Below, piece by piece: positions 1 through 64,000 of a stretch of 64,000 nucleotides of DNA. Made by a program: the position numbers and the translations under genes. Under the pieces are notes generated by a model. It was not told the origin of the DNA. It was given only the letters and a program-made list of their open reading frames with translations, and did not search any database. Every line of letters begins with the position of its first letter. Positions within the stretch are counted from its first letter, which is position 1. Origin of the DNA: Halichondria panicea (taxonomy: Eukaryota); the NCBI RefSeq assembly GCF_963675165.1, contig NC_087392.1, positions 142,022-206,021 on the forward strand. Direction: 5' to 3'.

Positions 1-1
1 T

Positions 2-2398
2 TTGTCTAAACAGAAGAGCAAATCCGTGAGCTCTGAAAGTGAGAATGGAGTTAGAACACCTCCGCCGGTTGCAACGCGAGTTAGTAGCCTCCCAAGAAAC
101 AGTAGCCTGACTGATAGCGATCAAGACTCGGCCCCAAACACTCCTAGATTAACAAGACGACCGTCTAGAGTTGCCCCTCCTCCTCCGATACGGAACAGCT
201 CACCCCCTGTACCAGTTAGAGCTGCTCCTCCCCCTCCTATGCAACCATTGTCTGAGCTAACTCCTTCAAAACCAAAACCACTGTCACCACCTCCCCCTTC
301 AATAGACGAGACCAGTGAAGTGGACCCTGTACCCAAGCGTAGGCTGGACCAAATTAGAGAAAAGATAAGCAAGAGCAAGAGGAACGGTTACGAGACCAAT
401 CAGATAAAAGACAAACCAGAAACTATTGTGAACGAGAACATTTCAACCCAGTTAAAGGAACCACTTAACGAGGAGAAAATTCGCAGAGAAAGCTATCAAA
501 AAACTCGGATCAAGTCAGCCTCCGTAGATCCTATCTCCTCTGTAACTCCTCCAATTGTACGGAAGAAATACACCAAGCACATATTAAAGTCACAGAGCGA
601 GGACCCTGGTCCCACTCCACCTCCGCCTGTGAAACAGTACCTGGCTCGCATCAATGTTGACCAACCAACGTGTGTCTCCCCACCTCCGCCACCTCTCCCA
701 CCCAGACCAATGGAGGATGAGGCTCCCCAGTTTCCACTTCTCCCACCTAGACCAATGGAGGAGGATGCTCCCCAGTTGCCACCTCTCCCACCCAGACCAA
801 TGGATTTATTAGATGATGAGGCTCCCCAGTTGCCACCACGTACTGAAGAAATGATGGTCATTGAAGAAGACAACAAATCAAAGCCAAAGGGCCCTAAGAA
901 GAACTATACCAATGTTGATATCACCACTGATCGTGCGGACTCTAATATTACCAGCCCTATCGGTGCTGGAATACTCAAAAATATACGATTTCGATTGAAT
1001 CGAAAAGAGAAGTCTCCCTCAACAGACTCTGAGCCACTTACCTCCCCCGCTCACAAAACTTCTCCTTCTCGTAAGCCACTGTTAGGGCCTCTCCCCCCAC
1101 CACCCCCTTCATCCCGAGAGCTACCCCCCATCCCAACCACCCCCCAGGCCCAGTTTGTGGTGATGAAGAATCGACCCCTTCCACAAGAACCATTCCCGAA
1201 AGCTGATAACTATGACGACGATGAGGGTCACGACTACGAAATATTTGATTTCAACGATGATATGCAACCAGTGCTTGTGAAGCCACAATTGTCACTTGAT
1301 GCTGGTGTTGTACATTCAACAAGAGGCAACAAAGAGCAATGGTCGATCCCAGCACCTCCAAATCAGAGGATAGACGTTACTCAGTCGTTGAATATCAATA
1401 CCACCTCATCACTTATTAAGAAGTCAAAAACTTTCAATGGCAATGATAGACAACGTACGACAGCTACTTCCAAACAGTTCAATGTTCCCAAAGGTGTGTG
1501 GCCGATGTATGTTGATGGTTACGTGAACACTGAACATCCACCATCAGGATTTGAGGTACAACAGAGTCTCTCCGCTGCCATACAATCAAGGCATCTACCG
1601 CCCACACCCTTCGAGCAGCTGTCTGGAACAGACCAGACCTCAAAAACAAAAGAAACTCTGGACTATGACTATCCTTTCTGCAGAACTCTGCCATTACGAG
1701 GAAAGAGTGGCACAAGCTGGGGTCCGCTGAGTCCAGCGATAGGTAGTCAGATTCCTGTCCCACCTCGATTCCCCCGCCCACACACAACACAGGACCCTGG
1801 TGATGATGAAGATGCTGATGACTACATTCATATGCAAACTCAGTTCGGCAACATCGAGGGCAGTTACGTCAATTCCGAGTCATTGGAGAAAGTTCTTGCC
1901 CAGATTCAACCTGAAAATATCACAGCTGAAAACCCACTGAGCCAGTACTCTCGCGATGACATGTACATGAATCTCCCCGGCGATAGTCACAGCATGTCTC
2001 TACCCCTCATGCAGCATGGAGCCTCCACTGTGAAGAAGGGACCATCCGTGTTACCGAAACGTACTCGAGCTGCTTCTAACGTGGGTCCCACTCCACTGGT
2101 GGGGGAGCAGCGTCCCAGCTGGCCATCCAATTTGGAACCACCTGCTGAGGAAAGTGTCTTAGAAGAAGATGGTCAACTTTATGTGAACGTCAACGATAGC
2201 CTCCCCTTGTCAGAGAATGTGTTTGAAGGAGATGGTGAACTTTATGTGAATGTCAATGATAGCCTACCCCAGTCCCTCTTTCAACAAATTGGCCGAGGGT
2301 TGGTGTCACCTCCTCGCAGCAAGCAGCCAGTGAATACACCAACTATTAGCCTGCCGCCACGAAATATCAAGCGAGCAACCAAAGACAACAGTAGTTAA
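2..2398 (+). CDS. Partial CDS (window opens mid-ORF): C-terminal 798 aa of a proline-rich docking/scaffold protein. It carries many PxxP SH3-ligand motifs, three tandem ~16-aa APQLPPLPPRPM repeats, two YxxM motifs (YIHM, YMNL), two YVNV motifs (Grb2-SH2 consensus) and an EIFDF motif. Stop at 2396-2398.
   Basis: Continuous 2.4 kb ORF open to the window edge. Motif content matches Gab/Dos/IRS-type docking proteins; the family assignment is inference. Confidence 0.55.
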   Translation: MSKQKSKSVSSESENGVRTPPPVATRVSSLPRNSSLTDSDQDSAPNTPRLTRRPSRVAPPPPIRNSSPPVPVRAAPPPPMQPLSELTPSKPKPLSPPPPSIDETSEVDPVPKRRLDQIREKISKSKRNGYETNQIKDKPETIVNENISTQLKEPLNEEKIRRESYQKTRIKSASVDPISSVTPPIVRKKYTKHILKSQSEDPGPTPPPPVKQYLARINVDQPTCVSPPPPPLPPRPMEDEAPQFPLLPPRPMEEDAPQLPPLPPRPMDLLDDEAPQLPPRTEEMMVIEEDNKSKPKGPKKNYTNVDITTDRADSNITSPIGAGILKNIRFRLNRKEKSPSTDSEPLTSPAHKTSPSRKPLLGPLPPPPPSSRELPPIPTTPQAQFVVMKNRPLPQEPFPKADNYDDDEGHDYEIFDFNDDMQPVLVKPQLSLDAGVVHSTRGNKEQWSIPAPPNQRIDVTQSLNINTTSSLIKKSKTFNGNDRQRTTATSKQFNVPKGVWPMYVDGYVNTEHPPSGFEVQQSLSAAIQSRHLPPTPFEQLSGTDQTSKTKETLDYDYPFCRTLPLRGKSGTSWGPLSPAIGSQIPVPPRFPRPHTTQDPGDDEDADDYIHMQTQFGNIEGSYVNSESLEKVLAQIQPENITAENPLSQYSRDDMYMNLPGDSHSMSLPLMQHGASTVKKGPSVLPKRTRAASNVGPTPLVGEQRPSWPSNLEPPAEESVLEEDGQLYVNVNDSLPLSENVFEGDGELYVNVNDSLPQSLFQQIGRGLVSPPRSKQPVNTPTISLPPRNIKRATKDNSS

Positions 2399-2796
2399 AG
2401 ACATTTTATTTATTTTTTATAATGTGTGTGTGTTTTGTAGACAGGATATGTAATATCATTGCTGTTCATTTTGTTGTCAATTTATTACTGTGATCAAATG
2501 TTGTTTCTTGTGCTGATGATCTATTGCCATTTGAGAATGAAGTCACTGAGACATGTAAGCATCAGTAGTATAGTACAGTGTTGTATATAAATGCGGCAAA
2601 GAATTTCCCCCATATACTCCTTCAAGCCATAACATTGTGTGATATTGTAGCTAGCTAGTGTGTTATTTAGTATGCTGTGACAGTGCATGGAGGTCTTAAG
2701 CTTGTTGCTATAGACTATACCCATTTAATATTAACATTCCTGGTTAATTGGTACTTGCTACTAGAGTCATAATACCTGCCTCCCCCCCCTCTGCAG

Positions 2797-2937
2797 TTCA
2801 TTACACGACAGCAGGCCCTGTGTTTGTACCGAGAGCTCCTGAGAGCGACTGGACGACTGAAGGAGGGTGGTCAAAGAGCCGAGACTAGAGCTCATATTAG
2901 GGCGGAGTTTGAGCAATGGAGAAACGTGACAGATGAG
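2797..2937 (+). CDS. LYR-motif protein (LYRM2-like), internal exon encoding FITRQQALCLYRELLRATGRLKEGGQRAETRAHIRAEFEQWRNVTDE. Acceptor cag at 2794-2796, donor gtgaaa at 2938.
   Basis: LYR-family signature (RQQ.L.LYR..LR, F-x-R) with GT-AG boundaries, in frame with the ORF-track ORF 2824-3189. Confidence 0.5.
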
Positions 2938-2986
2938 GTGAAATGTTTAGCAAAGCCAGTGTTGAATAACGTTGTTGTTTGCACAG

Positions 2987-3064
2987 GACGTTGTGAAGTT
3001 GTTGTTGACTCAAGGAAGGCAAAGTCTGAGAGAACTGCAGTCAAGTATAGCTATGTCAAATTGA
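2987..3064 (+). CDS. LYRM2-like terminal exon DVVKLLLTQGRQSLRELQSSIAMSN*, stop TGA at 3062-3064. A candidate 6-codon first exon lies at 2537-2554 (MKSLRH, donor gtaagc).
   Basis: Aligns to the LYRM2 C-terminus (D.I.MM.TQG..QLKELE). Acceptor gcacag at 2981-2986. The first exon is speculative. Confidence 0.45.
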   Translation, partial: DVVKLLLTQGRQSLRELQSSIAMSN

Positions 3065-3324
3065 AACTCATTATTTTTATATGGAATTTGTGCATTGTAG
3101 GTGTAATCATAGATCTATGGTGTATTTGCCAAGTTGGCAACGTCGGGAGAACTACAATCAAGTATAGCTACGCCAAATTGAATTCATAGATGTAGTAGCA
3201 TTGTATGACAACAATATCAGAACAGGCTAGTGTTGCAAATGAGTCAACATAATGAACAGAGATACATGATTGTACAGACATTGAAAGTTTGCCTACAGTA
3301 ATAACACAGGGTTCTGGAACCACT

Positions 3325-4601
3325 TCAGCCTACAACAATAGAGTCAATACTGAACTGAAGACGACTGCAAGTAACTAGCTCTTTAAGTTCAACAAATTGT
3401 GGTAGGCCTTGACCAAACTCGTTCATAGTCCCGCTAGTCACTTGCTTAGTAGTAGATACTTGTGTCGTGAACTCCAGTTGTTTCTGGAAAGTCTTTTTTG
3501 GGCCCACAATCAGACTAACGTGTACAGTTCCTTTAAAGGCCCATGAAAGCATTTCATCATTATCACCACGCATGATATGTACAAATACAGAGAGATGTGT
3601 AGTAGCACCTTGCCAGTACCATTAGGATACACACAGAGGCACAGCTTGTATCCATCAGGGTGAGATAGGAAGGAATGACTGAACCAACGATCTTTAGACA
3701 CGTAGCATTGAAACTCTGGCATATACACGACCACTGGGAGAGTAGAGACTTGTTGTTGTTGAGATTTCAGATCACTAATCTCTCGGCCTTGATTCTTGAT
3801 AGTTGCTTGAAGTAACACGATTTGTTCATCTCTTTTGGCCAGCTCTGTCATGAAGGCACTAGCAACTAATGACAAATGGCGGGAGACTTCTTGTTGGCCG
3901 TGACTAGCTGCATCCTTTCGATAGCTCATATTCAAACAGCTGGCAAATTTGTACTGACAAGCAACACTTTGCAATGGACAGGAGTTCAAGTGCTTCTTCA
4001 CATTTTTCCGCATAATATTAGCTCTGCACTTGTTTGGACAAGGAACTTTCAATGCTGGACACATTGTACGATGACTTCCTGTTATAGTTTGCCAAGCATC
4101 TACTTCACCACAGGCTTTACATGCGAACGGTCGTCTTGGACATCTTGTTAGGTGGTCGGGAGTGTTAACTCGAAGAATATTCTGATTGCAATGAGGACAA
4201 AGAACTCTACCAAAGTTACACTCTGCACTGAGATGGTTCTCAACATGCTTCAGCTGTCCGGACCAACTGCAACCTTTGCCTTTATTCTGGCAGTGCATCT
4301 TCAGCTCCCCTACTTCTCGACGTAGACTCTTGTTCAACATTGACGTAAACCTCTTATCTTGGCAGATAGGGCAAGGTTTATTCCTTGTCTTGATTGGGTG
4401 AATACAATTTGCACAAAAGTGATTTCCACAGCAGCTTGTTAGGTGGGGATCACGAAGTACAGACAAGCATATGCTGCATTTGAGGTTTTCAGAAGGCTCT
4501 GCTAGGAACTGGTAGTCATGACCCCCTGTGGAGGACACTATGGAGTTGCTTGAGCTTGAATCTACAGTGTACTCAGACCAGTTGGAATCTTGCGACGACA
4601 T
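3325..4601 (-). CDS. TRAF4: TRAF family adaptor (TRAF4-like): RING finger, TRAF-type zinc fingers, coiled coil and C-terminal MATH domain. The two ORF-track ORFs (3510-4601 and 3325-3573) are in different frames and overlap, so there is a 1-nt frameshift near 3603-3612.
   Basis: N-terminal HDYQFLAEP (as TRAF4 DYKFLEKP), C3HC4 RING CSICLSVL...CPIC, TRAF zinc fingers, and MATH motifs GYKLCLCVYPNGTG ... THLSVFVHIMRGDNDEMLSWAFKGTVHVSLI. Confidence 0.75.
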
Positions 4602-4802
4602 GGTGAACTCTTTCTGTATAATTCAGTATAATTAGTACATCAGTGTTTACATGGCAGTTCATGAATTCTTTCAAGTGCAGGGAAAGTGGGAGGGGCACAG
4701 GTTGTGAGTGGGTAACATTCACGTGACTTTACAGTACACCAAGTAAAGGAACTACTTCTTCTAGCTATCTCACTACCTGTGCTTGTGTGGAGGTGTGGAC
4801 AG
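4602..4802. promoter_or_regulatory. About 200-bp divergent intergenic region between the TRAF4-like start (4601, -) and the AP1G start (4803, +); presumed bidirectional promoter.
   Basis: Head-to-head start codons 201 bp apart. No motif verified. Confidence 0.35.
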
Positions 4803-6350
4803 ATGCCTGCTAATCTGAAAGTGCGTGATTTGATACGTGCCATCCGCGCCTGCAAGACAGCTCAGGACGAGAGAGACTTGGTCAATAAGGAGTGTGCCTC
4901 TATTAGAACCTCCTTCAAGGGTGAAGACAGTGATGCCAGGGCCAGAGATGTGGCTAAACTCCTCTATATACACATGATGGGATATCCCTCACACTTTGGG
5001 CAGGTACGAAGCGCCCCAAACACACACCACATACCGGACATTCTATATAAATGTATCATTGTATGTTTGTGCTCAGATGGAGTGTATAAAGCTGATAGCG
5101 TCTCCACGGTTCTCTGACAAGAGGGTAGGGTATCTGGGGGCCATGCTGCTACTGGACGAGAGGCAAGATGTGCACCTGCTCATAACCAACTCCATGAAGA
5201 AGTAAGCTATTGGTGTGAGTGAGTGTACAGAGGCTTACTGCCCACACACACACACACAGTGACATGCATCACCAGGTCCAGTACGTTGTAGGGCTCTCTC
5301 TGTGCGTGCTTGGAAGGTGAGTACTGAGAGTAGCTTCCTGCCCCTCACCATACATCCTTATAGCCTTATATAGCATTCGTCATAGTCCTTAATGGTTCAT
5401 ATGTCTTGCTCTGTGTGTGCAGTATCTGCTCTGAGGGAATGAGCCGGGACTTGTCAGGGGAGGTGGAGAAATTGCTCAAATCCTCAAACCCCTACATCGT
5501 CAGAAAGGTTTGTAATGCAGTCATAACTCACTCGTAGTGTTTTGTAACTATAGCGTTAAGGTTAGGTTGTTGTGTATAGGCCGTTTATGTAATAGCAGAG
5601 CTAATTGTATATTATCAGAGTTCTGATGGTCCAAATTCAATGATTTTATGATTTTCTGAAAGCTTAGAAGGAGCTCTATCAGATGGTATGCTCAAATCCC
5701 AAATTTGAAACGGACCATAATTTCCCATTTTCGGAAAAATACCATAGCCCATGGTATTTTGTCAAAAACAGGCCAAAAATAGACTTTTGATTTTAACACA
5801 TTATCTGAAAGGCCTCTCTCTAAGCTTTCAGAAAAACATATAATTAGGTTACTGGACCAGTGGAACAAAGGCTATGGCCGTTCAAAGATGCTCTATTGAC
5901 TCTATTAAATAGTGTATGCTGTATGCCTAATAATGGATTATGGTATGTTATGATGATGCCCCGCCCCCCAGGCTGCGTTGTGTGCTGCCCGCATTGTCAA
6001 CAAGGTGCCTGATCTAATGGAGGTCTATGTGCCCACCACCCGACAGCTGCTCAATGAGAAGAACCATGGCGTCCTCATAACAGGAGTCTGTCTTGTCACA
6101 GAGATGTGCTCCGTCAATCCTGACTCTCTTACTCACTTCAGGAGGGTGGGTCTCTTAGCAACCATAGCCACGTACAGTTACTGTTAGGATGTACTGAACA
6201 TGTGGTAGGGTCAAATTGATGTGATGGGATTTTGGGATTTTTTCCCGTACAGTTTGTCCCAAATCTTGTGAGAATTTTGAAGAATCTGATAATGTCAGGT
6301 TACTCTCCTGAGCACGATATCCATGGAGTGTGCGACCCCTTCCTTCAGGT

Positions 6351-6440
<90 letters not shown>

Positions 6441-9400
6441 CACTGTTGACTGTACACAACTCTGAGTTACAATCTTCTAATTTCCAATCTAAAATTTGTG
6501 TTCTAAAGTTTGGGAAATGTTTTATAATCTGACCTCTTCCTCTCACTACCTTCAGATCCGAATCCTTCGTCTGCTGCGGCTCTTGGGTAGAGGAGACATG
6601 GACTCCAGTGAAGCAATGAATGACATACTCGCACAGGTGGGTGTGGCCACATGTACATGTATTATTGGCTAGGCTAGTGTTGATATTATGCCTCAGGGCG
6701 TTATACGTTAATAAAAGCTGTTTGTGTGTGGGATAATTGACCAATATTGACCCCACCCCCTCATAGGTGGCTACCAATACCGACTCTAATAAGAATGTTG
6801 GTCATGCCATCTTGTATGAGACTGTGCTCACCATCATGGAGATCAAGAGTGAGAGTGGCCTCAGAGTGCTCGCAGTCAACATACTCGGCAGGTTCCTCTC
6901 AAGCACTGACAAGAACGTCAGGTGAGCCCCGGGGAAGTTGTATCATGTATAAGCCCCGGGGAAGCTGTATCATGTATAAGCCCAGGGGAGCTCTATCATG
7001 TATAAGCCCGTGGAGTGTAATGTCCACGTGCTGTGTGTACGTGTGTGTATCCCCCATACATCACTATCTCCACTTGTAGGTACGTGGCTCTGAACACACT
7101 ACTCAAGACGGTGGCTGTGGACTACAACGCTGTACAGAGGCACAGGACCACCATCTTAGACTGTCTCAAAGAGAACGATATCTCCATTCGTCGAAGAGCC
7201 TTAGAGCTCTCGTTTGCACTTATTAGTGAGAATAACATCCGCTCTGTGATGAAGGAGTTGCTGGCTTTCCTGGACACGTGTGAGACAGAGTTCAAGTCCT
7301 TCATTGCCTCCAAAGTGCTCAGCGCAGCAGAGAGGTGTGAGCATTTAGTAGTGCTAATAGCTTTAATGGGTATTCGAAAAGCATTACATCAATAGTGTTT
7401 GAATAGTATTACATTTCCTGTGATTGTCGGTCAAAGCATTGATAATCATTTTGAGCTTACAACCATGTAGGCTAGAATCAAGTTGGGGCACCCAACTTAC
7501 CCTTTTTAGGATCTGTCTTTACTCAGATCTGCACTAGAATTATTCAGAATCATAACGCTAAATTTAATTTCCCCTTTCAGTTTGGCCCTGATACGATAAT
7601 TATATGAATATCTGGCTATCTAATTGTGGCTTTACAATTGCTCTCCACAGACACTCCCCCAGCAAGCAGTGGCACATGGACACCATCCTCACCATTCTTA
7701 TCAAGGTACACTAGCTGGTACATGAAGATGGCTGCTACGCAGAACTTAACCTACTGTAACCCTCCCTACAGTGTACCATGTATATAACCTACTGTAACCC
7801 TCCCTCCCTACAGTGTACCATGTACCGTATAGCGCGAAATTTTCGAGGCACTTATATTTCGTGGATTGGCCTCTAAAAACCATTTCGTTGCACAATGTTC
7901 GCGGAATAGCTGCTTACCGGAAGCCACGCCTTTAAATCTTTGCATGATAGCAGGTAATTCTAATTAAAGAACACTTTTTGTGGACTTAATTTTCGTGTAG
8001 AATTCTAACCCACGAAATCCGCGAAAATTAAGCCCCTCGAAAATTTCGCGCTATACGGTATATAACCTACTGTAACCCTCCCTCCCTACAGTGTACCATG
8101 TATATAACCTACTGTAACCCTCCCTCCCTACAGTGTACCATGTATATAACCTACTGTAACCCTCCCTCCCTACAGTGTACCATGTATATAACCTACTGTA
8201 ACCCTCCCTCCCTACAGTGTACCATGTATATAACCTACTGTAACCCTCCCTCCCTACAGTGTACCATGTATATAACCTACTGTAACCCTCCCTCCCTACA
8301 GTGTACCATGTATATAACCTACTGTAACCCTCCCTCCCTACAGTGTACCATGTATGTAACCTACTCTAACCCTCCCCCCTACAGTGTACCATGTATATAA
8401 CCTACTGTAACCCTCCCCCCTACAGTGTACCATGTATATAACCTACTGTAACCCTCCCTCCCTACAGTGTACCATGTATATAACCTACTGTAACCCTCCC
8501 TCCCTACAGTGTACCATGTATATAACCTACTGTAACCCTCCCTACAGTGTACCATGTATATAACCTACTGTAACCCTCCCTCCCTACAGTGTACCATGTA
8601 TATAACCTACTGTAACCCTCCCTCCCTACAGTGTACCATGTATATAACCTACTGTAACCCTCCCTCCCTACAGTGTACCATGTATATAACCTACTGTAAC
8701 CCTCCCTCCCTACAGTGTACCATGTATATAACCTACTGTAACCCTCCCTCCCTACAGTGTACCATGTATATAACCTACTGTAACCCTCCCCCCTACAGAC
8801 TGGAGAGTATATACGAGATGACCTGGTGTCCACCATCATAGCCATTGTGTCAGACAGTGCAGACATTCATGTGTACATAGTACAGCGCCTGTTCACAGCT
8901 CTGAGAGAGGACATCAGTCAACAGCCACTCACTCAGGTGGCACTCTGGTCACTAGGGGAATATGGAGACCTCATCATCACTGGTCAGATTGAGGGGGCGG
9001 AACCTCTGAACGTGAGTACTACATGTAGCTATTGTTAGAAATGCATTATTTGGTTGTTGTTTTGCCTTGCAAGTGTTATTCTAGTAGGGTCAATTTTTCT
9101 GCTGATTTGGCTCATTTGCAAATGGTTTTCACCAGCAAAATATTCTAGTAATACGATAAACGCCCTTGGTGGCATGTAGAATGGTGTTTGTTAACTAGTG
9201 CCCCCCCCCATGTTAACTAGTGCCCCCCCCGTTAACTAGTGCCCCCCCCCGTTAACTAGTGCCCCCCCCCCCATGTTAACTAGTGCCCCCCCCCATGTTA
9301 ACTAGTGCCCCCCCCCATGTTAACTAGTGCCCCCCCATGTTAACTAGTGCCCCCCCATGTTAACTAGTGCCCCCCCCCCGTGTTTGTTAACTAGTGCCCC

Positions 9401-9691
9401 CCCCCATGTCTGCAGGTGAATGAGGACGAGGTTCTGGACATAGTGGAGCAAGTGTTACAGAGCCCCCAGTCAAGTCAGTCCACACGAGAGTATGCCATCA
9501 ACGCTGTCATGAAGCTCAGTACTCGCTTCTCTGTCAGTCTGCCTCGTATCAAGGCCATCGTGAGTCGCTACACGGACCATCTGGACATGGAGCTACAGCA
9601 GAGAGCTGTCGAGTACTCGGCCATATTTGGGAAACACGATCAAATGAGGTGTGTGGATAGTTTGGCAATGTTCTCCTGTTAGTGGTACCAC

Positions 9692-9763
<72 letters not shown>

Positions 9764-10882
9764 CGTGTGTATGTGTGTGTGCATGTGTGCGTGCGTGCTG
9801 TGTGTGTGTGTGCGTGTGTATGTGTGTGTGCATGTGTGCGTGTGTGCGTGCGTGTTGTGTGTGTGTGTGTGTGTGTGTCACATGTCATACGCCCCCTCAT
9901 ATCATTTGTAGCTGGTAAAGGTAGTTAGTTATAGACACTTCATATTTGTACAATGTACTGACAGTACATACTCATGTATTATTACCTCACTAGGACTGGT
10001 CTGCTGGAGCGTATGCCAGTCATGAGCACCAAGGCTAGCTCCACGGCTGAGAATGCTGAGCTGCAGATTGGAGAGGGGGTGGGAGAACAGGAGACACAGC
10101 CACAGATCACCATGCCAACGGTTCGTCATCACAGAACATGTTCAGCAATGCTGTGGTTATAATTATGACATGTAACTCTCACAGTAATTATAGTGTTTAT
10201 AGTGTATGTCCATTCTGCAGGGTCAGCAGTCTGAGTTGTTGGATCTGCTGGGAGGGGACTCTATTGCCCCTCCCACCACCTCTCAGGCCCTGCCCACTTC
10301 ATCAGGTGGTGGTGCTCTCATGGACCTCCTGGGTCTGGATGTGGGACCAAGTGTTCCTCCTCCCTCATCCTCGGCTGGGCTGCTGGACCTACTGGGAGGT
10401 GCTCCTACCTCTGCCCCACCCCCTGCTCCCTTAGGTACTACTATGCTAACTATCAGTCATGTGCTCAGAAGTTTCAAAGTGTTGGCCTATTTTCAATCCA
10501 CAATTTTGTAGTAAACTACCTGCTTTATATAGGCACAGTGTTTTGTACACACACACACACACACACAATAAGAGTAGTATGTTCTATCTCCCAATCATGT
10601 CCATTGTTCCCTGTCAGGTGACATACCCAATATGACAGCATTTGAGAAGAATGGACTGAGGGTGGTGTTCACGTTCCAGCGTAGTCTCGACCCCACCACT
10701 CCAGCCGTGGTTGCCATCATCCTCAACGCTACTAACTCCACACCCACACCCTTGACTGACTTTGTCTTCCAGTGCGCTGTGCCAAAGGTCAGTCGGTGGT
10801 TGTGTGTACATTGATTAGTACATGTACATCGTGTCCAGTGTAATAGCATGTGTGCATGGCCTATGTTGACAGTGTCCCCCCC

Positions 10883-10951
<69 letters not shown>

Positions 10952-11199
10952 GTTCCAGCTTCAAATGCAGTCTCCCAGTGGCAACGTCCTGACCCCTAAT
11001 TCCTCCAACACTGTCACACAGGTCATCACTATCAACAACCCGGAGAAAGTGAGCCTAACACTGTAGCTCTATAGCATCTCTTACCCCGCCCCCCCAGACC
11101 CCGCTGAGGATGCGAGTGAGGATCACATACTCCATCAACGGGAGCCCAGTGCTGGAGCAGGGAGAGCTCAACAACTTCCCAGAACAGCTGTTACTATAG
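4803..11199 (+). CDS. AP1G1: AP-1 complex subunit gamma (gamma-adaptin), complete multi-exon gene of about 20 exons, from ATG at 4803 ([38 protein letters not shown]) to stop TAG at 11197-11199. Includes trunk, Pro/Ala-rich hinge (10220-10430) and gamma-ear appendage (10620-11199).
   Basis: Exon translations align along the length of gamma-adaptin. Examples are '[16 protein letters not shown]', '[35 protein letters not shown]', '[18 protein letters not shown]', '[22 protein letters not shown]', '[24 protein letters not shown]', and ear-domain '[10 protein letters not shown]'. Confidence 0.9.
5608..5887 (-). mobile_element. MITE family copy (about 280 bp, one TIR truncated) in an AP1G intron.
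   Basis: Shares termini (ctttgaacggccatag...) and the internal 'tgattttctgaaagcttagaa' / 'ccatgggctat' blocks with the copies at 16594, 19508, 36185-37522 and 55271. Confidence 0.7.
6352..6443. repeat. (CA)n microsatellite, about 45 units, intronic (AP1G).
   Basis: Direct reading. Confidence 0.95.
7746..8797. repeat. Minisatellite of about 24 units of 42 bp (tgtaccatgtatataacctactgtaaccctccctccctacag). It ends exactly at the 3' splice site of the AP1G exon starting 8798 and is interrupted by a MITE at 7825-8058.
   Basis: Direct reading. Each unit ends in a pyrimidine tract plus cag, and most units are 42 bp and stop-free in the exon frame. Confidence 0.95.
7825..8058. mobile_element. Stowaway-like (Tc1/mariner-type) MITE of 234 bp. 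It has perfect 24-bp TIRs (ccgtatagcgcgaaattttcgagg / cctcgaaaatttcgcgctatacgg) and a TA target-site duplication, and is inserted into one unit of the 42-bp minisatellite.
   Basis: The TIRs are read directly. The flanking 'ccatgta|...|tataacc' restores the minisatellite unit with a TA duplicated. Confidence 0.75.
9188..9406. repeat. Minisatellite of about 11 units of ~20 bp (atgttaactagtgccccccc). It abuts the 3' splice site of the AP1G exon starting about 9414.
   Basis: Direct reading. Confidence 0.9.
9695..9878. repeat. Compound (TG)n/(TGCG)n microsatellite in an AP1G intron.
   Basis: Direct reading. Confidence 0.95.
10886..10948. repeat. (CA)n microsatellite, intronic (AP1G ear region); a shorter (CA)n lies at 10546-10568.
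   Basis: Direct reading. Confidence 0.95.
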
Positions 11200-11489
11200 G
11201 AACTGGCTCTACCTAGTTCGTGTTTTGTTTTTAAAGCAGCCAATTGAGAGATTTTGTATTACGTTGTCTTATTAATAATTATAGATCACTTGTCTTAGGA
11301 ATATTTGACTGAAATGTTTTCTTCAATAATAATTATGTATTGTCATGTTCAACTTTGTTCAATGTATATAATTATTGTGTCTTCTTATACATTATGTAGT
11401 CATGTAATATCTAATAACATGTAAACGCTGGGGGATGAACAGACAATGCACCTGTGACATAAATAATGACTTGACTGAATGTACATGTA

Positions 11490-12735
11490 TTAACTCTGGT
11501 AGGGCGGAGCTGGTACTGGGGAGAATGTGTCATAATAGTCCGGGTAGGGGGGAGGGTAGTGACCGTCACTATAGTAATACGGTGGGAAGTGAGGGGCCTG
11601 ATGCATGTACCAGGACGATGGTGGTGGTGGTACAGCCTCGGCCTCTACTGGGAGGGGGGCACCTTGGGCCTTTACTGGGCTTGCTTCAGTGGAGCTGGAG
11701 GGTCTGCATGAGGAGGAGTGTGATGGAGTAACAGAGCAACTACTCACACATTAGCTAATGTTCTTATTCACATAATACAATATGGCTATCATGGGTACAA
11801 TGTCACCCACCCTGCAGACGACGATGGCTTGTCTGGGTTGGGCAGGAAAGCTTTAGCAAAAGGATTATGCTTGATCTTCATCTGAGTAATCTACAAACAC
11901 AAATTTAATACAAACAACAGTAGAGTTGTCATCACCTACCAAGTCGTTCTGGTAGGCTGTAACTGCTATAAACTGTGTCTCGGGTAACTCGTGCTCATAT
12001 ATCTCCAGTGAAGGTGTTGCGTCAGTGCAGCTGGCTTCTGTCTGAGTGTGCCCTTGCTGTGGACACACCTTCACCAGGTATGCTACAGGCTGGTAGCGAT
12101 GCAAAGACGACAATTTCACCTGCAAAAACGTACATTTTTAGTGTAACGAAATGTTGTCATATTTTGTCCTCACCTTGCCTCCGTCATTGTCCTTGTTTGA
12201 TAGTTTCAGCTTTGAGAACCCGACTGGACTTTGCTTCATCCATCCTTCCCCAGAGGCCGGGGGGAGCGTGTAGATACAGCCGTCTGTTGGCCCGGCCTCA
12301 CAAGTCACCCCTCTAATCACCGGCTCACTACCTGTCCACTCTCCATTGAGGAACCGCCAGCGACAGCTGTCCTTGACTCGGAGTGCAAGGAGGAGATGGT
12401 ACGTTGCCAGAGGGTCTAAATCTTCAAGACTCAACTGGATGAGCGGAAACATCCTCCTGCAAGGATAGTGATAGTCTTACACATGAATAAAAATATCAGC
12501 AGCAGGGGATTATGTTAATAATTATGCAGATGTACAGACTGCTATCTCACCTGCCTGCCTTGGTGATAATCATTTCATTGGTATGCTGATGGAACTCTTT
12601 CCAGAGCTCCAAGTTGTCTAGCTGCAGTGAGTGTTGCTTTTCTGGGCATGTGCGAGTTGTCTGCTCAGCCAGAGCTGTGTCTAGCTGCACTAGACTGACT
12701 TCACCTTGTTGCAGAGCCTCCTGGAAACACTCCAT
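11490..12735 (-). CDS. T-box transcription factor, divergent T-domain, at least 4 exons. Start codon at 12735 (MECFQEALQQGEV...). T-box exons span 12547-12610, 12170-12452 and 11800-12125. A P/Y-rich C-terminal ORF at 11490-11747 carries PPxY-like motifs; its junction to the T-box exons is unresolved.
   Basis: T-box hallmarks on the minus strand: [81 protein letters not shown]. Confidence 0.7.
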
Positions 12736-13046
12736 ACTGTAGCAGCTAGCTATAATTAGTTCACTCCAAAGCTAGATAGTTCAGCAAGCTATAGAAAGCA
12801 CACATCTTCTTTGCACAATCATATTCTCCATATTAGTCTAGCTGGCTCCTCCACTGTTATTCTTGTCATTTATAATTATGAATAATAAGGTCATGTATTT
12901 ATTAGGTACATGCAACATGTTGAGAATGCTAATGAATATAGAATATACACACACATAACTATCAATGTAATACACACAGAAAAAACATTGTTAAAAGATT
13001 TGATTTTGTGTAAAAGTGTCTTGTCTACCTATAAGTATTTTGAGTG

Positions 13047-15583
13047 TTACAAAAGCAAATCTGAAGCTTTTAGTTCTAATTCAATCTTTAGTTCAATCTC
13101 TCCCTTGGCAACGTCCTCCAGTAGCAACCGTTTAGTCCAGGGACTGTCCCCATCTCTGAACAAGTCCTTTAGTGACAACTTGGCAGCACCGAGGAAATCT
13201 GGAGGGGAGGAGGGATGCTAGGGTAGCCATTGTAGGTAATGTCGGTGTGTGTGAGCTCACCATTTGGAGAGAAGAGGTCTTTATCAAACACAGATACTTC
13301 CAACTCATCCTTGTTGATGTCATGCACATAGAACTCCAACTGTGTAGAACAATCACAGCAGCACATAATAATGGCTACATTAGAGGGCTAGCACAACAGT
13401 TGACTTACTGTGTGGTTCCACTTTGGGTTGAGGGAGAGGGGTACAGTGGGTGTGGTCTGCTCTTGCTGCCTACCCAGTGTCAGGACACAGAATGGATCAC
13501 TCTTGCCGTTGGGGTCCTTGGCCAGTAAGTCAGAGGCCTCCACCACCGTCACCTTCAGGAACCCAACACTGTCCTTCATTGTACGCAGTCCTGGACGGAG
13601 GAATGCGTGTACTAGTACTATGCTAGTGAAAAACCTTTACAAATGAGCCAAATCAACTGATACATTGATACCTAAGTATTGTAATCAGGATCGATTGTGA
13701 TGTCATACAAGCACTGTATGGGTACATTTGCGATCTTATTATAGGAAAGCCTCATCACCACTTCCAGCCCCTGTACTCCACACACCACTCACTCTGTTCC
13801 CTCTTCTCTCTCTCCATCTTCTTCTTAGTGGTGACAAAGTCCAGACAAGCCTTTGTGATGATCTTGAGCCATTGATCTCTCTTATGATCACTGTCTGCCC
13901 TCAGAGGAATGTCTTTGTCTGCCCTCAGAGGAATGTCTTTGTCCTCTGAACCATGTGTCAGTAGGAACACGGACGGCCCTGTGTGAGGTGTGGAGTTGGT
14001 GAGGAGTGTGTGAGGTGTGGAGTTGGTGAGGAGTGTGTGTGGGTGTGGAGTTGGTGAGGTGTGAGGGTGTTAGGAACTCACCGTACTGATCGTTTGAACC
14101 TTTCTTCACTCGTAGAGTCTCCAACAGGAAGGGCTGCACACACACACACACAGTGTGTTATTATGAGGCACATGTACAGCACATATATACATGCAGGAAG
14201 TGGTCCTATCAAAGCTGTGGATTTGACACATCCTAACCATATGATAGGCCTGCCAAATAGCTACAAAATACATTTTTTAGACTAGAAATTGGACGCTCGT
14301 AACTCAAGTTATGGACAATAAATTTCACAAATACAACAACATAGAATACACTAAGTCACCTGGCGATACATCTGGAACTCGTTCTTGCCAAAGGGCTCGA
14401 GGTCAGTGGGTGCAGCTGCTCGTGGGAAGAATAGCTTTGGTTTGACCATGAGCAGGAAATCGTTGAATAGAAACGCCAACACATCCTTAGCACCACGAAT
14501 CTGGGACAAGCACAACACACACAATCACAAACAATATATATGTATGGAAACAGTGTGTGAACAGGATGGTCCTGTACTACTACATGTAGGTAGGATTGAA
14601 GCTTAGCAAATCTTCCCAAGGAGCTGAAAATCACATCTTCTTAATTAACTATTCAAAATCCATCCACACACACACGCACACCTTGAACAGCTTCCCCCAG
14701 TGTAGCAGTCGCCGGGAGCCCATGAAGTTAGTGGCAGAGTTGAAGACTAATCTCTCATCTAGAGAGAAATGGATGTGTGTCTGTAGCCATTCGAGTTGTT
14801 CCGTGTTCTCTTTACGTCTAACGGCCTCGTTGACTTGATCACACAGCTTCTCAGCATGGTCCAGTGCCTTACGGAGGTCATCATGATCGAACTCTCCCTC
14901 CTCAGTATAGCTCAGGATCTGAATGGCAGGAGGTAGCAGTACTAACAAACCTGGTACAATACAACATCTAAAATCTTAAGTGATAATCCTCTTTTTAAAG
15001 ACAAAGAAATTCAGCTAAATTATCAGGGGCAAGATAAACTGACCCTCTTAATGAGGAGGGGGTACTTGGTGACCCTCTGCATGGGCTTGAGGAGGAAGCT
15101 GCTCAGGGGAAGTCCCCCAGTACGACTGTCTGTCTTGCATTTCTGCTCAAACTCTCTAAACGTCGGGTCACTTGACTTCTGCTGGAGGAGGGTACATGCG
15201 TTGAGCTGACAGCTGCACCAGCGGACGTGTGGAGTTAGCTCTGGTATCTGATTGACCAGGACATCTCCGATACTCTTGACAATGGCCCCAGAAGTTCTGA
15301 GTCGAACCATAAAAGCTTTAAGAAGCTCTCCACTACATTTGATGAGCTCGTCCCAGTTGACCATCACCTTGGCGATGTCCTCCTCTGAGAGAGCGTTGGT
15401 TTCATACATTGGATCAAAGAATACTTCTTTGACTAGTTTGAGACTTGTGGTGTAATGACGTTCAGAGGTGAGTAGCTCAAAGATGGCTTCTTGTCTCTTT
15501 CTCTCTTGATCAGTGACGGCAGCTAGTACCTCACTGCTTACCGAGTCAGCCCCTGTGTGTGTGTGTGTGGGTGTGGGATAGTG

Positions 15584-15614
<31 letters not shown>

Positions 15615-18600
15615 TGTGTGGTGTGGGTGTGGTGTGTGTGTGTGGTGTGGGTGTGTGTGTGATAGTGTAGCCTTACAATATCACAAATACACGGAAACCT
15701 TATATCATGCCATTCATTGTAATGCTTCAACAATGCTTCAACATAACGATGCATTTCACTACATGAACCACCACTACCACATCAACCAACAATGCCATTA
15801 ATTCATAATTAACTCCACTTGCACACACAGCAGTGAGTGCGCTAGCAGATGTTCAAATTTACCACACACAAGACTAATGAATGATTATATTGATGGGATA
15901 GTGTCTATAGCTAATGAATATTGTTACAGTATGAATTCACACACATCTAGTGGGCTCTGCGGAGGGGGCTTGCTCCATGAGAGGCTGGACATAGTTGGAG
16001 GGGAAGAGTCCAGACTCTCCATTGAGCTCCCCTCTCCACCAGTCACCGTCCTTACTGAGCACTGTCACCACGCTGCCTTTGGGAAAGCTCAACTCATCTT
16101 CTGATTGGGCGCTGTACGTGTAGAGTGCCAACACGAGGTTCTCAGACCCCCCACTAGGGCGGTCCTCCAGGACCTCCAGCAGAGGCTGTGGGGGGGGAGG
16201 GTTGAATTGATAAAGTCAAACACTTGAGGCTTAGCCACATTAAACGGAGCAAATAGTACAATTAATGTGCATATTGTGTGTCTAGTGACAGTGACTCACA
16301 CTCTTTGCTCTGATTGGTTGATTGTTTGTGCTGTTCTTCTTGTGTCCCAGTGGCTCTACCCTATTGGCTGGGAACCATCCTCTCATTCGCTGCCTCCCTC
16401 GTACTTGTTGCTCCCCCTCCCACCAGCCATTGCTAGCTTGCTTGGACACCTGCGCACACACACACACACACACAATATAACAGATATAGCCTTAGGCACT
16501 ACAATAATGCCACATGTTGTAACAAGAAACTGGAAAAATAAGCAGAACGGACAGTAGAATGGAAATTGGAACTTTCTACTTCCATTCTACTGTCTTTCAA
16601 CAGCCGTAACTTGATCCGATTTTCAAAATTTTATGATTTTCTGAAAGCTTAGAAAGAGACCTTTCAATTGATGTATTTCGATCCAGAATTTCGTCCGGGC
16701 CTTAATTTGTCATTTTTCGGCCTTGGACCATGGGCTATTTATTATTCATGGTATGGCCAAATTGACAAATACTTTTATCCCCTAAATATGAAAATTAATG
16801 ACACCATTTGAAAGGTATCTTTCTAAGCTTTCAGAAAATCAAAAAATCATTGAAATTGGATCCACGGAATTCAAGTTATGGCAGCTGAAAGATTTCCCGA
16901 ACCATTATACCTTGATAAGATCTCCAGGCAGCAGAGAGAGTTGCCCATCCTTCAGAGCCTGGAATGCCACCACCACTTTAGCAACAATGGGTTTAGTGAG
17001 GCTGTTCACTTCACCCTGTGTGGGGGCGGGTTGTGGAGTGGGTGTGGTCTCTAGGGGGGAGCTCTGTGAGCGTGGGGGGGCCAACTCGTAGCGAGGCTGG
17101 ACGTAGTTAGAGGGAAAGCTTCCAGCCACTCCATTCAATACTCCACTCCACCAGTCACCCTCACACACCGTCACCTGCAGCCATCGTGGTTAGTAAAGAC
17201 ACAGTTTTGATTACTTAGGCGCTAAAAAAGAATGATCAAAGCTTTCCATTCTCATAATTGGGCACTTAAAAAATTAGTAGTTACTATCAAGACAAGTCAC
17301 AAGACTCGTACCTCGATTACATCTCCTGCTCTGAAGTTGAGGTCTCCCTCGGCTGCATTCTCGTAGTCGTAGATAGCCTCGTACACCTGATTGATCGGAG
17401 CATTCTGATTGGTCGACTCAGCCAGAGGTAGCAATGGAGCAACGGTAGCAGCAGCCTCTGATATTAAACTGAGTGAGGATAAGGATTATAATAGCAAGAG
17501 ATCAACACAACAGCGTCTCACCTGTCCTCCTCAGTGGTTGTCTTGTCGTCTTTGGTTTCCTCCAATTTGACGAATGTCCGTGGGAACCATCCGACCTGCC
17601 CATCCCTCTCCCCTGACCACCACTTGTCTCCCTGCTGTACGATGGCAATCCTCTCATCCTTCACAATCGAGAGGTGGTTGTCCTTTGACCCCTGCCACGA
17701 GAACAGCACTGTCGCCATCAAAGTGGGCGGGGCTAGAGAAGAGAAAGTAGCATATACAATCATTCGTAGACTACACGTGGGATCAAGCTAAAACATGTAT
17801 TCAGTAGCTCCAACAGATACATGTACCGATCAAATGGTGTGCTTGGATCAAATACATAAATTGTCGACCAAAACCAAAGCTAAGGCGTGGCCTTGTGTTC
17901 TTTTTCCAACTGAGGCCTTTGGTAACTAACTACATTTGCAAGCATTGCCTTGCATGAAAGGTACCAACTAAACACACACAAACTATCACTCACATAGAAC
18001 TCTCTCCTCTGCGATAACTTCAGTCTCGACCTTTGTCTCCTCCTGTAGATATGACTCCGGTGCCCACCCACTCTCCCCGCTAGCGACAATACTGACCATG
18101 AGCCAGCCAGGGGGTGCAGTTACAGAGGGGTCAGAGGTCACCAGGTCACCCTCTTGTAAGTTCACTTCACTCGGGTCGGTTGTTTCGTAGTTGAACACTG
18201 CACGATAGCGCACTTGATGGGCTTCACCAGTTGAACTTTGACCCATGTCGGAGGTTGGAACTTGTTGGGTTTCAGCAATTGAACTTTGACCTGTGTCGGA
18301 GGTGGGTACAACGGATTTTTTGGGGCCTGTTAGAGAACGGGGGATGGCGTAGATTGCCGAGTCATCAGAAATGTGTTGGTCTTCGGAAAATGGCGACACT
18401 TCCACACCTCCATCACCAGTAGGGCTGACCACCACATGGTCGATGATAGGGGGTGGGGTCTCGTTGCCAGCCCCGCCCACTTCTGGCTTGATGGGTGTGA
18501 GGATCTGAGAAGTATCTTGTTTGAATTGACGAGCACCAACTAAAGTACCAGTCGATCTACTGTCCCAAGATGACATGAGATCTACGAGCTTGTTAGAGGT

Positions 18601-21600
18601 GGGCGTGGCTGTTTCCTTGTATGGCTGCGGGGGAGCGGGGCGTGGCTTGATGATATTCTTGAGTCTGTGAGCATAGGGGAGTGGCTTGGAGGGTGGGGCT
18701 CCGTCAGAGAGCTTCTTGTCAGACTCCTGTGTACATAAACAATGTAACAACAAACCATGGAATATAGAGTACAAGAGAGTACATTCTTGTGGTGGTTCTA
18801 AAGGCTGGGCACTACAGTCCCTCACACATAAGCCACATGGGCACTATAGTCCCTCACACATAAGCCACATGGCTAATATGGTGGATCTTGTAACGCTAAG
18901 CATATAAATGAATTGTGGAAAATTTCACAAAGAGAACACAACACACCTTTTCCAGCAGCTTCTGTTTCCGCGCCTGAAGCTCCTGCACCTTCCGCAACAC
19001 TTCCTTGTCCTTTGCTGCCTCCTCCTTCTTGCTCTTTTTGGTCAGTGCGGGGCTGTTTGAGGAAGGAGGTGTGGCCTTCTTAGCGGTGGGGGGAGAGGAC
19101 TTGGCTGCACTCAGGTCCGCCTGCAGAAACATGAGAGTATAAAGAACGCCATTGTATCAATGTGTATAGTGTACACACCATAACAGAGTCCAGAGCAGCT
19201 TTCTTTTTAGCCATTTCTTGGTCTCTTTTGATCTTAACCAGCCTCTCCTCTCGTCTAGCTCTCTCCTCAACCTCTCGTTGGATCCTCTCCTGCTCTTCCC
19301 TCTTCCTGCGTTCCTCCGCTGCTCTCTGCTCTCGTTCCTCTGCCTCTCGTTGTTGCTTCTCCTGACACGCCCGCTTACGAGTGTCCACCAAGATACTCAG
19401 CTGGTGAACTTTGATCTCCTCCGACTGGTGGGTGGAGTTTAGACCCTGTGTGGAGAAGTGGTGTGACCTCAGTTACCGCTAGCATAGTAACCAAAAAATG
19501 CTACTACTGGATCCAATTTCAACATTTAATTCTGAAAGCTTCTTTCAAATGGTATCATCAATGTTCATGAGATGACAGAATTTGCCAATTTCAGCCAAAT
19601 ACCCATGGTCAAAGGCCGAAATATGATAAATTACGGCCCCAACCGAATTTTGGATTTCAACACATCATTTGAAAGGTCTCTTTCTAAGCTTTCAGAAAAT
19701 CATAAAATTGTTGAAATTGGATCAATGATACAAAAGTTATGGCTGCTGAAAGATGTTCAAGTACATGACTGTACATAATGTACGTACATTGTGTACATGT
19801 AACACCCCCACCTTCAGAATGTGCTGGTACTCCAGGAAGGAGGACCTTAGTTTGTCAGCCTCTTCTCTGTTGTGAGTTAGGTTGGTCCTCAGACCAGCCA
19901 TCAGTGCAGCCAGACCCATCACCTGATCATTGAGGGCCTTCCTGGACAACTGAAAATCAGAACCCTCTGCTCGCTGCTCTAGGCTAGACTGTAGTGCACC
20001 TCGTTGTTGGTGAAGAGAGAGCACTTGTGCCTGAAGACTCTGTGTGTGTGGTGTGTGTGTGGGGGGGGGGGCTAGAGCTAGTGATAGCTGTACATGTGGG
20101 CATAAGAAATTGTCATTAGCTCACAGTGAACATGTACAAAAGATATTGTATTTTTCAACCCACGATTAAAAGGGGGGGGCACTTACATTTAGTTCTCCCC
20201 GTGCCTTCCGCAACTCCTCCAGCCGCACTTCCCTGGACAACTGCAGTGTCCTGATGACCTTGCCTATCTCCACACAGGCCATCCTCTGCCTCTCAACGCT
20301 GGCTTGTGTCCCAAGGCGTCGCTGGTCCAACACCATCAGTTCCTGCTCCAGCCTCAAGTGCTGGTCTTTCAATATCTGTAGGGAATTTCTCTCCTTGATA
20401 CGTTCCCCTTCCAGCTCAGCTTGTCTCCTCCTGGCCCATTCTTCCTTCCTCTTTCTCTCCATCTCTCTTTGGGCGACTTCTCTTTGGAGCGCTAGTTTCT
20501 GCATTTGTAAAACGCGCTCTTTTTCGATCTCCATGGCTTTTTGTCGCTGCCTCTCTAGCTCAGCTTGGCGAGCTTGTTCTGCCTCACGCCTGCAGGGAAT
20601 AGCATCATGTGATAGCATCATGTGATAGCATCATGTGATAGCATCATGTGATAGATCTCTAACAGAGCTACATACACTGGGAGTGTGTACTCCTACAACG
20701 ACTGTAGACATGGCATCACACATTATGATTATGGTACATGTACACTCGTGCTACTTACTCTTGTTGCAACCTTCTTTCTTCCTCTTCTCTTCGTCTCCGT
20801 TCTTTCTCAGCCTGCCACACACAACAATACACTGGTCAGTCATGTGCCCAGAACACACACACACACACAACAATACACTGGTCAGTCATGTGCCCAGAAT
20901 GTTAGCAGTGGCTATTTCCAATCCTAAATCACACTACTGTCCACTCACAGTGATCCTCTCCTGCTCTTCCTGTAGTGCCCTGCGTCTTCGCTCCAGTTCC
21001 ATCCGTCCAGCCTCAAAATTATTCTTCCTCCTGTCCTCGAATGTCCTCCCAGTGTCTTCAGAGGAGGTGGTGCTCTGTCTACTGGCCCAGTCCGCGGGGT
21101 CAATCACACTCGACCTCTTCTCCAGCTGTGTCAGTGATGGGGGGGGGATGGGTTACTTCCAGGATTAGTCACCGTACACACATTAGTTAGGTATCTCACT
21201 TATGTGCACAAACACACAACGTAGTACATGTACTCATGCAGTGTGATTGTGTGCGTAGTACATGTACTCATGCAGTGTGATTGTGTGCGTAGTACATGTA
21301 CTCATGCAGTGTGATTGTGTGCGTAGTACATGTACTCATGCAGTGTGATTGGAGCGTAGTACATGTACTCATGCAGTGTGATTGGAGCGTAGTACATGTA
21401 CTCATGCAGTGTGATTGGAGCGTAGTACATGTACTCATGCAGTGTGATTGTGTGCGTAGTACATGTACTCATGCAGTGTGATTGTGTGCGTAGTACATGT
21501 ACTCATGCAGTGTGATTGTGTGCGTAGTACATGTACTCATGCAGTGTGATTGGAGCGTAGTACATGTACTCATGCAGTGTGATTGGAGCGTAGTACATGT

Positions 21601-23760
21601 ACTCATGCAGTGTGATTGGAGCGTAGTACATGTACTCATGCAGTGTGATTGGAGCGTAGTACATGTACTCATGCAGTGTGATTGGAGCGTAGTACATGTA
21701 CTCATGCAGTGTGATTGGAGCGTAGTACATGTACTCATGCAGTGTGATTGGAGCGTAGTACATGTACTCATGCAGTGTGATTGGAGCGTAGTACATGTAC
21801 TCATGCAGTGTGATTGGAGCGTACACAACCATGTGAGTTATGGCCACACAACAACTGACTACATTCAATCATTGTAAACAGCTTGATAGAGCAAGAGCAG
21901 CTACTGTTAGCAATTCAACAGCTTGATAGAGCAAGAGCAGCTACTGTTAGCAATTCAACAGGGACAAGTGTATAATGATATCACACATGGTTGGAACAAG
22001 CACCGCTAGATAAAAATATCCACCTCTTAGGTCTACATTACAAGACAATGTGTGAGAATGAGGATTGAAATAAACGACCACTTAGTTACCCACTCACTGG
22101 TCTATCTGCCCTCGTGGGTGTGTGTGCCTTCCTGTCAATGGTGGCGTACTTGGTGGGTCCAGGGTACAGCTCAGCGGGTAGTGTACGAGGTAGAGTGAGA
22201 CCAGACTTCACCCTCTCAGCTAGATGCATGGCCACAACAAACTCCTCACAGGCTAGGTGGCCGTCTTGGTTGACATCGACCAGCTCCCATATCTTTGCCA
22301 GTACACCAGTGTGGAGTCCAGTCTTGGCAAACATAGGTGCTGCTTCAGCACCTGTAGGTACAATGTAGTGCAGATACAATGTAGACTGTCTGAAACCACC
22401 ATTAGACATAGACACACCAACCAGCCAAACATCTAGTCTGATGACATGTACAGTACTTGTATACTTGTGGAGTGTAAACTGTGTACAGTACTTGCAGAAA
22501 GGGGCGTATTATTGCTTACATAATGTCTATACTTGTTTGTAAGTTGATTTGGCTGACCTGAGAGTTTTCCAGTATTTCTTTTGTCGAGTGTATTGAACTG
22601 CATAGTGTATCTACGTCGGTCCTGAGTTGAGAGGGACCACCCCTCCTTCATTGTCGCCATGGATACACCCACCCCCACTCCGAGGGGTGGAGTTTGCTGT
22701 CTCAGTATTTTCGGAGAGGCCCATGATTGAGAGAGAGGGTTCACTGAGGTTGTCGGGAATGAGGCAAACTGGACACGGGGAAATACACAAGTGTATAGAA
22801 TGTTTTGGATAAAGTAGCTCTTAGTAATGTAAACCAAAGCAACGCATGACTGCACATGTGCATTAGCAAGGAGCTGTCCATTCAGCACAGACTAGTGTAC
22901 CACCCACACCACACCACACACTCACGCCCACCACACACTCACACCACCCACACCACACCACACACTCACGCCAGTAGCTGGTAGGGAGGTGTTGAGGGAC
23001 TCTTGTTTGGCATGTCTTATGAGAGTCAGTGCCATGAGGAACTGAGGCTGATTGATACGGCCATCACCATCTTGATCCACCGATGTCCTGAGGGGAGGGG
23101 CAGTTACACCAGCTAACAGTACGACTACACCCACACCACACTCCCGCCCACACCACACACTCCCGCCCTTGGTCCACCGATGTATTGAGAGGAGAGTTAC
23201 ACCCACTCCACAATCAAAGGACACACTACTAACAGTACGCCCACACCACACACTCCCACCCACCATATCTGCGCCAGCCTCTGCTGTGGGAGACCTGACG
23301 ATCGGAAAGTCAGTCTGACTTGCTCTCCTACAATGAACAAGAAAGGAAAACATGAATGAACAGGAAATCATCTTTTGAGCGATATCCTTGTTATTGGGAG
23401 TGTTTGGAAATACATTGCACACCAAACAGGAGGATTAGTATTAGTCAGGAGTTCATCGTAGCGTGGTTTGTACTACAACTGCCATTCCGATACTCCTCTT
23501 CCTGATGGTACATGTAGCTAGTGTGAGGGTGGACACGCCCACTCACCAGTGAGGAGTCCATTGACGGGGGAGAGGGAATGGAAGATGGCCTCATCATTTG
23601 GAGGCGTGGCACCTCCAAAAGCTGCACACAATCATACATACATGGCATTTCCATACTCTGACATACGTAGTAGTGTGTGTGTGTGTGTGGGTGTGTGTGT
23701 GGGTGCGTGTGTCTCACCTCCTGGGATCCCCCGCAGTGTAGACCACCCTCCAGTACTCAT
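13047..23760 (-). CDS. ITSN1: Intersectin (ITSN), multi-exon gene of about 35 exons. Stop TAA at 13047-13049. Domains by coordinate:
- C2 domain, 13047-13580.
- PH domain region, 13755-14150.
- DH (RhoGEF) domain, about 15023-15553.
- Five SH3 domains: 15937-16134, 16282-16473, 16905-17174, 17518-17763 and about 17986-18180.
- KLERQ-type coiled coil, 18896-21130.
- EH2, 22086-22888.
- EH1, 23000-23100 plus 23521-23624.
The putative start ATG at 23760 is tentative.
   Basis: Translations match intersectin across all domains:
- C2: [31 protein letters not shown] ... [22 protein letters not shown] ... [14 protein letters not shown].
- DH: [29 protein letters not shown] ... [13 protein letters not shown].
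- SH3: [15 protein letters not shown] ... [19 protein letters not shown].
- EH: [25 protein letters not shown]; [20 protein letters not shown]. Confidence 0.9.
15555..15665. repeat. Imperfect (TG)n/(GGTGTG)n microsatellite. It forms the 3' end of the intron preceding the ITSN DH-domain exon on the minus strand.
   Basis: Direct reading. Confidence 0.9.
16594..16891 (+). mobile_element. MITE family reference copy (about 298 bp). It has about 65-bp TIRs (ctttcaacagccgtaacttgatccgattttcaaaattttatgattttctgaaagcttagaaagagacctttcaa ... ttgaaaggtatctttctaagctttcagaaaatcaaaaaatcattgaaattggatccacggaattcaagttatggcagctgaaag), in an ITSN intron.
   Basis: Long terminal inverted repeats are read directly. 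There is no coding capacity. It is more than 90% identical to the copy at 55271-55567. Confidence 0.8.
19508..19753 (+). mobile_element. MITE family copy, 5'-TIR truncated, in an ITSN intron.
   Basis: Shares the internal and 3'-terminal sequence (…ttgaaattggatcaatgatacaaaagttatggctgctgaaag) with the other copies. Confidence 0.7.
21222..21822. repeat. Minisatellite of about 13 units of 48 bp (cgtagtacatgtactcatgcagtgtgattg[tgtg/gag]) in an ITSN intron.
   Basis: Direct reading. The ORF-track ORFs here are repeat artefacts. Confidence 0.95.
22905..23270. repeat. Degenerate ~20-bp tandem repeats (ccacaccacacactcacgcc) flanking both sides of the ITSN EH1 exon (23000-23100).
   Basis: Direct reading. 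Confidence 0.8.
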
Positions 23761-24089
23761 ACTTACACAAGCTGCTCTGTACTATACTGTGGGGCAAGCT
23801 AGTTCATGTACCACATCTCTTGATCTGATAAGCAGTCTCTATAATAATTTCACGTGATTATAGCTACACCCATCTCTTTAAAGATTGTGCTGAGTCAGCA
23901 ACTAGACTGTAAGAGCATCACATCACATGTTGGAACTGGAACTAAAGGAATAACACATAACACAGTGATACAGCCATTCTCAGAGTGTCACAAGATCAGT
24001 AGCAGCCAGCCCTGTCAACAGGAGAAAGAAAAGTCTGTTTTGTTAACATTTCAATATCCTCAACACGTACGTCACACCTCACCGTGTCG
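23761..24089. promoter_or_regulatory. About 330-bp divergent intergenic region between the putative intersectin start (-) and the CHMP2 start (+); presumed bidirectional promoter.
   Basis: Gene arrangement only. Confidence 0.3.
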
Positions 24090-25069
24090 ATGTTCCGAAA
24101 GCCAGATCCAAAAGGTATATATAAACTATAGTGACTAGACTGTGTTCATACGATGATTGTGTATTCCACTTTAGAGCAGATGCGTGCTCAACAGCGCGTG
24201 CTACGCAAGACCACCCGAGATCTAGAGAGGGACAGACACTCACTGGAGCGTCAGGAGAAAGCTTTGGTGAGGACTCCATACCCGCTATCCTCATTCTTTG
24301 TGCTCTGTGAATATCACATGACTATATCAATCGCTCATATATAGGAGACAGAGATTAAGAAGGCAGCCAGACGAGGAGATAAGCAGGCTTGCGGAGTCTA
24401 CGCTAAACAGCTGGTCAGACTGAGACAACAGAAGACCAAGTCGATGAGTCTCAGCTCAACCATCACCTCCACAGGTCACCAAATGAAGGTACTGTGTGTC
24501 TGTTGGATAATAACGATATCATTATGGGCCTGTGCATTCTCACAATTAAAATATGTAGCTCTTTGAAAGTCTATCTAATGATGTGTTGAGATGCCTTTCA
24601 GATCGAGATATTCCATTATCAAGCATGGGCTATTATATTTGCTTATAGCTTGTACACAAAATAGAAGTTCATAAGTACATGTACATACAGTTGCTGAAAA
24701 ACTTTTTGTTTACATTGTGCATACAAATGACGGTAGGCTTGACAGTGAAAGTATAAGCTCTCCCACAGTTCAACTCTTACTGTATTTACGATTGTGTGCT
24801 TAATTGTTGTGCTTGCAGGCTATGGAGAGCCAAGCTAAGATGGCAGCGGCCATGGGGTCTACTGCAAAGGCAATGGGAGCCATGAACAAACAGATGAAAG
24901 TGGAGGACATACAGAGCACTATGATGAACTTTGAGAGGGAGTCTACCAAGATGGATATGGCAGGAGAGCTCAGTGAGTAGTGGGAGGTGGCATTTCCTTA
25001 ATATACTTAAAAGTTGGTACCTTAATGCAATAACATGTTCTCACACATGCGTCCCTCACAACACTCCCA

Positions 25070-25109
<40 letters not shown>

Positions 25110-25448
25110 TGGACGACACTCTAGACTCGCTTCTAGCTGGCTCGGATGATGAAGCTGAGGAAGATGCTGTCATCACACAAGTACTAGACGAGATTGGCAT
25201 AGACATTACGAGAAAGGTAATTCAAACACCTATGCAGCCATAGGTATCTCCAATCTCCACTATTATCCCTAGAAATGATTCCCAAAGTATTAAAGGTCTT
25301 GTACTTGTGTAGCTGTCATGTTATAACTTGACCCCCCCCCCTTCAGCTTGATGGAGTGGGTGTGGCCAACAAGCCGCTGAGTCATGGAGAAGCAAGCTCC
25401 TCCAAGAGTGATGACCTTACGGACAGATTACGACAGTTGCATAGTTAG
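24090..25448 (+). CDS. CHMP2A: Charged multivesicular body protein 2 (ESCRT-III, Vps2/CHMP2), 5 exons. ATG at 24090 (MFRKPDPK, donor gtatat at 24115). Exons at 24090-24114, 24173-24290, 24352-24481, 24818-24966 and 25107-25209, with terminal exon 25345-25448 (...SDDLTDRLRQLHS*) and stop at 25446-25448.
   Basis: Aligns along CHMP2A:
- EQMRAQQRVLRKTTRDLERDRHSLERQEKAL.
- EIKKAARRGDKQACGVYAKQLVRLRQQ.
- AMGSTAKAMGAMNKQMKVEDIQSTMMNFERESTKMDMAGEL.
- DDEAEEDAVITQVLDEIGIDI.
- C-terminal MIM1-like LTDRLRQL. Confidence 0.85.
25072..25106. repeat. (CA)n microsatellite in a CHMP2 intron.
   Basis: Direct reading. Confidence 0.95.
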
Positions 25449-25709
25449 CCAGCCATCTTGTGGACACTCTCACAACACATTTTATCCTGTCGTTATATTT
25501 AGCAAATTAGTATAATAATTAATTATTGTGCAAATGTCTTGAAAGATAATTTTATTGATTGAACAAACATTAATCTGGCTACTAACTACTGGCTACTAAC
25601 TACTGCCTGTCTCTGTTAGTCCACACTTGTCCCTGAGTATCTTCACAACATGATCATAGGAACTGCAGTAAAGAGGATAATAGTTAATTAGTAGCTTGTA
25701 ATTAGCTAA

Positions 25710-26702
25710 TCACCTTCCGTTTCTGACGATCTTGAATGCCCCCTGTGTGGCCAGATGGACTACAGTGGACCCACTTCTACTGGACACCCTCTCATCTTCA
25801 ACTATCCTACCACCATCAACAACAAGGTCCAGGTTAGGCCACAGCTCCTTGAACTCCTGCACAAGGAGAAAACATCTGTATGGTATGGATTCAACATGAA
25901 GGGTAGTTTGATAAATAATTATGTGAGGAATGTTTCATCAAAAGCATTATGTTTAGTACCCATACCTCTACAGCTAGAGTGCTCCTAGTGTCACTGATGT
26001 TGGCGCTGGTGAGGGCTATGGGATAGCCACACTCTCGTACCAGCTGGCGTATGAAGTCATGGTCCGGTATCCTCACTCCAACAAGGGACGTGTCAGGATT
26101 GAGTGCAGGGGGGAGGGAGGAACGTCTCTCAAACACAAGTGTCACTTGACCAGGGAGCAGTTGTTCCAGTACCTCCCTACCCACAGTCACATTAGCCCAT
26201 CTGCATGAACCACACAAATTATAAGACATTAATTAATAATCTTAAAAAGATGGACTTTGGAATTATCAGTTGTAATGAGTGAGAAGACTCAAGTTGGATA
26301 AATCTCTTACTTGTCCACATCATCCAGATCACCGACACAGATGGCGATGGGTTTGCCTTTATTTCGACCTTTAATCTTGTACAATCTCTCAATACCTTGT
26401 ACAGAGTTCACGGATGCTGCAATACCATATATGGTGTCCGTTGGGAGAGCGACCACACCTCCAGAGTTGAGCACAGCTGCTCCCTCCCTCACAATACGAT
26501 CAATGGGTTCCTGTGTGGAGGAGAATATAATATGAAGTATCATGTTGTATTCATCGCAACAATGACTCACTTCGCTGATTTTGAGTATTTTTGCCGCCAT
26601 TGATGAGCTCCTCAGCCTCCTGCAGTTGAGTGCTTGTGCTTGTACCAGGAGTCCCGATCTGCTACAACTGAATAGACGGCTGCACCATGCACAACTGATC
26701 AT
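25710..26702 (-). CDS. YRDC: YrdC/Sua5-family threonylcarbamoyl-AMP synthase (YRDC), about 4 exons. Stop at 25710-25712. The N-terminus is R/S-rich (MISCAWCSRLFSCSRSGLLVQAQALNCRRLRSSS), which resembles a mitochondrial presequence, upstream of an alternative Met at 26600.
   Basis: GGVVALPTDTIYGIAASVNSVQGIERLYKIKGRNKGKPIAICVG, WANVTVGREVLEQLLPGQVTLVFERRSSLPPALNPDTSLVGVRIPDHDFIRQLVRECGYPIALTSANIS, and C-terminal EFKELWPNLDLVVDGGRI...GSTVV. Confidence 0.8.
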
Positions 26703-26853
26703 TTATACACGGGAGACAAGTCATTGCACCACCATTGCATTGTATTGCAATAATGTGCCCCCTCGATCCAATTCCCAAATGTCGCGGGGGTAAGACTGAC
26801 AAGCTGTTGAATTACTGACCGAGGTTCGATTCGAGGAAAGATTCTTTTTTTCG

Positions 26854-26867
26854 GTTGCCCAGGCAAC
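26854..26867 (+). promoter_or_regulatory. X-box (RFX transcription-factor binding site) GTTGCC-CA-GGCAAC, a perfect palindromic half-site pair, 63-76 bp upstream of the start codon of the ciliary (CFAP47-like) gene.
   Basis: Matches the consensus GTNRCC-N(0-3)-RGYAAC. The location upstream of a gene encoding a cilia/flagella-type protein is typical of the RFX ciliogenic regulon. Confidence 0.6.
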
Positions 26868-26878
26868 TATTTATAAAG
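26868..26878 (+). promoter_or_regulatory. TATA box (tatttataaag), about 55 bp upstream of the ATG at 26930.
   Basis: Canonical TATAAA at the right distance from the first coding exon, immediately adjacent to the X-box. Confidence 0.45.
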
Positions 26879-26929
26879 CCGTAGCCTAATCCCTGAGTTC
26901 ATCAAAGACAGTCTTTTTGGCAGCGCAGA

Positions 26930-44013
<17,084 letters not shown>

Positions 44014-44217
44014 GCATGCATGGCAGTTTTACCATTACATGATGTTTTAACATATTGTGTGCAATTTTCAGAACAAGTATTTTAAACATAATTATTGAAA
44101 AAAGCAATGTGCAACCTCAACTATAATATCAATTATAATAAGCATACAGAAAAAATACCAATGCAAAGTGGGTCAGAAAACAGCTTGACTATAATTACTA
44201 TTGTTATAAAGTTTTAA

Positions 44218-46480
44218 TTACTTAATTGTGGTGCACTTCTGGCAGAGAATTTCTCCGAGGTTTGTTTCAAAGAAGTCTGTTGTGGCCACACTGGACCCGC
44301 ATAGGTTGCATGTGAAGCACTCCAGATGAAACACCTGCTCTCGATACACAGTGTGCTTTGAGGTAATCGGCTGGTGACATTTGAAACATTTCTTTGCAGA
44401 TTTAGCGGCACAATCTTGGCAAACTGGTTTGTCTTCTTTCTCCTTGACTTTCCCTTTATAGCCGATCATATTGATCCCACAGTACCCGCAGTTGAAGCAA
44501 TCAGGATGATACATTCCAAAGCCGAATTTCACTCCTCTTCCAATAACAGACTTTGTGCAGACGGTACACTTCTTGCCAACCTTGTCAGCGTAGCATGGCG
44601 TACACATTAGATTATCGTCCAACTCCTGAAACTCCCCATCAACCAACCAAGCCTGACACAGAGTACACTTGAAGCAATCGGAATGCCATGCTCTGGTTTT
44701 CTGCTTCATGTAGCTAACCGTGGGTATGATAGCGTTCTTGCAAGCATGGCACTGGGCGACGGGCTCCATGCAATCACCACACAGCAGGTCACCTTTGACT
44801 AAGTAGTGCTTAGTTTGAGACACGTCTTCTTGACAGCGTCTGCACACAAAGCACTCTTTATGCCACGATCGATTTTTGAAATGCATGACTTTGGCTCGTA
44901 GGCTGATAGGCTCGTGGCAACTCTCACAAATGGCTGCGTACTCTCGATCGTAACAGCGGCTGCAGTAGAGGGAATCAGATATCTCTTTGAATGATGAATC
45001 GTGGAGAAGGGTGTCACATTCAGAGCAGCATAAGTGTTGCTTGTGGTATTTCTTTCCTCCAGACTCAGTCACAGTGTCTGAAAAGACCAGCTGAGGATAG
45101 GAACAAATATGGAATAATGAATCAATGCATGGTTACGCACTGAATAGATGTATAATGTTGCAATTTGCTGTATGCAAGCTACGTACTGATACATGTTTGT
45201 AAGTTAAGTTACAGGTTAACCTCACCTCATCACAGCCAGAGCATCTTGGCACGAGTGAGTCTCCATGATGTCTCCCACAGAGGAGGACATTCTTTTCTGA
45301 TGAATGAAAGTAGATCAAGTCAACCAGCAGCTCCTGGCATGTCTCACACCTGATGCATGATCACCAGAAGTTAGGGTTTAGGGTTCTAAACCATTGTACA
45401 GTGGATTGTAGTGCACTTGCAACAGAGAATTGCCAGACAGCAAAACCACAATTTAGATTGTTAGATATGAATAATTTATCATTAATCAGGGCCGAAACTG
45501 AAATGAAAGGGGAAATTATATTTAGCATAGTTATTTCGGTCACTTCTGAATCTACAAAATGAATAATTCTAGCACATATCTGAGAGGTTAAGGTTTTAGG
45601 CTAATTATCTACATGTAATTATCTACTATTATTGTGGTTTTGCTGTTAGGCAATTCCCTGTTGCAAGTGCACTGCAATCCACTGTAGTGGCTTACGTGAA
45701 GCATTGAGGGTGCCATGCCTGGTCATCACCAACTCTCTCTGCTTGCACATAGACAGCTCCTAGATCAATCACTTCAGTGCAACCAACACAGGCCTAATAG
45801 AGGGAAATAAGCACAGCATGTCAACACACACTGCATGCAGTTAGTTAGTCTTACCAAACTCTCTGTGGCTGTCATTTTGTCCACTGAGCCCACTCCAAAG
45901 AACCTTCTCTTAGTTCTGTCGACAAATTTGCCCATTCGTTTCTTATCCAGGTCAGCCATTTTGTGGCAAGCATCTAGATTGCTATCATAGACTGGGAGCT
46001 GCTGCATAAACTGCTGAATGCGATGCTTCTCTCCTCTGGACCCTCTGAGTGGTACTTTGTCTTTGGGCAGACACTGCATGTACTGCTCAACCTGTACATA
46101 CAACAATAGATGCATGATTATGTACATAGCCAATAAATACACTGTAGCTGCACCAACCAAGTCAGGAGTGAGTTCACTGGGGTACCAGGCATACTTCTCA
46201 TTGAGTCTTTGTTCCCAGGCTGAGAGAGAATGGCCATTTTGTGTGCTCTGGTTGTCTAGGTAGACCATAGTGTCTCGAGGGTCAGACTCCAGCAAGTGTT
46301 GGTCTCTCACACAGCAACATGTGATGCACTTCTTCCTGCAAGAGTAGATTGTTTGAGAGGATGCATGGTTGATATAGTGTATGTGTTATAGGGTACCTCC
46401 AGACATGTGGCATGTAACCGTGGCATTTATCAGTGCACTTTGAGCAAGGCTGGCCAATCAGGTTGTCGGTGGATGGAACC
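44218..46480 (-). CDS. PET-domain plus multi-LIM protein (Limpet/testin/prickle-like, FHL-like C-terminus), at least 5 exons; the 5' end is not defined. Exon layout:
- N-terminal Cys-rich exon at about 46398-46480 ([19 protein letters not shown]).
- PET domain at about 45860-46310.
- LIM1 split across about 45722-45800 and 45170-45320.
- Large terminal exon 44218-45100 with five further LIM domains.
Stop at 44218-44220.
   Basis: PET motif: [38 protein letters not shown]1: [32 protein letters not shown]|[35 protein letters not shown]|[25 protein letters not shown]. These are followed by four more C2HC/C2H2 LIM repeats ending CQKCTTIK. Confidence 0.75.
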
Positions 46481-46732
46481 TAATCAAGAAAGACACTATC
46501 AACTTAATCATAGCTCATGTATTACTCCTCTGAGCAATACACAGATCCACCCCCTTTTTTGAGGTTTTAGCAAGAGCCTAAAGCATGGATTATACCTTCT
46601 CCAAGTTTGACTTCTTCAAAGAGTACACAATGGGGTCACTTCCTGTCCTGGACCTGCTCTCCACTGTGATGAGCCTCTTAGGCAACGATACAGGGCCTGC
46701 TCCAGCCATCTTGCATGAGGCAATACTGGGTG

Positions 46733-47168
46733 GCAGAGGAGGCTGGAACCACTTGACCTTAGCCAATTAAGGTCACTAATTGGATTTATCCAAACTTCTC
46801 TTGCAGACTACTTCAAGCCTAGTTTTTAGTGTCTGTCAGTTTAAAACGTTATTTTTCAAGGGGGGTCAAATTTTATTTTCGCCAATTTTGCTCAGAAGCA
46901 GAGATACAAGTCTCAAAGCCAGCTATGCAGTGACCTCGAGAACAAGCCGCTCATGATATCGAGGCTAGTACAAGAGCAAGACTTTTGATTGTATCTCTGC
47001 TTCTGAGCAAAATTGGCGAAAATAAATTTTGACCCCCCCTGAAAAATAACGTTTTAAACTGATAGACACTAAAAACTAGGCTTGAAGTAGTCTGCAAGAG
47101 AAGTTTGGATAAATCCAATTAGTGACCTTAATTAGCTAAGGTCAAGTGGTTCCAGCCTCCTCTGACTG
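46733..47168. mobile_element. Foldback/hairpin element of about 435 bp. It has about 170-bp near-perfect inverted arms around an ~80-nt loop (loop about 46900-46985), and lies in the region between the WEE1 3' end and the PET-LIM gene 5' region.
   Basis: The right arm (46980-47168) is the reverse complement of the left arm (46733-46900), read directly. No ORF. Confidence 0.8.
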
Positions 47169-47426
47169 GGTGGTCAATGAGCAAACACACCCACTATTAC
47201 TTTGATCATGCTTTGTAACCCATAACGCATGCGCACACTGTATGCGGCCATTCCGCGATTATGCTTGTGACCAGAGACAGTGCACAGTAACTCTCCATGT
47301 AATCATATCAGGAGTGCGCATGAATGATGTAATACAGTAGCAGATAGTAGAGGTTTCAACGGTAGGTAAAGTGATCAGAAAATTAATATTGAATTTACAA
47401 CAAGTAAAGAGAGGAGATAGCTATAG

Positions 47427-50246
47427 CTAGGCAATACTCATGCTTCTGTTCAGCTTGGTACCACCAAGAGCCACTTTCCCAATGGTCAGGTTAGGTCTTT
47501 GGGTGCAGGTGGTCCTTGCTTCCTTCAGTTCCCTATGCAAGAACAGGCGTACATGAGAGCACAGTACAAAGCTTAGTAGCTACATTACTCACCTAGTCAG
47601 TATTTCATTTTTAAATTTCTCTTCATTTAGTTCCTTGCACAGCTGAGCCTGCGTGGACACTAACACATGAACTACAACTAGCTGGTAATGAAGTACCTTT
47701 GATTTCTGAGCAGCTGAGCAAACTATAGGTAGTGCTAGTAGATCAGCAGCCGAGGGTCTGTGAGCAGGGTCAGACTGGATCATACGCTGCAGGAGGGGGG
47801 GGATAGCGTACACAACACTTAGTCTATGTGGGGGGTCTCACCACGAGCAGCTGGTTAAGTTTTGCCGAGCAATCAGACAGAGGCTCCAGCTGACCATCTC
47901 TGAAATATTCAAATACACGTAATAATAGGAGCACAATAACACACTGGCACGTACCGTATCCTGTGCCAGCTGTCTCCGTTCTTGGGCAGATCTAAACTGC
48001 TCCCCTGTGAAAACAAAATAATTATTGGCTAGTCTACAATACAGAGGAATTTATAACTCACAGCAGTGTATGTAGTGAGACCCAGAGCAAAGATATCCAC
48101 TTTGGGTAAATTATTGAAGTTCTATACGAAGGATTAATCGCACAAATAAATAATACACAGATCACATGACTATCATGTGACCTCACCTCTTGCAGTATCT
48201 CTCTGGGCAGGTAGCGACAGTCACCCTCCTCCACCTGGGGGTCACTGACAGAGGTCACCAGACCCATATCACCTGAGCAATAATTAGGTACATGTAGGGA
48301 AGTCCCCTATCATGTAGGGAAGTCCCCTATCATGTAGGGAAGTCCTCTATCATGTAGGGAAGTCCCCTATCATGTAGGGAAGTCCCCTATCATGTAGGGA
48401 AGTCCTCTATCATGTACATGTACCCTTACCAATTTTGTATATGAGGTCTCTTCCTTTCGAGCTTGTATCCTCCATGATGGTTGCCATGGCGGTAGGGAGG
48501 TGGGGCTCTAAGAGTGAGATAAAAATGTTGTCAGGTTTGATGTCCAAGTGGACGAGACCCATGGAATGGATGTACTGAAGACCCTGCAGTGAGTGGACAT
48601 GTAGTGGCAACTACACACAGAGCAATAATTGCAGAGACTCACTAAGCAGACGTGTCTCAAGAGGCTCTTTATCTCCTCCTCAGAGAACACTCCACCCGCA
48701 CGTCTGTTCTGGGCTATCCTGGACAAGAGGTTACCACCTGGTGGAATAAATAGAGAAAGCAGTTCATTTTGGACATTCACACAATGTACATAGCAAGCTA
48801 TCATATCAATGTTATAAGCTACAATTGATTAGCTACTGAAACATGATCAACACTCACCATTGCAGAACTCGTTTTGAATGAGCATGTGATTGTCCTCAGC
48901 CCAGGCACTGTAGTAGCGTACTAGGTGTGGGTGGGAGCCGAGGACAGCGTGAGCACACACCTCACGCAAAGCAGCGGCCCTACACACAACAGAAACAATT
49001 CAATACATAGCTACTACGAACATATCATGCTGCAAGCAAATGATCAAACACTCACTCGTCTGCAGAGCCAGCCACAGGCTTGTGTGATCTCTTGAGGGCA
49101 TAGACACAGCCGTCAAGACGATTGATGCATTTGAAGACGGTGCCGAATGATCCGGAGCCAATCTCACAGACCTCATGGAACTCCTCCTTGTAACGAGAGA
49201 TGTTACTCTCCCTTAGAGCCAGTTTCTGGAGAGAGAGAGAAAAAGTTACAAAGTGCTCCATTTAAACAGAAACTATATACAATGTTAGAACATAGCTGGA
49301 CCTTGTGTGGTTTTGCGAGGTCCTTGTCAAAGAGGGGGGTTAGCGAGACGGAGGCACCGTTGACGACAGGAGTGGCTTGAACACTTTTGCTTTTGCTCTT
49401 ACGCTGGAGCTCGACAGGAGTGAAGGGATTAACGTTGGTGCCCCTGGAGGGCCGGCGTCTCAGCTCAGGACCAGAGCGGGTCATGTGACTATGTTTGATT
49501 CGACTGCATACGGGGAAGATGATTAGAATCTTAACATTAAACTAAATGACTTACTTAAACAGTGATTTGGTTGGTCGCTGGACTGACTTTCCGGGTGTTT
49601 GGACTTGAACCCCAGAGCTCCTAGCGATACTGAGAGGTGTGCGAGGATAGTCAAACAGCTGCAGTCGCTCCAAGCGTGGAGGAGAAACCATCATGGTATC
49701 ATTGGGGGGGTCCTTGAGTAGTGAGTCCACACTGTCACAGCTGGTGTTGGGAGAGCCACACGAGGAGGGGCTGTCTTGAGAGAACAGACTAGTGGGACGA
49801 AAAGTTGAGAGAAGTTCTTTGGGAGTTTGGGGGGAGAAGAGACGTTGGCGTTTGTGGAGCGGGGTCTCAGCGAATGAGCCCTCCATGAGTTTGGGAGGGG
49901 TAGACTGAGGGGTGGCAAAGTTCATGGTCCATCCACCACCATCATCCTACGGAGAATTAATAATACGTTTAGTTGATGCTTAGTGAATGTGTACCTGTGA
50001 TGGACTCTCAAATAGCAGTCTCTTTGATGTCCTGGACTGATCCATGCTGCTGGACTGACTGTAGTATTCTGATGAGGAGCTGTGATCAGCTACAGCGTCA
50101 TCATCTGGGTCACTCTCTACAGAGCCAAACAGATTCTTCCTCACACCATCAGCCACCTTATCTGGAGTCTTGTCTTGACCTCTGCTCCGCTTGCTTACTG
50201 ATGATCTTACTTGCCAGCGATCTCGAGGAGATCTTAGAGTTTCCAT
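47427..50246 (-). CDS. WEE1: WEE1 G2 checkpoint kinase, about 9 exons. ATG at 50246 and stop TAG at 47427-47429. There is a small 45-bp intron at 49926-49970.
   Basis: The following segments align to WEE1:
- [48 protein letters not shown].
- [40 protein letters not shown].
- [18 protein letters not shown].
- [29 protein letters not shown].
- [19 protein letters not shown].
- C-terminal [19 protein letters not shown]...LNRSMSIA*. Confidence 0.9.
48291..48417. repeat. Six tandem copies of a 21-bp unit (catgtagggaagtcccctat) in a WEE1 intron.
   Basis: Direct reading. Confidence 0.95.
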
Positions 50247-51115
50247 ACTTGGATCAGAGTAGCTACTGATTTATTCAAATTTTTCTGAAACCTTTCACAT
50301 AATAAGATCACTAGACACAGCTCAGAGAGAGTAAGGGATATTTTCGTAGTTTTCTCGTATACTTCAAGTGTAACGGAACCCACGTGGCTTGGACCCTTTA
50401 TCTCTGGACGTACCCAGTTCTCTCCTATATCAATGGCTATGTATACTCTATACAAGCTCCAGCCTTCATGCAGCCTCCCCTAGAGAGCTGTAAGCCAGTT
50501 GTAGGTGAGTTGCTGTCACTAACTATCCACTCTCAATGCCTTTTCTCCCATAAATACTAAGCATGAGGGGTTGGACTTTTATATAGTGTCCTGTATCAAG
50601 ATGGCATTCTGTAGCTCTTTACATGTAGGGAGCTCTGTGTTAGGTTAAGGATCTGTTGCAAGCCATTTCCGGACAGTTGGCACCACCTATGGGCTATTTT
50701 TGAAGAATTTGCAAGTATAGTTGTAATCATTTCACTGATACCGAGTACTGTACTGTATTGTACCTTGTACTATGGTGTTCCATGTATTGAGCTATTTTGC
50801 AGAATGGTAATGAATAATACAGGATGCACTTACTCAATTCATGCTTTGACCAATAACCCACTAGAAAAATCACCTGTGTGTTTTTCTTGGGAAGTGTATA
50901 CTGTGTGTTTATCCATATTTAGAAGGGGAGATCTATATAGTCTACAAAATATTGAAATATAGTACGCAGAATTATTGGATTGCCTTATATGAACTGCATT
51001 CCATTCCGGTTATGTTTTGTGTTTAAGACCTCAACTTTGGGAGTAATTCAGTCAATTCTTGTTGTCAATTCTTCGGGAATACTATTATACTTCAGTCAAT
51101 TCTTGTGATTTGTGA

Positions 51116-52004
<889 letters not shown>

Positions 52005-52211
52005 AATGCAGGAGCAGATGAACTGAACTGATATTATACTAGTAGCTTGTAGAAGAAATTTGAGAAGCTGACTTTTGTAGTAGGGTCTATAGACCTATGT
52101 GTTCTGCTGTTTTTTGTGGTTTAATAACATCATTGATTGACACCTCAGCCCCGCCCATTTGTTGCTTTGCTAGCTAGCTTCAAGTGTAACTAAGTAACCG
52201 AGTTAATAATA

Positions 52212-55200
52212 ATGGAGACAGATGCTGCTACAGAGGAACAATCAGGTATCATTGTAAAGCCATCCAGAGTTTCCAGTCTAATGCTCACTAAGCTCTTACC
52301 ATTGCCTCAGAGATGGCTAGCTCATCAGCAACTGAATGCCACAGCTACAGATGTATGTCCAGAGAGGAGCTGTGTGCTGCACTGGTGGAGAAGGTGAGCC
52401 TCTACCATCATGGCCACCACCTTACCTAGTACCCACTGGCCCACAGGAGTACAAGCTCGAGTGTGCAGGGGACCAGCTGCAGTCTCTCTCAGTGTACAAG
52501 GACGAGTGTGGGCGTAAAGATGGAGTGATTGTAGAGCTGAGGAGAGAGCTAGCCGCTTACAAGCACAACTCACACACCAAAGACATCAGGTCCAACAATC
52601 TAGTGATTAAAACATCCCCTATCATCAGCTTTAGTATAGACTCTACTGGCAGGTGACTCTGTCCAATTGTACGCCAGCTAGACTTATGGAATCGTTAACT
52701 TATCCACATGTATTGTTGCGTATTGACTGATGACAATGTTTCATTCCGCCTTCCCTCCAGCTATGTCACAATGGAGGAGCACCTCTCTGCCTGTGAGCAC
52801 CACCTCCAGCTCAAGACCAGTGAGGTGGACAAGCTAACACAGGAAGCAAAGTCATGGAAGGAGAAGGTGAGATGATCATCAATACACACCATAAGTGCTA
52901 ACATACAAGTATATATCTACAAGTATCTACTTTATACTGTACGCTAGGCTTCAACTGCTGAATCCAAGCTGGGAATGCTAGGGACTGGTACGTCCTCAGG
53001 CAAAATCAATGTACTACAAAAGGAACTCTCCACCAAAAAGTCTGAGATTCTGAAGCAAAAGCAAGAGCTGCAACAGCTGCGAGCCCAACAACAGACAGAG
53101 AAGGACAGCGGTGATTCACTGAGGCATCAAGTTGCTGAGCTACAAGCAAATCTATCCTCTGTCCAATCTAAGGTTTGATTGAACACTTTGTGCTTTTGAC
53201 AACAGCTGCGCAATCTTTTCGTTTCAGATGAAGCAAAGCAAATCCTCCAACGATGACTTAAAAATGGTGATAATTATTGTTTGGTTTACTAGTTATAACA
53301 TGCTCCCTCTGTGTATACAGCAGCTGCAAAGAAGTGAGTGTGACAGAGAGAGGGCCAGTGTGGCTGAGCAGAGGAGGAAGGAGGAGTTAGGGAAGCTCAA
53401 GTCCTCCGTGTGTGATGGGAGACTGGTCAGTGTTGCAGGTCTTTGTGTCTTCAGTAGTCATCGTGTACTCTGTGTAGGCTCAAGCTAAACAAAATTTCCT
53501 GGAGGCTCAAGTTGAGAGGACAAAACTGAAGGAGGGTGAGTTGGCTGTTCAACTGGGAAAAGTCAAAGAGGAGGTGAGAGAATAATGGAATAATGTGTAT
53601 AAGTATGCTTGTCTTCTATAAGGTAGACTGTATGCGTAGTAGTTGGTGTCTTAAAAACTATATTTGTTCCCATGCATACTTGCATGCACATGGCGTAGGC
53701 TCAGGCTAAACTGGATTTCCTGGCGGCTGAGGTTGAGAGGGCAAAACTGAATGAGAGTGAGTTGGCTGTTCAGCTGGGAAAAGTCAAAGAGGAGGTGAGA
53801 GAATTGTTGTGCTTTATCTAAGCAACCATATTACCCTGGCCACAATAGCTGTGTACAACGTGTGAGAGGGTGGTCACTATGACAGCACAAGTCCTCCCCC
53901 CTGCTGATGAGGAGAGTGGTGGTCCAGTGGAGGCAGTGGAACAGTTGACTAGTGAATATACCACTGTTACTGAACAACTGCAGACCACTCAGACACAACT
54001 GACGGAGGTAATCACGCTGTCTTGTGAGATCGTCTTAAATAATTGTGTAGGTGCAAGCTGATATTGAGACTGCCAATGCCACCATTACAATGCTGACTCA
54101 GCTGTGGACTGATTTTAAGGTAACCACGATTAATGAGAACTTGGCGAATTTTGATATGATAATTTTCAGTGTGGTGTTGGATCATGTGATCTTACCCAGT
54201 CATCACTAGACACCTTGATGGCGACCCTCAGTGGACTATCCTCCCAGGAGCAGACTAATAGTTGTCAAACACTCATCGTAAGCAGACCCTCCTCACACAC
54301 ACACACATCATGCATAACTTTATGTACTGTTACTGGATAGAATGCAATGAAAGAAAGCTTGAATGTACTGAACACTGAGCTGGTTGCTAAATGGGTTCAA
54401 CTGGTGGCTGAGATAGGAGGCCATTGTTCAAGACTAGAGCTTTCCAGTGAAGGTGAGCCATTCTCATTACGTATGGTATACATGTAGGGTTATGGTACTT
54501 GTATCGTACAGAGACAATCGAACCAGTTGCTAAGCTAGCTTTGCTGATTGAAAAGATTGATTCACAGATAGCAGAGAGCATACAACTTCAAGTCAAGTAA
54601 GAGTATATCCCATAGCCAGTGTTGTTATTACCCCCCACTGTGCTGTTACCCCCCACTATATTATTACCCCCCACTGTGCTGCAGACTGCAGGGGGTGGAA
54701 GAGGGTCACCTGGCAGAGGTGGCAGCCCTGAGGGGAGCAGAAGAGGAGAGGGTGGTTACAGCCGTCCAGGAGAGCCTGGTTATTGAGAGGGTGAGGGCCG
54801 AATGGTCTTGGCTACATGTATCTGTGATGTACACGTACACGTATGTACTGAGTGCTCTAATTACCTACTGTAATTGTTACCTGTGTCTGCGTGCACGTAC
54901 AGGGGAAGGTGATCAATGAGATGCAAGCTCTAGAGCAGCGACTAGAAGCAGACAAGCATGAAGCCGTTGCCAATGAACAGAGGAATAACTCAATTCTTAG
55001 CGAGCAACTCACAACTGTTAAGGAGGTAGTGTTGACGTATTGAAAACATGCAGGGAATTTCAATAGTTTCTAACTGCAGTCTTTACTGGCTGAGCGCAAT
55101 GAGAAAGATGTACTCAAAGCAGAGAAGGTACGGTAATAATGTGTGTTTACCCCAATGTTACTATGAACGGGTACTATTTTAGCAAATTAAATTAAGTCTG

Positions 55201-58200
55201 TGCTAATAATAAACGCATTATATACGGGAGCTGAAAGAGTCCATAAAACGAGGGGGAGTTAGTTTTTTAAACAGCCATAACTTTAGTATCGTTTACCTAA
55301 TGTCAACATTTTTATGATTTTCTGAACGCTTAGAAAGAGACCTTTCAAATGGTGTGTTTCGATCCGAAATTTTGTTGGGGCCTTAATTTGTCATTTTTCG
55401 GCCTTGGACCATGGGCTATTATTCATGGTATGGCTAAATTGGCAAATACTTTTATATCTCAAATAAGAACTTTGATAATACCATTTGAAAGGTATCTTTC
55501 TAAGCTTTCAGAAAATCAAAAAATCGTTGCAATTGGATCCACGGAATTCAAGTTATGCAGCTGAAAGAGTCCATTAAACCAAGGAGCCATACATAACTTT
55601 AGTATGGTTTACCCAATGTCCACTCTAGACAGGACTAGAGACTGAGCTGGCCTCACTGGAGGTGGCCATGAGGGAAGCACTCACCACAGCCGATGTTGCC
55701 AAGGAGACAGTAAGAACAACACTCATGCAGGAAACAATTGGATACAGAGTAAGCCAAACCCCATCTTAAAATTCACCACAACCACCCCGTACCAAACCCC
55801 ACCTTATAATTCACCACAACCACCTCGTACCAAACCCCACCTTATAATTCACCACAACCACCTCGTACCAAACCCCACCTTATAATTCACCACAACCATC
55901 CCGTACTCGTCTGCCCCCACTAGGAGCAGTCCCACCAGCATGCCCTCACCATAGTTGCTCTGGAGGAGAAGTTGATGGCATCGATGGAGAGATGTAAGCA
56001 GCTCCGGGGTGAGAATGAGGCTCTGTCTCAAGTGGTGAGTGGAGGGTCAGGTACGGCTCAGGGAGAGGAGGACAAGGTGAAGAAACTCACCAAGTTGACT
56101 GACACACTCAGGTATCTACGTGCACAGGAAATACAAGAACTTGTTGCAATCTTGTAGAATGTGTTTACTTGCATTGCAGCTATAATTATCGTATGTCCTG
56201 TTTTAGGCATCAGCTATCTCTTGCGAATGATGGATGCACTAAAAGCCAGAGGAGAATCAAACTGCTCGAGTCTGATCTACTGACAGTCCGCAAGCAAATC
56301 AAAGACAGAGAAGGTACCATTTCCTCACTGTTACTAAATGCTCACATCGTCTTTATGTAGACGACATAACGCGTCAGTTCCAAGAGCAATTGAGTGATTT
56401 ACAGCTCACCCTCTCCAAGCAGGAGACGTCTCTGGAGGGTAAGAGGTCAGAGGTCACTCACCTCCAGTCAGTACTGCAGGAGAAGACCACCTCGCTAACA
56501 GCTATCATTGAAACGGAAAGGTGTGACGCTGAACATAAACTATTGGAAATGAGGAACCAACTCACTCACAGCTCTCATGTGGTGAGCTAGACCTATTATA
56601 CAGTATGTTGGTACATGCTATTGGTGTAGGGATCTAGTGGCCTGGCTCAAGTTGGCCAGAGGTGTACTGGAGAGAAGCACTGTGACACCATTGCTAGTCA
56701 GAGGAGAGCCTTGTCACAGCTGAGGGACCACATACAAGAGCTGGAGCTAACCAAGCCACCAGGTATGTATGTCAGTGATTCAAACACTGTCTTTTGATCA
56801 CCTGTGTCTGCACAGTTGGTAGTCATCAAGCAACGCTGAAAGAGCTGTCTCGTGTTAGACATGAGTTGTTCAAGGCTAAGGCACGCGTATCACTGACAGC
56901 TACTCCAGCTCAACCAGAGCCAGAGGATGCATTCACTCTACCAGCAGTGGTATGCTCATCAGTGCTGTGTGTTATTGTGTTGACTGTATTGTTTCAGGAA
57001 GGTGAAGAGAGTGTGAGGAAAATTCAAGATTTGGAATCTTCAGTGTTGAAGCTTCGTGATGCTGTAGAGTGCAGCGAACGAACCGTGTGAGTGTCACATG
57101 TACTCGTTAGTGCACCTGCTACAGTTGTTGTACAGTACAAGCAGCTGGTTGAGGTCATCTGTAAGAACATGTATGACGTGGATCGCCCAACCTCTCAAAG
57201 TATGGGGGACGGACCGAGTGAGGAAGAAAGACAAGACATTCTCAAAGAGAGGAAAAAGGTGAACAATTAATTTATGTTTGTTTCTGGCCTAGTGAGTGGT
57301 AGGGGTTGGTAGATTATGCTCGAGATATTACCTATTATGCTATTCTTTTATGCTCAAGTTAACAGCCTACAAATTGCCTATTATTCTTTTCAAATCGCCT
57401 ATTATTCTCACATTCCTCCTAAGCACAACATAGGTCCCATGTCGTGGCACAAGTAACATCAAACTATAAATAATTTCCACGTGACTCTAACACTATAATA
57501 ATTATAGAATTTCAAGGAGATAATTGTTTATATACTATGACTCGTACAGCCTGCCTATATAATTATTATTGTTATAAATGTACCTATTATGCCAGCATAA
57601 TTCTCACCCCAAAAATGTACCTATTACGCTCAAAATTAACCAACTCTTATGTTTGTTTCTGGCCTAGTGAGTGGGCCTGTAGTGAATGTGTTTGATTCTG
57701 GCCTGGTGAGTGGGCCTGGACATGTAGTATAATATGTTTGTTTCTGGCCTAGTGAGTGGGGCCTGTAGTGAATGTATTTGATTCTGGCCTGGTGAGTGGG
57801 CCTGGATCTATGGTATAATATGTTTGTACTATCATTTCTTTGCACAGTTTGCCGAAGCAGTTTTTAGACGATTCAAGACGCTAGAGCTCAAGTCTAGGTA
57901 TGCTCTGCTATGCTAACACACTGTCAGTACACGCTGTACCCATAGCAGCAGAGGAGGGTCGACCAATGGAGGCACACTGCCTGATGAGGGAGTATCAGAG
58001 GTGGTGGTCCTACAGGCTGCTCTGGATGGTGCTAGGGAGGAGCTTGAAGAACAGAGGAGACTTAACCAAGCTCTCATCAATCGAAGGGTGTGTTTATAAG
58101 TGTGTGTGTGTGTGTGTGGTCAGATGTTATGCTGTGTTTCCTACTGCAGGTGTTCAAAGGGAAGCAGCTGGCTGCATCACAGCAAAGACCTCACCACAAG

Positions 58201-58212
58201 TGCATCAAATAA
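52212..58212 (+). CDS. Large coiled-coil protein of unassigned family, about 30 exons. Start about 52212 (METDAATEEQSG) and stop TAA at 58210-58212 (...VFKGKQLAASQQRPHHKCIK*). It contains a tandemly duplicated exon pair at 53482-53578 and 53700-53796.
   Basis: Chain of short GT-AG exons whose translations are heptad-rich. Examples are LQKELSTKKSEILKQKQELQQLRAQQQTEK, LEEKLMASMERCKQLRGENEAL and ALSQLRDHIQELELTK. No enzymatic or DNA-binding domain was recognised. Confidence 0.6.
55271..55567 (+). mobile_element. MITE family copy (about 297 bp), near-identical to the 16594-16891 copy, in an intron of the coiled-coil gene.
   Basis: Same TIRs (acagccataacttt ... caagttatgcagctgaaag) and internal sequence as the reference copy. 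Confidence 0.8.
55755..55905. repeat. About four tandem copies of a ~38-bp unit (ccccaccttataattcaccacaaccacctcgtaccaaa), intronic.
   Basis: Direct reading. Confidence 0.9.
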
Positions 58213-58437
58213 CTATATAATAATTTATATACTTTATTTTTCTTGTGCAGTTTTACTAGTCTCATGAATCAGCCGCACCTTTGGTGTCCAAAGGTGCGGC
58301 TGATTTATGAGACTACAGTTTTACATGTTTTAATGTTGACAACATTGTTGTAGTAACTAAGGTTTACAATCCACCCACGCATTGAGTCATTTTACAACTT
58401 TCTAGATTGTCGATTTTTTCCAATAATAGATTATCAA

Positions 58438-60419
58438 ATGGAGGGTGTAAAGCATGTTTGGAGAAAGGCTGCCTGCGTGCTGTTCGTCACAGGGCCTTTC
58501 AAATACTGTCCACAGAAGGCTCCTGGTATGAGGGGTCTTATAGAGGCCCATGTGAGGGGGGCAAGACCCCCCACGACCTGTTTCCTAGAGAAGGACCCTC
58601 AGCAGAGTCACAGAGAAGATATGGAGATTATGTTTGTCCAGCGACACTCAAAGTCAGGCTTTATGGTGAGTGAGAGCGACTTATTTATTTGTATAGATTT
58701 TATGTTTTATAAGTATGCTTCACTGCTTCACAGCCGGACATGCATGTGTTTCCCGGAGGTGTTCTGGACAAAGCCGACTACTCTGCGGACTGGCTGACAG
58801 TGTTTTCTCATCACCAGACCTCCTTCCCCTCCCTCACCAGCACACACACACTCCCCCTCTACTCTCAAGTCCCCTCCCCCCTCTGTGGAGAGGTGGCCTT
58901 CAGGATCTGTGCCATTAGGGAGATGTTTGAGGAGGCCGGAGTGCTCCTGGTACGAGACAGAGATGACCACGCCCCCCTCTCCGCCCTCCTCCCAGGAACA
59001 TTCAGCCCATCAGTGAGAGTGTTGCCTGAGGCCACTCGGGAACACTGGAGGAGAAGGGTCCATGACAATGCACACGAGTTCCTAGCACTATGCAAGTAAG
59101 AATGGCTATAAATTGTTCCCCATTATAATACTGTTCATGTTCGTGTCCGTACCATAATGGTTACTGTTCGTGTTCGTGTCTGTACCATAATGGTTACTGT
59201 TCCCACCATGCTATAGCAATTGAAGAGAGGACCTCTCTGCCTACACACCTGTTCATGTTCGTGTCCGTACCATAATGGTTACTGTTCCCACCATGCTATA
59301 GTATATATACAATTGAAGAGAGGGCCTCTCTGCCCACACACCTGAAAAAGCTATTTTGTGCAGTTCCCACCATACTGTTAGAATACATCATTCCTAGGGC
59401 AGTATATCTCAAGTGCAGCTAGTGCCTTCTCCTTGTGAAGTCGTTTGTGTTCATCTACAGTGAATTGAACTGTGTGCCTGACATCTGGTCACTTATGGAG
59501 TGGTCCAACTGGCTCACCCCTCGTAACCACAAGAGACGCTTCGACACCATCTTCTACATGGTGTTCAGTGGGGAAAAGCCTTCCATCCATCCTGACGGCA
59601 TTGAAGTCACCAACAGTGCAGTAAGTCAGTCCTGTACAGTGGCTACTCTGGATTATCATGTTGTAACAACCACTCTATAGTGGATGAGCCCAACAGCTGC
59701 AACAAGAAAGCTTCAAGACAAAGAGGTCATGCTTGCCCCTCCACAGTTCGCAGAGGTCATGAAGATGCAGATGTGAGTCTTACAAAAATTAAAGAGAAGC
59801 CATTGATTAGTAACGTGTGTGTGTGTGTGTGTGTATTGTGTCCAGGTTTCCCAGCTCTCAATGTCTTCATTCCTCCGCTGTTCACACTAGTCTTGCAGAG
59901 GGAACTGTTCGTAGGATCCTCTCTGCAAGAATACTCGCCAAAGATGGAGTGTTGATTGTAAGTCCACTATAATTGTAGGCTTTAACATTGTTAGCACCGC
60001 ATGTCATTACTGTTAGCCCACCTACTGAGAGTGTAAGCCTGCCCAGGCTACATGCATGACTGTATAAGATCACAGTTGTGCGATCAGTCTATATACACCT
60101 CTCTCCCTGCCTGCAGTCAGTCAACGAGTTTGACGACCTGTACCCTGCCCAAGGTTCAGAGGACTGGCGTACCCATGTACAGCACCCCCAGGCCCTTCAT
60201 CTGAGGGACAAAGTTCAGCTGGTGCTCTCTGATAGCACTGTCTCTGAGTACGAGATCCCAGACCACACGGCAGAGGAACTGTTACACCTGTCCCAGTCTT
60301 ACAGTCGGATGGAGATGCACTCGTTGGATGATATCAGATCACATGACAATTCAAACAATGTTAGAACACTAACTGAACATATAGACCGTTTTGCATCTTT
60401 GTATGGCTGTAAATTATGA
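58438..60419 (+). CDS. NUDT19: NUDT19-like Nudix hydrolase (peroxisomal acyl-CoA diphosphatase type), about 6 exons, ending in -CKL (PTS1-like tripeptide). Stop at 60417-60419.
   Basis: WRKAACVLFVTG...MFVQRHSKSGFM|PDMHVFPGGVLDKADYSADWL...GEVAFRICAIREMFEEAGVLLVRD (Nudix box) ... CVPDIWSLMEWSNWLTPRNHKRRFDTIFYMV ... MLAPPQFAEV, closely paralleling NUDT19. Confidence 0.75.
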
Positions 60420-60574
60420 CATTTTTGTCTAAACCACTAGAGGTCACTAGAGGTCAACTTAATTAGCCCATAACAATGAGCTTAATATACAACCATGTGA
60501 TTAAATATTATAACAATCATGTAATTAAACATTATTATAAATGTCATCATAAGGTATAGCACACAAACACATTG

Positions 60575-62213
60575 TTAGTTCACAGTGTAGTATCTCCTAA
60601 GCCCATCCACGTACAGCCACTCCATAGCTCTGGCAGGAGACAGTAGCTTACAGTAGTGCATGCCAGCAAATATACCGATACTGTAGGTCACGGCCGTCTT
60701 CATTTGTATTGACTGAACGGTAACTATCTCACCCCCCGTTGAGTTCGTACCCACTGTGTAGTCCATAGGGAGGTAGATCCATAGTCCTCCGTTCTTAAGG
60801 CAACCCTTGTCCTCACCCATAACCATGGCAACACCGTGCTCCTTGAAGCGTGACAAGGTAACGGGGTCAGAGTTCTTCAACGCCCAATCGTACGCCTGTT
60901 GATTAATGGTCTTGCAACGAGAGCCTGCATCAGATTTGTTGAAATCCACATTTCCATAGCCGGCAGCAATCATCACAGACTGTCGAGATTTTAGTTTTGC
61001 TCGTATTTCATTAGCAGAAGTAGCCACCTCACCATCATCATACAGATCATGTTCATATATATTCTCACTTACTGAAGACAGTTGCACAGTGCAGGATGGA
61101 CTGGTGGTTGAGCAGTTGCTGAAGATTGCCGGGTGGTGGAACTTAGGCAGTATCTCAGAGGCTGGATGGATTTCGTCAGTATCGTTGATATGGCCAATAT
61201 CCAGCTGTGCCATTGTTACCATGGAGGACTGTGTCCACGGACAACCTACTTGACAGGCTGGACTTGGAGGGTTCTCAAAACAGGGAGTCTTAAATTTGTA
61301 CGAGGCCTCAAGTTTGTACGCCTCGATGATTGGTTTTAGAAACTGTCCAGTACTTGCAACGGCATCTTTGAGAGCGGGTAGACAACTTGTGTTTCCAAGA
61401 GCAACAGAAATGTAATTTGACACAACTGCTGAAACTTTTGAGTGTGCAGAATCATACGAAATCTCTGGTTGAAAGTCACGATCTTTGATTGTCTTTGGCA
61501 TTGTCCCTGAGGCAAACTGGAAGTGTGACATGCCCCTCACCACGACAACAGGAAAGGTTGAGACAGCTTTAGTTGGATCAGTAGCAACTTGCACTCGATG
61601 ATAATACTCCTCCATGATTCTAGTTAGTCTGGCCACACCATCCAACTCTCCACCAATAGTCAGGGTGTGCACCGGGTACGGGGGGGAGCTGCGATAGATT
61701 CGTTGCAGGAACGAACCAAACAGGATTTGCCCTGCAGAAATAATATCAAATGGTGAAAGAATGACAAACGGGAAAAACAAGCCACTCTATACATACATTC
61801 CAAATACACACACCTGCAGTGTTGTGAGCAAGTGTGGTGTTCTTGACGAGGTAGTCTTGCAGTGGATTAGCGCTGACTGGAGAGTGGGCTGCAAAGAATA
61901 GCCGAGTCTTCACCGCCATTCCTTGAGCCTGCATGGACAGCAAGATGCGACTAATGGCTTCTCCTATCTCAGTGCTGAGCACGGCATCCAGAGGGATGTA
62001 AGGGATACCAATCCAGAGAGGGTAGTTGCAAACATCTTGCATTGCAGTTGCCAATGGTTTGTACTGTGATGGGTCCACTCCAGCACTTGGAATGAGCACC
62101 AAGGCAACTGGTGATCTAGCTTCATTAGGAGGCTTCAGAATGACATCTCCAAGAGCTGGTTGCATGAAGAGAAGAGTTCCAATGGCGACCAAAACGGACT
62201 GCAAACTAGCCAT
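60575..62213 (-). CDS. Secreted protein of about 550 aa of unknown family, 2 exons (61790-62213 and 60575-61740), joined by a short intron at about 61741-61789. It has an N-terminal signal peptide (MASLQSVLVAIGTLLFMQPALG), a Cys-rich middle region and several N-glycosylation sequons.
   Basis: Two long minus-strand ORFs are joined by a GT-AG intron (…AHNTAG|QILFGSF…). No confident family match by eye; possibly hydrolase-like (…RLFFAAHSPVS…). Confidence 0.6.
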
Positions 62214-62616
62214 CTTGGTTAGCTTGTTAATATTAATGAGGGTGGGGCTGACTTTTAATATTGCTCATAATACGCCGCCCTCTCAACATTGTTAATTATT
62301 ATTTTCACAAATATAATTTTATTTTTAATATACCGTATATCTTCTAATTTATCGGACAGTAAAAAAGTGTGGTTACCTTTTCGATTGCCCAAAAGAGTGT
62401 CCGGGGTAATTAGAAATGTCCGATAAATAAAAAGATATACAGTAATTATACATAATAATGATATGCCAATTTTGAGATGAGTGTGTAATGAGGGATGAGG
62501 GAAATAGGCACAAAAACCAACAAATAATTGAGAAGGGAAAAATACATGTAAGAGAAAGATACCATAACAACAGTGTGTGCGTGTGTGTGTGTGTGTGTGG
62601 GTGGGGGGGGGTTTAC

Positions 62617-63579
62617 TCAGTAATGAAGGTATAAATCAAAAGAGCCTTTCTGATTGTCAAATGATAGATCAATGATAAAGTCATCCTCGCTCTGAAACTG
62701 TTCAACCATGGAATCGTCCATCTGTACGACCAGCCCCTTCTTAGTTCTCTTGTACACATTCTGTATCATGTCAGCTGGGGCATCAAACTTCTTGCCAACC
62801 TACAGCAGAGGGGGGAGGGTTCCAGTTACTCCATTACTGTACACAGATCCACTACACTTCCTACACTACAAATAATTATGCCAGGGCTTGTATATAGAGG
62901 CACATACATTGCTACACTGCCCAAGGGCTTGTATATAGAGGCATATACAAAGCTACAATGCCCCAGGGCTTATATACAGAGGCACATACAAAGCTACAAT
63001 GCCCCAGGGCTTATATACAGAGGCACATATACACTGCTACAATGCCCCAGGGCCACTCACCTCCAGCTTGAGGTCATACACAGAGGCACAGTCCAGCATC
63101 AGAGCCTTGTACACATTCTCGTCCTCCTTGCGCACGTAGATTGTCATCACTACAGTGAACACAACCATGTCACTGACAACAGCAGAAACTATGGGTGGGT
63201 GTGGTTACCTTTCCGATTGCGGATGCGTGGAGCCTTCTTAGGGGGAGCCCCCTCACACTCCTCCCCTTCGTTGTCCACCTCCAGAGCACCAAATTCATCC
63301 TATGAAGAGAAAACACAACAACTCAAGGCTGCGACAAAACACAATATGACAGAGAGAGAGAGACTGCACTGTCAGTGTGTAGTGAGAGAGACTGCACTGT
63401 GTAGTAAGTGGGAAACACACACCAAAACAACACACAAAGATCAGGTTAACAGCTAGTTTGAGGTGTTTGCTGAGATGGGGTGGGGGTACCTTAGTTTGTC
63501 TTAGAGTGTTGCCAAATGTTCTCTTTGATTCTCGATCTCTACAGTGTACACACACATGCACAAAAAATAGGTCAAATAT

Positions 63580-63653
<74 letters not shown>

Positions 63654-64000
63654 CACAATGCACACTCCCTGTACTTGGTAGACAACCATGCACACAGAAC
63701 ACAATGCACACTCCCTGTACTTGGTAAGACAACCATGCACACAGAACACAATGCACACTCCCTGTACTTGGTATGACAATCATGCACACAGAACACAATG
63801 CACACTCCCTGTACTTGGTATGACAACCATGCACACAGAACACAATGCACACTCCCTGTACTTGGTATGACAACCATGCACACAGAACACAATGCACACT
63901 CCCTGTACTTGGTATGACAACCATGCACACAGAGCACAATGCACACTCCCTGTACTTGGTAGACAACCATGCACACAGAACACAATCTACATAATCAGCA
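62617..64000 (-). CDS. Grainyhead/CP2-family transcription factor, 3' portion (the gene continues beyond the window end). Last three exons are at about 63230-63310, 63063-63160 and 62617-62803. Stop TGA at 62617-62619.
   Basis: The C-terminal dimerisation domain aligns to GRHL: TIYVRKEDENVYKALMLDCASVYDLKLE|VGKKFDAPADMIQNVYKRTKKGLVVQMDDSMVEQFQSEDDFIIDL (as GRHL LLYVRKE.DDVFDALML ... LYKKSKKGILVNMDDNII..YSNEDTF). Confidence 0.7.
63591..63975. repeat. (CA)n microsatellite (63591-63650) followed by about six tandem copies of a ~60-bp unit (acaaccatgcacacagaacacaatgcacactccctgtacttggtatg), in a GRHL intron.
   Basis: Direct reading. The ORF-track ORFs here are repeat artefacts. Confidence 0.95.

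Follow-up and report, generated by a model that had tools for sequence, protein, structure and literature searches.

The window, that is the whole 64,000 nucleotide stretch of DNA which was analysed, is eukaryotic in character with short GT-AG introns and many (CA)n microsatellites. Thirteen gene loci were read in it and 11 of them could be identified. CFAP47 is the only ciliary gene among the 11, the other ten (0/10 ciliary) being those for a TRAF-like RING protein, an adaptin, a T-box factor, an intersectin-like protein with EH, SH3, RhoGEF and C2 domains, a Snf7/CHMP protein, YRDC, a PET-LIM protein, a probable Wee1-like kinase, a 3CxxC zinc-ribbon protein and a NUDIX protein. Outside this count are a gene for a coiled-coil protein at 52.2-58.1 kb and an uninterrupted open reading frame of 403 codons at 60578-61786 on the minus strand. 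The latter is adjoined by a frame of 172 codons (61749-62264), and neither frame has a Pfam match. Two minisatellites were found inside genes, one with a 42-bp unit repeated 17.8 times in the adaptin gene (8058-8798) and the other with a 33-bp unit repeated 18 times in the intersectin-like gene (21220-21823), each with 97-98% matches between copies.

The gene of interest runs from 26930 to 44014 on the plus strand, about 17 kb made up of many short exons, and its predicted product is a clear orthologue of CFAP47 (also CHDC2), which belongs to the central apparatus of motile cilia. In humans CFAP47 is X-linked and counts as a male-infertility (MMAF) gene. Translations of the exons were compared with the solved CFAP47 chain of 3184 amino acids (9ijj_4A), which served as the reference for colinearity, and matched it in the same order at five places. 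The DNA at 26.9-28.3 kb corresponds to residues 32-283 (E=1.4e-6), that at 30.9-31.9 kb to residues 723-880 (E=3e-5), the exon encoding the CH domain at 38.3-38.8 kb to residues 1724-1857 (E=1e-29), the DNA at 42.9-43.1 kb to residues 2871-2921 (E=1e-3) and that at 43.4-44.0 kb to residues 3014-3163 (E=5e-26). At each of the five places the second match was Chlamydomonas FAP47 (7n6g/7sqc). One exon encodes an Ig-like domain of the HYDIN/CFA65 type (PF22544, 34.7 bits against a cutoff of 25.5) and also gives a weak MSP match. The product thus has the features by which membership of the CFAP47 family was judged, namely giant size, a central CH domain, Ig-like (ASH/HYDIN-type) structure and colinearity with known CFAP47. 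An earlier note on this DNA had described a giant axonemal or ciliary gene built from ASH/MSP repeats plus a CH domain. The five colinear matches support the ciliary identity and the CH domain is present, but the ASH/MSP repeats are only roughly right as one such domain reaches Pfam significance.

Coding exon 1 of CFAP47 (26930..27085, plus strand) has 52 codons and ends at a GTAAGT donor at 27086. Its junction with exon 2, SHP/DFHLL, aligns across CFAP47 residues ~60-70, and residues 18-262 of the translation align with CFAP47 residues 32-283. Given this N-terminal alignment and an in-frame TGA at 26894-26896, upstream of the ATG at 26930, this ATG is the coding start, provided that no coding exon from further upstream is spliced to it. 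Intron 1 (27086-27138) has a perfect GTAAGT donor and at 53 nt is unusually short when set against vertebrate introns, although the alignment supports its junction.

The neighbouring gene, YRDC, points the other way. Its ATG is at 26702 on the minus strand and exon 1, as read from the sequence, occupies 26571..26702 (44 codons) with a GTGAGT donor followed by an intron of 60 nt. The downstream exons (25710..26510, minus strand) encode a Sua5/YciO/YrdC domain (PF01300, E=1e-15 and 5e-17), and this Sua5_yciO_yrdC match bears out the divergent YRDC gene named before. The N-terminus encoded by exon 1 is basic and rich in serine and arginine, with zero acidic residues before the second methionine (MAAKILKISE). 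Its composition looks like that of a mitochondrial presequence, and the second methionine is a possible alternative start.

The start codons at 26702 and 26930 leave 227 bp between them (26703..26929) and not the 228 bp previously reported. The two genes are on opposite strands and less than 1 kb apart, as divergent promoters are defined, when judged by their start codons, and the gap is a putative bidirectional promoter. It contains 10 CpG, has 45% G+C and has a CCAAT at 26768 but no forkhead motif.

Within this gap the sequence GTTGCCCAGGCAAC, GTTGCC-CA-GGCAAC, was read directly at 26854-26867. This X-box is palindromic, belongs to neither strand in particular and consists of two perfect RFX half-sites at the canonical spacing of 2 nt. 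It is predicted to be a site for an RFX dimer. The motif fits GTNRCCNNRGYAAC, GTNRCC N0-3 RGYAAC and GYTRYY N1-3 RRHRAC, and differs from the ideal GTTGCCATGGCAAC at two positions, both of them in the spacer, which is CA instead of the preferred AT. GTTGCCATGGCAAC and GYTRYY N1-3 RRHRAC are published palindromic consensus sequences (PMC3414849, PMC4168999). The X-box is 63-76 bp upstream of the CFAP47 ATG at 26930 and only 152 bp from the YRDC ATG, and a TATA element is found directly on its 3' side. The letters and coordinates of the palindrome, its distance from the CFAP47 ATG and its place immediately before the TATA element (TATTTATAAAG at 26868-26878 adjoins it) are exactly as the earlier note had them.

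Other identities for the palindrome were examined. There are no tRNA genes in the window from which it might have come, and although GGTTCGATTCGAGG just upstream of the X-box resembles a tRNA B-box, it belongs to no tRNA. No Rfam families were found in the window, and the surroundings of the motif are free of repeats and of longer inverted repeats. Compared by eye, the motif does not fit the sites of NFI (TTGGC N5 GCCAA), EBF (TCCCNNGGGA) or AP-2 (GCC N3 GGC). Motile-cilia promoters often pair FOX sites with RFX sites. A forkhead motif of the FOXJ1 type, RYAAACA, is absent from 26300-27400, about 500 bp either way of the X-box.

Perfect palindromes of the 6-N2-6 form are frequent when any sequence is allowed, 22 being seen in the window where 15.6 are expected, so it is the specific RFX sequence which is improbable here and not its palindromy. 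The base composition of the window predicts 0.0025 occurrences of the perfect GTTGCCNNGGCAAC per 64 kb and 8e-6 in the 227-bp gap. The sequence occurs once in the 64-kb window, at 26854-26867. GTNRCCNNRGYAAC gives 3 strand-matches at 2 loci of the window against 0.25 expected, a number reached by none of 100 shuffled sequences (0/100). When up to 2 mismatches to GTTGCCATGGCAAC are allowed, there are 3 matches in the window where 0.41 would be expected, and at least as many were found in 1 of 100 shuffled sequences. All three of these matches fall within the first 4.4 kb of CFAP47 and, given the first site, the chance of the other two falling in the same 4.4 kb is ~0.005. The Laurencon consensus, GYTRYY N1-3 RRHRAC, is so loose as to be uninformative in the window, with matches at 22 loci against 8.7 expected, four of them contributed by a tandem repeat with a 344-bp unit. 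This repeat (36200-37522, 3.9 copies, 95% matches) is inside CFAP47, in an AT-rich stretch with 38% G+C at 36-38 kb, and the count is inflated by a weak match to the loose consensus in every copy. Two further sites fit the loose consensus on both strands, one at 3802-3816 in the TRAF-like gene with a 3-nt spacer and one at 53966-53978 in the coiled-coil gene with a 1-nt spacer. Both of these are probably due to chance.

The two additional matches to GTTGCCATGGCAAC share a single CFAP47 intron of 95 nt (31146..31240, plus strand, GT...AG, phase 0). The intron was verified by joining its flanking exons, the translation of which then aligns continuously with FAP47 650-796 and CFAP47 723-880. The first motif, GTTGCCATAGCTAC at 31155..31168, has one perfect half-site and an AT spacer and departs from GTTGCCATGGCAAC at 2 positions; on the minus strand it conforms to GTHNYYATRRNAAC. 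The second, GTTGCTATGGTAAC at 31224..31237 (reverse complement GTTACCATAGCAAC), fits GTNRCCNNRGYAAC on the minus strand, and GTHNYYATRRNAAC and GYTRYY N1-3 RRHRAC on both strands. The two motifs are 69 bp apart and 4.3 kb downstream of the promoter X-box. The two sites are alike within the motif only and their flanks are unrelated, which speaks for constraint on the motif and not for a local duplication. The pair may serve as an RFX enhancer within the intron or as an internal promoter. In HEATR2, X-boxes in pairs at distances of 15-162 bp have been described (PMC4168999).

The TATA element abutting the X-box (TATTTATAAAG, 26868..26878) is near-symmetric. On the plus strand it reads TATAAAG at 26872-26878 and on the minus strand TATAAATA, from 26875 down to 26868. 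A TATA box was taken as TATAWAWR located ~25-35 bp upstream of a start site. Only the minus strand matches TATAWAWR, and TATAAATA on the YRDC strand is thus the better match. A TATAAA on either strand is found within 12 bp of only 2.6% of the 14-mers of the window. Since the element can be read on both strands, its orientation is not given by the sequence alone. A plus-strand start ~30 bp downstream of the element, at ~26900, would give CFAP47 a leader of ~30 nt with no upstream ATG, there being no ATG on this strand between the TATA element and 26930. If the element directed a start on the minus strand, the YRDC leader would contain three upstream ATGs and with them a 4-codon upstream ORF. 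This pattern of upstream ATGs suggests that the TATA element serves CFAP47, an assignment which it favours without proving. The sequence directly before the CFAP47 ATG, TCTTTTTGGCAG/CGCAG at 26913-26929, resembles a splice acceptor, and transcription may therefore begin elsewhere, in a non-coding exon further upstream. On the minus strand at 26911-26924, at 44 bp downstream from the perfect X-box, there is a degenerate X-box-like match, GCTGCCAAAAAGAC. This match overlaps the acceptor-like T-run and CAG directly before the ATG and could be a second, relaxed X-box or the trace of an upstream non-coding exon.

What the sequence itself shows is the motif, how improbable it is, where it stands with respect to the start codon, which gene follows it and that this gene has a second cluster of X-box-like sites. 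The mechanism that we propose for it is considered probable. A dimer of RFX2 or RFX3 on the palindrome, ~40 bp upstream of a TATA-directed start, would activate CFAP47 in cells with motile cilia or flagella. In this mechanism a ciliogenic RFX dimer (RFX2 or RFX3, possibly RFX1) is predicted to occupy the 14-bp palindrome. Transcription would start at ~26900 under the direction of the TATA element, placing the centre of the X-box at about -40. RFX would then activate CFAP47 through this motif wherever motile cilia or flagella are built, and the intronic pair of X-boxes may add to the RFX input. YRDC too may come under the influence of the motif, which is a palindrome within the 227-bp gap between divergent genes. 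Counting against the mechanism are the CA spacer, the missing forkhead motif and the acceptor-like sequence before the CFAP47 ATG.

This reading fits published observations, in which the X-boxes of motile-cilia genes cluster just upstream of start sites; the X-box here is close to the start codon of such a gene. For human X-boxes a window of -500 to +500 is robust (PMC5838959), and the ChIP peaks of RFX1-3 are centred just upstream of start sites (PMC7498320). X-boxes are also enriched in the core promoters of genes of multiciliated cells (PMC5245798). CFAP47 is over-expressed in multiciliated cells and falls in a transcriptome cluster in common with RFX2 and RFX3, while Otomorpha fish are without CFAP47 (PMC8470418). 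A literature search gave no direct connection of CFAP47/CHDC2 with an X-box or with RFX ChIP, and the exact 14-mer was not found in the literature text searched. The X-box at 26854-26867 is predicted to be one more example of a well-known element, and X-box control of motile-cilia genes is a textbook expectation. The interpretation offered earlier, an RFX X-box at a ciliary gene, is supported as far as sequence analysis goes. If confirmed, CFAP47 would join the direct targets of RFX and the gap, at <=227 bp, would be a very small candidate promoter with which to drive transgenes specifically in cells with motile cilia. The assignment is useful for annotation and leaves the current view of cilia gene regulation unchanged, as X-box control was to be expected.

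Other readings were weighed as well. Were the X-box bound mainly by the broadly expressed RFX1, RFX5 or RFX7, and were it to act on YRDC or on both genes equally, then it would not be a mark of cilia-specific control. The palindromic form of the motif and the mere 152 bp separating it from the YRDC ATG agree with this, as do the match to TATAWAWR on the YRDC strand only and the report that RFX1, RFX2 and RFX3 have indistinguishable motifs and sites in common (PMC7498320). However, a TATA-directed start toward YRDC would meet the three upstream ATGs with their 4-codon ORF, and the extra cluster of X-boxes is inside CFAP47 and not inside YRDC. YRDC is also not known to be linked to the RFX regulon, and on balance we regard control of YRDC by broad RFX factors as unlikely. 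A related proposal makes the X-box and the ambiguous TATA element a minimal two-way core promoter, which would place both YRDC and CFAP47 under the ciliogenic RFX programme with the twin intronic X-boxes as a downstream RFX enhancer or internal promoter. This seems quite improbable; if true, it would mean a lineage-specific coupling of tRNA modification (YRDC, t6A) to ciliogenesis.

RFX1, also known as MDBP and EF-C, can repress as well as activate. The site might therefore act mainly as a repressor or boundary separating a tissue-restricted CFAP47 promoter from a constitutive YRDC promoter, and it does lie between promoters that probably differ greatly in breadth of expression. Such a role is given a very low probability, since a site ~40 bp from the putative CFAP47 start is in the typical activating position for cilia genes and no sequence feature specifically indicates insulation. 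That the promoter motif is there by chance and regulates nothing would be helped by the large number of motifs which could have been recognised, with the multiple-testing burden that this brings, and by the 22 perfect 6-N2-6 palindromes of the window. The specific sequence, at 8e-6 expected occurrences in the gap, nevertheless retains p <0.01 even after a thousand motif hypotheses. It is found beside a TATA element at the one ciliary gene among the identified genes of the window, and that gene carries two further X-box-like sites, which makes chance a very poor explanation. Activation of CFAP47 by RFX2 or RFX3 is accordingly the reading we prefer, though as a prediction.

The closest known counterparts of the CFAP47 site are the vertebrate motile-cilia X-boxes of Dync2li1 and Heatr2/DNAAF5, bound by RFX2/RFX3 (PMC4168999, PMC7498320), which share with it a palindromic GTTGCC..GGCAAC within ~100 bp of where a gene with an axonemal or ciliary product begins. 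In both systems there are one or more additional, more degenerate X-boxes in the same gene; those of the Dync2li1/Heatr2 type are 15-162 bp away whereas those of CFAP47 are intronic and 4.3 kb downstream. The CFAP47 X-box also differs in having no FOX motif nearby. Occupancy and dependence on RFX have been demonstrated for Dync2li1 and Heatr2/DNAAF5, while the CFAP47 site is a prediction known from its sequence. The DAF-19 X-box of C. elegans (GTHNYY AT RRNAAC, ~100 bp upstream of the ATG) resembles the CFAP47 site in its architecture, a 14-bp imperfect palindrome, and in its distance from the ATG. Both of the intronic sites fit the DAF-19 consensus GTHNYYATRRNAAC exactly, but the promoter site fails the strict consensus with its CA spacer in place of AT. 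The cilia of C. elegans are all non-motile, and the worm is not known to have central-apparatus genes of the CFAP47 type.

More distant is the S-X-X2-Y module of MHC class II genes, bound by RFX5/RFXAP/RFXANK with CREB and NF-Y. There too an RFX-family protein acts on an X-box near a start site, as is predicted for CFAP47. The MHC class II X-box is, however, a non-palindromic half-site which requires adjacent X2 and Y (CCAAT) elements at fixed spacing, whereas the only CCAAT here is 86 bp upstream of the CFAP47 X-box and the target is a cilia gene. The RFX1 sites of viruses known as EF-C/MDBP, in enhancer I of hepatitis B virus and in the polyomavirus enhancer, are near-perfect GTTGC...GCAAC inverted repeats bound by RFX dimers. 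They resemble the CFAP47 X-box in the inverted repeat but are located in enhancers, have spacers of 1-3 nt and have no link to cilia.

Orthologous promoters were sought via protein homologues of the CFAP47 N-terminus, of which 0 were found in the protein database searched, and a metagenome scan for related loci with the same N-terminus gave no match. The corresponding scan with YRDC gave only five intronless YrdC-like loci of 29-46% identity (L001-L005), which are apparently microbial. The CH region of CFAP47 has a sole database homologue, a JGI metagenome protein of 573 amino acids (P0001) encoded on a contig of 2372 bp. This is an intronless ORF, 49% identical, with PF24529 (a CFAP47 domain) as well as the CH domain, and it presumably represents eukaryotic DNA or cDNA in an environmental sample.
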